Shown: piece by piece, positions 1 to 49,662 of the stretch | Layout: each line of letters starts with the position of its first letter | How positions within the stretch are numbered: the first letter of the stretch is position 1 | Source of the DNA: a virus | Lineage: Duplodnaviria > Caudoviricetes | Length of the DNA stretch: 49,662 nt | Virus record (IMG/VR): IMGVR_UViG_3300037797_000107 | Coordinates: 1 to 49,662 of that record | Direction: 5' to 3' (one strand) | The notes under the pieces: generated by a model | What the model was told of the DNA's origin: nothing | Seen by the model: only the letters and a program-made list of their open reading frames with translations | The model's database searches: none | Translations under genes and position numbers: made by a program

Positions 1-127
1 CGCCGCCCGGGTGTAGCCCAGGACCCGGTTCGGCGTGTCCGGATTCCCGGTGATGGAGTCGTCGAGCAGCTCCTCCGGGTTCCAGTCCAGCCCGTGATTG
101 GCGAACGGGACGTTGTACCACGAAGAC
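1..127. repeat. Terminal direct repeat, identical to 49536-49662 (circular assembly overlap)
   Basis: The first 127 nt (cgccgcccgg...cgaagac) match the last 127 nt exactly, and the tail tube ORF reads through the junction. Confidence 0.95.
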
Positions 128-195
128 GGGGCGGTCGCCCCCGCGCTGTTCTGCCGGCAGATTCCCAGGTACGCATTCGATCCGAATCCAGGCAT
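1..195 (-). CDS. Major tail tube protein, 5' part (continues across the origin to 48744; about 328 aa in total)
   Basis: ATG at 195 after AGGAGG. MPGFGSNAYLGICRQ...GPIVANVHP joins in frame with ORF 48744-49526 once the contig is circularised. Confidence 0.85.
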   Translation of the reverse strand, partial: MPGFGSNAYLGICRQNSAGATAPSSWYNVPFANHGLDWNPEELLDDSITGNPDTPNRVLGYTRAA

Positions 196-211
196 CGTCT
201 ACACCTCCTTT

Positions 212-640
212 TCAGGCCATCAGGGTTACGAGCAGTTCGATGTTCGCGGCTGCCCAGAAATCCGCCGTCTCTCCCTGCGCGGTTTCGTATTCGATCCGCC
301 CGAGTTGTGTCCAATCCACTTTCCCGGACAGGTTCCGACCGGAGTCCTCCTTCACGGCTTGCCGCACGAGGTTCACCAGCACGTTGCGCTTCTTGATCGC
401 CTCCAGCACGCCGTCGACGGAGTATTCGGTGCACAGCAGGGAGAACCGCAGGGTCGTCTGGTACGGATCCGCGCTGCCGATGTTCTCCTCGAAGTTCTCC
501 TCGCCGGTCAGGGTGACGCCGATCTCCGCCCCCGTCGTGGACCCCACCTCGGAGGGCTCCATCAGCACCGCCGCGGCGGGGATGGCGTCCTGCAGCAGGT
601 CGACGATGGCCTGCGAGATATCCTCATAATCGATCGCCAT
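212..640 (-). CDS. Tail terminator/completion protein
   Basis: 142-aa acidic ORF immediately upstream of the tail tube gene; assigned by synteny. Confidence 0.6.
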   Translation of the reverse strand: MAIDYEDISQAIVDLLQDAIPAAAVLMEPSEVGSTTGAEIGVTLTGEENFEENIGSADPYQTTLRFSLLCTEYSVDGVLEAIKKRNVLVNLVRQAVKEDSGRNLSGKVDWTQLGRIEYETAQGETADFWAAANIELLVTLMA

Positions 641-1252
641 CTACCGGCCACCTTTCAGCATCTCGGAGATGACGTTCTGCGCCAGCCGGAGCGCGACCGC
701 TTCCGGGGGCAGCATCGGCCGGGGAGGGTATCCGGGATGCATGACCTTGCGGACCACGGCCATCGGCGTGCCGGAGAGGAACTTCGCGCTGCGCTTCTTG
801 TGGCCGTAGGACGAAAACTTCCCCGGGGACCCGAGCGCCGCCCCTCCCGCGAACGGGAACGCTAGGGCCTTCGCACGGCGCGGCAGGATCGCCCACTTCG
901 GTTGGCCGACATAGATCCCGCGGCCCTCCTGGTGGTACTTCGCGATCTTCAAGGGGGAGCCGACCCGCACCTGCCCCTTGCCGGCCTCGTACCGGAACGA
1001 GGCGCGGAGCTGCCCGGAGGCCTGCAGGGGCTTGGAGGACCCCTTGGAGCGCCTGGAAAGGAGCGTCCCGGGCCGCAGCGGCGCCCATTTGCCCCAGGCC
1101 CCGCCCATCTCGAACCCCCGGCCGATCTCCTTCAGGAGCTCTACCCCCAGGGCGGCGAACATCGGACGGGTATCGCCCAGCTGCTTCCGGACCCGTTCAA
1201 GGTCCAGATCGCCGATGACGACTTCGACGCGGGAGGTGCCCGGAGTAGCCAT
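641..1252 (-). CDS. Virion morphogenesis protein (Mu gpG / P2 S-like)
   Basis: Starts MATPGTS, overlapping the upstream stop. Motifs WAPLRPGT, KPLQASGQLRASF, AKYHQEG, PPRPML. Confidence 0.8.
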   Translation of the reverse strand: MATPGTSRVEVVIGDLDLERVRKQLGDTRPMFAALGVELLKEIGRGFEMGGAWGKWAPLRPGTLLSRRSKGSSKPLQASGQLRASFRYEAGKGQVRVGSPLKIAKYHQEGRGIYVGQPKWAILPRRAKALAFPFAGGAALGSPGKFSSYGHKKRSAKFLSGTPMAVVRKVMHPGYPPRPMLPPEAVALRLAQNVISEMLKGGR

Positions 1253-1713
1253 TACCGGGCGTCCTCCTCGTCGTCGATCCGGTCGGGATCCACCTCGGCG
1301 GCGGTGATATCGGATGCCCCGAAGGTCGGCACGTAGGCGTCCAGGTTCGACCAGAGGGCCACCTTCGCGCCCTCCCCGAGTGCCCCGCCGCCGGAGGCCA
1401 CCAGCGTCGTCTTCTTGTCGATCAGCGCCTGGAACCAGTCCAGGACGCTGGTTCGCATCCGGTCGACTCCGGAGTCCTTCCCGGCCTCGCGCACGTTGCG
1501 CTCGAAGAAATAGACCGTGGCGAGCGCCTGCACCTTGCCGACGAGCACGGGAGGAGCTGGCGTCACGGGCACGGTGATGCCCGCCGTGGAGAGATACCCG
1601 TCCGCCTCGTCGGAGGCCTCCTCCAGGTACCCGTACAGGGTCGCGGAGGTGGCGTTCGTCGCGGAGAGCTTCGGATACCGCGTCTTCCATGCGTCGACGG
1701 TGGTGTAGAGCAT
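1252..1713 (-). CDS. Head-tail adaptor (Mu gp36/DUF1320-like)
   Basis: MLYTTVD...LEEASDEADGYL...VPV pattern; position after the capsid genes. Confidence 0.75.
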   Translation of the reverse strand: MLYTTVDAWKTRYPKLSATNATSATLYGYLEEASDEADGYLSTAGITVPVTPAPPVLVGKVQALATVYFFERNVREAGKDSGVDRMRTSVLDWFQALIDKKTTLVASGGGALGEGAKVALWSNLDAYVPTFGASDITAAEVDPDRIDDEEDAR

Positions 1714-4616
1714 CAGATGTACCGCCCCTCGTATTTCCCGACCGCCGATTTCATCGTGTGCGCCATGAACTCAGCGGCGGCGTCGCTGGTGCGGAACTGC
1801 GCCAGGAACTCCCGCTCCCCCTCGTTGCCGACCCGCATCTTCACCTGCATCGGTACGCCCTCGTTCAGCAGCCGGTTCGCCTCGGAGTAGTAGGCCAGGG
1901 CGTCCGGGGCCATCGGATCGTTCGAGGCCTTCAGGTACCGCGTCTCATAGAGCCGCTGCGCCTCCCGCGCCCATCCGAGGACCTGCGCATCCGGCCCGCT
2001 GCCGTTGGTCTGCTCCAACCGGTACCGGCACAGATGGATCAGGTCCCGCAGCCAGAGGAAGTATCCGAGCATCCGGTCCGGGTACTTCGCCCGGTCCCGG
2101 ACCACCAGGTCGATGTTGCGCAGGAACCGATTCCGGCGGACGTCCTCGGTCAGATACCCGTCGTGCGCGATCCAGGTGTCGGAAAGAATCAGCGCGTACC
2201 CGACGCCCTTGTTCATCTCCGTCTCGGGGTGCTCGTGGACCACGCCGTAGAACCGCATCCCCTTCCGGTTGCGGAACAGACGCATCGGAAGGTCGGGCTT
2301 CATGTTCATCGGCGGATCGACGGAGAGATGGTGCTGTTGCACCCCGTAGGCGTTCAGGATGTTCGGGCGCAGGTACTTCAGGAGCTTCGAGGGATTGAGT
2401 ATCTCCTCGTCGGAATCGATCCACAGGATCCAGTCGCCCTTCGCCTGCGCGATGGACCGGTTCCGCGCCTCGTCGAACCCCACCTCCATCGGATTCAAGC
2501 CCTCGATCACCGTCGCCCCGTAGCACTCCGCGATGGAGCGCGTCGAGTCGGTGGTCTTCGGGTCGACCGCGATGATCACCTCGTCGGCGAACCTGCGGAC
2601 GCTTTTCAGGGTCCGGTGGAGCATCGCCTCGGCGTTGTAGGCGATCATGCAGACCGATACGGTCTCCCGCGGGGCCTGCCAGCGAAGCTTGCGCTGCAGG
2701 TTGACCGTCCCCGTGGGCTTCTCCGGATCGTTCGTATAGATCACGTAGTGGTGGCCGCAGGGGACCCCGAGATCATCCTTGGACACCTGCCGGTAGAAGA
2801 CCTGGACGTCCTTCTTCTCGCCGAAGATGTCCATCAGGTCGTTCATCTCGTAGTGCCGCAGGTGGCAGCGATGCGGGAAGGTCTCGTACGACATCGCCTC
2901 CCACGGACCGTACGGCACGGTGATGAAGATCGTTCCGCCGGGATTGCACCACTTTTCCAACCGGGCGATCAGGGCTGCGGGATCGAGGACGTGTTCGAGG
3001 ACCTCGTTCAGCACTATGAGGTCGTATTGTGTCCCGATATCCAATATCGGCTGGCTCATCTCATCGTAAACATGGAACTCGACGTTCCCTTGCTTCGCGT
3101 ACTTCTTCTTGCACTCCTCGGCCAGTTCGATGTTTCGGCGTGTCACGTCCAGTCCGACGAACTGTGCCTCGGGGATCTCGTTCGCCGCCCGGATCGTCTG
3201 ATGCCCGATCCAGCAGCCGTAGTCGAGGACGTTCTTGATCTTCCCCTTGTTGCGCCGCAGGAAGTCCCGCAGCGTGAGCCAGCGCATCTCGTATTCGCTA
3301 TGCTCGAAGTGATCGACCGTCGCCCCGGCGTCGACCAGCTTGTAATGCTCCCGGTACGCCTCCGGGGACTCGGTGAACGCCCATCCCTGCGCGACGAATG
3401 CCTTCTCCTTATCGCAAAGGGGAAGCGGATGCGCCTTCTCGATCTCCCGGCACATCTCGATGTCGGAGACGCGTAGGAGGTGCTTGTAGACCCGGTCCGG
3501 ATCGGAGGTGCGCTCCGCCAGGATCTCGTCGGCCAGCACCGTCAGGCGCTCGGCGACCGACTCCCATCCGAGAGAGACGCCCTGCTTGTACGCCTCCCGG
3601 GAGAGCCGCTGCCAGCCGATATCGTCGTGGTAGAGGCGCTTGACCTCCTTCACGAACCGCCGATGGACAGCCTCGTCGTGCCCGTCGCCGGGGATGAGGA
3701 TGCCGGTCCCGGGGGAAACCGTCTCCTTCAGGGCGCCGCGGGCCGTGGAGAGGAACGGGAGCCCGCACGCCTGCGCTTCCATGGCACTGATGCAGCTGAT
3801 CTCGTCGAAGGTCTGCGCGACCGGCGACGGGGTCGGGTAGATGTAGAGCCACGACCGCGAATAGAGGTCGTAGAGCTGCTTCTTCGTCAGGCTCCCGAGC
3901 AGCCGCACGTTCGGCAACTCGTGACAGCGCGACCAGAGGGACTCGTAGTAGGCCCGCATCTGGTCGACCGTGTTGTCGTAATGCGCGACCAGCAGGGTCG
4001 CCTCCGGGACCTCGCCGGCCAGCTGCTCCATGATCCCGCCCGGGCGCACGAGGTTCTCCAGCCCGCGTTCCGGCCGGGCGCAGTAGACCATCTGCCCCTT
4101 GACCTTCTCGGCGGACCGGCGCGGCGCGGGGAACAGGGAGAGGTCGATCCCGTTCCGGATGACCTCGATTCCCTCGTCGGGGATCCCGTAGACCTCCTTG
4201 TACTGGTTTTTCTGGAACTGGCTCATCAGCAGCACGCGGTCGGTCTGGTACATCGTCCCGCGCACCTGCCCCTCGGCCCGCTGGAGCGCGAGGTCGTGGC
4301 ACCACAGGAAGCAGACCTTCGCGTTGTGCGGATGCGACAGGAAATCCGAGGCGCGGGAGACGATCAGCACGTCGATGTCCGCCCCGCGCGCGTACTCGGA
4401 CGATGCCTGGATTGGCAGGTACTGGACATCGTTGACCGCAATCGGCTGCTGGCAGGGGGAGAAGACGATCACGCGGTTCTTCCCGCCGAAGGCGTCCTTC
4501 CCCTTCGCGAGGGCCTCGGCCAACTGGATCGCGGCGGTCTCGGAGCCGCCCAGGGAGCGTTCCTTGAGCGTGTTGCCGTCGTGCCGCATTCCTGGGGAGA
4601 CGATGGCGAAGTTCAT
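1713..4616 (-). CDS. Three-domain fusion: GT4-like glycosyltransferase + class I SAM methyltransferase + GT2 glycosyltransferase (967 aa)
   Basis: GGSETA and E-x-SCISAMEAQACG (GT-B fold); VLDYGC and EVLEHV...PGG (MTase); SVCMIAYNAE...ARNRSI...WILWIDSDE (GT2). Start overlaps the upstream stop (ATGA). Confidence 0.9.
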   Translation of the reverse strand: MNFAIVSPGMRHDGNTLKERSLGGSETAAIQLAEALAKGKDAFGGKNRVIVFSPCQQPIAVNDVQYLPIQASSEYARGADIDVLIVSRASDFLSHPHNAKVCFLWCHDLALQRAEGQVRGTMYQTDRVLLMSQFQKNQYKEVYGIPDEGIEVIRNGIDLSLFPAPRRSAEKVKGQMVYCARPERGLENLVRPGGIMEQLAGEVPEATLLVAHYDNTVDQMRAYYESLWSRCHELPNVRLLGSLTKKQLYDLYSRSWLYIYPTPSPVAQTFDEISCISAMEAQACGLPFLSTARGALKETVSPGTGILIPGDGHDEAVHRRFVKEVKRLYHDDIGWQRLSREAYKQGVSLGWESVAERLTVLADEILAERTSDPDRVYKHLLRVSDIEMCREIEKAHPLPLCDKEKAFVAQGWAFTESPEAYREHYKLVDAGATVDHFEHSEYEMRWLTLRDFLRRNKGKIKNVLDYGCWIGHQTIRAANEIPEAQFVGLDVTRRNIELAEECKKKYAKQGNVEFHVYDEMSQPILDIGTQYDLIVLNEVLEHVLDPAALIARLEKWCNPGGTIFITVPYGPWEAMSYETFPHRCHLRHYEMNDLMDIFGEKKDVQVFYRQVSKDDLGVPCGHHYVIYTNDPEKPTGTVNLQRKLRWQAPRETVSVCMIAYNAEAMLHRTLKSVRRFADEVIIAVDPKTTDSTRSIAECYGATVIEGLNPMEVGFDEARNRSIAQAKGDWILWIDSDEEILNPSKLLKYLRPNILNAYGVQQHHLSVDPPMNMKPDLPMRLFRNRKGMRFYGVVHEHPETEMNKGVGYALILSDTWIAHDGYLTEDVRRNRFLRNIDLVVRDRAKYPDRMLGYFLWLRDLIHLCRYRLEQTNGSGPDAQVLGWAREAQRLYETRYLKASNDPMAPDALAYYSEANRLLNEGVPMQVKMRVGNEGEREFLAQFRTSDAAAEFMAHTMKSAVGKYEGRYI

Positions 4617-4822
4617 CGCCCGCCCCCTTTCCCGACGAGCCGGCCGATCTTCTTCATCGGCACCACCTCGCCGCCCGCGAAGATCTCCAGGATCGCCCCC
4701 TTGTGCCGCACGATCAGCTCCTTGAACTCCCCGTCCGTCACGCCGACCCCCTTGACCGGATCGCCGTGCACAGTGCACTTCGCATACCCCGCCTTCCCGC
4801 AGACACAGATCCCCCGCGTCAT
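4613..4822 (-). CDS. Small hypothetical protein (Cys/His-rich N terminus)
   Basis: ATGA overlaps with both neighbours; GGAGG RBS. Confidence 0.6.
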   Translation of the reverse strand: MTRGICVCGKAGYAKCTVHGDPVKGVGVTDGEFKELIVRHKGAILEIFAGGEVVPMKKIGRLVGKGGGR

Positions 4823-4974
4823 GTAGCCTCCTTCTCCGTTTTGGGTAGTTTCGGAACCTTGATCCGCTCGATCGCCGCCGACGAATACACCGTGACCTTC
4901 AGCCAGAACGCCCGCCTCTTCGGGTCGCGTAAATATGGATTCGATTTCGACAGGGGGATGAAGGCCTTCTTCAC
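4819..4974 (-). CDS. Small basic hypothetical protein (51 aa)
   Basis: GTG start overlaps the radical SAM stop; fills the operon gap. Confidence 0.5.
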   Translation of the reverse strand: MKKAFIPLSKSNPYLRDPKRRAFWLKVTVYSSAAIERIKVPKLPKTEKEAT

Positions 4975-5702
4975 CCCGTCATGCCCTCCGGCACGTCCTC
5001 GTGGCAGGCCTTGCATTGAACGTACGGTCCGTACGGAATCCGGTCGATCTCCTCCCAGACCGTGCCGATGACCCCGCGGCGGAACGCATCCTGGCAGCAC
5101 CTCGTCACGTCGCCGCTGCTCATCACCATCACCTGGCCCTTGGAGAGCCACGGGCAGACGTACCGGCGATGCTGAACCTCTTGCGTCCAGTCGATCAGGC
5201 CGCCCCAGTTGTTCGGATGGAGCACGCCGTCCCGCGAATACCCCCACGGGGAGCGTGGGTCCTGCTGGACCGGGTAGTAGTGCCCGGTGATCCGGCGCAG
5301 CGCGGCGATGGTCCGCATGGACGCTTCCGCCTCGTGGTCGGTCACGTCGAGGTTGTCGATCCCCGCGGCGAACAGCTCCCGGCCCAGCTCCTCCGTGAAC
5401 AGGAGGCCGTTGGTATTCATCCGCAGGCACAGGTACCGGGGCATGACCTCCCGCGTCCTGTGTACCCATTCGATCAGGTACGGATGCAGGAGCGCCTCGC
5501 CGACGCCGAAGAAGTTGAGCTCCTCCTGCGTCCCGGCGGATACGAATTTCTTGAGCCAGAACAGGGAGCGGTCGAACACTTCCTCCGTCATCAGGCCGAC
5601 GTCCCGATGCTCGCCCTGCAGGCGACAGGGGCAGTAGGGACAGGCGAGGTTGCAGACGGAGGCGATTTCGAGGTTCTTGATCGCCTTCACCGTTTGGTTC
5701 AT
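4971..5702 (-). CDS. Radical SAM protein with SPASM/twitch-like C terminus (243 aa)
   Basis: CNLACPYC (Cx3Cx2C), GEALLHP, NTNG, then CPW...GDVTRCC...CKAC. GGAGGAG RBS. Confidence 0.9.
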   Translation of the reverse strand: MNQTVKAIKNLEIASVCNLACPYCPCRLQGEHRDVGLMTEEVFDRSLFWLKKFVSAGTQEELNFFGVGEALLHPYLIEWVHRTREVMPRYLCLRMNTNGLLFTEELGRELFAAGIDNLDVTDHEAEASMRTIAALRRITGHYYPVQQDPRSPWGYSRDGVLHPNNWGGLIDWTQEVQHRRYVCPWLSKGQVMVMSSGDVTRCCQDAFRRGVIGTVWEEIDRIPYGPYVQCKACHEDVPEGMTG

Positions 5703-5719
5703 GTCTCCTCCGTTTCGAA

Positions 5720-5756
5720 TTAGAAAGGGCCGCCCCCTTGCGAGAGCGGCCCTTCC
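5720..5756 (-). terminator. Hairpin terminator after the major capsid gene
   Basis: AAGGGCCGCTCTC-GCAA-GGGGGCGGCCCTT followed by a short U-rich tail. Confidence 0.65.
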
Positions 5757-5785
5757 GTCAAGCCGTACGGTTGTCGGTCTATGCG

Positions 5786-6766
5786 TTACTGCTCGGAGTT
5801 CACCCCGACGATCGTCGCGGCGAGCGTGGAGTCCAGCACCTTCTCGTCGTCGTACACGCCGACCTCGACGAACTCGGCCTTCTTGCTCCGGTCGTACGGC
5901 AGCGCCTCGACCGCCATGTTCGGGATCGCGGGCAGCGTCCACCGCAGCGTGGCGCCGTACTGCGGACGGGGACCGATGCGGGACTGACCCGGCGCCTTGT
6001 AGAACACCAGCACCCGGTCGGCGAAGAACGACGTGAGCGCGGCGGTGATGTTCTCGCCCGCCGTGTTGTAGTACCCCTCGGCGATCTGGCACTCCGCGTT
6101 GAAGATCGCGGACGCCTGCGCCAGCGTCGGGATGCCGCCGCCGTGCGGGAACAGGAGCCCCTTGACCGGCGAGTTGACCACGAAGGTCTGCCACGCCGTG
6201 GTGCCGAACACGACCCGGTTCGGACGGAAGCCGGTGGTGTTCTGGATGTGGTCCTGCGCGGTGACGATGGCCAGGTACGGATCGCCCGGGTTCGCCGAGG
6301 CGTTCCACGCGGAGGCCACGACGAACGCCGTGGAGACGTTGCTGGCGCTGTTCACGATGTTGAACGCCCGGACTTCCTTGGCGATGCGGATCGCGTCGAC
6401 GATCAGCTGCGCCCCGTTCTCCCGGACGTTCCAGATCGCGTCGGCGTTCTCCCGGTCCTCCAGCGTGATCGGGTACTTCGCCGCGTAGTTCTTGCAGAAG
6501 TACCCCATCGAGCTGACGGAGAACTTCAGCTGGTTCGCCTCCGTGCCGGGGGCGCGTTCCAGCGACTCGCTCCGCAGGAACTCGCCGAGCGGGAAGTACT
6601 TGATCATGTTGGACTGCTTGTCGACCGGGACCACCGGGAAGATGAACTCCCCGACCAGCCCCTGCGTGGTGTAGTTCATGATGGCGTTGGACAGCGGGAC
6701 GTCGACGTGCAGATCCCGGCCCGTCGCGTCGTAGTTCTTCCAGACCGCGATGTTCTTGTCGCTCAT
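5786..6766 (-). CDS. Major capsid protein (HK97 fold)
   Basis: 326 aa with IFPVVPVDKQS...RAPG and PNRVVFG; follows the protease and decoration genes; strong RBS and downstream terminator. Confidence 0.85.
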   Translation of the reverse strand: MSDKNIAVWKNYDATGRDLHVDVPLSNAIMNYTTQGLVGEFIFPVVPVDKQSNMIKYFPLGEFLRSESLERAPGTEANQLKFSVSSMGYFCKNYAAKYPITLEDRENADAIWNVRENGAQLIVDAIRIAKEVRAFNIVNSASNVSTAFVVASAWNASANPGDPYLAIVTAQDHIQNTTGFRPNRVVFGTTAWQTFVVNSPVKGLLFPHGGGIPTLAQASAIFNAECQIAEGYYNTAGENITAALTSFFADRVLVFYKAPGQSRIGPRPQYGATLRWTLPAIPNMAVEALPYDRSKKAEFVEVGVYDDEKVLDSTLAATIVGVNSEQ

Positions 6767-6784
6767 ATCTTTATCCTCCAGGGG

Positions 6785-7150
6785 TTAAAGTGCGATGTAA
6801 GTGGGTCCGCCGAAGAGTTCCGCGGTCCCGACCGATCCCGATGCCGCCGCCTTGATCATCCAGCCGAGCGCGACCTCGCCGGAGGTGACGATCGCCACCT
6901 GCCCGGAGTTCGCGTTGCTCTGCCCGATGAACGCGCCGTCGCCGATGGAGGTGGCCATGTAGATCTTCGACCGCCCCTTCGAGATGACCTGCGCGTGCTG
7001 GCCGCTTTCGGGCTTGTTCTGGAGGATGCCGTAGGCGTTCGTCTCCGACGTCGCCAGCACCCCCGAGAGGTTGACGAACTTGTACTGCTGGCTGGAGAGA
7101 TCCGCCCCGGCCACAACGGTATACGCGATGCCCCAATTCCCGGTTCCCAT
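6785..7150 (-). CDS. Capsid decoration/cement protein (DUF2190-like)
   Basis: AGADLSSQQYKFV...GILQNKPESG motif directly upstream of the capsid gene. Confidence 0.75.
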   Translation of the reverse strand: MGTGNWGIAYTVVAGADLSSQQYKFVNLSGVLATSETNAYGILQNKPESGQHAQVISKGRSKIYMATSIGDGAFIGQSNANSGQVAIVTSGEVALGWMIKAAASGSVGTAELFGGPTYIAL

Positions 7151-7165
7151 GTATTTCTACCTCCC

Positions 7166-7891
7166 TTAGAGTGCGATGAAAGACGGTCCGCCGAACAGGT
7201 CGACGACGGTATTCGTTGAGCCGGAGGTCCCGTAGGTCACGATGATCCCGAGAGCGATGCCTCCCGACGTCACGATGGCGCCCGCGCCGGAAGTCGCGTT
7301 GGACTGCCCGATGAAGGAGTTGATGCCGGCGGAGACCGCCATGTAGAGGTTCGTCCGGCCCCGCTGGATGACGCCGCCGGTGCTGCCGGAAGCGACCGCC
7401 GCACGGGACACGCCCGCGATCGGCGAAGTTTCCGAGCCCGCCAGCGTGCCACCGTAGGTTACGAACCGGAACGCCCCGGCGTTCGTGGAGCTGTGCGTCG
7501 AGGTGATCGAGGCGCCGCCCGCTAGGTCCGACGCGGCGTCCTGGATGTAGATCGGCGCTCCGAACAGGTCGACCCGGGCGAGCCCCCCGGAGGCACACTC
7601 GGAAGCCGTGATGCCCCAGGCGTACCCGGGAGCCGTGATCAGCGCCCCCGCGCCCGAGGTGACGCTGCTCTGGCCGACCCACGCGCCCTTGCTCGTGGGC
7701 TGGCACATGTAGAGCTTCGTGCGCCCCTGCTTCGCGTAGGCGACGTGCTCCGCGGACTGCGGCTTGTTCTGGATCACCCCGACGGGGTTGGTCTGAGAGG
7801 TTGCGAGAACGCCGGTCGGACCGACGAACTTGTACTGCTGTGAAGACAGGTCCGCGCCGGCAACCAGCGCCAGATCGTTGCGCCAGCTCAT
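7166..7891 (-). CDS. Tandem two-domain DUF2190-like decoration protein (241 aa)
   Basis: Paralogue of 6785-7150 (AGADLSSQQYKFV, GVIQNKP). Two units end in DLFGAPIYI and DLFGGPSFIAL. Confidence 0.7.
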   Translation of the reverse strand: MSWRNDLALVAGADLSSQQYKFVGPTGVLATSQTNPVGVIQNKPQSAEHVAYAKQGRTKLYMCQPTSKGAWVGQSSVTSGAGALITAPGYAWGITASECASGGLARVDLFGAPIYIQDAASDLAGGASITSTHSSTNAGAFRFVTYGGTLAGSETSPIAGVSRAAVASGSTGGVIQRGRTNLYMAVSAGINSFIGQSNATSGAGAIVTSGGIALGIIVTYGTSGSTNTVVDLFGGPSFIAL

Positions 7892-9039
7892 TTCTTCCCA
7901 CCGACGTAGGCCGCCCACGCGTCCGGATGCTCGATCCGGACGATGTCACGGGCCTCCGAGTAGGAGATCTTGCGCTCCCGCTGGATCTTGACGGTCAGGT
8001 CGTGGACGGAGACCGTCTCGTCGCCGCCCTTGTCCTTGTCGTCGCCCTCCGCGCGCTCCTTGAAGTCGACGATCTTCGGGCGGCTTTTCAGCTCCTCGAC
8101 CTTGTTCGCCCCCCAGGTCGTCTCCTTCTCGCCGTACTTGCGCGGCTTGATCCCCATGGCCAGGAAATCGGCCTTCAGGCTCTCCACCTCGGCCGGGAGC
8201 ACCTTCCCCTCCCGCACCAGGGCGTCGACCTCGAGGGTGAAGACCTTCAAGGCGGAGTCCGTCTCCGCCTTCACCGCACGCTCGTCGGCGGTCTTCGCCG
8301 CCAGGAGCGCATCGTCGCGCTCCTTCGTGAGGGCCGTGATCTGGTCCTCGTACTTCTTGACCTGTTCCTTATCCATCGGCTTTCCTCCGTCTTCGTCGGA
8401 ATACGTTCGTACGTCACCGTCCGACCCATACGCCCGGATGTCCCTGGTCCCGTCCGCCATGAGCGCCATCTGCAGATCCTGCAGGTTGGACACGGCGGGG
8501 AGGTCCGCCCCGAGGAGCGCGACCGCCCGAAGGACGCGAGGCCAGATCCTGCCCTCGCCGTCCTTGTAGTTCCAGTACACCTCCGCGCTTTTGGTCCGGT
8601 ACCGCTTGCTCGTGATCATCTCGTGCAGCGCGTCGGGAACGTCGACCAGGTCCCCGACGAGCTTCGTGCCGAAACGCCGCAGGTTCGCAACCCACCCCAG
8701 CGCCGGCGCCCCGTCCTTCTGCCCGAACCACCGCTGCGCCTCGTCGTGCCCGAGCTTGACCGGAGGACGCACGCCCAGGGAATGGAACGCGGACACCATG
8801 GAGTCAAGATCGCTCTCCGAGTAGGCGTCCCCGTTCCACGTGCCGGAGGAGAAGATCTCGACGCCGCGCAGGTCCCTGGCGTAGTCGTGCGACATCTTCT
8901 TCATCATCTCCTTCGCGCGGTCCATCATGGCCTGCCCCTGCGCGACCGCTTCGTCTCCGCCCTCGGCCATGAGCGCCTTGCCCTTGCTCATCATCTCGGC
9001 GGGCGTCATCTTGTCCATTTCCTCTTTCGAATAGGGCAT
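7888..9039 (-). CDS. Mu gpI-like prohead protease/scaffold
   Basis: VEIFSSGTWNG, PVKLGH, PALGWV, SAEV, LRAVALLGADLPAV; charged scaffold-like C terminus. Confidence 0.85.
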   Translation of the reverse strand: MPYSKEEMDKMTPAEMMSKGKALMAEGGDEAVAQGQAMMDRAKEMMKKMSHDYARDLRGVEIFSSGTWNGDAYSESDLDSMVSAFHSLGVRPPVKLGHDEAQRWFGQKDGAPALGWVANLRRFGTKLVGDLVDVPDALHEMITSKRYRTKSAEVYWNYKDGEGRIWPRVLRAVALLGADLPAVSNLQDLQMALMADGTRDIRAYGSDGDVRTYSDEDGGKPMDKEQVKKYEDQITALTKERDDALLAAKTADERAVKAETDSALKVFTLEVDALVREGKVLPAEVESLKADFLAMGIKPRKYGEKETTWGANKVEELKSRPKIVDFKERAEGDDKDKGGDETVSVHDLTVKIQRERKISYSEARDIVRIEHPDAWAAYVGGKK

Positions 9040-9052
9040 CGTGTGGGCTCCT

Positions 9053-9874
9053 TCAGTTCGTCCCGATCGCCATGCAACCGTCGATCCGCGCGTTCGCAAC
9101 GCCGCTGCGTCTCAGCCATCCGACCATGTCCGCGTGATACTCGTCGTCCGTCCGACCGTCGGCGAAATCGAAATACGCCTTGTTCGACGGCAGGTGCAGG
9201 GAGATGGAGATGTACCGGCACCCGGAGAGCTCTCGCACCGGCGGTCCGTCCGCGATCGCGTACTCTCCGCCCTCGATGTCCATCTTCAGGTAGTCGATTG
9301 AACCGTGTTCCAGGAGGATCGGGGAGAGAAGATCCGATAGGGAGATCGTCTCCACGTCGCACTCGGAGAGCTTCGACCCCTTGAACGCGAGCGACCGCTG
9401 CCCGGGGAACGGTGATCCCATCCGCAACGGGACGAGCGTGTCGGACTCCACGGCGACCGCCCGCTCGATGATCTCCACCTTGTGCTCCAGCTCGTTGTTC
9501 TTCGCGTTCCGCCGCAGGATCATGAGATTCAGGGGCGAGGGCTCCACGGCGTAGACGTACGCGCCGCGCTGCGCCGCCTGCAGGGCGAACGTGCCCGCGT
9601 GCGCCCCGATGTCCACGACGATGCTCAGGGGGCCGGGGTACTTCGCGATCTCCTTCCGGGTGTCCTCCAGCAGGTGCGATTCGTTCGGCTGGATCTGGAA
9701 GGTCAGGCCCTCCCACTCGATCGACGCGGTGACGAGTCCGCAGATCGCCAGTCCGGGCTTCGTCCACCAGTCGCACGTCGCGTTCGCATCGAACGCCGCG
9801 CCGCCCTTCACCTGGCAGAACCGGATCGTCCCCTCCCCCGCGCCGTGCGCGCAGGAGTCGCAGGTCTGCGTCAC
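9053..9874 (-). CDS. FkbM-family methyltransferase with Cys-rich N terminus
   Basis: VVDIGAHAGTF, YAVEP, IDYLKMDIEGGEY. GTG start overlaps the gpF stop. Confidence 0.85.
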   Translation of the reverse strand: MTQTCDSCAHGAGEGTIRFCQVKGGAAFDANATCDWWTKPGLAICGLVTASIEWEGLTFQIQPNESHLLEDTRKEIAKYPGPLSIVVDIGAHAGTFALQAAQRGAYVYAVEPSPLNLMILRRNAKNNELEHKVEIIERAVAVESDTLVPLRMGSPFPGQRSLAFKGSKLSECDVETISLSDLLSPILLEHGSIDYLKMDIEGGEYAIADGPPVRELSGCRYISISLHLPSNKAYFDFADGRTDDEYHADMVGWLRRSGVANARIDGCMAIGTN

Positions 9875-10635
9875 GAAACCCTCCCTGTCGCCGCGATCCC
9901 TTCCGAGACCGTCGGCGTTGCGAACCCCGTCTGCGGCTTCACGTCGATTACCCCCTGCTTGAGCATCTGCTCCTGCCACCCGTGGTCGAGCCGGGTCACG
10001 GGGAGAAGCATCGACCGGCAGTTGTAATGGTTCGGCGGCGGGTATCCGTTCAGCGTCGCCTCCGTGAAGATCTTCCCGTGGAGCGCACGGCAGATCGGCG
10101 TCGTGACCGAATCGATGATCGCCGAGTACCGGTACGCCTGCACCCACCCGCGAAGCTCCGGCTGCTGCATCATGGTGAGGCGAGAATGGTTGTACATGTC
10201 CATCACGTTCGTCCGGGCGATCACCTCGGAGCGGGACGCCACATTCACCCTGCGGCCCGCGGCGTCCGTCGCCGGCAGCCACTCCCGCAGCGACTCGTAC
10301 AGGCCCTCCTCGAAGCCGGATCCCGAGGGGTTCTCCACCGGGTGTTCCTTCGACCAGTTGAGGATGTAGTTCCGCGCCACTTTCAGGATCGCGTCTTTCA
10401 CGATTCCCGTGATCCAGAATGCCCGCTCCGCCGCGTACCGCTCCAGAATCCGGTCCGCCGTCGGAAACAGGGATTTCTTCGCCGCGAAGGTGCGCGGCTG
10501 CAGCTGCAATTCCTGCTCGAGGTGCGTTATGCCGAGAGAGGCCGCGGCGTCCAGCATCCGGCGGACGGCCCGCTTGATCTTCGTCGCCTCATCGCCCGGA
10601 AAGGTCAGGCGGTCCAGATTCAGGATTTTTTTTTT
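9871..10635 (-). CDS. Head morphogenesis protein (Mu gpF / SPP1 gp7-like), probably made as a frameshift extension of portal
   Basis: IARTN, YSAIIDSVTTPICRALHG, PPNHYNCRS. The frame is open up to the A10 run; the first ATG (10557) has no RBS. Confidence 0.8.
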   Translation of the reverse strand, partial: KKKILNLDRLTFPGDEATKIKRAVRRMLDAAASLGITHLEQELQLQPRTFAAKKSLFPTADRILERYAAERAFWITGIVKDAILKVARNYILNWSKEHPVENPSGSGFEEGLYESLREWLPATDAAGRRVNVASRSEVIARTNVMDMYNHSRLTMMQQPELRGWVQAYRYSAIIDSVTTPICRALHGKIFTEATLNGYPPPNHYNCRSMLLPVTRLDHGWQEQMLKQGVIDVKPQTGFATPTVSEGIAATGRVS

Positions 10636-12131
10636 GCGTCGACCGCCAGCGCCAGGATGGAGTCCGAGAACGCATCGGAGAGCTCGCGCTTGGAGGTCTC
10701 ATCCAGTCCGTCCAGGTCGGCTACGTGCTCGTTCCATGACTTGCGCGCTTCCTGCGCGTTCAGCGTGGAGAGGACGTACACCTTGTCCATCCCGTTCCCC
10801 TTTCCGTTTCCTTTCCCGCTGCCCTTCGGCAGGGACTGCGTCCCCGGGGCCGGTTCCTTGGGCTCGAGCATCTTCTTCTTCTCGGCGTCGGTCGCCTCCG
10901 GGAAACCGAGCAGCCCGCGCGTGTGCTCCTCCGTCTCCGGCGTGGAGGTGGCGGCGCCCTTGGAGACCGCATCGGACCATGCGGAGACGAACGCGTTCTT
11001 GTCCTCCTCGCGCATCGGCTTAAACTTGAACTGCGGATACGCCTCCTGCTTCCCGAAGTTCATCTCGACCAGGGGACGGACGAGCTGCTCGTTGATGGTC
11101 TCCTCGACCTCCCGGGAGTCGCCGCCCAGGACCATGTCGAACGTATCGGACTCGGTCTGGCTGCGGGCCAGCGATCCCTTGTCCTGGCCGGCGGACAGTC
11201 CCAGCAGCGTCGGCAGGAGGATCGCCCGGGCGATGGAGACGTTCAGCGTGTCGATCGCCGCGGCGAAGGTCTCCTTGCCGGCGTTCGACGGCTCGAGGAA
11301 GTTTAGCTCCAAGTTATCCGGCGCCACCGCCGCCATGCCCGCCTGCAGGTTCGAAACGATCGTGCGGAACTTCGCCTGGTCGGCGGCGTCCACCGTGGGG
11401 GAGGTCACCTTGCCCCACACCAGCGGGATGCCGAACTTCTCCAGGTACATGCCCCAGTACCGGAAGAAATTGACCTTCAGGAACCAGAACCGGTAGGCGG
11501 CCTTCAGGTCCGATTCCCCGTAGAAGTTGTCGAACTCCTGCTGGTAGACGTGCAGGATGAACTTGCCCGGGTCCAGCGGCTTGCGCGTCCCGGTCTGCTG
11601 CGTCTGGATGATCCCCATGGGTTTGAGCTTGCCGAACGGATCCACGTCGAAGTCGATCCGCGTGGGGGATTTCTGCCGCAGCGCCTCGATGCCCACCTTC
11701 CCGGCGAACGGTCCGGCCTCAATGTACCGGTACACCTTCTCGTGCAGCGAGAACCCGTAGTCGTAGGCCGACAGGATCGACCGGATCGACCCCTCGACGG
11801 TCCCATCCATGCCGTCGAAGACCGCCTGGACGAACTCGTTCTGCTGCTCGTCGTCCCCCTCCACGGTCCACCCCGGATGGGTGATGGCGGCTTTTTTCAG
11901 ATGCAGCGCCGCCTTGACCTGGTCGTCCTCCCGCATCTTCTTGTAGATCCCCAGCCCGCCCTTCGTCGCGGCGAGCGTGTCGGGGTTGTACCGCTGCACC
12001 CCCCAGTGGAGGCCGTAGATATCGTCGACGGAAGTGGCGGTCTCGCCCGTGAACCGGGGCTTGCCCGCTGCGAGGTACTCCCGCAGTTCCGGCTCGTACC
12101 GACGCATCAGCCACGAAACGAATGCCCCCAT
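10620..12131 (-). CDS. Portal protein (Mu gp29/DUF935-like), 503 aa
   Basis: YKKMREDD, YGFSLHEKVY, YGESDL, EKFGIP, INEQLVRPLVEMNFG; follows TerL. Confidence 0.9.
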   Translation of the reverse strand: MGAFVSWLMRRYEPELREYLAAGKPRFTGETATSVDDIYGLHWGVQRYNPDTLAATKGGLGIYKKMREDDQVKAALHLKKAAITHPGWTVEGDDEQQNEFVQAVFDGMDGTVEGSIRSILSAYDYGFSLHEKVYRYIEAGPFAGKVGIEALRQKSPTRIDFDVDPFGKLKPMGIIQTQQTGTRKPLDPGKFILHVYQQEFDNFYGESDLKAAYRFWFLKVNFFRYWGMYLEKFGIPLVWGKVTSPTVDAADQAKFRTIVSNLQAGMAAVAPDNLELNFLEPSNAGKETFAAAIDTLNVSIARAILLPTLLGLSAGQDKGSLARSQTESDTFDMVLGGDSREVEETINEQLVRPLVEMNFGKQEAYPQFKFKPMREEDKNAFVSAWSDAVSKGAATSTPETEEHTRGLLGFPEATDAEKKKMLEPKEPAPGTQSLPKGSGKGNGKGNGMDKVYVLSTLNAQEARKSWNEHVADLDGLDETSKRELSDAFSDSILALAVDAKKKS

Positions 12132-13552
12132 CAGTACGGTTCCTCCATCATCGTTCCGATGCTGCGGAATCCCGTGTCCACCGTCATGCGCTCGGGCTCC
12201 GGGACGGCGTGCTCCGCGATGCTTTTCAAGCGGTTGATCCCGTGCACGAAGGCGTCGACCATGTCGTCGTTCGCCCCGCCCGGGAACGCCATCATCTCCT
12301 CGAAGAACATCTCGACCCACGGCGCGTCGGCGTCGTAATAGACCCGGCCGGACTCGCACATCGGCGTCGCGGCGTTGGCCCGCAGCACCTTGTCCTTGTC
12401 GGCTTCCAGCGGGATGATCGGCAACCGCGTGTTGCGCTGCAACTCCTGGATCAGCATCGCGCCGGCGTCCTTGTCCTCGATGCAGACCTCGTCGGCCTTC
12501 CACGCGGCCTGGAACTCTACCGCCTTGCGCTTCAGGTCCGGGTACTCGACCTTCTCGCGCCACACGTTGCGCAGGAACACGCCGCCGGTGCGAAGCTCCA
12601 GCGTCACGCACGCGGAGTAGTCGTTCACCTTCTTCGTCTTATGCGCGGTGTCCCATATCTGCGAGGTGCGCAGCAGCCCGCCGAACGGCTCGCCCTTGTG
12701 CGGGCGGAACCACTCGCGCTTGAAGACGTTCCCCTGCTCCTTGGGAGGTTTCTGCTGGTAGAGGGACTGCCAGACCATCGATCCCTGCGTGTCGCGGATC
12801 CTCAGGAGCTCGTGCAGCGGCTTGCCAGCCGGCCAGAGGGCCTCGCCCTTTTTGCGGAACGCGTCATCGACCATCGCGATCGCCGGGAAGGATACGATCT
12901 CCCAGTGCTCGCCGGTTTCCTTCGCCTGCTTCAGGATCCGCCCCGCCAGGTCGTCGTCGTGCCAGCGGGTCATGATGAGGATGATGGCGCCGCCCTTGTG
13001 CACGCGGGTCAGCGCGACGGAGATGTACCAGTTCCAGACCTTCTCCCGGATGACTGGGGAGAACGCCTCCTCGTAGTCCTTGAACGGATCGTCGATGATC
13101 AGGACATCGGCGCCGCGGCCGGTCAGGGGGCCGCCCACCCCGACCGCGACGTACCGCCCGCCCTTGACCGTGCTCCAGCGGTCCGCGGCGGCGGAGTCCG
13201 ATGCGATTACTTTTCCGAAGATCTCTTCGTAAAGGGGATCGGAGACGAGGTTCCGCGCCTGCCGTCCGAAGTCGGTGACGAGCTCTCCGGAGTAGGACGC
13301 GCAAGCGATACTTCGATGTGGATTCCTCCCGAGGTACCAAGCCGGGAAACGAATGGAACCAAGTTCGCTTTTCCCGTGCCGGGGGGGCTCGAAGAGCATG
13401 AGCCGGGTGATTTCCCCCCGCTCGACGGCTTCGAGTTTGGCGGATGTTTCTTCATGGTGCCAGCCGGGAATATACCCCGGCTTCGTCAGGATGGCAAAAT
13501 CAATCAGATGACGGCGTGCCAGCTCCGCGACGGCTTTGGCCTGCGAGTGCAC
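12131..13552 (-). CDS. terL: Terminase large subunit
   Basis: PPRHGKS (Walker A), LTGRGADVLIIDDP, MTRWHDDDLAG, FPGGANDDMVDA. Confidence 0.95.
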   Translation of the reverse strand: MHSQAKAVAELARRHLIDFAILTKPGYIPGWHHEETSAKLEAVERGEITRLMLFEPPRHGKSELGSIRFPAWYLGRNPHRSIACASYSGELVTDFGRQARNLVSDPLYEEIFGKVIASDSAAADRWSTVKGGRYVAVGVGGPLTGRGADVLIIDDPFKDYEEAFSPVIREKVWNWYISVALTRVHKGGAIILIMTRWHDDDLAGRILKQAKETGEHWEIVSFPAIAMVDDAFRKKGEALWPAGKPLHELLRIRDTQGSMVWQSLYQQKPPKEQGNVFKREWFRPHKGEPFGGLLRTSQIWDTAHKTKKVNDYSACVTLELRTGGVFLRNVWREKVEYPDLKRKAVEFQAAWKADEVCIEDKDAGAMLIQELQRNTRLPIIPLEADKDKVLRANAATPMCESGRVYYDADAPWVEMFFEEMMAFPGGANDDMVDAFVHGINRLKSIAEHAVPEPERMTVDTGFRSIGTMMEEPY

Positions 13553-14087
13553 GCAGTTGCTCCTCCGACATTTCGGTGAGGGCGTGGGCGATCGGTCCGC
13601 CGTCGGCGCCGGTCAGCTCGACCTTCTCGGTCAGCAGCTTGTGGTGCCGGGCGAGGATCTCGAGCGCGCGGACCTTGTCCGAGAGTTTCAACTTGCGGTT
13701 GCGTCCGATGTGCTCCCGGTCTTTCCCGCGGCCTTCGAACAGCTCCTCGACCTCGATCCCCGCGATCGCCTTGCGGACATGCGCCGGGATCGATCGGAGG
13801 GGCCGGAGGGCGTTGTCCTCGTCGAAGATGTCCGCGATGTCGACGGACGCGATCTCCGCAAGCCCCACCAGCACGTCGTCCGCCGTCATCCGGATCCGCT
13901 TCACCTGCGCCTTCTGTGCAGCCTTGACTGCTGCTGCGATTTCTGGATCACTCAACAGGCGGTGGCCCTGCTGCTTCGCGCCCTTGGTAGAGTACCCCGC
14001 CCGGATGGTGGCTTCCTTGGCGTTCAGGTCGACTAGGTATTCCTCGACGAATCGTTGCCGTTTGAAATCGTTTCTGTGCCGCCCCAT
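13500..14087 (-). CDS. terS: Terminase small subunit
   Basis: FVEEYLVDLNAKEATIRAGYS, DKVRALEILARH, VELTGADGGPI. Confidence 0.92.
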   Translation of the reverse strand: MGRHRNDFKRQRFVEEYLVDLNAKEATIRAGYSTKGAKQQGHRLLSDPEIAAAVKAAQKAQVKRIRMTADDVLVGLAEIASVDIADIFDEDNALRPLRSIPAHVRKAIAGIEVEELFEGRGKDREHIGRNRKLKLSDKVRALEILARHHKLLTEKVELTGADGGPIAHALTEMSEEQLRALAGQSRRGAGTPSSD

Positions 14088-14094
14088 CTTCCCC

Positions 14095-14298
14095 TCACGC
14101 CATCGCTTCCGCGTTCACCCGCCTTGCGTGCGCCGCTTCCGCCCGCGCCCTGCGCGCTCCCGTCGGGCACACGTCGCACGGCCTGATCGTTCGCTCCCGG
14201 CACTCCGCCGGGCAGATCCTCCGCCGAAGACACGCCCGCTCCCGCTCCAGGTTCCGGCATGTACGCCATGCGTGACCGGGGGGTAGGCGTTGGCCCAT
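14095..14298 (-). CDS. Small Cys/Arg-rich hypothetical protein
   Basis: GAGG RBS; lies between the putative late promoter and terS. Confidence 0.4.
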   Translation of the reverse strand: MGQRLPPGHAWRTCRNLERERACLRRRICPAECRERTIRPCDVCPTGARRARAEAAHARRVNAEAMA

Positions 14299-14317
14299 TT
14301 GCGCCTCTGTGGGGGGA

Positions 14318-14360
14318 ATGAAAAAGGCCCGAAATCGGACGGTGCCGATTATTCGGGCCT
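14318..14360 (-). terminator. Intrinsic terminator just downstream of the putative late promoter
   Basis: AGGCCCGAATAATCGG...CCGATTTCGGGCCT followed by TTTTCATT. Confidence 0.65.
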
Positions 14361-14371
14361 CACGGGAGGGG

Positions 14372-14400
14372 ATTGTTTCATCCGAATTTCAGGATGTCAA
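14372..14400 (-). promoter_or_regulatory. Putative late promoter
   Basis: TTGACA-17 nt-AACAAT with an extended TG, pointing toward terS. Confidence 0.55.
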
Positions 14401-14783
14401 GCCCCTTTTTTCTTCCGCAGGCATCCCCGCCTCGCCTTCGGGCACCTCGGGATGAAGTCGATGACGCACAGTTCGCATTCAAAGTGCCGCACCGCCCGCA
14501 TGAGAATCTTCATCTCGGCGTCCGTCCATTCCGGCTTCGGTAATTTCGGATCCGGGATGAAGTACAACATGAACCAATACGGGCGTTCGCCGCTTCCGGG
14601 GTCCGTGGCCTCCGCGCGCACCCACACCGTGAGGGCATCAAGGTAGGCGTAGTCTTTCGGCGCCGCACTACCGCTGCCTCCGAATTCTTTTGTCGGCGTA
14701 TTCGTCCTCCCGCCGCGGCGCTTCATCAGTTCCGTGGTGGCCTTGTCGTAGGCGTCGAGGATGTCCTCGTACTTCGGCTTCAC
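14397..14783 (-). CDS. Hypothetical protein, possibly a late-gene regulator
   Basis: GTG start (MKPKYEDILDAY) coupled to the upstream ORF; last gene before the late promoter. Confidence 0.55.
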   Translation of the reverse strand: MKPKYEDILDAYDKATTELMKRRGGRTNTPTKEFGGSGSAAPKDYAYLDALTVWVRAEATDPGSGERPYWFMLYFIPDPKLPKPEWTDAEMKILMRAVRHFECELCVIDFIPRCPKARRGCLRKKKGA

Positions 14784-14959
14784 GCCGCGTCCTTCGGCGA
14801 CTGCTCCGCCACCTTCGCCCACTCCACGTCCTGGCGCCGCATGATCGTGGTCACGTACCGCTTCCGGCACTCGGGGCATTCAACCTCCGCGTCCGGCCCC
14901 ACGACGAACTGCCCGCGATAGGAGCAGGTTCGGCAGAAGTACCATGTGGCGTCAGGCAT
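14780..14959 (-). CDS. Small zinc-ribbon protein (59 aa)
   Basis: MPDATWYFCRTC...ECPECRK; GGAGGAG RBS; below the ORF-track length cutoff. Confidence 0.6.
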   Translation of the reverse strand: MPDATWYFCRTCSYRGQFVVGPDAEVECPECRKRYVTTIMRRQDVEWAKVAEQSPKDAA

Positions 14960-15356
14960 GGATCTCCTCCAGAGCGATCACGACCCGCGGGGGATCGCCG
15001 TAGGCTTTCCTCACTTCGAGCGCCACGATCTGCGAGTCGTCGCGGTAGACCACGCTGCGTAGCGCGTCCTTGATCGCCTTCCCCAGGTTGTCGCAGTCCG
15101 GCTTCTTGACGTGGTGCTGCACCCGCTTCGGCAGCGACTTTGGGCGGGGCAGGTGGAAGAACAGTTTCAGGCCGAGCGGCCCGTCGTGAATCTCCGGCGC
15201 CCCATTGAGCGCGTCGAGCACCGCCGCCTTCACGTCCTGCTTCCAGGTGCGCGATTTGTCGGGATCGTAGGCCCGCACGAAGTTCCCAATCCGGGCGAAG
15301 CGTGGGCGCCCCTGCGCGACGGGGGAGCCGTAGACCGTGAAGACATGCTGGTTCAC
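14952..15356 (-). CDS. rusA: RusA-family Holliday junction resolvase
   Basis: PVAQGRPRF, KPDCDNLGKAIKDAL, YRDDSQIV. Confidence 0.92.
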   Translation of the reverse strand: MNQHVFTVYGSPVAQGRPRFARIGNFVRAYDPDKSRTWKQDVKAAVLDALNGAPEIHDGPLGLKLFFHLPRPKSLPKRVQHHVKKPDCDNLGKAIKDALRSVVYRDDSQIVALEVRKAYGDPPRVVIALEEIHA

Positions 15357-15577
15357 TTCGCCTTCGCCATCGGCAGCTCCATCTGTGCCGCCGCGATGGT
15401 GACATGCACATCCAACTCCTGCATGGCGATCAGGTCCTGCAGCTCGGCGATCCCCTTCTCGGTCGGCACGAACTCGATCAGAACTCGCGCCACCAGTTTC
15501 GGGTTGCCCTCCGAGTCGAGCTTGCGTCCCGTGGTGATTTGCTTCACCTCGCCGTCGATCTTCACCGTGTTCGCCAT
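15353..15577 (-). CDS. Hypothetical protein (74 aa)
   Basis: Strong RBS; coupled to rusA. Confidence 0.65.
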   Translation of the reverse strand: MANTVKIDGEVKQITTGRKLDSEGNPKLVARVLIEFVPTEKGIAELQDLIAMQELDVHVTIAAAQMELPMAKAK

Positions 15578-15645
15578 CCTCTCCTCCCTCCGGGTCAACG
15601 TCGGTCAACCCTTTTAGGTGTGCGGATCGTGAGCGTCGTGGGCCG

Positions 15646-16254
15646 TCAACCTGGCTGTCCGATTCTGCCGAGAATCCCCTGGTCCTGATCCGGATCGTGC
15701 TGTGGGCAATACCACCGACCGTTGATCTTGATCGTCCCCCGCTTATCGCAGCCGAGGTGATGCTGGCAGGCGTCCTTTTTGGGGAGGGGTACGGGCGCAA
15801 CGGCGGGGGCCTCAGAGCCCCCGGCCGGGGCGCTTGGCGTAAGATCTTTTCCTTCTGGTACTGCTGGTACTGCCGGGGTTCCCGACACTCTCGGGAGTTT
15901 GTCGGGAGTTTGTCGGGACTTTATCCCGAGTCTTTTAGTGTACTCATCCCCATATTTCAATATGTTAGGCGCATCAACCTTAATTAAACCGCCATCCTCA
16001 GTAAGTTGGACCAATCGCGCCTCATCCATGAACCTCAGCAGAACCTGCGCCTTTTGTGTCGAGGTTCTGAGATGTCTGGCCCAATTTCGCCACGAAAGTT
16101 CGAGGGAGGTCGAGACACATTCGGGACGTATTTGGGAGGCGATCTTCTCCAAAACGATCCAGTACGCCCCATATCCTGCCAGCCCCGCGCGCTCGATTAA
16201 TTTCTCGTGTTTCTGATCCTCAACAGAGGAGGTCATGTGGTTGAAATATTTCAT
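15646..16254 (-). CDS. Replication initiator (Lin1244/DUF4373-like N terminus)
   Basis: MKYFNH...D.K...LIERAGLAGYGAYWIVLEKIA; contains internal iteron-like repeats. Confidence 0.75.
   Translation of the reverse strand: MKYFNHMTSSVEDQKHEKLIERAGLAGYGAYWIVLEKIASQIRPECVSTSLELSWRNWARHLRTSTQKAQVLLRFMDEARLVQLTEDGGLIKVDAPNILKYGDEYTKRLGIKSRQTPDKLPRVSGTPAVPAVPEGKDLTPSAPAGGSEAPAVAPVPLPKKDACQHHLGCDKRGTIKINGRWYCPQHDPDQDQGILGRIGQPG
15880..15929. repeat. Iteron-like repeats (probable replication origin)
   Basis: TCGGGAGTTTG x2 plus TCGGGACTTTA at 11-bp spacing, flanked by inverted TCCCGA and next to an AT-rich tract. Confidence 0.65.
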
Positions 16255-16475
16255 GACGGCATCGGGGGAAACTGCGGCCTGGCGTCCCGATCGTTGAATG
16301 CCTTCTCGATCAAGTCCCCGATGGGGGTCTGCGCGCATATCTGGCAGATCCAGTAGTTCTCGCCCACCGAGAACAGTCCGGGGTCGCCGCCGGTGGTGAC
16401 GGAGATCTCGACACAGACGGCCTCCACCCCACAGAGGGAACATTTCTGTTGCTGTAAATCTTCTTTTTTCGCCAC
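16251..16475 (-). CDS. Small zinc-finger protein
   Basis: CSLC...ICQIC; coupled to the initiator gene. Confidence 0.6.
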   Translation of the reverse strand: MAKKEDLQQQKCSLCGVEAVCVEISVTTGGDPGLFSVGENYWICQICAQTPIGDLIEKAFNDRDARPQFPPMPS

Positions 16476-16546
16476 CCTATCTCCCCTCCCTCACGCTCTC
16501 GCCAGCAGGTCCACGAACCAGAACTTGTCGACCTTGCGGATGTCGA

Positions 16547-18157
16547 TCATTCCATCAGCCCCGCCATCGCCGGGGTCGTGGTCATTCGCTTCCTCGCCAG
16601 TTCGTGATACGTCAAGTCGATATGGACCGGCTTGCGCCCCAGCTCGAGTGCCACTTTGCTTGTCGTTCCGCTGCCCCCGAAGGGGTCAAGGATCACGTCT
16701 CCCGGCTTTGATCCGGCGAGGATGCACAAGCGCGGTATCTCCTCGGGGAAGGTGGCGAAGTGGTCTATTGACACAACGGAACAATTGCAGTATTCTGGAT
16801 TGTATGAAGAATTGCCTTCGTTGTGGGATACAATTTCAACCCAAGGATGATCGTCCGAATCGTCCGGCCCGATATTGCTCTCGTCGCTGTGGGCAGCCGA
16901 ATCAATTCTCCCGGCAGCAGATTCAATGTTCGGAGTGCGGCACTTCGTTTGAACGCAAGCGGTATCATGTTGCGATGTCGGGGGAGCGGGGGCAGTTTTG
17001 CTCTTTTCGTTGTTATGGCCGCTGGCAGAAGCGCAACACCCTCGGGGCGCAAAATCCATGCTACCGAAAAGAAGCCCATTCGATTCTTCTTTGCGATTAT
17101 TGCGGAGATGAGTTTTCCCGCCCGAAGTATGTTCGCGGGGGGGAGTTGAAGTTTTGCAACAGGGATTGTTTCCAGCAGTATGCCCATCTTCATTTCCAAC
17201 GTCGGATGCCGATAGGCTACGGGAAGTCGTGGCTGTCGGCAAAACGTCAGGCGTTGAAGAGGGACGGTCGCCGTTGCTGCGATTGCTCCTCGGGAGACGA
17301 ACTGGTTGTCCACCATTTGAAGCCTTATCGAACCTTCCAGATCGCAACATCGGCCCATGAATTGGGCAATCTTCGGACGCTTTGTAGGGCTTGCCATCGG
17401 CGGACACATAATCTGCCGCATCGAACGAAATAGATTCAGGCGCAGAGTACGGCTGCGTGGCGATGGACCAGACGGTGCGGCGGTTACGGCCAGATTCACT
17501 TCCCCAAGGCCGAACCGGATCACGGCTAATGATCCTAGGTGTGTGGGATATAGCATACTGCTCACTATTCGGATCACCACCCCTACCGTGAATTGGTCCT
17601 GATAATTCTTCCTTCACCGCATCTGCATCGTAGTAATACTTCGCGCTCTTGCTCATCAGGAAGATGTACTCATGCGCCTTCGTAGGCCGGTCGGTAACGC
17701 TCTCCGGCATCGGGTTCGGCTTGCTCCAGATGATATCGGAACGGAGATACCAGCCGTCCGCTTGCAGGGCGAAGGCGACACGCCAAGGGATGCCCACCAG
17801 GTCCTTCGGCTTGAGGCCGATGTCTGCGGCCTTTGATGGCCGGTGCATTGCGGTTTTCTCGCGGTCCTTATTGCCCACAAATCCGGTCCATTCCGATCCC
17901 TCTGGATTTCCTCCCTTTCCGCTTTGCGAGTACGAATCCCCCAAGTTCAACCACAGCACCCCGTCATCCTTCAGCACCCGCCGCACCTCTCGGAACACGG
18001 CGACCATGTTGGCGACGTACTCCTCCGGGGTTTTGCAGAGGCCGAGCTGTCCAGGCGTCCCGTAGTCGCGCAGGCCCCAATAGGGAGGCGAGGTAACGAC
18101 GCATTGAACGCTCTCATCGCGCAGCGGGATGGCGCGGGCATCGGCGCGGAGGATCAT
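16547..18157 (-). CDS. DNA N4-cytosine/N6-adenine methyltransferase with an in-frame insertion of about 226 aa
   Basis: VTSPPYWGLRDY, WLNLGDSY, LRSDIIWSKPNPMPES, HFATFP, ILDPFGGSGTT. The insert lies between TQPYS and HFATFP. Confidence 0.9.
   Translation of the reverse strand: MILRADARAIPLRDESVQCVVTSPPYWGLRDYGTPGQLGLCKTPEEYVANMVAVFREVRRVLKDDGVLWLNLGDSYSQSGKGGNPEGSEWTGFVGNKDREKTAMHRPSKAADIGLKPKDLVGIPWRVAFALQADGWYLRSDIIWSKPNPMPESVTDRPTKAHEYIFLMSKSAKYYYDADAVKEELSGPIHGRGGDPNSEQYAISHTPRIISRDPVRPWGSESGRNRRTVWSIATQPYSAPESISFDAADYVSADGKPYKASEDCPIHGPMLRSGRFDKASNGGQPVRLPRSNRSNGDRPSSTPDVLPTATTSRSLSASDVGNEDGHTAGNNPCCKTSTPPREHTSGGKTHLRNNRKEESNGLLFGSMDFAPRGCCASASGHNNEKSKTAPAPPTSQHDTACVQTKCRTPNIESAAGRIDSAAHSDESNIGPDDSDDHPWVEIVSHNEGNSSYNPEYCNCSVVSIDHFATFPEEIPRLCILAGSKPGDVILDPFGGSGTTSKVALELGRKPVHIDLTYHELARKRMTTTPAMAGLME
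16768..16796 (+). promoter_or_regulatory. Sigma70-type promoter for the antisense HNH gene (probably leaderless)
   Basis: TTGACA (16768-73), 17 nt, TATTCT (16791-96). The ATG follows 7 nt later with no RBS. Confidence 0.75.
16804..17433 (+). CDS. HNH homing endonuclease with three zinc-binding repeats, nested antisense in the MTase
   Basis: Three CxxC...YCSRRC/FCSFRC/FCNRDC units, then RDGRRCCDC...VVHHL...NLRTLCRACHRRTH. Confidence 0.9.
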   Translation: MKNCLRCGIQFQPKDDRPNRPARYCSRRCGQPNQFSRQQIQCSECGTSFERKRYHVAMSGERGQFCSFRCYGRWQKRNTLGAQNPCYRKEAHSILLCDYCGDEFSRPKYVRGGELKFCNRDCFQQYAHLHFQRRMPIGYGKSWLSAKRQALKRDGRRCCDCSSGDELVVHHLKPYRTFQIATSAHELGNLRTLCRACHRRTHNLPHRTK

Positions 18158-18330
18158 CTCCCCCTCCCCAAATACCGCTCGATCCTCTCGTCGATCTCCC
18201 TGCCGATGGCCCGGATCCGCTCCTGCCGGTCGATGTCGGCGTCGATGCGGGACAGGTGCTCGCTTAACTCCGGGCACGCGATGAAGATGCAGCGCAGCCG
18301 CCAGTCTGGGCAGGAGAGGGAGCAGGTCAT
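18154..18330 (-). CDS. Small hypothetical protein (58 aa)
   Basis: ATGA overlaps on both sides. Confidence 0.5.
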   Translation of the reverse strand: MTCSLSCPDWRLRCIFIACPELSEHLSRIDADIDRQERIRAIGREIDERIERYLGRGR

Positions 18331-19580
18331 CGGGTGGGCGCCATCATCGTTTCGATCCTTCCGAGGATGTCTTCCAGCACCGGCACCGCCATGCTGTTCC
18401 CGATGGCCTTGTATCGCGGTCCGTCCGCGGCGGGCTTGTTCTTGTAGGTGATGGCGGTATAACCATCATCGAATCCTTGGAGTCTTTCGCACTCGCGGGG
18501 CGTGAGGCGGCGGACGGACATGCCTTGATAGACGTGCATCGTAGCTTCCATGCCGGGATCGGAATTGTTGTACATGTTGCCCCGAAGTGGTTGCGCTACC
18601 GCCTGCCCCCTGTCGCTCATGGGGTTGGCCGGAAGAGTGAACGCGACATCGTTCGCCACGCTTACGCCTGGATCGTCGCGGTCCCCGTTGAGTTGAAACG
18701 CCACCGCCATCTGCCCCCCTGCGTTCGCGTGGGACTTGTCGGCCCCCATCGCCCGAAGCGGCGGGGATACTTCTCCTGAATCGTTGCCGGAATCCTTGCA
18801 GGTGAAGGCGACCAGCGTTTCCGATTCAAAGTCGTATCGGCCAGGGTGGTGGTTGCAACCCGTAGCGACTTCAATGGGGCCGCCCGTATTGTTCCCGCCG
18901 TATACCGCGATCACCGGATCCTGTCCTCGGCTTTCTCCGGCTCGTTCCGTACCCCGGCCACTTGCTCCAATGCTCGGCGCAACGTCGGCGGAAGTTCCTT
19001 CCCCCTTTTCTCGGCTCGGCGGAGGATGCCCGCACAGGCGCGAGAACTCAGAAAGTACCGCCGCGGGATATCGCCAGTCTCCAGAATGTCCGATAAAGAA
19101 CACGCGCTCGCGCCGCTGCGGAACCCCGAAGAATTGTGCGTCAGGGCTTGCCCATGCGCCAGAATACCCGCACTCATCCACCGCCCGGAGGAAGGCACCA
19201 AAGTCCCGTCCCGCATTCGACGACAGCAGTCCAGGGACGTTTTCAAACACGAACCATGTCGGGCGTATTCGAGCAACAATTCCAAGGGCGACGAAGGCCA
19301 GGACGCCGCGCGGGTCATCCACTCCAGCTCTTTTCCCCGCAACGCTGAAGGACTGGCAGGGGCTTCCGAAAACAAGGACATCTGGTTTCCCATGAGACAA
19401 GGCCCTCTCGCAGAAGTCGGGGGCCGTTACGTCCCCGAGGTTGACGGATTCCGGATGGCGGAATGCCAGCACGGCGGACGGGAACGGTTCGATCTCCGCG
19501 CCCCACAGGCACTCCCATCCGAGACGCTTCGCGGCGACTTCGGGAGCGCCGATGCCGGAGAAAAGGGTGGCGAGCCTCAT
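18327..19580 (-). CDS. DNA cytosine-5 methyltransferase
   Basis: LFSGIG, GSPCQSFS, FENVPG, QRRERVF, RRLTPRECERLQGF, GNSMAVPV. Confidence 0.95.
   Translation of the reverse strand: MRLATLFSGIGAPEVAAKRLGWECLWGAEIEPFPSAVLAFRHPESVNLGDVTAPDFCERALSHGKPDVLVFGSPCQSFSVAGKRAGVDDPRGVLAFVALGIVARIRPTWFVFENVPGLLSSNAGRDFGAFLRAVDECGYSGAWASPDAQFFGVPQRRERVFFIGHSGDWRYPAAVLSEFSRLCGHPPPSREKGEGTSADVAPSIGASGRGTERAGESRGQDPVIAVYGGNNTGGPIEVATGCNHHPGRYDFESETLVAFTCKDSGNDSGEVSPPLRAMGADKSHANAGGQMAVAFQLNGDRDDPGVSVANDVAFTLPANPMSDRGQAVAQPLRGNMYNNSDPGMEATMHVYQGMSVRRLTPRECERLQGFDDGYTAITYKNKPAADGPRYKAIGNSMAVPVLEDILGRIETMMAPTR
18911..19393 (-). CDS. Alternative-frame ORF nested in the C5 MTase (M.EcoHK31I beta-subunit-like)
   Basis: SSGRWMSAG...CSLSDILET...RYFLS..ACAGILRRAEKRGKELP, recognised from memory as a nested ORF family of C5 MTases. 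Confidence 0.65.
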   Translation of the reverse strand: MGNQMSLFSEAPASPSALRGKELEWMTRAASWPSSPLELLLEYARHGSCLKTSLDCCRRMRDGTLVPSSGRWMSAGILAHGQALTHNSSGFRSGASACSLSDILETGDIPRRYFLSSRACAGILRRAEKRGKELPPTLRRALEQVAGVRNEPEKAEDRIR

Positions 19581-19774
19581 CGGGCGCATTCCCTTCCCGC
19601 CCTTTTGTCCGCTTCCGCCGCCTTGTCGACCAGCCACATATCGTCCACGGTCGGGTTGAGACAGCGTGTCGTTCCGCACCGACAATTCCACGCGACCAGC
19701 ACGCCGTACTGGATCCCGATCGGCTCGATATCGTCGATCTGCTCGATGCGCCCGCACATGGGGCAGGGTTTCAC
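19577..19774 (-). CDS. Small zinc-binding protein
   Basis: CPMC...CRC; coupled on both sides. Confidence 0.6.
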   Translation of the reverse strand: MKPCPMCGRIEQIDDIEPIGIQYGVLVAWNCRCGTTRCLNPTVDDMWLVDKAAEADKRAGRECAR

Positions 19775-20541
19775 GCCAGCGCCCGGAGTGCCTTGATGGC
19801 GGCGTCGGCCCTCTCGACGGTGTCCAGCGCGTCCGTCCGGCGCTTCTCGAGGTCGGCGATCACCGCCGCGATTGAGCCGGAGCCGTTGGAGGGGGCTGGC
19901 TTCGCGACAGGAGCCGTCGCGCGCGCGACACGGGGCGTCGCGGGGGGCGGCATCTTGACGGTTGCTGCTGGTTTCTGCTGGTTATTGCCGGTTCCTGCCG
20001 TGTGTGGGTCCGCTGCGTCGGGCGGCGTGTAGATGCACGCCCTCCCCTTCGGCCACGCCTTGATCTTCCCTTCGCCGGCCAGGGCGGCGGTGACCTCTTC
20101 CAGTTCGTCCTTCGACACGCCGCAGTAATTCATCAGCCGTCCCCGGCTGCACGCCTTCTCCCGAAGGATCCGGGAGAGAACACGCTCCTTTGCCTTGTCA
20201 TCTGCCATGCTCGTCTCCTCCTTCGGGGTGATCGTTTCGGGTTTCGGGCGGATCGGTTCACTCGGGGCGGGTTTCGTATCACTGAACCGCGCATTGACCG
20301 GATCCCATATCACCCGGCCCGCCCCGACCGGCTTGGCCGATGCGTCAGACTTGACGTTGAGCTCCCCCGGAGGCACCGCGATCCGCTCCGGCTCCTGTGC
20401 CCCTTCCAAGCGCTTGCGGCGCATGGAACAAACCCAACACTCGTTCCGGTCGTACTCCCGCGTCATCATTTCGTTCCGCCGCTTCTGCAGCGACAGGCAC
20501 GCCTCCTGACGGCCCGGGGACGCGAAGGGGCAGCTAGCCAT
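19771..20541 (-). CDS. Hypothetical protein with a possible winged-helix domain (start uncertain)
   Basis: In-operon ORF with a strong internal RBS before MADDKAK (20209). Confidence 0.55.
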   Translation of the reverse strand: MASCPFASPGRQEACLSLQKRRNEMMTREYDRNECWVCSMRRKRLEGAQEPERIAVPPGELNVKSDASAKPVGAGRVIWDPVNARFSDTKPAPSEPIRPKPETITPKEETSMADDKAKERVLSRILREKACSRGRLMNYCGVSKDELEEVTAALAGEGKIKAWPKGRACIYTPPDAADPHTAGTGNNQQKPAATVKMPPPATPRVARATAPVAKPAPSNGSGSIAAVIADLEKRRTDALDTVERADAAIKALRALA

Positions 20542-20750
20542 CAGATTCGGCTCCTCGCGGGTTTCCGCGGCTTCGCCGGCGGGATCGTCGCGCCGATGAA
20601 ATGCGCCAGTTCTTCGCGCGAAAGGAACAAGGACGGAATGTTCACCAGAGGGTGCCAGGCGCGGACGGCGTACCGGTAAACCCGGTTCTTCACCGTTCGC
20701 TCGATGGCGAGGCCAACGGGGGCGACAGCGGGCGATCCGAGGCGGGTCAT
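20541..20750 (-). CDS. Hypothetical protein (69 aa)
   Basis: ATGA overlap with the CII-like gene. Confidence 0.55.
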   Translation of the reverse strand: MTRLGSPAVAPVGLAIERTVKNRVYRYAVRAWHPLVNIPSLFLSREELAHFIGATIPPAKPRKPARSRI

Positions 20751-21103
20751 TTCTTCAGTTCCTCCACGGCTTTCATGAGATCCGGCAACAGCGCCTCGAC
20801 AGCCGCCAGCGCCCGTCCCTTGCGGGTTTCCTCGTCGGATAAGAAATGATCGATGAGCCAGTAGATGATCTCGTGGCCCTTCGGGGCGGTGACCTGGATG
20901 AACGTCGGGAGCTTTTCCACGGGGAACCGCCGCCCGTCCGTCCCCGCGAGGATCTGCGAGAGTTCCGCCGGGGCCATATCCAGTTCGGCGGCGATGAACT
21001 TGATCTGCTTGCCGCACGAATAGGCGACGTGGTTTATGACTTCCTTGATCGTGTCGTATCGGGGAGGATCGAAGGAGAGTGTGTACTGCGTTTCAGGGGC
21101 CAC
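20747..21103 (-). CDS. CII-like HTH regulator
   Basis: KFIAAELDMAPAELSQIL HTH; downstream of cro; GAGGAG RBS before GTG. Confidence 0.7.
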   Translation of the reverse strand: MAPETQYTLSFDPPRYDTIKEVINHVAYSCGKQIKFIAAELDMAPAELSQILAGTDGRRFPVEKLPTFIQVTAPKGHEIIYWLIDHFLSDEETRKGRALAAVEALLPDLMKAVEELKK

Positions 21104-21179
21104 CGTGACTCCTCGGGATGAAAAGTAACTTCGCGTAACAGTGGGAAACCGGTTAAAAAAAATTATGGATGCAAACCCA

Positions 21180-21386
21180 TCAACCGGCCTTCTTCCGATC
21201 GGTCCGGTAGATGTCATCGATCGTCACTTCCCCGCCGAAGAACCGGACGATCGCCCGCGCATGGTCGGGGGCGACGTTGCCGCCCCGCTTCCAGTTCGTG
21301 ACGGCTCCCTTGGTGACGCCGCAATGTTTCGCCAATTCGACCTGGGATTTCTTTCGAGATTTGAGCAACCGGAAAACTTTCTTCAA
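21180..21386 (-). CDS. Cro-like HTH repressor (68 aa)
   Basis: SQVELAKHCGVTKGAVTNWKRG; GGAGG RBS before TTG. Confidence 0.85.
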   Translation of the reverse strand: MKKVFRLLKSRKKSQVELAKHCGVTKGAVTNWKRGGNVAPDHARAIVRFFGGEVTIDDIYRTDRKKAG

Positions 21387-21408
21387 GGTAGCCCCTCCAT
21401 TGGCGGGA

Positions 21409-21437
21409 ATAGTAAACCAAAGATTTACCCGTGTCAA
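21409..21437 (-). promoter_or_regulatory. Leftward early promoter with overlapping operator
   Basis: TTGACA-17-TACTAT containing the palindrome GTAAA-N7-TTTAC. Confidence 0.8.
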
Positions 21438-21499
21438 GGGGCCAATTTCCCCGGGAGCGAGTTTTGCAGATTTTGTCGAAACATAACCGAGGGGAACCC

Positions 21500-21742
21500 A
21501 TGACTCGCATCGACTACGCCGGTTATTCCAGGAACGTAGCCATGTACCTCAGAGATAGATGTAAGCGGGAAAACATAAAACAAGATACCTGGCAGGGGTT
21601 ATTTGGCTTTTCAAAACAAGCAGTTAACTCATGGAGGGGTGGGCGGGGATTCCCGAGCTTTGAAAACCTTCTGACCATCGCAGGGCACTTTGACGAGAAG
21701 CTCGATGTGATCGTAAAGTGGAGGACGCGCCGCATATCGTAG
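21500..21742 (+). CDS. CI-like XRE HTH repressor (80 aa, no peptidase domain)
   Basis: FGFSKQAVNSWRGGRGFPSFENLLTIAGHF; divergent from cro. Confidence 0.8.
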   Translation: MTRIDYAGYSRNVAMYLRDRCKRENIKQDTWQGLFGFSKQAVNSWRGGRGFPSFENLLTIAGHFDEKLDVIVKWRTRRIS

Positions 21743-21835
21743 GCTTGTCGCATATCTGAGTAAACCTTTCCCCATATAGTTCCCTCCCCTTCTCAGCCCT
21801 GCGAAAATTAATTTTCACTCCCCCGTCATTACCCC

Positions 21836-21864
21836 TTGACAAGAGTAAAGGACTGATTTACTAT
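21836..21864 (+). promoter_or_regulatory. Rightward early promoter with overlapping operator
   Basis: TTGACA-17-TACTAT with the same GTAAA-N7-TTTAC palindrome. Confidence 0.8.
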
Positions 21865-22007
21865 CCCCCCAAGATTGCACGAACTGGCCTACGGGCCGAC
21901 GCGGTACCGGGTGATCGTTCGCAAGCTGCGGATTGCGTCAGGGATCGACGGATCAGGTGGCAGGGCAAGCCCGGGATGCAAAGCGGGTCGCTCATTGAAT
22001 TTTGAAA

Positions 22008-22070
22008 GGGATGGCCGCTGCATCCGGTCCCACCCGGCTGGCCACCGGACCCCGCGTGCAAGGCCATCCC
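22008..22070 (+). other. Long RNA hairpin immediately 5' of pentamer array 1
   Basis: Nested stems GGGATGGCC/GGCCATCCC, TGCA/TGCA and TCCGGT/ACCGGA. Confidence 0.6.
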
Positions 22071-22079
22071 GCAAGAAGG

Positions 22080-22329
22080 GGTTCGGAATGGTGAGGCTCG
22101 GAATGGCTGGGCGGTGAGGGGCATGGCACGGTGATACGCGGACGGGCGGGGTTCGGTTTGACATGTCTCGGGCGGGCGAGGAGTGGAAAGGTCGGGCAGG
22201 GCTGGGTTGTCTCAGGCAGGAAACGGCACGGAGTGGTTAGGCCCGGACAGGTTCGGCAGGGTTCGGCGCTGTCAGGTGCGGTAATGCGGGGTTCGGCGTG
22301 GAATGGTCTTGCTTGGTAGGGTTCGGCCA
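22080..22329 (+). ncRNA. Pentamer array 1, (GGH-NN)x50; putative VIPR-like guide RNA
   Basis: 50 consecutive 5-mers in unbroken phase; 41 begin with GG and the last two bases vary. Confidence 0.75.
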
Positions 22330-22347
22330 AATTAAACAGGAGGTCTT

Positions 22348-22974
22348 ATGGCAAAAGCAGCGTTGAAAGCGGTTGGCGGGGATGTTCCTCAGAACGGCGC
22401 AGCGGAGGAAATCGGCTACCAGATGCCCTACTCGGTCAGCGTGACGATCCGGGGTGATTCGGATTTCCTGTTCCATCGGTGGTCGCCGGAAGCGGTGAAC
22501 GAGAAGGCGCGGGCGGCGAAGGGATCGAAGGCGAAGAAGACCGACAACCTGGAATCCTACGTCTACCGGACGCAGGACGGGAACCTCGCCATCCCCGGCG
22601 AGTACCTTCGTGGGGCGATCATCCACGCGGCGAAGTTCCGGCAGGACCCGCGCTCTCCCCGAAAGTCCGCGATGGATCTGTTCAAGGCCGGTGTGATTTC
22701 CCTGACGCCTCTCGCGGACTGCGGGAAAGCGGAATGGGACTACGAGGATCAGCGGCGCGTGGTGATCCAGCGTAACGGCGTGAATCGTGTCCGTCCCGCT
22801 CTCCGCGCCGGATGGGAAGTCGAGATGGATTTCCTCGTCAACCTTCCCGAGTACATCAGCCCCGAGATGATGAACGACGTGATCCAGCAGGCGGGGCGGC
22901 TCATCGGCATCGGGGATTTCCGCCCGACGTACGGGCGGTTCAAGGTGGTCAAATTCAACAGGATCGAGGATTAA
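22348..22974 (+). CDS. Stand-alone Cas7/RAMP-like protein (Vipr-like)
   Basis: N-terminal strand VSVTIRG, IPGEYLRGAI, and C-terminal Gly loop AGRLIGIGDFRPTYGRF; AGGAGG RBS; flanked by pentamer arrays. Confidence 0.75.
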   Translation: MAKAALKAVGGDVPQNGAAEEIGYQMPYSVSVTIRGDSDFLFHRWSPEAVNEKARAAKGSKAKKTDNLESYVYRTQDGNLAIPGEYLRGAIIHAAKFRQDPRSPRKSAMDLFKAGVISLTPLADCGKAEWDYEDQRRVVIQRNGVNRVRPALRAGWEVEMDFLVNLPEYISPEMMNDVIQQAGRLIGIGDFRPTYGRFKVVKFNRIED

Positions 22975-22985
22975 CAATCGGCCGT

Positions 22986-23220
22986 GGCGGGCAGGGGTCT
23001 GGCATGGACTGGAATGGCCCGGTCGTGTGAGGAAAGGCGTGGCGAGGACGGGTCAGGCTTGGACTGGTAGTGCGTGGTCCGGAACGGCGCGCACGGGCCC
23101 GGTGTGGCATGGCGGGACATGGCTGGCTCCGGACGGGTTGAGAATGGCCGGGAGAGGAGTGGTCCGGTGAGGCGAGGAGCGGTGCGGCAGGGAGAGGCAA
23201 TCCGAGGTGGGGCAGGGCAA
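22986..23220 (+). ncRNA. Pentamer array 2, (GGH-NN)x47; putative VIPR-like guide RNA
   Basis: 47 in-phase 5-mers, 39 beginning with GG; ends at an A-rich tract and the next RBS, as array 1 does. Confidence 0.75.
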
Positions 23221-23243
23221 TCAAATAATAAAGGAGAAAGCAC

Positions 23244-23465
23244 ATGAAGCCCTCCGCGGAAACCGTTCTCGCCTACCTGATCCGCAACGGCTGGACGCGC
23301 AATCGGACGCTGATGGAGCAATGCCCCACCGACACGCCGACCAAGCGCATCAGCGAACTGCACAAGGCCCGCCTGATCGTGAAGCGCCGATGCCCGACCG
23401 ATCCGCGATACGTCGAATACCGCGCCAAGACGATGCCGGAAATCCTGATGGGAGGGAATCCATGA
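23244..23465 (+). CDS. Small winged-helix-like protein
   Basis: AAGGAG RBS; TPTKRISELHKARLIVKR. Confidence 0.65.
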   Translation: MKPSAETVLAYLIRNGWTRNRTLMEQCPTDTPTKRISELHKARLIVKRRCPTDPRYVEYRAKTMPEILMGGNP

Positions 23466-23722
23466 AGATCGAGAACCTGATCGAGACCGACGATACCCGC
23501 CGCGAACGGAAGCGCCTCACGCTCACGAAGTTGCAGTTCCTGTGCCTCGGCGTGGCGATCGCCGCGCTGGCCGGATCGCTCGACCCCTGGTGGAAGTCGC
23601 TCCACGTGGCCGTCCTGTTCCTCGTGTTGGCGCTGATCCTGGGGGCGTGCAAGGTCGGCTCGTGCCGGAGGCCTCGGAGGAGAGTGCGTCCCCACCGGCT
23701 GATCGCGCTGCCGAGGGCGTGA
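23462..23722 (+). CDS. Small membrane protein (two TM segments)
   Basis: Two hydrophobic stretches; ATGA overlap. Confidence 0.6.
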   Translation: MKIENLIETDDTRRERKRLTLTKLQFLCLGVAIAALAGSLDPWWKSLHVAVLFLVLALILGACKVGSCRRPRRRVRPHRLIALPRA

Positions 23723-23723
23723 G

Positions 23724-23909
23724 ATGAGCAACCGCCTGCCACTTAAGGACCGCCTCCGCGATCACCCGCTGATGGCGGAGCCGGAGTGCGACGAATGCCG
23801 CGAACTGTTGGGTGAGGAACCTTTCGAGTATGGCAACGATTGCATCTGCCGCGAGTGTCATATACGCCACGTTGATGAAGCGGAGGCGAAACTTGAAGGC
23901 GACCGATAA
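23724..23909 (+). CDS. Small zinc-finger protein
   Basis: CDEC...CREC. Confidence 0.6.
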   Translation: MSNRLPLKDRLRDHPLMAEPECDECRELLGEEPFEYGNDCICRECHIRHVDEAEAKLEGDR

Positions 23910-24072
23910 GGACCGCTGTATATCCTGCGGGCGCAAGTTCGATGAGGTCGTGTTCCGGTTCGACCAGTCGGACACATGCACCGTGTGTCAGCACTATGAA
24001 TCAAGGGAGCATCGGGCTTCGTTAAGAGATGACCGGCGGGAATGGTGCCGGATAAACGGGAGGTGCTGGTGA
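23893..24072 (+). CDS. Small zinc-finger protein
   Basis: CISC...CTVC; GGAGG before TTG. Confidence 0.5.
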   Translation: MKATDKDRCISCGRKFDEVVFRFDQSDTCTVCQHYESREHRASLRDDRREWCRINGRCW

Positions 24073-25019
24073 TGGTGGAGTTTCGGAAAGCGGAACGGAA
24101 GAAAGCAAAGCTGCGATGCGGAATCTCTGGACCCTCGGGGTCGGGGAAGACGTACTCCGCCCTCCTCCTGGCGTTCGGGCTTGGAGGAAGGGTTGCGGTG
24201 ATCGACACGGAGAACGGTTCCGCCGATCTGTACGCCGATCTCGGGGAGTACGACGTTCTCCCGATCAAATCCCCCTTCACCACGGACAAGTACATCGAGG
24301 GGATCAAGGCGGCGGAGAAGGCCGGATACTCGACCATCATCATCGACTCCCTTTCCCATGCGTGGTCGGGGGAAGGCGGACTCCTCGACCAGCAGGGGAA
24401 AATCGCCGACAGCGGGAGGGGTAACTCCTACACAGCATGGCGGACGATTACCCCGAAGCACAACGCGCTTGTGGAGGCGATGCTGCAGAGCGGGTGTCAC
24501 ATCATCGCCACGGTGCGGTCGAAGACGGAGTACGTCATCGAGAAGAACGACAAAGGAAAGGATGCCCCGCGCAAAGTGGGGATGGCCCCGATTCAGCGCG
24601 AGGGGATGGAATACGAGTTCACGGTGTTCTTCGACCTGTCGATAGACCACACAGCTTCCACGTCGAAGGATCGCACCTCTCAATTCGATGGGGTGTATTT
24701 CAAACCCGTGATTGAAACGGGAGAGAAGATGCTGGCATGGCTCAACTCAGGGGCGGATGTACCACCTCCGGCGGAAACCGAACCCCCCCCCGAAGAAACC
24801 CCTGCGGATCCCGAAGCAATCACGGCGGCGCAGATCACGAAGATTCAGGCCATGTTCACATCCATCGGCATCAAGGACCGCGAGGAAAAGAGGGCGTGGG
24901 TTATCAAGGCACTCAAGTTGGAGAAACTGGAATCGATCAAGGACCTGAAAAGACATGAAGCGTCCAACCTGATCTCAGCCCTCGAAGACGAGGAATCGAA
25001 GAAGGGAGCCGCCGCATGA
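24072..25019 (+). CDS. Sak4-like / AAA_24 ATPase recombinase
   Basis: GPSGSGKT, IDTENGS, IIDSLSHAW, EYEFT; adjacent to ssb. Confidence 0.88.
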   Translation: MVEFRKAERKKAKLRCGISGPSGSGKTYSALLLAFGLGGRVAVIDTENGSADLYADLGEYDVLPIKSPFTTDKYIEGIKAAEKAGYSTIIIDSLSHAWSGEGGLLDQQGKIADSGRGNSYTAWRTITPKHNALVEAMLQSGCHIIATVRSKTEYVIEKNDKGKDAPRKVGMAPIQREGMEYEFTVFFDLSIDHTASTSKDRTSQFDGVYFKPVIETGEKMLAWLNSGADVPPPAETEPPPEETPADPEAITAAQITKIQAMFTSIGIKDREEKRAWVIKALKLEKLESIKDLKRHEASNLISALEDEESKKGAAA

Positions 25020-25384
25020 GTTTCACAAACCAAGTGGCAATCGACGGGAACCTCACGAAAGATGGAGAGTTCAAATTCTCCGATGGTGGTGTTGCCGTCC
25101 TAAAACTGAGTATTGCCCACAACACGAAGATCAAGGAGAAGGAGGAAGTGTCCTTTTTCGATGTGGTGGTCTTCGGGAAACATGCGGAGTACGTTGCGGA
25201 CTTCGCGGTGAAGGGGGCCAACGCCACCGTGATCGGTAGGTTACAGCAGGACCGCTGGGAGAAAGAGGGCACGAAATATCAGCGCGTGAAGATCATCGCC
25301 AATCAATGCGTATTCGGAAGGGTGAAACCTTCGACGGCAACGCCTGCGGAGGCCACCCCCCCGGACGACGATATCCCGTTCTGA
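25016..25384 (+). CDS. ssb: Single-stranded DNA-binding protein
   Basis: GNLTKD, GRLQQDRWE, C-terminal DDDIPF. Confidence 0.95.
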   Translation: MSFTNQVAIDGNLTKDGEFKFSDGGVAVLKLSIAHNTKIKEKEEVSFFDVVVFGKHAEYVADFAVKGANATVIGRLQQDRWEKEGTKYQRVKIIANQCVFGRVKPSTATPAEATPPDDDIPF

Positions 25385-25485
25385 TTGTGGCGCATCCCGA
25401 AAGGGAGACGACGCCACATGGCGGGGGGAGAGCGATCGGGCATCGCGCCAGCATCCCCCCGCCGCCCAAACTGAAAGGAGACTCC

Positions 25486-25635
25486 ATGCTCAACGCCCAC
25501 GTAACCAACATCCGCACCCGCAACCCCGTACTCCTCAAGTTTCTCGAATGGGCGGTCAAGCTGGCCGGCGCGGAAATGCGGTACTGGAAAAGCCGGCCGC
25601 GCAGGGAGAAGGTAAAGGGGGAGGTCGCCCCATAA
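25486..25635 (+). CDS. Small hypothetical protein
   Basis: AAGGAG RBS; 49 aa. Confidence 0.5.
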   Translation: MLNAHVTNIRTRNPVLLKFLEWAVKLAGAEMRYWKSRPRREKVKGEVAP

Positions 25636-25832
25636 TGTCTTCCCTCCGCGCGCTCCGCCGCAAGTCCTGCGAGGGTAAGGTTGCTCATGCCTCCATGGGA
25701 GCGGCGTGGATCGTTGCAAGTAGAACGCGCGGGGAGATGAGGCCGTACCGCTGTAAGTTCTGCGGGCATTATCACGTCGGCCACGAACCGTCGAAGCAGC
25801 AGCGAAGGAGGCAGAACGGGCATGGCGCGTGA
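25635..25832 (+). CDS. Small zinc-binding protein
   Basis: CEGK...YRCKFCGHYHVGH. Confidence 0.65.
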   Translation: MSSLRALRRKSCEGKVAHASMGAAWIVASRTRGEMRPYRCKFCGHYHVGHEPSKQQRRRQNGHGA

Positions 25833-25998
25833 AGTGAAATTTGAGATCCCGCCTTCCGCGAACCCGGCGGAGTGCCGCGGCTGCAAGGCGCTCATCTACT
25901 GGATCAAGCCGAAGGAGAAGGCGATGCCGGTCAACCCGGACGGAACGAGCCACTTTTCGAACTGTCCGAAGGCGGCGGAGTTCAGGAGGAAGAAATGA
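25822..25998 (+). CDS. Small zinc-binding protein (58 aa)
   Basis: CRGCKALIYW...MPVNPDGTSHFSNCP; AGGAGG RBS. Confidence 0.65.
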   Translation: MAREVKFEIPPSANPAECRGCKALIYWIKPKEKAMPVNPDGTSHFSNCPKAAEFRRKK

Positions 25999-26456
25999 GC
26001 AAGATCTACCTCGCGCACACGACCGTCTCGGCGGACCGCTCCGCCCAGGAGATCATCCGGGAGATCACGTCCCGCCATGCCACGCAGATCCGGCAGGACT
26101 ACAACGGGGGCGGCGTGCTGACCGGCCTCCACTTCCTGATCCCGCTGCAGAACGGGAACACCCTACCGGTGACGCTGCCGGCGAGGATGGACGCGATGAA
26201 GAAGGTCCTGTACCGGGACCTCGGGCCCCGGCAGAAGCAGAAGATGTCCGAGGACGACATGGCCGACGCCGCGGCGAGGATCGTGTGGCGACAGCTGGCC
26301 GCCTGGGTGAAGGCGCAGATGGCGCTCGTCGACCTCGAAATGGTCCGCCCCGAAGAGGTGTTCCTTCCGTACATCCAGGTAGCGCCGAACAAGACGATGT
26401 TCCAGGCGATCCAGGAGGGCGGGTTCACGATGAAGGCGCTGAAGGGAAAGGAATGA
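25995..26456 (+). CDS. Phage hypothetical protein (153 aa)
   Basis: AARIVWRQLAAWVKAQMALV...EVFLPY; AGGAGG RBS. Confidence 0.75.
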   Translation: MSKIYLAHTTVSADRSAQEIIREITSRHATQIRQDYNGGGVLTGLHFLIPLQNGNTLPVTLPARMDAMKKVLYRDLGPRQKQKMSEDDMADAAARIVWRQLAAWVKAQMALVDLEMVRPEEVFLPYIQVAPNKTMFQAIQEGGFTMKALKGKE

Positions 26457-26481
26457 CCCGCGCCAGCGAGGAGCTGTTCGG

Positions 26482-27297
26482 ATGATCCGCGTCTTCCCCC
26501 GCCTCACGAAATGGACGCCGACGGATGCGCTGGCCTTCGTCGGGGATCCTCCGCTGTTCCGTCCACCGGAGCAACCCGTGGCGGTCTCCGTCACGTTCGC
26601 CGGTGACATCCCCGAGGGAAAGCGGCTGCAGGGGGCCTGGTCATCGCACTACCCGGACGTGCGCCTGGGCGGTCCCGCCTTCGGGGATCCCGGCGGCGAG
26701 TTTACTCCCGGCCAGTTCCTCAAGCCCGGAGTCACCATAACCTCCCGCGGATGCCCCTGCTCCTGCCCGTGGTGCTTCGTTCCGGGGCGAGAGGGCAAGA
26801 TCCGGGAGTACACCATCCAGCCTGGGTACATTGTGCAGGACAACAATCTCCTCGCCTGTTCCCGGGGGCACATCGAAGCGGTCTTCGAGATGCTGAAGCA
26901 TCAGGATGCCGCCGCGATTTTCTCCGGGGGCCTCGACGTCAGGCTCCTTCGCCCGTGGCATCGCGCGCTGATTGACAACATTCGAGTCAATGAACTGTGG
27001 TTCGCCTGCGATTCCGCCCTGGTGGTGCCTCACCTTCGGAAGGCAGCGGAACTCCTCGAGGGGATACCGATCCGGAAACGCCGGTGCTACGTGATGATCG
27101 GATTCTCGCAATTCTTTCGAGGGGAATCTATCGTGGACGCGGAGCGGCGCCTTGAGGCCGTGTACGAGATGGGCTTTCTCCCCTTCAGCCAACTCTATCG
27201 GGGTCCGGGGGAGCGGAAATACGATCGTGAATGGAAGGCCCTGAACAAGAAGTGGAGTCGGCCGGCAGCGTACCGGACCGATCGGGTAGCCCGATGA
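26482..27297 (+). CDS. Radical SAM-like protein
   Basis: TSRGCPCSCPWCFVP, DNNLLA, YVMIGF. Confidence 0.85.
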   Translation: MIRVFPRLTKWTPTDALAFVGDPPLFRPPEQPVAVSVTFAGDIPEGKRLQGAWSSHYPDVRLGGPAFGDPGGEFTPGQFLKPGVTITSRGCPCSCPWCFVPGREGKIREYTIQPGYIVQDNNLLACSRGHIEAVFEMLKHQDAAAIFSGGLDVRLLRPWHRALIDNIRVNELWFACDSALVVPHLRKAAELLEGIPIRKRRCYVMIGFSQFFRGESIVDAERRLEAVYEMGFLPFSQLYRGPGERKYDREWKALNKKWSRPAAYRTDRVAR

Positions 27298-27800
27298 ACT
27301 CCGCCGTCGCCCGCATCGCCGCCCGGTGGATCACGCCCGAGGAATTATCGAGGGTCTATGGCGGGAAATTTGAGCCGAAGGCACTCGCTTATTTTGCAAA
27401 GTCCGGGCAGATTCCATGCGCGAGATTGAACAGTACCTCCTTCCGATTCTGCCGGGATGACATATGGTCGCATGATTTCCAGAAAGCACTCTTTGAGGCA
27501 AGCGATCCTCGCCTTAGAACCACGCTTGCCACAAGGATGAAGCGGATGGATTCACAAACGGGAGAGTTGATATGTAGAGCTTGCGGCACGAAGGAATGTG
27601 AACCCGGCAGGTCTCCTGCGTTTTCTTTCCCATACCATCATGTCGTACCGCTCCAATTCGGCGGAGCAGACGATAGGAAAAACCTCGTTCTCCTATGCCG
27701 AAAATGCCACAAGAGCGCCCACGTCCAATTTCCAAAGGGACCGGAGGGAGAGGTGGGCGAGGGAGAATACCTCAAAATCGTTGCAGGAAGAACTGAATGA
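27294..27800 (+). CDS. Excisionase-like HTH fused to an HNH domain
   Basis: WITPEEL...GQIPCARL...FRF, then CRAC...HHVVPLQFGGADDRKNLVLLCRKCH. Confidence 0.75.
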   Translation: MNSAVARIAARWITPEELSRVYGGKFEPKALAYFAKSGQIPCARLNSTSFRFCRDDIWSHDFQKALFEASDPRLRTTLATRMKRMDSQTGELICRACGTKECEPGRSPAFSFPYHHVVPLQFGGADDRKNLVLLCRKCHKSAHVQFPKGPEGEVGEGEYLKIVAGRTE

Positions 27801-29044
27801 TCCAGCCTTCGCCTGCGCCCCTCGGGGCCAGTATCTCTCCCCTGAGGTTGACTCCGGGGGGCCAGGCGAAGTACCCTCCCTCGGGAAATACCTCGGGGGA
27901 GGGCCTGTCCATGGTCGGAGTCATCCGCGGCGTGAAGAAGTGTGCGTGCGGCGGCAAGTGGGAAGTCATCCGTTCCGAAGCTACCAACGATCAGATTGAT
28001 TTGCGGTGCAAGTGCGGCCAGCGCCCGCGGCACGTCTTCATCGACGCGAGGCCCTGGGGGGATCGGATCCGCAAGGACCCGAAGACCGACAAGAAATGGG
28101 ACTCGTACAACGCCGCATGGAAGTTCCTCGTCCGCATGAACGACGAGAAGGACGCCCACACGTTCGACCGCAGCCGGTATGTTCCCGCGAAGATGAAGGA
28201 GATGACGGTCGCCACGGAAGCGGCGAAGTGGATCGCCTCCATCGACCGCGTGAAGTACCGGTCCCGGCACGAATCCTCGTCCAACGCGATAAAGTATTTC
28301 TTGCCGGAGATCGGCCGGATGGACGTCCGCGACGTCCGCAAGGGGCACCTCGTCGCCATGCGGGACAAGTGGCTGGCCATCCCCCGGGACCCCTCCTCCG
28401 TGAAGACGTACCTCGGCCGGGTGATCGCGTTCCTGCGATGGCTCGAGGAGCGGGAGATCGTCGCGTCGGTCCCGAAGATGCCGAAGGTGGAGATCCCGTA
28501 CAAGAAGCGCCCGTGGATCAACCGGGATGGGCAGGAGAGAATCCTCAATAAAATCGCCGCGCGCCACCGCCTTATCTTCGAGCTCCTGATCGAGCAGGGC
28601 ATCCGCCAGGGGGAGGCGTGCGGCCTGCTGGTGAGGGACATCGCCGACGGGGAGGTCGTCATCGAGCGCGCGCTGGACTCCGCCGGGAACGAGAAGGGGG
28701 TGAAGAAATCCAGGGACGGCGAGGTGATCGCACGATACCTGCCCGTGTCCCGGGAGTTGTATGCGAAACTGGAAGCCCACGCCCGGGGGAGATTCGGCGC
28801 GGAGCCGCTGTTTCGGAACCGCTACGGGAACGCGTACCGGTCGAAGGGCCTGTGGCTGATCTGGCACGAGGCGTCGATCGCCGCAGGGTTGCCGATCTCC
28901 CCCCGGGAAGGTACCCGGCACTCGAAGGCGTCGCAGATGAGGAAGCGGATCGAGATGGCGAATGCGATATCAACGCAGCTAGGGAACACACCGGCCGTCG
29001 CGATGGCGAAGTACGCACGTCCACGGGAGGAGGAGGTCAGGTGA
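27797..29044 (+). CDS. int: Tyrosine integrase (start may be 27911)
   Basis: GIRQGEACGL, GTRHSKAS, QLGNT...KY; core-binding region SSVKTYLGRVIAFLRW. Confidence 0.88.
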   Translation: MIQPSPAPLGASISPLRLTPGGQAKYPPSGNTSGEGLSMVGVIRGVKKCACGGKWEVIRSEATNDQIDLRCKCGQRPRHVFIDARPWGDRIRKDPKTDKKWDSYNAAWKFLVRMNDEKDAHTFDRSRYVPAKMKEMTVATEAAKWIASIDRVKYRSRHESSSNAIKYFLPEIGRMDVRDVRKGHLVAMRDKWLAIPRDPSSVKTYLGRVIAFLRWLEEREIVASVPKMPKVEIPYKKRPWINRDGQERILNKIAARHRLIFELLIEQGIRQGEACGLLVRDIADGEVVIERALDSAGNEKGVKKSRDGEVIARYLPVSRELYAKLEAHARGRFGAEPLFRNRYGNAYRSKGLWLIWHEASIAAGLPISPREGTRHSKASQMRKRIEMANAISTQLGNTPAVAMAKYARPREEEVR

Positions 29045-29313
29045 AGGTAACTCGTACAAATAGAGGATTTGAATTGATCGAGTTTAACGACAGGAATAGA
29101 GAGCCATGTTCTCTACAACAGTCAAGCCTTGCAGAATATGAACCTCCGGGATCGTCGGCAATATGGTTCGGCACCCACAAAGACAGGATGCACCTAACGG
29201 TGGAACAGTTGAAAGAGATCATGCCGCACCTTCAATCATGGATTGATACCGGATCATTCCGCCTCGCGTTGAGCACCCCCTCCCCTCCGGGCGGGGGAAA
29301 GGAGGAATTGTGA
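29041..29313 (+). CDS. Hypothetical protein (90 aa)
   Basis: GTG start overlaps the int stop; TNRGF...CSLQQSSLA...IWFG...RMHL. Confidence 0.7.
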   Translation: MKVTRTNRGFELIEFNDRNREPCSLQQSSLAEYEPPGSSAIWFGTHKDRMHLTVEQLKEIMPHLQSWIDTGSFRLALSTPSPPGGGKEEL

Positions 29314-29594
29314 CCGAGGAAGAGTGGAAAGAGTTCGATACCCCCGAGGGATTCTGGAAGAAGATGGTTGAGGTCGCTCATCGGCCAGAATATAAAAACA
29401 ACCGACGGCATGAGGCTACACGGTGGGCGGGCGCGGAGATGGCATGGCTGCGGGCCATTCTCGACATGACCGAAACGTGCCTGCAATCAATGGTTATTAA
29501 GGCGTCCGATACTAACGACTACGCACGGAATATGCAAAAGGGGCTTTCGGAGGAACGCCGCCGCGCCAGAGGTGGGGGAAAGGAGGAGGGATGA
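29310..29594 (+). CDS. Hypothetical protein
   Basis: AGGAGG RBS; coupled. Confidence 0.6.
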   Translation: MTEEEWKEFDTPEGFWKKMVEVAHRPEYKNNRRHEATRWAGAEMAWLRAILDMTETCLQSMVIKASDTNDYARNMQKGLSEERRRARGGGKEEG

Positions 29595-30115
29595 GTTACA
29601 CGACGGTCAAGGCCATTTGGCCCGGAGAAAAGGTAGAAGATTTGGAGGAACTGCGAAACTCACATGGTTCCGCCCCCTTGATATGGAATGCCCTCTGCAT
29701 GAGATACCTTGGACTAGAAAGTTATTACTACATGAGTTCCGACCTTGACCGCCTGTGGGCGAAATGGAAGGACCTGTCCATTCCCGAAGCGATTCGCGCT
29801 GTATTAATGATGACGTTCGACCATGCGTATATAGCCAAAAAGGATTACCAGCGGGCAGCGGGCGATATACGGACATTTCTAAAAGAATTTCCGGTTCCAT
29901 CGAATCGCGTAAACCATTGGCCGGCCATAGCCTGTATTTTGGAAAAGGCCGATGCTCCCGCCATCGGGTTCCAACATACTTCAGTTTCGGAAGATCCTTG
30001 GCAGGGACCTTGGAACGAGGAAAAAGAAGAACACGAACCGCTGGACTGGAGCAAGGCGTACAGCATCTACGATGATCTTTACGAACTGAAGGAAGCGTCC
30101 AGAGTGTCCAAATAG
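29591..30115 (+). CDS. Hypothetical protein
   Basis: AGGAGG RBS; 174 aa; coupled. Confidence 0.75.
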   Translation: MSYTTVKAIWPGEKVEDLEELRNSHGSAPLIWNALCMRYLGLESYYYMSSDLDRLWAKWKDLSIPEAIRAVLMMTFDHAYIAKKDYQRAAGDIRTFLKEFPVPSNRVNHWPAIACILEKADAPAIGFQHTSVSEDPWQGPWNEEKEEHEPLDWSKAYSIYDDLYELKEASRVSK

Positions 30116-30276
30116 TGTCCAAGCGGGTGAAGCGTACCCGCAAGGTATCTGGAAGCAAAAGGTAATTCGTTACCAGGACATTCGACGGAGACACGTCCCG
30201 GTGGGCTGTAAGTGGCCGGAATCATTGAGACGAGGGCGGAGAAGATGTCCCGGGGAAGTGTCCATAAAGTGTCCAA
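30103..30276. other. Putative attP with integrase arm-type repeats
   Basis: AGTGTCCAW at 30103, 30114, 30257 and 30268: two pairs at 11-bp spacing, in the gap where the operons converge. Confidence 0.65.
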
Positions 30277-30450
30277 AAGGATGGATCCCATGCCATGCTC
30301 ATTGCCCGACCGCCATAATCGCCCCACAATCGACGATCTCCCCATGGAACCCGGCCCTCAAGCCCGAGGTCGAAAAAGGGTCCGATCGCCCCACACGGCC
30401 AGGATGCGGCGGCGTGGCATAGGCTGTCGATCAAAGGGAGCCTCCGACCC

Positions 30451-31071
30451 TCAAACGCACCGGTCCATCCGATCCCTCTCTCCGACCATCCGCACGAACT
30501 TCTTCGCCATCGCGCCCGAGAACTGCGTCCCGCTGACGCGCAGGACCTCGTCCATCGTCTCCTTCACGGACAGCGCCCTCCGGTACGGCCGATTGGACGT
30601 CATCGCGTCGAACACGTCCGCCAGGGAGATGATCCGCGCGTGGAGCGGGATCTGGTCCCCCTTCAGCCCGTCCGGGTACCCGCCGCCGTTGTGCCATTCG
30701 TGGTGGGCCCGCACCACGGGGATGTACTGGTGCAGGAGCGGAGCCATCCACAGGATGTCAGCGCCGGTCACCGGGTGCTCCCGCATCTTCTCTTCCTGCC
30801 GGGCGTTCAGCGGGCCTTTCTTATGGAGGATGGCGTCGGATATGTTCACCTTCCCGATGTCGTGGAGGAGCGCCGCCCGCTCCAGCTGCAGAATCTCCTC
30901 CTCGCCGACCCCGAGAAACCTCGCGAACTCGCACGACATCCGCGACACCCGCGCGGCGTGACCGAGCGTGTACGTGTCCCGCGCGTCCAGGAGAGCGGCG
31001 ATGAGGCGGACCATGCTGCGGGTCGCCTCTTCCAGCTCGGCGCGGCATTCCCGTTCGGCGTCCTCGGTCAT
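30451..31071 (-). CDS. HD-GYP domain phosphodiesterase
   Basis: YTLGHAARV, LLHDIGK, HHEWHNGGGYPDGLKG, ADVFDAMTSNRPYR, GTQF. Confidence 0.93.
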   Translation of the reverse strand: MTEDAERECRAELEEATRSMVRLIAALLDARDTYTLGHAARVSRMSCEFARFLGVGEEEILQLERAALLHDIGKVNISDAILHKKGPLNARQEEKMREHPVTGADILWMAPLLHQYIPVVRAHHEWHNGGGYPDGLKGDQIPLHARIISLADVFDAMTSNRPYRRALSVKETMDEVLRVSGTQFSGAMAKKFVRMVGERDRMDRCV

Positions 31072-31244
31072 CTTGGTAGGCGATAATCCGTTTCTCTGTT
31101 ATCGCGGCGCCGAATGTCCTCCATGTTTTTATCCGAGATCTCCTGATAGGCGTCGATCTTTCCCTTCCGGTAGAAGACGATTCCGCCGATGACAAGTCCC
31201 ACGAGGAACGCCAGGATCAAGTAGGACACGCTGTACTCTTCCAT
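31068..31244 (-). CDS. Small single-TM protein (58 aa)
   Basis: MEEYSVSYLILAFLVGLVIGGIVFYRK; overlaps both neighbours. Confidence 0.6.
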   Translation of the reverse strand: MEEYSVSYLILAFLVGLVIGGIVFYRKGKIDAYQEISDKNMEDIRRRDNRETDYRLPR

Positions 31245-31837
31245 CAGAAACGGTAATCCACAATGGCCGCTCCGCCGAAATCCGCCCCGGATCGGTCGTC
31301 TCTCTTCCCGTAACCGCGCACCTCCACGGTGACCGGTCCGACCCGGAGGGGCCTCGCGTAGATCTCGCCGAGCACCAGCCCCCCGGTCCCCATCCCCGCA
31401 CGGACCCCGAATTCCTTCTGGACGGCGAAGAAGGGGGGCGTGGCAGGCTTGTATTCGATCGACCCCACTCCTACCCCGTCCACGTTGCGGAGGATGGCCG
31501 ACGCGGTACCGCCGGCCGGCGAGGGGGGGATCTTCGCCGAGGCGACCACATGGGCCGTATTATCAGCCATCGTCGCCGGCGTCAGGGCGCCCGGGAGTTT
31601 TTCGATGTACTTTATCTTTTCGATCGTGCGGATCCTTTCCGGCCCCGGTATGAGGACCCGCTCGATTCTTTCCACGACGCGGGACTCCTGCGCCTGCTGC
31701 GCCGGTTGCGGGGCGTTCGTCCACGGCTTGAGAGAGTCGGGGGCAAACCGCAGATAGGCAATGGCCAACAGACCAATAAACACAAGGAGCACGATATTGT
31801 TCGAAAGGGCAGCAGACCCGATCTTTTTCCAATCCAT
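31244..31837 (-). CDS. Membrane-anchored lysis-region protein (spanin candidate)
   Basis: N-terminal TM segment; C-terminal amphipathic strands ending DYRF. Confidence 0.6.
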   Translation of the reverse strand: MDWKKIGSAALSNNIVLLVFIGLLAIAYLRFAPDSLKPWTNAPQPAQQAQESRVVERIERVLIPGPERIRTIEKIKYIEKLPGALTPATMADNTAHVVASAKIPPSPAGGTASAILRNVDGVGVGSIEYKPATPPFFAVQKEFGVRAGMGTGGLVLGEIYARPLRVGPVTVEVRGYGKRDDRSGADFGGAAIVDYRF

Positions 31838-31851
31838 CTACCTATCCTCTC

Positions 31852-32202
31852 CTATGTCGCTTCCTTGGGCTTGTCGGCGCGCGGCTCCGGTTGTTTCCCT
31901 TGCTCCGAGTTGTACTTGGAGTTCGTGATATACCCGGCTGTCAATTTTCCTAGACATAGCGCTACGAGAGCGAAGATTATTCCCGTATTGGCTGTCCACC
32001 AGTCCGGCGTCGGGAACATTGGAACGGTGATGTACCTCTTCAGCGGGTCGTCCCACACCCGCCACACGAACATCTTCTCGACCCATCCCATCAGGACCGT
32101 AGATGCGAGCATCATCCCGACCCACGTGCCGAGGTACTGATCGAAGTCCCGGAGGAACTTCTCGAACCAATCTTTTTTCGGCGCAGGAGCAGTCCCGCTC
32201 AA
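31852..32202 (-). CDS. Holin-like membrane protein
   Basis: Two TM segments and a charged C terminus; near the endolysin. Confidence 0.55.
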   Translation of the reverse strand: MSGTAPAPKKDWFEKFLRDFDQYLGTWVGMMLASTVLMGWVEKMFVWRVWDDPLKRYITVPMFPTPDWWTANTGIIFALVALCLGKLTAGYITNSKYNSEQGKQPEPRADKPKEAT

Positions 32203-32372
32203 AGCCTCTTCCCGACGTCCTTGATGGTGCCGGCAACCTCTTCCGCCGTTGCCTTGATGATCCCGACCTTCCGCAGAAGGCTTTCCTTGTGCTTGCCTCC
32301 CACGAAGAATCCCACGACGAACCCGACGACCAGCGCTACGATTACCAGAGCGAATACCGTTGCTGTGCTCAT
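32199..32372 (-). CDS. Small single-TM protein (57 aa)
   Basis: MSTATVFALVIVALVVGFVVGFFVGG; AAGGAGG RBS. Confidence 0.65.
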   Translation of the reverse strand: MSTATVFALVIVALVVGFVVGFFVGGKHKESLLRKVGIIKATAEEVAGTIKDVGKRL

Positions 32373-32469
32373 TTGTTGCCTCCTTCTTTTAATATGGGTC
32401 CATCAGCGTCCATAAGATCACCACAAGGGCCAGCAACAGGAACGCGGTATTAGTGTCCATCTGCGGCCC

Positions 32470-32961
32470 TCACAGGAATGTTTTTAGCGCGTCGTAGCAG
32501 CGATTCACCGTGCCGCGCCGCGCCGCTTTCGGTGTGGCGATGTTGTGCTTCTCGATCCGCAGCGCCACGTAATGCGATGCGTCCAGGTACGGCTTCGCCT
32601 GATTGAACGACTCCACGGACAGGCCGAGGGCGGCGAACAGATCCACCAGGTGCGCCGCGACCTTCGGAGCCTCCGGCAGCATTACCTCCACGTCGTCCAA
32701 GCCAAGGTTTACGCAGCTGTCGAAGACGACGCAGTCCAGCGGATAGGAGAGCCGGTCGCACCCGGCCGGGATCCAGTAATCGGAGAAGTAGATGTCGGCG
32801 ATCGCGTCGTCGGAGAGGCTGCGGGCGAGAATCTTCTCCTTAAGCTTCGGGTATTGCTTCGCGGAGATCCCTTTCCACGTGGGACCGCCGGAGTCGATCG
32901 TGAAGCCTCCCTCCCACCGGAGCGTGAACGGCAGCGCCTTCGTGATGAAGTTCTCCCGCAT
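32470..32961 (-). CDS. Endolysin, glycoside hydrolase family 108
   Basis: LRWEGG...DSGGPTWKGIS, IYFSDYW, VFDSCVNLG. Confidence 0.88.
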   Translation of the reverse strand: MRENFITKALPFTLRWEGGFTIDSGGPTWKGISAKQYPKLKEKILARSLSDDAIADIYFSDYWIPAGCDRLSYPLDCVVFDSCVNLGLDDVEVMLPEAPKVAAHLVDLFAALGLSVESFNQAKPYLDASHYVALRIEKHNIATPKAARRGTVNRCYDALKTFL

Positions 32962-33458
32962 CACTTCCTCCCCTTCAGCGTCTCGACCCTGGACCGCAGC
33001 TTCCGGATCTCCACCAGCGCGTCCTCCAGGATGCAGTACACTGGTTCCTCGGCCTTCTTCGCTTTCAGCCGATCCTGCAACGCCTTCACCCGCTCGAGAA
33101 TGTCGATGCGATTCTTTCTCCCCGCCACGCCGCACGGAAGGTTTTTATTGCAGAAGGGACACACGTCGTATCTGGGAGGGGCATACCCGGGAGGCAGATA
33201 CTTCGGTTGTGCCGCGCCGTCGTACCCACGTAGGCTTTCCTCCGCCTTCCTCAGCTGCATGATTTCGACCGCGACTTCTCCAACGATGGCGATAAGGGAA
33301 TCCTTCGCCTTCTTTTGGCGTAGGCGGCCCTGAAAACTCACGATCCGCGAAAGGATGTCCTTATTGCTTTTTTTCGGCGGAACGCTGCAGGGAATCCCCT
33401 TCTTGCAGGACGGGCATACGATCACGGTCGCTTCCGTCTTCCTGGGTTTGTCGGCCAC
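32961..33458 (-). CDS. Hypothetical protein with a duplicated CPxC + coiled-coil unit
   Basis: CPSCKKGIPC...DILSRI and CPFCNKNLPC...DILERV. Confidence 0.7.
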   Translation of the reverse strand: MADKPRKTEATVIVCPSCKKGIPCSVPPKKSNKDILSRIVSFQGRLRQKKAKDSLIAIVGEVAVEIMQLRKAEESLRGYDGAAQPKYLPPGYAPPRYDVCPFCNKNLPCGVAGRKNRIDILERVKALQDRLKAKKAEEPVYCILEDALVEIRKLRSRVETLKGRK

Positions 33459-33500
33459 GTTGCCTCCTCTTGGATCAGTCTCTCCGCGTCAATCCTCCCG

Positions 33501-33526
33501 AAATGAAAACGCCCCAGAAGGGGCGT
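33501..33526 (-). terminator. Intrinsic terminator
   Basis: ACGCCCC-TTCT-GGGGCGT followed by TTTCATTT. Confidence 0.65.
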
Positions 33527-33571
33527 GGTGGAAACAGCAGGGGCGCATCTATCCTTCCTGTCGGGCGGGGA

Positions 33572-35560
33572 TCAGTTCAGGACCCTCCAGCAAGTATCGT
33601 CTGTAATACAAGTGGCCTTATAGACCGTGTTGTCCACCGTGTTGATGTACTCCTGCCCACGATAAACGGGGGTTGTACTCGGGGCAACCGCGCCGGTCAG
33701 TGGCAAATAGGAATCAACGTCCCATGCCGAGGATGACCCCCGCTCTCTGGCAATGAAGGCGACGTTATCCGCGGTGTCGATAACCACTTCCCCCTTGAAG
33801 AACGACGTGAGGTTCCCGGTGGGGTTCCCCGAATATGTCCTGCGCCCATAGGGGGAGAAGTTCCCGAGGTGAACCACGTTGTCATTTGCCCAAACAAATT
33901 GATTGACTGTTTTATTCGTCCCCACCGTTGTCGTCGGGCTGACGAAGTTATTTGTCCCGACGGTTAACTTTGTAAGTGGTAAATAGGATGCGTTCGTTCC
34001 TAAAATGCGGGAACTGGCGTTGGATGCGATTATCATCTGGTTCCCGTCCATAAACAGGTTCGATCTGATCGTTGACGGATGTGTAGCATCCACCCCCGTG
34101 TCGGCGAGCCATTGGTAGTATCCGGAGAGGACGTTGTTTGTGATCGAGGCAGTTCCGACGAAAGAAGTGTTGACGGTTCCCGCGTACCAGTTGTACCCCG
34201 CCAGATCGGCCCTACCAAAACCCCATCCGTAAGATTGACCCGTCCCGACCCAAGTGTTCCCGTCGATGACTAGGTTCTTTATGTTCCCCATGAAATAAGC
34301 GATATCGGTTTGTTCTATGTAATTGCCCTTTATAATCAGATTCTCTATCCCGTCATGCCCAACCCCGTCTCTCCCCATAATCAACCATGCATTATTTCCT
34401 AAGAACGTGTTGCCTTCTACGAGCACCTTCTTGATCCGGACGCCATTCTGCGTCGTGTGGGCATCGTTCGGCCTACCACCGAAATATAGTCCGTACTTAG
34501 TTTTCGCCACGTTCCCCGTAACGGTAACGGAGTCCACGAACATCGTGTCGTCATCTTCATTCCCTAGAAATAGAAAAGACCCAAGAAGGCCATAGACCGT
34601 GTTCCCGGAGATGGTCGCACTACCGATGCACCCGTTGTCGTTGTACCGGGCCGCCAGTTGGATCGCGGCGGAGGTATTAACGTACGGAAGATTCATGACG
34701 TTCCCGGTGATTGAAATGTTCGTCATCGCGCCGTTTAACTTGATCGCCTCTCGCGTAGTCGTGGAGGTTGGGCCGTAGAACGTATTCCCAGTGATGGCGA
34801 GTTCCTGATCCGTCTCCGTGTTGTAATCCCCGCTGTTCCCGAAATAAATCGAATGGTCCCTGTAATCTCCGAAAATGTTGCCAGAGATAACCATATGCTG
34901 CGACCCGGCGGAGAGGAAAGATCCGGCCGAGTTGTCGAACGTGTTGCCGATGATCTTGATATCCGGGTACACAGTATTGGTGGCAAAATCGACGTAGTAG
35001 ATATAGGATTGCCCCTGCACTCCCGGATAAACCGAAGAGAGAGGCCCACCGCCGTCGAAGACAATACCCGTGACGATGTTGTTTCCGTAGAGAGAAAAGA
35101 CGCTGTTGGTCAGGGCATCTGTATTGTCGTATTTGAACCTGCGGTGGATTACCCCGCCAAGCCCCACAAGGTTTACGTTGTTTCCAATGACGATGGCACC
35201 GGATTCCATCGTGTAGTGACCCGGAGGGAATATGATGTTGCCACCTGTCGTATAAACGGCGGCGGCGGCGGCGCGGATAGAGGCGGCCACGTCAATCGTG
35301 TTGTCTGCTTGCCATGCGGCCAACGTGGGCCGCCCCGATTGCCCATCCATGTACGCCCGAACGTCCACCCACGCGGTCAGCGCATCGTAGACGGAGAGAT
35401 CACCCATAAGGGTCAATGGGATATTGAACCCCGAGATTGTCCCCGTGCTGTTCCCGGTGATATTCTTCGCCCGCCAATTAAGATAATCACCTGACGATAT
35501 CCGCGGGAGAAGGGAAAGAAAGAACACATACGCCAATAGAAGCGCAAATCGCCTCTTCAT
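33572..35560 (-). CDS. Right-handed beta-helix (tailspike/pectate-lyase-like) protein with a signal-peptide-like N terminus
   Basis: VDVRAY, GGNIIFPPGHY, repeated I(T/S)GN(T/V)F; N terminus MKRRFALLLAYVFFLSLL. Confidence 0.75.
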   Translation of the reverse strand: MKRRFALLLAYVFFLSLLPRISSGDYLNWRAKNITGNSTGTISGFNIPLTLMGDLSVYDALTAWVDVRAYMDGQSGRPTLAAWQADNTIDVAASIRAAAAAVYTTGGNIIFPPGHYTMESGAIVIGNNVNLVGLGGVIHRRFKYDNTDALTNSVFSLYGNNIVTGIVFDGGGPLSSVYPGVQGQSYIYYVDFATNTVYPDIKIIGNTFDNSAGSFLSAGSQHMVISGNIFGDYRDHSIYFGNSGDYNTETDQELAITGNTFYGPTSTTTREAIKLNGAMTNISITGNVMNLPYVNTSAAIQLAARYNDNGCIGSATISGNTVYGLLGSFLFLGNEDDDTMFVDSVTVTGNVAKTKYGLYFGGRPNDAHTTQNGVRIKKVLVEGNTFLGNNAWLIMGRDGVGHDGIENLIIKGNYIEQTDIAYFMGNIKNLVIDGNTWVGTGQSYGWGFGRADLAGYNWYAGTVNTSFVGTASITNNVLSGYYQWLADTGVDATHPSTIRSNLFMDGNQMIIASNASSRILGTNASYLPLTKLTVGTNNFVSPTTTVGTNKTVNQFVWANDNVVHLGNFSPYGRRTYSGNPTGNLTSFFKGEVVIDTADNVAFIARERGSSSAWDVDSYLPLTGAVAPSTTPVYRGQEYINTVDNTVYKATCITDDTCWRVLN

Positions 35561-35579
35561 GATGCCTCCGTATCGGTGC

Positions 35580-37505
35580 CTATTGGATATAGTTGGTTCC
35601 TGCACCGCCTGGGATGATGCCCAGATTCCCTGGTGTGGCAGGGGTCAGATAATTTGTTATCTTCTTGTAGGTCACTACGATGTACGGCCTAAACTCCTCC
35701 GCTCCATCCATCGACGCGAAGATGCGGTTGGTGTCTGCCGCCCCATCCTGCCCGCCGTCAAACGCAATGTAGAGTGGTGAGGCATTTGCACAGGCCCACG
35801 ACGCCATGCTCTTGATATCCCACGATACCCAACCGGGAACGAGCGACACCTCCGTAACAGATTCATACGGTTGCAGAGTGTTGTCGAAGGTCGCCCACGT
35901 CACGGTTGATATATCCTGTGGGCCAACGCGATAGGCGTACACCCGCATCGGATCAGTGCCGCCCGATCCTTCGTGGCCGCTCATGTACATGTAGAGCCAT
36001 GCGGATGCGACGCTAACGTTGTCGGGAGGCGTGAAAGATACGTTGTCCAGGGTGCGGTTAGCGACGGTGCCGAAGGGCCATTGGTAGACTTCCACATAAG
36101 TATTCGATGAGGCGTTGTTGTCCGTCGACCCGCTGTTGATGAACGTATCCTCAATCGCCGTGATCGTGGCGTTTGTCTGCCCTGTTGAGGCGGCGGGCGC
36201 TACATATTGAGTCAATACCTGGTTGTCCGTATTCGGCGGGGTGTCGCTATCGGCTACCTGTGCGGTAAATTCGACCGTTCCCGAGGTTGTATACTCTCCC
36301 GTCAGTTCGCCACTCGATGACAAATATCGTCCGCTAGGGAGTGACCCTGCGACCACACTCCACGTATGAGGAGTTACACCGCCGGTTGATGCCAGGGTTT
36401 GCGGTGTACTTGTTCCTACCGCTCCGTCGGATAGCGTCGTCGTTGTTACCTCAAGCGTGGGCGGACCGGGATCCGGCTCCACCGTGAAGTTGAACGTTCG
36501 CGGCGTCATCGCGTTCCCGTTCAGGTCGGACCCGGTGATGACCTCGGACCACGCCTCCTCGTAGGAAAGCGACAGCGGCGTGCGGGTGATCGTGTACGCC
36601 GCGCTGGTGCCTGAGCACGTCAGCCCGGCATCGCAGGAGCCGCAGGAGGCACAGCCCTTTCCGTCAACGTCCAGGGTGGTGATGTCCGCGCCGTCTCCCG
36701 TGTCCCCGAATCGGAACGATGCCGAGGTGGTACCCTGCGCCACACCCGTCGCGCCATCGCCTGGGGAGAACGTGTCCACGTACGGCGGCGTTTGGTCGCT
36801 TTCTGCCCCGAAGTTCGTGGTCTGGATTTTTACATAGTCGAAGTAGATGTACATTGTTTGAGAGGTGTTATAGCCGGCCGCCCCGCCCCATACGGGGGTG
36901 AAAGAAAACAGCCGCCACGGAAGGCCGGAATCCGTGTATTTAACGTCCGTGCGGCGCGTTCGGAGCACATCATCAACCCACATCTCGAAGACGCCATCGC
37001 TATTCCCTGCGGTGTTAACCTTCGCATGGACGACGACCTTGTACCAAACGCCCTTCGATGCCGTGAAATCATTACCTTGGTTCTGGTAGTAGTAGGCACC
37101 CGAGCCTTGAACGGCCATATTGAGTTTTTGCCACCGCAACGCCAGCACCCAATTCTCGGAACCGCCCGTGTCCCATACGTATAACTGCTTGTCAATCCCG
37201 GAGGGATTCCACTCCCAATTCGATGACAGTTTGAAGTAATACTGGAAATAAAGTTCGGACTCTCCGGTGAAACTTACACTCATGTACTCCGGCGTGTTTC
37301 CGCTGGCGAATCCTGCGGGATAAGTGATCCGAGCAGCGTTCGTCTGGTCGGGGGTGGTGGTGTCGGTGATGACGGTTGCATTTCCAAGCACGGCTGAAAA
37401 TGGAGCCAGCGTGTCGAAATGGTGCGACAAAGGCAAGGTTGTCGCCGATCCATGAACAACAATCGGAAGAAGAATGAGAAGGAAGACGGCAAGTAGTTTT
37501 TTCAT
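35580..37505 (-). CDS. Signal-peptide protein with polysaccharide-lyase/ConA-like, Ig-like and DNRLRE-like domains
   Basis: MKKLLAVFLLILLP; YFQYYFKLS, DGVFEMWVDD, PVWGG; TWSVVAGSLPSG; EDTFINS, FASMDG...RPYIVVTY. Confidence 0.7.
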   Translation of the reverse strand: MKKLLAVFLLILLPIVVHGSATTLPLSHHFDTLAPFSAVLGNATVITDTTTPDQTNAARITYPAGFASGNTPEYMSVSFTGESELYFQYYFKLSSNWEWNPSGIDKQLYVWDTGGSENWVLALRWQKLNMAVQGSGAYYYQNQGNDFTASKGVWYKVVVHAKVNTAGNSDGVFEMWVDDVLRTRRTDVKYTDSGLPWRLFSFTPVWGGAAGYNTSQTMYIYFDYVKIQTTNFGAESDQTPPYVDTFSPGDGATGVAQGTTSASFRFGDTGDGADITTLDVDGKGCASCGSCDAGLTCSGTSAAYTITRTPLSLSYEEAWSEVITGSDLNGNAMTPRTFNFTVEPDPGPPTLEVTTTTLSDGAVGTSTPQTLASTGGVTPHTWSVVAGSLPSGRYLSSSGELTGEYTTSGTVEFTAQVADSDTPPNTDNQVLTQYVAPAASTGQTNATITAIEDTFINSGSTDNNASSNTYVEVYQWPFGTVANRTLDNVSFTPPDNVSVASAWLYMYMSGHEGSGGTDPMRVYAYRVGPQDISTVTWATFDNTLQPYESVTEVSLVPGWVSWDIKSMASWACANASPLYIAFDGGQDGAADTNRIFASMDGAEEFRPYIVVTYKKITNYLTPATPGNLGIIPGGAGTNYIQ

Positions 37506-37559
37506 GGTGCCACCCTCACGGCGATGCGCAGAGCCAGCGTTTCATGGAACCTCCGGGAA

Positions 37560-37585
37560 ATGAAAAGGGCCTCGAAAAGAGGCCC
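37560..37585 (-). terminator. Intrinsic terminator
   Basis: GGGCCTC-TTTTC-GAGGCCC followed by TTTTCATTT. Confidence 0.65.
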
Positions 37586-37610
37586 CGGCGGAGTCGGATA
37601 TCAGGTCAGG

Positions 37611-38174
37611 CTATGCGCCGGTCGTCTTCCAGCCCCAGTCCACCTGCAGGGTGTCGTTCGCGGTTTTGGGGACGTTCGGCGCCACCAGCGCATGGGCGAT
37701 GAAGGATGATACCTGCGTCCGCATGCCGATCTCGCCGATGCTGCCGTTCGTCGCCGCGCCTGCCGCCCACAGGAAGCGCCAGACGGTCCACTCCCCCGCG
37801 CCGGTCCCGAAGGAATCGACGCGCGTCGGATAGGCCGCCGAGATGGCCTGAGATGACGCGTTGATGAGCGTCCCGAGCCCCGTATCCGCTTTCGCCGGAG
37901 CCGTCGTGTTGACGCCGAGCTCCGCGTACATGGACCGCGTATCCCCGACGATGGAACTGGCGAGGTACTGCGCTACCCACATGTCGCCGATGGAGGTGAC
38001 AAGGTTATGGAACCCGCCCTCCTGCTTGACCCGGCCTGCCTCATCCATTAGCTTGTAATGGACGTACCCTTCGATGCCGATCCGCTCGATCGGCGGGCCG
38101 CCCCCGGGCCGGATCACGCCGACTTCCACCAGTTTCCGATTCAGTTCCGTGAAGAATTCGCCCATCTTCGCCAC
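37611..38174 (-). CDS. Virion tail-associated structural protein
   Basis: HNLVTSIG, TTAPAKADTGL, IGEIG, KTANDTLQVDW. Confidence 0.7.
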   Translation of the reverse strand: MAKMGEFFTELNRKLVEVGVIRPGGGPPIERIGIEGYVHYKLMDEAGRVKQEGGFHNLVTSIGDMWVAQYLASSIVGDTRSMYAELGVNTTAPAKADTGLGTLINASSQAISAAYPTRVDSFGTGAGEWTVWRFLWAAGAATNGSIGEIGMRTQVSSFIAHALVAPNVPKTANDTLQVDWGWKTTGA

Positions 38175-38183
38175 CTCCCTTTA

Positions 38184-38471
38184 TCAGACGAGTTTGAACA
38201 GCGTTTCCCGGCGGACGTAATTGAAGGAGCCGGACCGTCCCGCCCCCTGGAAGGCGCCCGGCCCGAGCTGATGACTTCCGGCGATGGTCTGCCAATCGTA
38301 GGTGTAGATCCCCGTCGCCGTGCCGCTCACCAGGTTCGTGATCGACTGGACGACCGTCGAGGACGAATCGAAGATCTTCCCCCACGTGGAGGTCGGATCG
38401 AACGCGACTCCCGAATTGTCCTTGAAGGTGACGACGAACCGGATCGTGTCGCCGAGCGTGTAGTCGATCAT
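38184..38471 (-). CDS. Small BppU/Ig-like tail protein
   Basis: YTLGDTIRFVVTFKD...DPT...TGIYTYDW. Confidence 0.65.
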   Translation of the reverse strand: MIDYTLGDTIRFVVTFKDNSGVAFDPTSTWGKIFDSSSTVVQSITNLVSGTATGIYTYDWQTIAGSHQLGPGAFQGAGRSGSFNYVRRETLFKLV

Positions 38472-39970
38472 AATTTATACGCCTCCAGGGTGATAAAGGG
38501 CATGGCGACATCGACGGAGCAGAACGGCTCCGCCGCCTCGATCCGGATCAGCCGCTGCAGCGACAGCGCGATCATGAGCCATGCGATGGTCGCCGTCGCC
38601 TGCACGCGGGCGTCCGTGATCCCGAGGGCTTCCGTGATGATCCTTGTGTACGCGATGCCCTCCGTTACAAACGCGGCGAGATTGGAATCCGTCAGCCCCA
38701 ACGTATCGGCGATTTCCCGGATCATCGCGACGGCCCGGTTTGCGGTGTCCTCGATGCCGAGCGACTCGGACAGGATCCTGGAATGGTCGCTCGCCTTGTC
38801 TGTGGCGTCCGTGACCCCGAGATTCTCAGAGAGGAACCGCACGACCGACTGGTACCGATCCGCCGAGTCCGTGATGCCGAGCGACTCCGTCACCGTTCGG
38901 TAGATCAGGACGAACAGGGATTGCGAGAGCGCGTCCGAGATCCCCACCGTATCGCTTGCCGTCCGGAAATGCCCCTGCGTCCGGAAGATCGAATCCGAGA
39001 CGCCAAGCGGATCCGACAGGAACCGGGTGAACGCGGCCTGAATTACCCGCTCATCCGTGACGCCGAGGGTATCCCGTACCTCCCGGGAGAAGGCTGCATA
39101 TCGGGAGACGGAGTCCGTCACGCCGACGGAGTCCGCGATATACCGGTTGATGTAGACGGACATCGTGACCGCGAGCGCGTCCGTTACGCCAATCGTCTCC
39201 GAGAGGAACCGGAACAACCCTCTCACGGCGACCGCCGCGTCAGTGATGCCGATCTCGTCCGACAGGAACCGCCCGTGCGCGGACGCCTTGCTCAATGCAT
39301 CCGCAAGGCCAACGGCGTCGGAGACGTCCCGGTTCGAACCGTGTACGCGGGTAGCCGAATCCGTCAGCCCTATCGCATCGGAGATCCTTCGTCCCGATCC
39401 GACCGACCGCGCAATGGAGTCCACAATGCCGACGGTGTCGGATGCGACTCTCGTGTAAGCCGTACCGCCCGCCGCCGCATAGACGGCATATATCCCCAGG
39501 TCGTGGGTTTGTCCGGTGGCGTAAGTATCCCACTCGGCGGGAGTGTCCCACGTCGGATACGTACCACGGTTATCGACCACCGTCACGCCGCCCGTAGCTA
39601 TATAATCTATATCGTGGTTATAATCATCCGTGATAATGGCAAGCCAGTAAATATTTCCGCCAGTCAGTTGCGGCTTCGTGCCGTAGATATGGGATCGCTT
39701 CTCTACGTCTCCTGCTCCCCAAGATAATTCTCCGGAATCCGAGTTTTCTACCAGCGAGTCCGGATTACCGTTTGCGGCATCGTCGGTGAATATCCCTAAC
39801 TTCACATAGGCGTTTCCAACCGCTCCAGACCATAATCCGATCTCGGATATCTCTATTACTCCAGACCCCGGACAGGTGAACTTCTGGGCGATATTATCGT
39901 CGGAGGAATAATAAATCGTCCCCGTTCCGTGCCGCGCAACTGGAGAGGATGTCAGGAATCCGTTCGCCAT
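38468..39970 (-). CDS. Repeat-rich tail fibre-like protein
   Basis: Globular N-terminal domain, then many roughly 19-aa repeats (R-x-x-S/T-D/E-x-L/V/I-G-I/V/L-T-D). Confidence 0.7.
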   Translation of the reverse strand: MANGFLTSSPVARHGTGTIYYSSDDNIAQKFTCPGSGVIEISEIGLWSGAVGNAYVKLGIFTDDAANGNPDSLVENSDSGELSWGAGDVEKRSHIYGTKPQLTGGNIYWLAIITDDYNHDIDYIATGGVTVVDNRGTYPTWDTPAEWDTYATGQTHDLGIYAVYAAAGGTAYTRVASDTVGIVDSIARSVGSGRRISDAIGLTDSATRVHGSNRDVSDAVGLADALSKASAHGRFLSDEIGITDAAVAVRGLFRFLSETIGVTDALAVTMSVYINRYIADSVGVTDSVSRYAAFSREVRDTLGVTDERVIQAAFTRFLSDPLGVSDSIFRTQGHFRTASDTVGISDALSQSLFVLIYRTVTESLGITDSADRYQSVVRFLSENLGVTDATDKASDHSRILSESLGIEDTANRAVAMIREIADTLGLTDSNLAAFVTEGIAYTRIITEALGITDARVQATATIAWLMIALSLQRLIRIEAAEPFCSVDVAMPFITLEAYKL

Positions 39971-39994
39971 CTACTTCTCCCGCTGGCTGAAATT

Positions 39995-40020
39995 AAAAAA
40001 GGCCGCGCGAGGCGGCCTTT
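39995..40020 (-). terminator. Intrinsic terminator
   Basis: AAAGGCCGC-CTCGC-GCGGCC followed by TTTTTT. Confidence 0.75.
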
Positions 40021-40042
40021 CGGTGAGGTGGCAATCCTTTAT

Positions 40043-40261
40043 TTATCGATCGTGGTTCGGCATCGCCCTGTCGCCCCGCGAGGGGGGAGGATTGTTGTTC
40101 TCCCGGTCGATGATATCTTGGATTGTTTCCTGGGCAAACGGCACGTTGTCTGTGACCGTCACGCCGTAGTATCCCTGATCCTCTTCCCCCTCCCCGGGGC
40201 CATCGTATCCGCCGCAGCCGGAAAGCAGGATCAGTGCGATGGCAAAGCAAAGGTTTCTCAT
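40043..40261 (-). CDS. Small lipoprotein (Cor-like position)
   Basis: MRNLCFAIALILLSG-C lipobox; directly after the central tail fibre gene. Confidence 0.7.
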   Translation of the reverse strand: MRNLCFAIALILLSGCGGYDGPGEGEEDQGYYGVTVTDNVPFAQETIQDIIDRENNNPPPSRGDRAMPNHDR

Positions 40262-40303
40262 GGGATCGATCCTGACTCCATCCTCCCTTATTGTCAACGA
40301 TAA

Positions 40304-43300
40304 TCAGATCCAGTCCATGAATTCCGAGGCGCCAGCGATCGAAGAGACTCTATACCATCGATATTGGTCCATTTCCAGCGTGACGGAGCTGGCGATATAC
40401 GAATGGTTCTTCGGCAGGAAATACGTCATGGTCTCACCGAATACCGATGGCCGACCCCCATAAAAACCAGGAGAATATTCACCGGTGGAAACATCGGTCG
40501 CATCGGAAAAGAATCGCTGCGGTGCCAGCATCGACCCGACAAACGAAACGCCGAAGACCGGATTGACCAGGGAGTTTCCGGTAGAGGGATCAGTACTGTA
40601 GGCGATTAAGACCCGGCCATCCGAATCCCCCGCCGCCCTTACCGATGTTAAATAATATGCCGTCGAGCTCACATGGTAGGTATTTGTCTCCGAGAACATG
40701 CTCCCCTGCAGGTACCAGGCTCCGTTTGGCCCTCCAGCGGAGAACGTAAAAACATATTGCTTCAGCCTGCTCCCGGATGACGTGTTGTGTATCCCGCTCA
40801 CGATGAGCCCGCCGACGGACCCCGTACTGAACGGCGACATGTGATAGTCGAAATTCAATGCAACGGGTGCCTGCCTGAGACTTGAAACGGCGCAGAAGGA
40901 ATTGACGGCTCCTGGAGCCAGGTTGCTCGAAAGCGGCATCCACACGAACTGACTGGTGGTGGCATTGAGCCCGAAGACCGCCATCTTCCCGGTCGGCCCG
41001 CACCAGGGCGTGGCATATCTCAAATTTTCGGAAGCGATATTCGTCAGGGAAACGATATACGTTAATTCCGGCGTCAGGATCGCCCCGGCCCGTATGTTCA
41101 TCCCCTCGTCTGAGAAGAAGACGAACAGATTGCCCCCGGAAGAAGGCATCAGGTACGGAATGGCGTTGTTTGCCAGCCCCGCGCTAATTACGAGCGTTTT
41201 GGTCACCTTGTTTCCCAATATTTGATTGACGCGAAAGCAGGTCCCCACGGAGAAGTAAAGATCCTGCACCGCAATATATTTCGCGGTTCCTAAGGAAACG
41301 CCTTCCATCCAACTCGAAATAATATTCCTGTCTCCCGAGTCCGTTATCGTGACGTTTGCATTGACGAGCCTTTTACGCCAGTTCTGCCACTCGTGCTCCG
41401 GCGTCCCGAACACCTGCAGGCTTCCTATCCACGCCTTCGCGCTCTCGTTCCCGAAATCGGACACCGCGTGGATGGCGATGTTGTTCCACCCCGGCTCTAC
41501 GGGCGACAGATATCCGACCGTATTGACCCCGGAGAAGCCGAGCCGCATCTGCTGGCCCCGGGCGGCGTTCGAATAATAGACGTTCCAGTGATCCACGGCG
41601 AGATACGCCGAATCGACCGCGTGGATCTGGTACTTGATGACGGGCGTGACCGTTCCGTCGGAGAGCGTCCGCGAATACTCCCACAGCGTCGCCGAGGAGA
41701 CGTTCGGCGGCCAGTAGGACCGCTTCGGGAAGAACGACGGGTTGCGGGAGATCATCGGCCCCTGGATCCAGTCGTCCACGTACGCCGACGGGTCGTGCTC
41801 GATCGCGGAGATCGCCAGCTTGTCGTCCTTGGCGAACGAGATCCCTAAGACCCGGAACAGCTTCTGCGACCACGCGGCGGCGGGATGCGTCACGTCGACG
41901 ACGTCCCCCGCCTCCACTCCGATGGCGTTGTGGTTCGTCTCGAACTCGATGAAGTTAACGAGATTCGCCAGGTTCGCGTAGCTGTACGACGTCGCCATCG
42001 CCTCGTCGCGGGCGTTCACCCCCGGCATGTCCAGCACGTGCTCGATCTCCATCCCGGGATCCACGCTTCGGACGTCGAACGACGCCTCCGCCGGGGTGAA
42101 GTTGTTCAGGGCGTCGAGGTATTTCAGCGTCACCCTGGTCGGTATTTCCTTGATCGAGGGCTGATGCATCCGGAAGGACCCTGCGACGATGTTGTCGTCG
42201 TCGAACGAATAGACCGACCCTTCCGCCTTGTCCGCCCGGATGCCGTACTTGCCGTTCGCGTAGACCAAAAACCCCCGGTAGTGGTTCTGGATGTTCTTGA
42301 TCGCGTCCATGACCTTTTCCGGCTCGAACAGCGGGTAATTCGTCGAGAACCGCGCGCGGGTGTTGACCCGGTACCAGACCTCCACCGGCTGATTGTCGTA
42401 CCACTCGTGCGCCCCGAAGGAGACGTTCAACTCCCCCGTGCCGTAATTGAACGTCCCGGCGCCGCCCTGCGTGGAGTACAGAGTTACGACGCCATCCGTC
42501 ACCGTGCCTGTCTCCACCAGCGTCTCCGGCGTGGAGACGACGGACATGCTCCGGGCGACGCTCTGGTACTTGGTCCGGTAGGAGAACTCCCAGTCGGCGT
42601 ACCATTTCGCGTTCCAGGAAAAGACCTCCTGGTACTGGTCCGCATATTCGGTGCTGTAGATCGGCGGCCGGTTGACGGCCAACGCGCCGGTTAAATAGTT
42701 CACCGATCCGACCTGCGCCGCCCCCGCCCCCAGGATCCTTCCGAACTCGGAGATCATCCCGCTGCGGGGGGAGTCGTAGTAGGCCGACCCGAGGTTACTG
42801 ACAAAGGACAGCGAGCCCGGCTTGATCGGCACCTTGTCGAGTGCGAATTGATGGAGCGAGGTGATGGTCCACGCCCCGTCCTCCCCGAATCCCGGCGAAG
42901 CGTTCGCCGGGACCTGCACGGCCCGGCTGTAATACTTCGGCCGCTGCGCGGACATGTCGACGATCTCGACGGTCGACCGGCTGCCCGGGGAGATCGCCCC
43001 GGTCGCGTACAGGTGCGCGGACGTGAGATCCGAGACGTTCAGGTTCGCCGAGGCGATCCCCATGCCGTACTGCTTGTTCGTCAGGAGATCCGCCACCTGG
43101 AGCGGCCCGGACTGCGTCCACTTCACGATCCCCGGGGAGTCCGCGTCCGTCCAGTCGGGGACCTGCTTCCCGCGGATCGTCCAGGTGACGTTCGGGACCG
43201 ACTGGTAGATGTCCGGGTTGTAGAAGAACTCGACCATCGCCACGGCGGTCAGCGGGAACGTTTCGCTGGCGATGTCGTACAGGTTGTGGACCGTCGTCAC

Positions 43301-43765
43301 GTGGGAGAACGGCGCCTGCGAGTTCGTGCCAGTATGGAACTCCGAATAGAAGGCGTTGTAGAACTGGGTTCTCAGCTGCCCGGAGCGGGCGTCCCACACC
43401 TTCGTATCGTTGAAGAACATCTCCTCGTATGCGTCGATCGGACCTTCGGAGAGTCCGTAGACCACGAACAGCTTGTTGCGGGGAGGGTTGAAGTCATTTG
43501 CGGCCTTCCCCTCCGTGGACATCCACAGCACGTTCCCGCCGACCCGCTGCCGTCCGTAGATCACCGGGATCGGACGCTCCGTGGTCCGGGTATTCATCCG
43601 CAGGCCCATCATCGCGGACTTCATCCGCGCCATCGCTTCCTTCTTTAAGGCCTGCTGCGTGATGACCCCGCCGCCCATCATGAGCGGAAGCCCGATGTAC
43701 GGGAAGCCGGCGATGCTTAAAACCGCCCCTGCGAGGGACAGGAGTGCCCCGCCTTCCTTACCCAA
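40304..43765 (-). CDS. Central tail fibre / tip attachment protein (lambda J-like)
   Basis: PIPVIYGRQRVGG, LSEGPI, LLTNKQYGMG, EAGDVVDVTHP, AIEHDPSAY. Confidence 0.88.
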   Translation of the reverse strand: MGKEGGALLSLAGAVLSIAGFPYIGLPLMMGGGVITQQALKKEAMARMKSAMMGLRMNTRTTERPIPVIYGRQRVGGNVLWMSTEGKAANDFNPPRNKLFVVYGLSEGPIDAYEEMFFNDTKVWDARSGQLRTQFYNAFYSEFHTGTNSQAPFSHVTTVHNLYDIASETFPLTAVAMVEFFYNPDIYQSVPNVTWTIRGKQVPDWTDADSPGIVKWTQSGPLQVADLLTNKQYGMGIASANLNVSDLTSAHLYATGAISPGSRSTVEIVDMSAQRPKYYSRAVQVPANASPGFGEDGAWTITSLHQFALDKVPIKPGSLSFVSNLGSAYYDSPRSGMISEFGRILGAGAAQVGSVNYLTGALAVNRPPIYSTEYADQYQEVFSWNAKWYADWEFSYRTKYQSVARSMSVVSTPETLVETGTVTDGVVTLYSTQGGAGTFNYGTGELNVSFGAHEWYDNQPVEVWYRVNTRARFSTNYPLFEPEKVMDAIKNIQNHYRGFLVYANGKYGIRADKAEGSVYSFDDDNIVAGSFRMHQPSIKEIPTRVTLKYLDALNNFTPAEASFDVRSVDPGMEIEHVLDMPGVNARDEAMATSYSYANLANLVNFIEFETNHNAIGVEAGDVVDVTHPAAAWSQKLFRVLGISFAKDDKLAISAIEHDPSAYVDDWIQGPMISRNPSFFPKRSYWPPNVSSATLWEYSRTLSDGTVTPVIKYQIHAVDSAYLAVDHWNVYYSNAARGQQMRLGFSGVNTVGYLSPVEPGWNNIAIHAVSDFGNESAKAWIGSLQVFGTPEHEWQNWRKRLVNANVTITDSGDRNIISSWMEGVSLGTAKYIAVQDLYFSVGTCFRVNQILGNKVTKTLVISAGLANNAIPYLMPSSGGNLFVFFSDEGMNIRAGAILTPELTYIVSLTNIASENLRYATPWCGPTGKMAVFGLNATTSQFVWMPLSSNLAPGAVNSFCAVSSLRQAPVALNFDYHMSPFSTGSVGGLIVSGIHNTSSGSRLKQYVFTFSAGGPNGAWYLQGSMFSETNTYHVSSTAYYLTSVRAAGDSDGRVLIAYSTDPSTGNSLVNPVFGVSFVGSMLAPQRFFSDATDVSTGEYSPGFYGGRPSVFGETMTYFLPKNHSYIASSVTLEMDQYRWYRVSSIAGASEFMDWI

Positions 43766-44036
43766 GGCGCACCCCGGCCAGGAACTGCCCGTCCCGCAGG
43801 AAATCCCTGAACCGCAGCAGGGCGATCCTTCCCTTCATGTGCGTGTATCCCCTCTCCTTGCCCGCGTGGATCACAATGGCGACCCCGTGCTGGACGGACG
43901 AGAACAGGAGAACATCCCCCTCCCGCGTCTCGTTCAGATCGCGCAGGCGTTTCTTGTATCCCCGGCCCTGCAGGTACGAAACGATCATTCCGAAGCAGTC
44001 CGGACCGGCCTTGGCCGCCTCGAGGACCTCCCGCAT
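43758..44036 (-). CDS. Short NlpC/P60-like tail assembly protein
   Basis: GPDCFGMI...GDVLLF...HGVAI; lies between the hub and J-like genes. Confidence 0.7.
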   Translation of the reverse strand: MREVLEAAKAGPDCFGMIVSYLQGRGYKKRLRDLNETREGDVLLFSSVQHGVAIVIHAGKERGYTHMKGRIALLRFRDFLRDGQFLAGVRLG

Positions 44037-44722
44037 CAGGCCCCCTTCGGGGGATTCTTGCCCCACCATATCTCCTTGTCCTGCAGCATCGGCAGCCAGC
44101 GGAACCCCCGGAACCGGTTGACGTTCGACAACTCCTGGCAGCGCTCCCAGGTCTTGTTGCATAACGAGGCCGCTCCCGTGTACTGGCATCCCGGCGTACC
44201 GGACTTGAACTTCCACTGGCAGGTGCCGGCGAACGTGCTCCGCGGAACCGGCATATCCCATTTCACGAACTCGTTCTTGATCCCCAGGGAGACGTCGGCG
44301 GAATCGTACCCCTCCTCGATGCTGATCCCGTCGAATTGCCCCTTGAAGACCACGGAAGGGTTGGCGAACGACCCCGGCGCCATCCATTCGGAAACGTAGA
44401 TCGCGGCTTCCTTCCCCTGGATCCGCTCCCCCAGGACGATCGCAGCGATCGCACGGTCGACGTTCTGCGTCTTCGTCGTCAGCGTCTCGGCGAAATTCAG
44501 CGACGATTTCTCGAACCCGGAGATGGCGATCGGCACGGGGTTGTAGATGTTCCCGCTCCACACGACGGTCAAATCCGTATCCGTGTACCGGAGCGTATCC
44601 GTGAAGAAGAATTCGAAGAGGTAGAAGGGCATCTTATAGGTCCCCGAGGACGGCGTCAGTATCCGGCGCGGAAGCAGATACTCCGGCGTGACGCCGAACC
44701 CCCCGGAAAACAGGTCGGGCAT
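44036..44722 (-). CDS. Tail hub protein (lambda gpL/DUF2163-like, Fe-S cysteines)
   Basis: CQWKF...C...CNKTWERC...NRFRGF. Confidence 0.82.
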   Translation of the reverse strand: MPDLFSGGFGVTPEYLLPRRILTPSSGTYKMPFYLFEFFFTDTLRYTDTDLTVVWSGNIYNPVPIAISGFEKSSLNFAETLTTKTQNVDRAIAAIVLGERIQGKEAAIYVSEWMAPGSFANPSVVFKGQFDGISIEEGYDSADVSLGIKNEFVKWDMPVPRSTFAGTCQWKFKSGTPGCQYTGAASLCNKTWERCQELSNVNRFRGFRWLPMLQDKEIWWGKNPPKGA

Positions 44723-44734
44723 TCATTCCTCCTC

Positions 44735-45013
44735 CTACCTGACGGCCACGTAGGACTGCGTGCTGTACGCGGCCTTTTTCATCACCAGATCGAACTCCGA
44801 CAGGATGGGGTAGTCGGAATCGTCGACATAGAACTGCCACCGTCCGTTCGCATCCGCCGTGATCTGCGCGGAGGTCACCGCGGAGCCGCCCGAATACGCC
44901 GTGTAGACCGTCGCGATCGTCGCCGTGCGGACGTTCCACACCTCGACCGTCCCGCCGCCGATGACGTTCCCGAACTCGTCCCGGTGGATCCCCTGGAAGG
45001 CGTATCGCGTCAT
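44735..45013 (-). CDS. Small beta-sandwich tail protein (92 aa)
   Basis: DEFGNVIGGGTVEV...TADANGRWQFYV; ATGA overlap. Confidence 0.7.
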   Translation of the reverse strand: MTRYAFQGIHRDEFGNVIGGGTVEVWNVRTATIATVYTAYSGGSAVTSAQITADANGRWQFYVDDSDYPILSEFDLVMKKAAYSTQSYVAVR

Positions 45014-45609
45014 GTCTCGGGCATGTCCTCTTTCGGTTCCCGCAGCGTCAGCGTGATATCGTCCTTCGACCATCCCGGGGGGATCAGGGACGATTGGAAC
45101 GGGGAGAGCTGCCGCACCAGCGGCGTATAGAACCCGTTCAGATAGGAGCAGTGGATCGCCTCCCCGGCGGCTGGCGTCGGGTTCGAGATCACGAAGACGT
45201 GCTGGCTGTTCGCGCTCCCGTAGGAGGTGACGCTGTATTGCGACCCGGCCGCGTAGATCGCGGAATTGACGTAGAGGGTGTACGACTCCGCGGCCCAGAC
45301 CGGCAGGACCCAGTTCGTGCGCGACCCGGTCCCCGTGCCGATGTAGATGTCGTCGCGCGTGGTCGGGCGCGGTTCCTTCCAGAAGAACGAATCCGCGCCG
45401 CCCTTGGACTTTCTTAATATGGAGAGGACCGGCTCCCGCTCCGTGGTGCGGTCCGCGAGCCGCCACGTCAGGTCCCAGTCCCTGCGCGGGAAATTCCAGC
45501 GGGTGGTCCGCAATTCCTTGCCGGATTCCGCCTCTGCGACCATCACCCGCCAGAACTCGATCTCCCGCAGCGGGTAGGACGGCGTGATGTCGAGAAACAG
45601 CTTCGGCAT
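45010..45609 (-). CDS. Distal tail protein (DUF2460-like)
   Basis: ESGKELRTTRWNFPRRDW, KGGADSFFW; follows the tape measure gene. Confidence 0.75.
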   Translation of the reverse strand: MPKLFLDITPSYPLREIEFWRVMVAEAESGKELRTTRWNFPRRDWDLTWRLADRTTEREPVLSILRKSKGGADSFFWKEPRPTTRDDIYIGTGTGSRTNWVLPVWAAESYTLYVNSAIYAAGSQYSVTSYGSANSQHVFVISNPTPAAGEAIHCSYLNGFYTPLVRQLSPFQSSLIPPGWSKDDITLTLREPKEDMPET

Positions 45610-48090
45610 CTATATGCTCCTGCGGATGCTGTCACGAAGCGGAGAGGCGTTGCGCATCCCGTCGGCCATCATACCGACGATCAGGGAGCGCCGGTCCATG
45701 AGCAGGCGGTCCATGTCCCTGGTATCCGCCGCGACGATGGTGAAATTGAAGTTGTTCTCCTTCGAGGACCCGCCGAGCAGCTCCACGGGGACCTTCCCCC
45801 CCTTGAGCGGGATCACGGCTTCCGACCCGCCGCCCTCCCCGATGATTCCGAGCGTCGGGCGGTCCGCGATGCCGCCGGAGGCGAACGCCCGGATCGGCAT
45901 GAAGGAGCCGGGCAGGACTCCGCCGTCCTTGTAGCCGTAGAACATGGAGAGCCCTTCCGTCATGCCGCCGACCTCCGAAAGAGCGGCGGCCGATCCGCCG
46001 CCGCCGCCGAAGAGGCCCGCCAGGGAGCCAAGCCCTCCCTTGGCCGTGTCGCCGAAGGAGAGCTTCAGCTGCTCCGTGATCATGTCGGCGATCAGGTTCG
46101 CCCACGCCCGCCGCACGACGTCGGTGAACGCCTCCATGTAGTCGCCCAGGGAGTCGAGCTTCCCCTTGAAGGCGTCGAAGAACACGTCCGAGATCTCCCC
46201 GCCGAGGCCGCTGAACAGTTCGTTCCAGGCGTCGGCGACGTGCTGCGTCGTGACGTCGGTCTCCTCGCGGACCTTGGCCAGCGCGGCGCCGTAGGCGTTC
46301 TGGTACGCCCTGAACGCCTCGTCGTACTGCTCCTTGCTCATGAACGGGCCTTCGCCGCGTTCGCTCGCGTCGAATTCCTTATTGAGCCGGCGGATGTTCT
46401 CCGCGAACCGGGTGGTCTCCGCGGACATCCGCTGCATCAGCTCGACCTCGTTTTCGTTCCACGGCCACTTGACAGGCGTCTCCGCCTCGTCCCGGAGCGC
46501 CTTCAGGCGGATCTCCAGCTCCTCCTGCCGCTCTATGCCCTTCAGCTCCATCTCCGCGCTGCGGCCGATGCTTTTCAGACGCTCCTCAAGGGCGTCCCTT
46601 TCCTCCTTCGCCATCTTCTTCCGCAACGCGGAAATCGCCGCGTCCCGCTTCTTCTCCAGGTCGATCACGTTGTCGAACCGCTCGCCCTCGCTCATCAGTT
46701 CCGTCAGCATGTTCCGCATGGAAGCCGGAATCGCCTTCCAGTTCTTGTCGTCGGCGATGGAGCGCAGGCGCTCCGACCATTTCTGGTGATTGGACGCGAA
46801 GATGCGGTCGATCTCGTCCCCGCCGGTCTCGGAGAGGTTCTTTACCTCCAGTTGGTACTTGGAGATGAGCTCCTTCACCCGGTCGGTGAATTTCTCCAGC
46901 GACTTGACGGCGGCGTCGTCCCCGCCCCGCCCGCCGGGGGCGAGTTTCATGTCTTCGGGCTTTATGTCCGATCCGTAGAAGCTCTCCAGGGCGCCGGAGA
47001 TGTCGCCAATACTGGGGCCGCGCCGTCCCCCGCCGGAGAAGATGCCGAACGGATCGACGCCGGTCTCGTCGTACGCCTGGAGTTCCTTGGATTTCTTTAT
47101 CAACGAAACCATCTCACGGATGAGGGGTAGAACCGTGATCCGCAGGGTCTCCCCGATGCCGCCGACGATCGTCTTCACGAGATCCCAGGACCCGGCCACC
47201 AGGTCCACCAGCGTCTTGGCGTCTTCCGTGAGGCCGTTTTCGTCCATCAGGGAATCGTTGATACGCTTTACAAGCCCCGCGATATCCTCGTACGCCTGGG
47301 CCGTCCCCGCCCGCAGGATCTTGAACGTGATCGTCTCCAGCGAGGATTTCTGCGCCTGAAGGGTCTTCTCGATCTCCTTGCTCCCCTGCGCGTACCCTGG
47401 CAGGATCTCCATGATCTTCTCGAGGAGCACGCCCTGCTCCCGCCACTCCGGGACCATCGCCTTCACGTTGACACCGGCGGCGGCGAGCTTCTTGACGAGA
47501 AGCGCCCCCTGAACGTCCACCCCCTCCATCAGCGACCGGACCTCCTGGAACGCCTGCCGCTGGAAGTCCTGCCCCCGCGTCATCAACTTGATCATGTTGG
47601 CGAACGCGACGAACTGATCCTGCTGCTTCTTCGTGGAGAGGTCGATTCCCATGCCGAACGTGACCATGGAGTCGGACAGCGTGAGAAGTTCTTCGCCCGT
47701 GCCGACGAACGCCCGGTCGAGTTCGTAGATCTTTTCCACGATCCGTCCGGTCGTCTCGTATACCTGTTCCCACGGTTTGGAGGGATCGTTCGACACCGCG
47801 GCCGCGGCCATCGACGCCTGCGCGACCTTCAGGTCGTCGATGGACTTGATGCCCTTCTGGATCGCAACGAAAAGGGAACCCAGGGAGACGGTCGCGGCGG
47901 CGATGCCGGCCACCATGAGGGCGGAGGACGCACCGATCCCGGAGATCCCCTGCTCCACGTCCCCGAGGGCCTGCCCGGCGGGACCGGCGGATCCCTCCAT
48001 CTCCCGGATCTTCCGGTTGACGCCGGCCAGCGCTGCGCTCGCCTCGTCCCGCGCCTTGATCAGGATCTCTATTTCGTTGCGACCGGCCAT
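45610..48090 (-). CDS. Tape measure protein
   Basis: 826 aa, helical; IEILIKARDEAS start; FASGGI...GEGGGSEAVIPL. Confidence 0.92.
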   Translation of the reverse strand: MAGRNEIEILIKARDEASAALAGVNRKIREMEGSAGPAGQALGDVEQGISGIGASSALMVAGIAAATVSLGSLFVAIQKGIKSIDDLKVAQASMAAAAVSNDPSKPWEQVYETTGRIVEKIYELDRAFVGTGEELLTLSDSMVTFGMGIDLSTKKQQDQFVAFANMIKLMTRGQDFQRQAFQEVRSLMEGVDVQGALLVKKLAAAGVNVKAMVPEWREQGVLLEKIMEILPGYAQGSKEIEKTLQAQKSSLETITFKILRAGTAQAYEDIAGLVKRINDSLMDENGLTEDAKTLVDLVAGSWDLVKTIVGGIGETLRITVLPLIREMVSLIKKSKELQAYDETGVDPFGIFSGGGRRGPSIGDISGALESFYGSDIKPEDMKLAPGGRGGDDAAVKSLEKFTDRVKELISKYQLEVKNLSETGGDEIDRIFASNHQKWSERLRSIADDKNWKAIPASMRNMLTELMSEGERFDNVIDLEKKRDAAISALRKKMAKEERDALEERLKSIGRSAEMELKGIERQEELEIRLKALRDEAETPVKWPWNENEVELMQRMSAETTRFAENIRRLNKEFDASERGEGPFMSKEQYDEAFRAYQNAYGAALAKVREETDVTTQHVADAWNELFSGLGGEISDVFFDAFKGKLDSLGDYMEAFTDVVRRAWANLIADMITEQLKLSFGDTAKGGLGSLAGLFGGGGGSAAALSEVGGMTEGLSMFYGYKDGGVLPGSFMPIRAFASGGIADRPTLGIIGEGGGSEAVIPLKGGKVPVELLGGSSKENNFNFTIVAADTRDMDRLLMDRRSLIVGMMADGMRNASPLRDSIRRSI

Positions 48091-48257
48091 CAGCGCTCCC
48101 TTTTCTCCTGCTCCTGCGCGTCGAACGCGACTTCGAGGTCAAAAAGCAGGTTGCGGTACGGACCCCCCATCAGGTCCGACGGACGGACGTGGTACCGCTG
48201 CGCCAGCCCGTCTAGGAGGCGGGCGACTCGGCAGGGGAGACCGTGTCGGCCAAAGGG
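48090..48257 (-). CDS. Tail assembly chaperone frameshift extension (gpT-like)
   Basis: In-frame slippery heptamer C CCT TTG (48257-48251). The -1 frame reads LAQRYHVRPSDL...FDLEVA and stops at the tape measure start. Confidence 0.75.
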   Translation of the reverse strand, partial: PFGRHGLPCRVARLLDGLAQRYHVRPSDLMGGPYRNLLFDLEVAFDAQEQEKRER

Positions 48258-48583
48258 ACCGCGTCGTCGACCACCTCCCGCTTCGGCATGAGGCCGATCA
48301 CCGCGTCGACGATGGCGTTCACGTCGTCCAGGGAGAAATCATCCGGCTCGACCAGCCCGCGGCCGATCGGATCCTTCTCCTCCGCGAGCCGTACCAGGCA
48401 GGTATCGACGTACCGCCTCGCGATGGCGACCCCGCGCGCGTCGGTGGCCTCCTCGATCTTCGGCAGCGGACCGAGTGCGGCGAGACGGAATCCCGACGGC
48501 AGGCGAAGTTCCGCCTCGATCCCCGACGGCAGCGTGACCGTCGTCCTGCGTTCCTTCTTCCAGTCCGAAAAGCTCTTGCTCAT
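48212..48583 (-). CDS. Tail assembly chaperone (gpG-like)
   Basis: AGGAGGAG RBS; TVTLPSG; lies between the tube and tape measure genes. Confidence 0.8.
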   Translation of the reverse strand: MSKSFSDWKKERRTTVTLPSGIEAELRLPSGFRLAALGPLPKIEEATDARGVAIARRYVDTCLVRLAEEKDPIGRGLVEPDDFSLDDVNAIVDAVIGLMPKREVVDDAVPLADTVSPAESPAS

Positions 48584-48602
48584 CGTCTCCTCCTGTTTGA
48601 AT

Positions 48603-48737
48603 TGGTGGGTTGGCGCCGACTCGAACGGCAGCCCCAAGTTATTACGCCCGCAAGGTCTTCAAGATGAGCGACCCGAAGCCAGGAAGGCCGGAGAAGGGGT
48701 CAACCTCCCCAGGTGTCCCGCCACCATCGACCAACCC
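48603..48737 (-). ncRNA. tRNA-like structured RNA (135 nt)
   Basis: Acceptor stem GGGTTGG/CCAACCC plus ACCA; T arm TGCCG-TTCGAGT-CGGCG; oversized central region. Confidence 0.6.
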
Positions 48738-48743
48738 GGTTGT

Positions 48744-49662
48744 TTAATCGTTGTAATCCGCGAACGTGTTGCAGAGGGTGAACGTGCAGACGGTCGCGCT
48801 TCCCGAGTGGTACTCCGCCATCCCGTCGATCGTCACGGTGACGATCCCCGGACCCGCCACGCCGGTCGGATGCTTCGTGAGCTTCAGGCGCGGCACCTGC
48901 AGGCGCAGGTACTCGTTGTATCCGGACGAGATGGAGGCCGCCCCCTTGATGTAGACATCGACCGCCAGCGCGGTCTCGTTCTTGACGTTCAGCCAGTCGG
49001 CCTGCGCGATGTCCGCCGTGCCGGAGAACCGGGCGAACGACCGGAAGCCGTCCCGGAAGTGATAGGCCGGCGCGGTGGAATTGTTGATCCGGTCCTGCCC
49101 CGCGATCCGGTTGTCGAAGATGAACCGGAAGTCCCGGTACCGGGTCACCGCCGCCCCGCCGATCTGCAAGGAAGCCTGCGACCACTTGAACGGGGTGATC
49201 CCGGCATCCCAAGCCGGGGGGGCCGCCTTCGTGATCAGCGTGCACTCCTTGCCGATGACTCCCCACGTCCCGCGCACGTACGCGCCGGCCGCAACGGAGA
49301 GCTCGAACGTGTTGATGTAGGAGTCCTGGTAGAGGAACGCCGAGTTGACCGAGGCGTCCCCCTGGTGGACCTGGAAGGCGTACGGAGGAAGGGACTCGAC
49401 CCCGGAGAAATCCCCGGAGACGGGGTTGAACGTGTGGACGAACGCATCTCCCGCCGCCGCCGGGGAGGCCTGCCCGCACAACCCGCGCAGGAAATGCCCC
49501 AGGATGATCGGGTGGACGTTCGCCACGATGGGGCCCGCCGCCCGGGTGTAGCCCAGGACCCGGTTCGGCGTGTCCGGATTCCCGGTGATGGAGTCGTCGA
49601 GCAGCTCCTCCGGGTTCCAGTCCAGCCCGTGATTGGCGAACGGGACGTTGTACCACGAAGAC
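48744..49662 (-). CDS. Major tail tube protein, 3' part (starts at 195 across the origin)
   Basis: FVHTFNP, INTFELSVAAG, PFKWSQASLQIGG, LRLQVPRLKL. Confidence 0.85.
   Translation of the reverse strand, partial: SSWYNVPFANHGLDWNPEELLDDSITGNPDTPNRVLGYTRAAGPIVANVHPIILGHFLRGLCGQASPAAAGDAFVHTFNPVSGDFSGVESLPPYAFQVHQGDASVNSAFLYQDSYINTFELSVAAGAYVRGTWGVIGKECTLITKAAPPAWDAGITPFKWSQASLQIGGAAVTRYRDFRFIFDNRIAGQDRINNSTAPAYHFRDGFRSFARFSGTADIAQADWLNVKNETALAVDVYIKGAASISSGYNEYLRLQVPRLKLTKHPTGVAGPGIVTVTIDGMAEYHSGSATVCTFTLCNTFADYND

What the first reader, a model, noticed from the sequence alone, without database searches (positions are those of the whole stretch)
22008..23220. Lone Cas7/RAMP-like gene between two phased GGH-NN pentamer arrays: candidate RNA-guided (VIPR-like) system
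Seen: 22080-22329 is 50 consecutive 5-mers in unbroken phase (41 start with GG; the third base is nearly always C, T or A; bases 4-5 vary freely). 22986-23220 is a second run of 47 (39 GG). They bracket a 208-aa gene with RAMP/Cas7 hallmarks (IPGEYLRGAI; C-terminal GIGDFRPTYGRF Gly loop), with no other cas gene and no CRISPR repeat. The locus is the first confidently called unit behind the repressor-controlled promoter at 21836. Known: Cas7 polymerises along guide RNA at fixed periodicity. I recall a recently reported phage system (VIPR) with alternating GGY/NN guides; that recollection needs checking. Inference: each protomer binds one GGH while the NN dinucleotides together read a target non-contiguously.
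Basis: partly seen in the sequence, partly recalled or inferred. Interest (0 to 1): 0.95.

Follow-up and report, generated by a model that had tools for sequence, protein, structure and literature searches.

The report
Phage VIPR system, long unbroken guides
This complete 49.5-kb phage carries a Cas7-like gene between two long five-base-step repeat arrays, a new example of the VIPR RNA-guided system published in 2026, and it likely uses the arrays as guide RNAs to silence rival mobile elements, one guide possibly aimed at a serine integrase gene.

Summary
The 208-aa protein has one relative among solved structures, SUSP1 Vipr (PDB 36pp, profile E 3e-10, near full length), keeps its guide-binding residues and folds like Cas7/Csm3. 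60 of 65 distinct homologue loci with enough flank carry the same arrays. So this is VIPR, described in three 2026 preprints; the scan has found it on many other genomes. The 1-nt-skip code holds in this clade: another phage's guide matches this phage's own vipr gene 22/22 with the skip on the wobble base. The last 8-9 units of array 1 decode to a conserved motif of large serine integrases (about 60% real); other targets were not found. Differences from SUSP1: no tail, no conserved accessory gene, 24% GGA units, and tracts of about 50 units with no register slip, so how guides are cut out is open. New member of a known kind.

The parts
21836..21864 (+). Predicted sigma-70-type early promoter; twin of a leftward promoter at 21437-21409 across a small repressor-like gene (21500-21742)
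   Evidence: 10 of 12 consensus match; 37-nt, 78% inverted match between the two promoter regions; weak HTH hits for the gene between
21865..22079 (+). Leader of about 215 nt, with a predicted hairpin at 22008-22070; role unknown
   Evidence: fold -35.1 kcal/mol, z -1.5; no Rfam match at E up to 1; no match in 121 related loci
22080..22329 (+). Array 1: 50 in-phase GGH-NN units, predicted vrRNA guides; ends 18 nt before the vipr start codon
   Evidence: relative L062 has the same array-to-RBS junction with different NN
22280..22324 (+). 3' segment of array 1 (units 41-49, counting from 1): candidate guide against a conserved motif of large serine integrases
   Evidence: about 60% real
22348..22974 (+). 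vipr gene, 208-aa RAMP (Cas7-like) protein
   Evidence: SUSP1 Vipr; fold; 7161 homologues; invariant residues
22909..22940 (+). G-loop codons of vipr: predicted target site of a guide carried by another phage (L073)
   Evidence: 22 of 22 NN bases under the 1-nt skip, skip on the wobble base
22986..23220 (+). Array 2: 47 in-phase GGH-NN units, predicted vrRNA guides; no tail, runs to the next ribosome-binding site
   Evidence: 3' flank unstructured; no + strand terminator found in 21400-24100
23244..23465 (+). 73-aa winged-helix gene next in the operon; probably an ordinary early phage gene, not a conserved accessory (vap) gene
   Evidence: HTH_39-like by Atlas features, 0.93; no tblastn match better than E 0.4 in 118 vipr loci

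Best explanation
This is a phage VIPR locus: a Cas7-like Vipr gene between two GGH-NN arrays, whose transcripts likely serve as guide RNAs that direct the protein to silence genes of rival mobile elements. Shown here: arrays, homology to SUSP1 Vipr, fold, family-wide linkage, and the 1-nt-skip code for one guide in this clade. Inferred from the published SUSP1 work: after infection or induction the early promoter transcribes leader, array 1, vipr and array 2; Vipr coats the RNA one protomer per 5-mer and buries the GGH; the NN pairs read double-stranded DNA two bases in every three; the bound filament blocks transcription, with no nuclease in the locus. Each ~50-unit tract is most likely four or five abutting guides of 9-13 units in one register. 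The 3' guide of array 1 probably targets a large serine integrase, which would hold a resident prophage or satellite in the chromosome.
For: Only one PDB sequence matches the family profile at E up to 1: SUSP1 Vipr, E 3.2e-10, profile 34-203 (phmmer E 4e-6). SUSP1 guide contacts H17, E71, R138, D177, R179 align to H43, E85, R149, D190, R192, all invariant in 109 homologues; W178 aligns to F191. Model pLDDT 88.8; Foldseek top hits are type III and VII CRISPR complexes (E 5e-7, TM about 0.5-0.57). Arrays on the gene's strand in 108 of 118 homologue loci and in 60 of 65 distinct loci with 400 or more bases each side. The closest relative (88% identical) has arrays on both sides with different NN. 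In an all-against-all decode of 186 arrays on 1.9 Mb the only outlier is under skip 1: 22/22, in frame, on a vipr G-loop; skips 0, 2, 3 reach 19-20 and two shuffles 19. That guide fits this phage's gene 22/22 and its own gene 18/22. Seed from units 41-48 hits 27 viral stretches, 11 in frame on one serine-integrase motif; profile score 19.8 bits, above all 1000 shuffles; SUSP1 VIPR is shown to target a satellite recombinase with an 18-bp footprint. No self-target in the window, as published for other clades.
Against: No expression or binding data for this locus. Five of six seeds found nothing that extends. The integrase match is 8 units exact and 17 of 18 bases at best, was chosen after the hit so the shuffle tests are partly circular, a chance family cluster also appeared for another seed (5 of 10 hits), no second guide hits the 11 proviruses, and homologue guides are not enriched for that profile overall. 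19 of 80 GG units are GGA, whereas the SUSP1 pocket excludes purines and GGY-to-GGA was among the perturbations said to abolish silencing. No tail, slip or ribozyme inside the tracts to mark guide ends.
Confidence: 0.93

Rival explanations
1. A VIPR locus whose ~50-unit tracts are not cut into short guides: Vipr builds long filaments on the intact early mRNA, so any run of about 10 units can act as a guide, and coating array 1 up to the ribosome-binding site limits Vipr's own translation. This differs from the best reading only in RNA handling.
For: No slip, tail or hammerhead inside either tract; array 1 ends 18 nt from the start codon here and abuts the same RBS in L062; 19 of 218 tracts in the clade, this window's array 2 included, run 40 or more units unbroken, up to 117.
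Against: Most neighbouring tracts in homologues are joined by a +1 slip (41 of 53; 34 six-base against 0 four-base units), the published staggered layout of discrete guides; the L073 guide is a 13-unit block ended by a slip; published filaments have 11-12 subunits.
Confidence: 0.2
2. A decayed or decoy VIPR locus: the protein is a real Vipr, but these degenerate arrays mainly soak up rival Vipr or no longer guide anything.
For: 17 of 97 units lack GG and 19 are GGA, the GGA share (24%) being well above the clade's 333 of 3793; most segments have no target found.
Against: Register is kept perfectly over 97 units, third-base G is still excluded, the gene is intact with every invariant residue, and non-GG units sit inside a 22/22 guide in L073; the paper notes frequent internal degeneracy.
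Confidence: 0.05
3. The arrays are ordinary simple repeats or antisense coding repeats unrelated to the gene.
For: Stop-free antisense frames of 55-130 aa overlap both arrays.
Against: A 5-base period cannot be a codon pattern; NN vary freely; arrays follow the gene in 108 of 118 loci and occur nowhere else in the window.
Confidence: 0.01

Closest known systems
VIPR type II of Escherichia phage SUSP1 (Vipr, PDB 36pp; bioRxiv 10.64898/2026.04.26.720920, whole text read; .720927, parts 1-2 of 6 read)
   Same: Homologous small RAMP with the same guide-contact residues; alternating GG-x/NN 5-mers on the gene's strand; arrays both up- and downstream; phage-borne; no nuclease; no self-target.
   Different: Distant in sequence; tracts of 47-50 units instead of 9-16; no 3' tail or pseudoknot; no conserved vap gene; third base A in 24% of GG units; temperate phage early operon.
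VIPR systems with staggered vrRNA arrays (same paper, main text and legend of fig. S18; figure not visible)
   Same: Tail-less abutting guides; +1 register slips are the rule in this protein's homologues and one lies at the 5' edge of array 2.
   Different: No slip inside either tract here. The type (I-VII) could not be assigned: Fig. 5A, fig. S16-S17 images and data S4 were not visible.
SUSP1 vrRNA4 against the F5 satellite excision recombinase, and vipr-targeting solo vrRNAs (bioRxiv 10.64898/2026.10.15.759431; part 1 of 8, sections 6 and 8 and 12 passages read)
   Same: Short wobble-skipping footprint on a recombinase gene; guides aimed at rivals' vipr genes with lower self-match.
   Different: Here the recombinase target is a prediction against a large serine integrase family with no host link; the vipr-targeting guide sits in a vipr-bearing relative and points at this phage.
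Class 1 CRISPR Cas7/Csm3 backbone
   Same: RAMP fold with thumb and glycine loop.
   Different: No cas operon, no repeat-spacer array; period 5 on the guide and 3 on the target instead of contiguous pairing with every sixth base flipped.

Membership tests
VIPR | Vipr protein: minimal RAMP with RRM core, thumb and G-loop, homologous to known Vipr | tested here: met
   Sole PDB profile hit is SUSP1 Vipr, E 3.2e-10; predicted fold matches type III/VII backbone chains
VIPR | Guide-contact residues (SUSP1 H17, E71, R138, D177, W178, R179) | tested here: met
   H43, E85, R149, D190, F191, R192; five invariant, F191 in 90% or more of 109 sequences
VIPR | Flanking 5-nt repeats with fixed GGY (or related) and variable NN | tested here: met
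   third base C/T in 60 of 80 GG units, A in 19
VIPR | Minimal locus without cas genes or CRISPR array, mostly viral | tested here: met
   complete phage with 127-bp terminal repeat, capsid, terminase, tail and integrase genes
VIPR | 1-nt-skip target code with skip on the wobble base | tested here: inconclusive
   Met for a homologue's guide (22/22); for this locus only one suggestive 8-9-unit match
VIPR | vrRNAs are expressed and bound by Vipr; complex represses transcription | not testable with these tools
   needs small-RNA sequencing, pull-down and reporter assay
VIPR type II (SUSP1, P. fulva) | Each 9-16-unit guide ends in a conserved structured 3' tail | tested here: not met
   arrays run into ribosome-binding sites; 3' flanks fold no better than shuffles; no repeated tail sequence seen
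VIPR type II (SUSP1, P. fulva) | Conserved vap1 DNA-binding gene in the operon | tested here: not met
   next gene (73-aa winged helix) has no match in 118 vipr loci; it was not compared with SUSP1 Vap1 directly, but has no match in the phage collection at E 0.01
VIPR, ribozyme-interspersed arrays | Hammerhead ribozymes between guides | tested here: not met
   no Rfam match; no hammerhead core pattern near the gene (pattern recalled)
VIPR types I-VII | Placement in the published Vipr tree | not testable with these tools
   data S4 and figure images not available
Class 1 CRISPR-Cas | cas operon and repeat-spacer array | tested here: not met

The most novel reading that the evidence does not exclude
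A tail-less, accessory-free VIPR branch in which ~50-unit unpunctuated tracts stay uncut inside the early mRNA, so overlapping windows act as many guides from one RNA, GGA units are read as normal, and Vipr coating array 1 throttles its own translation; guides would be gained by in-register insertion of blocks.
Probability: 0.15. Interest if true: 0.65.

Novelty: new member of a known kind. Interest (0 to 1): 0.33.

Why it matters
As a member it adds a complete temperate phage with a two-part VIPR (one 208-aa protein, RNA with no tail) from a very large branch (7161 homologues) far from the tested SUSP1 system. It gives three testable points: how guides are delimited when a tract has no tail, slip or ribozyme, an architecture not described in the text of the three VIPR preprints that I read (two paper searches; figures and data files unseen); whether this branch accepts GGA; and a two-way conflict in which this phage's vipr gene is the predicted target of another phage's guide. 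A tail-less, accessory-free version would be a still smaller programmable repressor. The principle itself is in print.

Tried and rejected
Self-target search in the window under skips 0-3: nothing above background. Decoded arrays against all held loci and a close vipr-less relative (G001): best 20 of 24, equal to shuffles. Amino-acid-level decode against six frames, own genes and kin genes, including capsid: below shuffles. Exact seeds in IMG/VR: units 5-12, 9-16 and 27-33 of array 2 and 9-16 and 31-38 of array 1 gave 10, 24, 120 (of about 280; 28 of 64 parts scanned), 2 and 2 hits, none extending (77/78, 60/61). My impression that array 2 spells an excisionase or a CxxC motif (recalled motifs) was not supported. 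A 19-of-24 match of array 2 inside the vipr gene of L098 equals shuffles and is out of register with the conserved residues. Integrase-motif pattern, 9 units, 1 mismatch: 0 of 301 genomes of one phylum chosen without a host link. Codon-position test: NN fit positions 1-2 best in 57 of 82 arrays, but with base composition held fixed all three frames score alike (z 5.0-5.8), so it is not used. Pfam and NCBIfam: no match for Vipr; PHROG 4652, unknown function. Sequencing runs: no RNA holder listed; the four laid hold only diverged relatives as contigs. Host not identified: nearest named relative of the AAA gene is labelled Gallionella, others Deltaproteobacteria; only 2 genome loci found.

Full report
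Observation. Both arrays are as described: 50 units with 41 GG at 22080-22329 and 47 with 39 GG at 22986-23220; third base G in 1 of 97 units; 2000 shuffles per array peak at 22 and 20, and the rest of the window at 13. The window is a complete temperate phage: 127-bp terminal repeat, capsid, portal, terminase, tail and tyrosine integrase genes. The locus follows a promoter consensus at 21836-21864 that has an inverted twin at 21437-21409, with a small repressor-like gene between them and a Cro-like gene to the left. This is a lambda-like switch, so VIPR is probably the first unit of an early operon; repressor control is inferred.

Protein. The 208-aa product has 7161 homologues among 7350 candidates, no Pfam or NCBIfam family, and one PDB relative, SUSP1 Vipr: E 4e-6 alone, E 3.2e-10 over profile positions 34-203. 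The model (pLDDT 88.8, pTM 0.80) matches type III and VII CRISPR complexes best (E 5e-7, TM about 0.5-0.57; that library ends in April 2026 and showed no Vipr entry among the rows listed). The SUSP1 residues that grip the GGY map to H43, E85, R149, D190, F191 and R192, five invariant in 109 homologues. The third-base pocket differs (M72 to Y86, C173 to I186).

Family. Arrays lie on the gene's strand in 108 of 118 homologue loci; after removing duplicates and short flanks, in 60 of 65 (32 both sides, 10 upstream only, 18 downstream only, 5 none). The closest relative, L062 (88%), sits in another gene context but has arrays on both sides, the same array-to-RBS junction and different NN except one five-unit block. 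Neighbouring tracts in homologues are mostly offset by +1 (41 of 53), the published staggered layout, yet 19 of 218 tracts run 40 or more units unbroken. The winged-helix gene after array 2 has no match in 118 loci, so no vap is evident.

Code. Decoding 186 distinct arrays against 1.9 Mb of held DNA gave one outlier among the 169 long enough to score, under skip 1 only: a guide just 3' of the vipr gene in L073 matches another phage's vipr G-loop 22/22, skip on the wobble base. It matches this window's gene at 22909-22940 22/22, 4 of 73 distinct homologue sites perfectly, and its own gene 18/22. L121 carries a second guide to the same site, 19/22 on this gene and 17/22 on its own. A non-GG unit lies inside the perfect guide, so degenerate units are read in register. 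This parallels the vipr-targeting guides of the third preprint.

Targets of this locus. No self-target. Of six exact seeds scanned in IMG/VR, five gave nothing that extends. The seed from 22280-22319 gave 27 stretches, 11 of them in frame on the LKSITEPF motif of a large serine integrase family, all 11 over the Resolvase cut-off. One of 120 family proteins fits nine consecutive codons; a profile of 150 relatives scores the segment 19.8 bits, above 1000 of 1000 shuffles. Against this: the family was picked after the hit; another seed gave a 5-of-10 family cluster by chance; no other guide hits the 11 proviruses; homologue guides are not enriched on the profile, though the top one (L012) reads like the catalytic motif at 18.0 bits (shuffle maxima 15.4-18.5). 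With the published recombinase precedent I put it at about 60%. The match stops at unit 41 going 5', which fits several abutting guides in one register.

Mechanism. By inference from SUSP1: Vipr polymerises one protomer per unit, buries GGH, presents NN to pair with double-stranded DNA two bases in three, and blocks transcription. Likely role: silence rival prophages or satellites right after infection or induction. How guides are delimited here is open.

Literature seen. 2026.04.26.720920: whole text and supplement legends, no figures or data files. 2026.04.26.720927: parts 1-2 of 6. 2026.10.15.759431: part 1 of 8, sections 6 and 8, 12 passages. 2026.10.21.760802: 12 passages, reporting 99 VIPR-like clusters. 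Unseen supplements (data S3, S4, fig. 5A, S17) may already contain this clade and its long arrays.

Verdict. Real, correctly interpreted, and already a published kind. New member; modest extra value from the unbroken tracts, the GGA share and the incoming guide. Interest 0.33.

Noticed in passing
L073:1400-1464 and L121:892-946: The first guide 3' of vipr in two other phages decodes to the antisense of the vipr G-loop codons; both fit this window's gene better (22/22, 19/22) than their own (18/22, 17/22), partly through an AGA versus CGN arginine codon switch.
   Followed up: yes
window 21405-21441 and 21832-21868: Two divergent promoters share a 37-nt, 78% inverted sequence around a small repressor-like gene: likely the operator pair of the lysis-lysogeny switch.
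   Followed up: partly
window 21865-22079; L052:2330-2990: The leader has a TTTGAAA run just before the hairpin at 22008; the vipr-less relative L052 has a long leader with similar runs flanking hairpins at the same place in its early operon, resembling boxA antitermination sites (recalled). Contigs of a laid run match 21881-21974 with 10 differences.
   Followed up: partly
window 22245-22269 and L062 about 1475-1499: Five consecutive NN pairs are shared between array 1 and the downstream array of the closest relative, flanks differing: a moved block, a shared target or chance.
   Followed up: partly
L012:3850-3949: A homologue guide decodes to a string like the catalytic motif of serine recombinases (18.0 bits, near the shuffle maximum).
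   Followed up: partly
L035, L119, L126/L127, L124, L133: Five distinct homologue loci (51-59% identical) have no GG-phased array despite full flanks; they may use another 5-mer or be orphans.
   Followed up: no
L112, L017, L117, L032, L028: Unbroken tracts of 117, 71, 63, 59 and 59 units.
   Followed up: no
OR003939.1:22444-23046: A GenBank phage (DSL-LC04) has a 61% identical homologue annotated as a helix-turn-helix regulator, probably a mis-annotation.
   Followed up: no
window 1716-4778 (-): A 1021-aa gene among the head genes joins two glycosyltransferase-like and one methyltransferase-like regions; a second methyltransferase-like ORF lies at 9056-10282.
   Followed up: no
window 6864-7738: Three diverged copies of about 125 nt spaced 384 and 366 bases apart in the head-gene region.
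   Followed up: no
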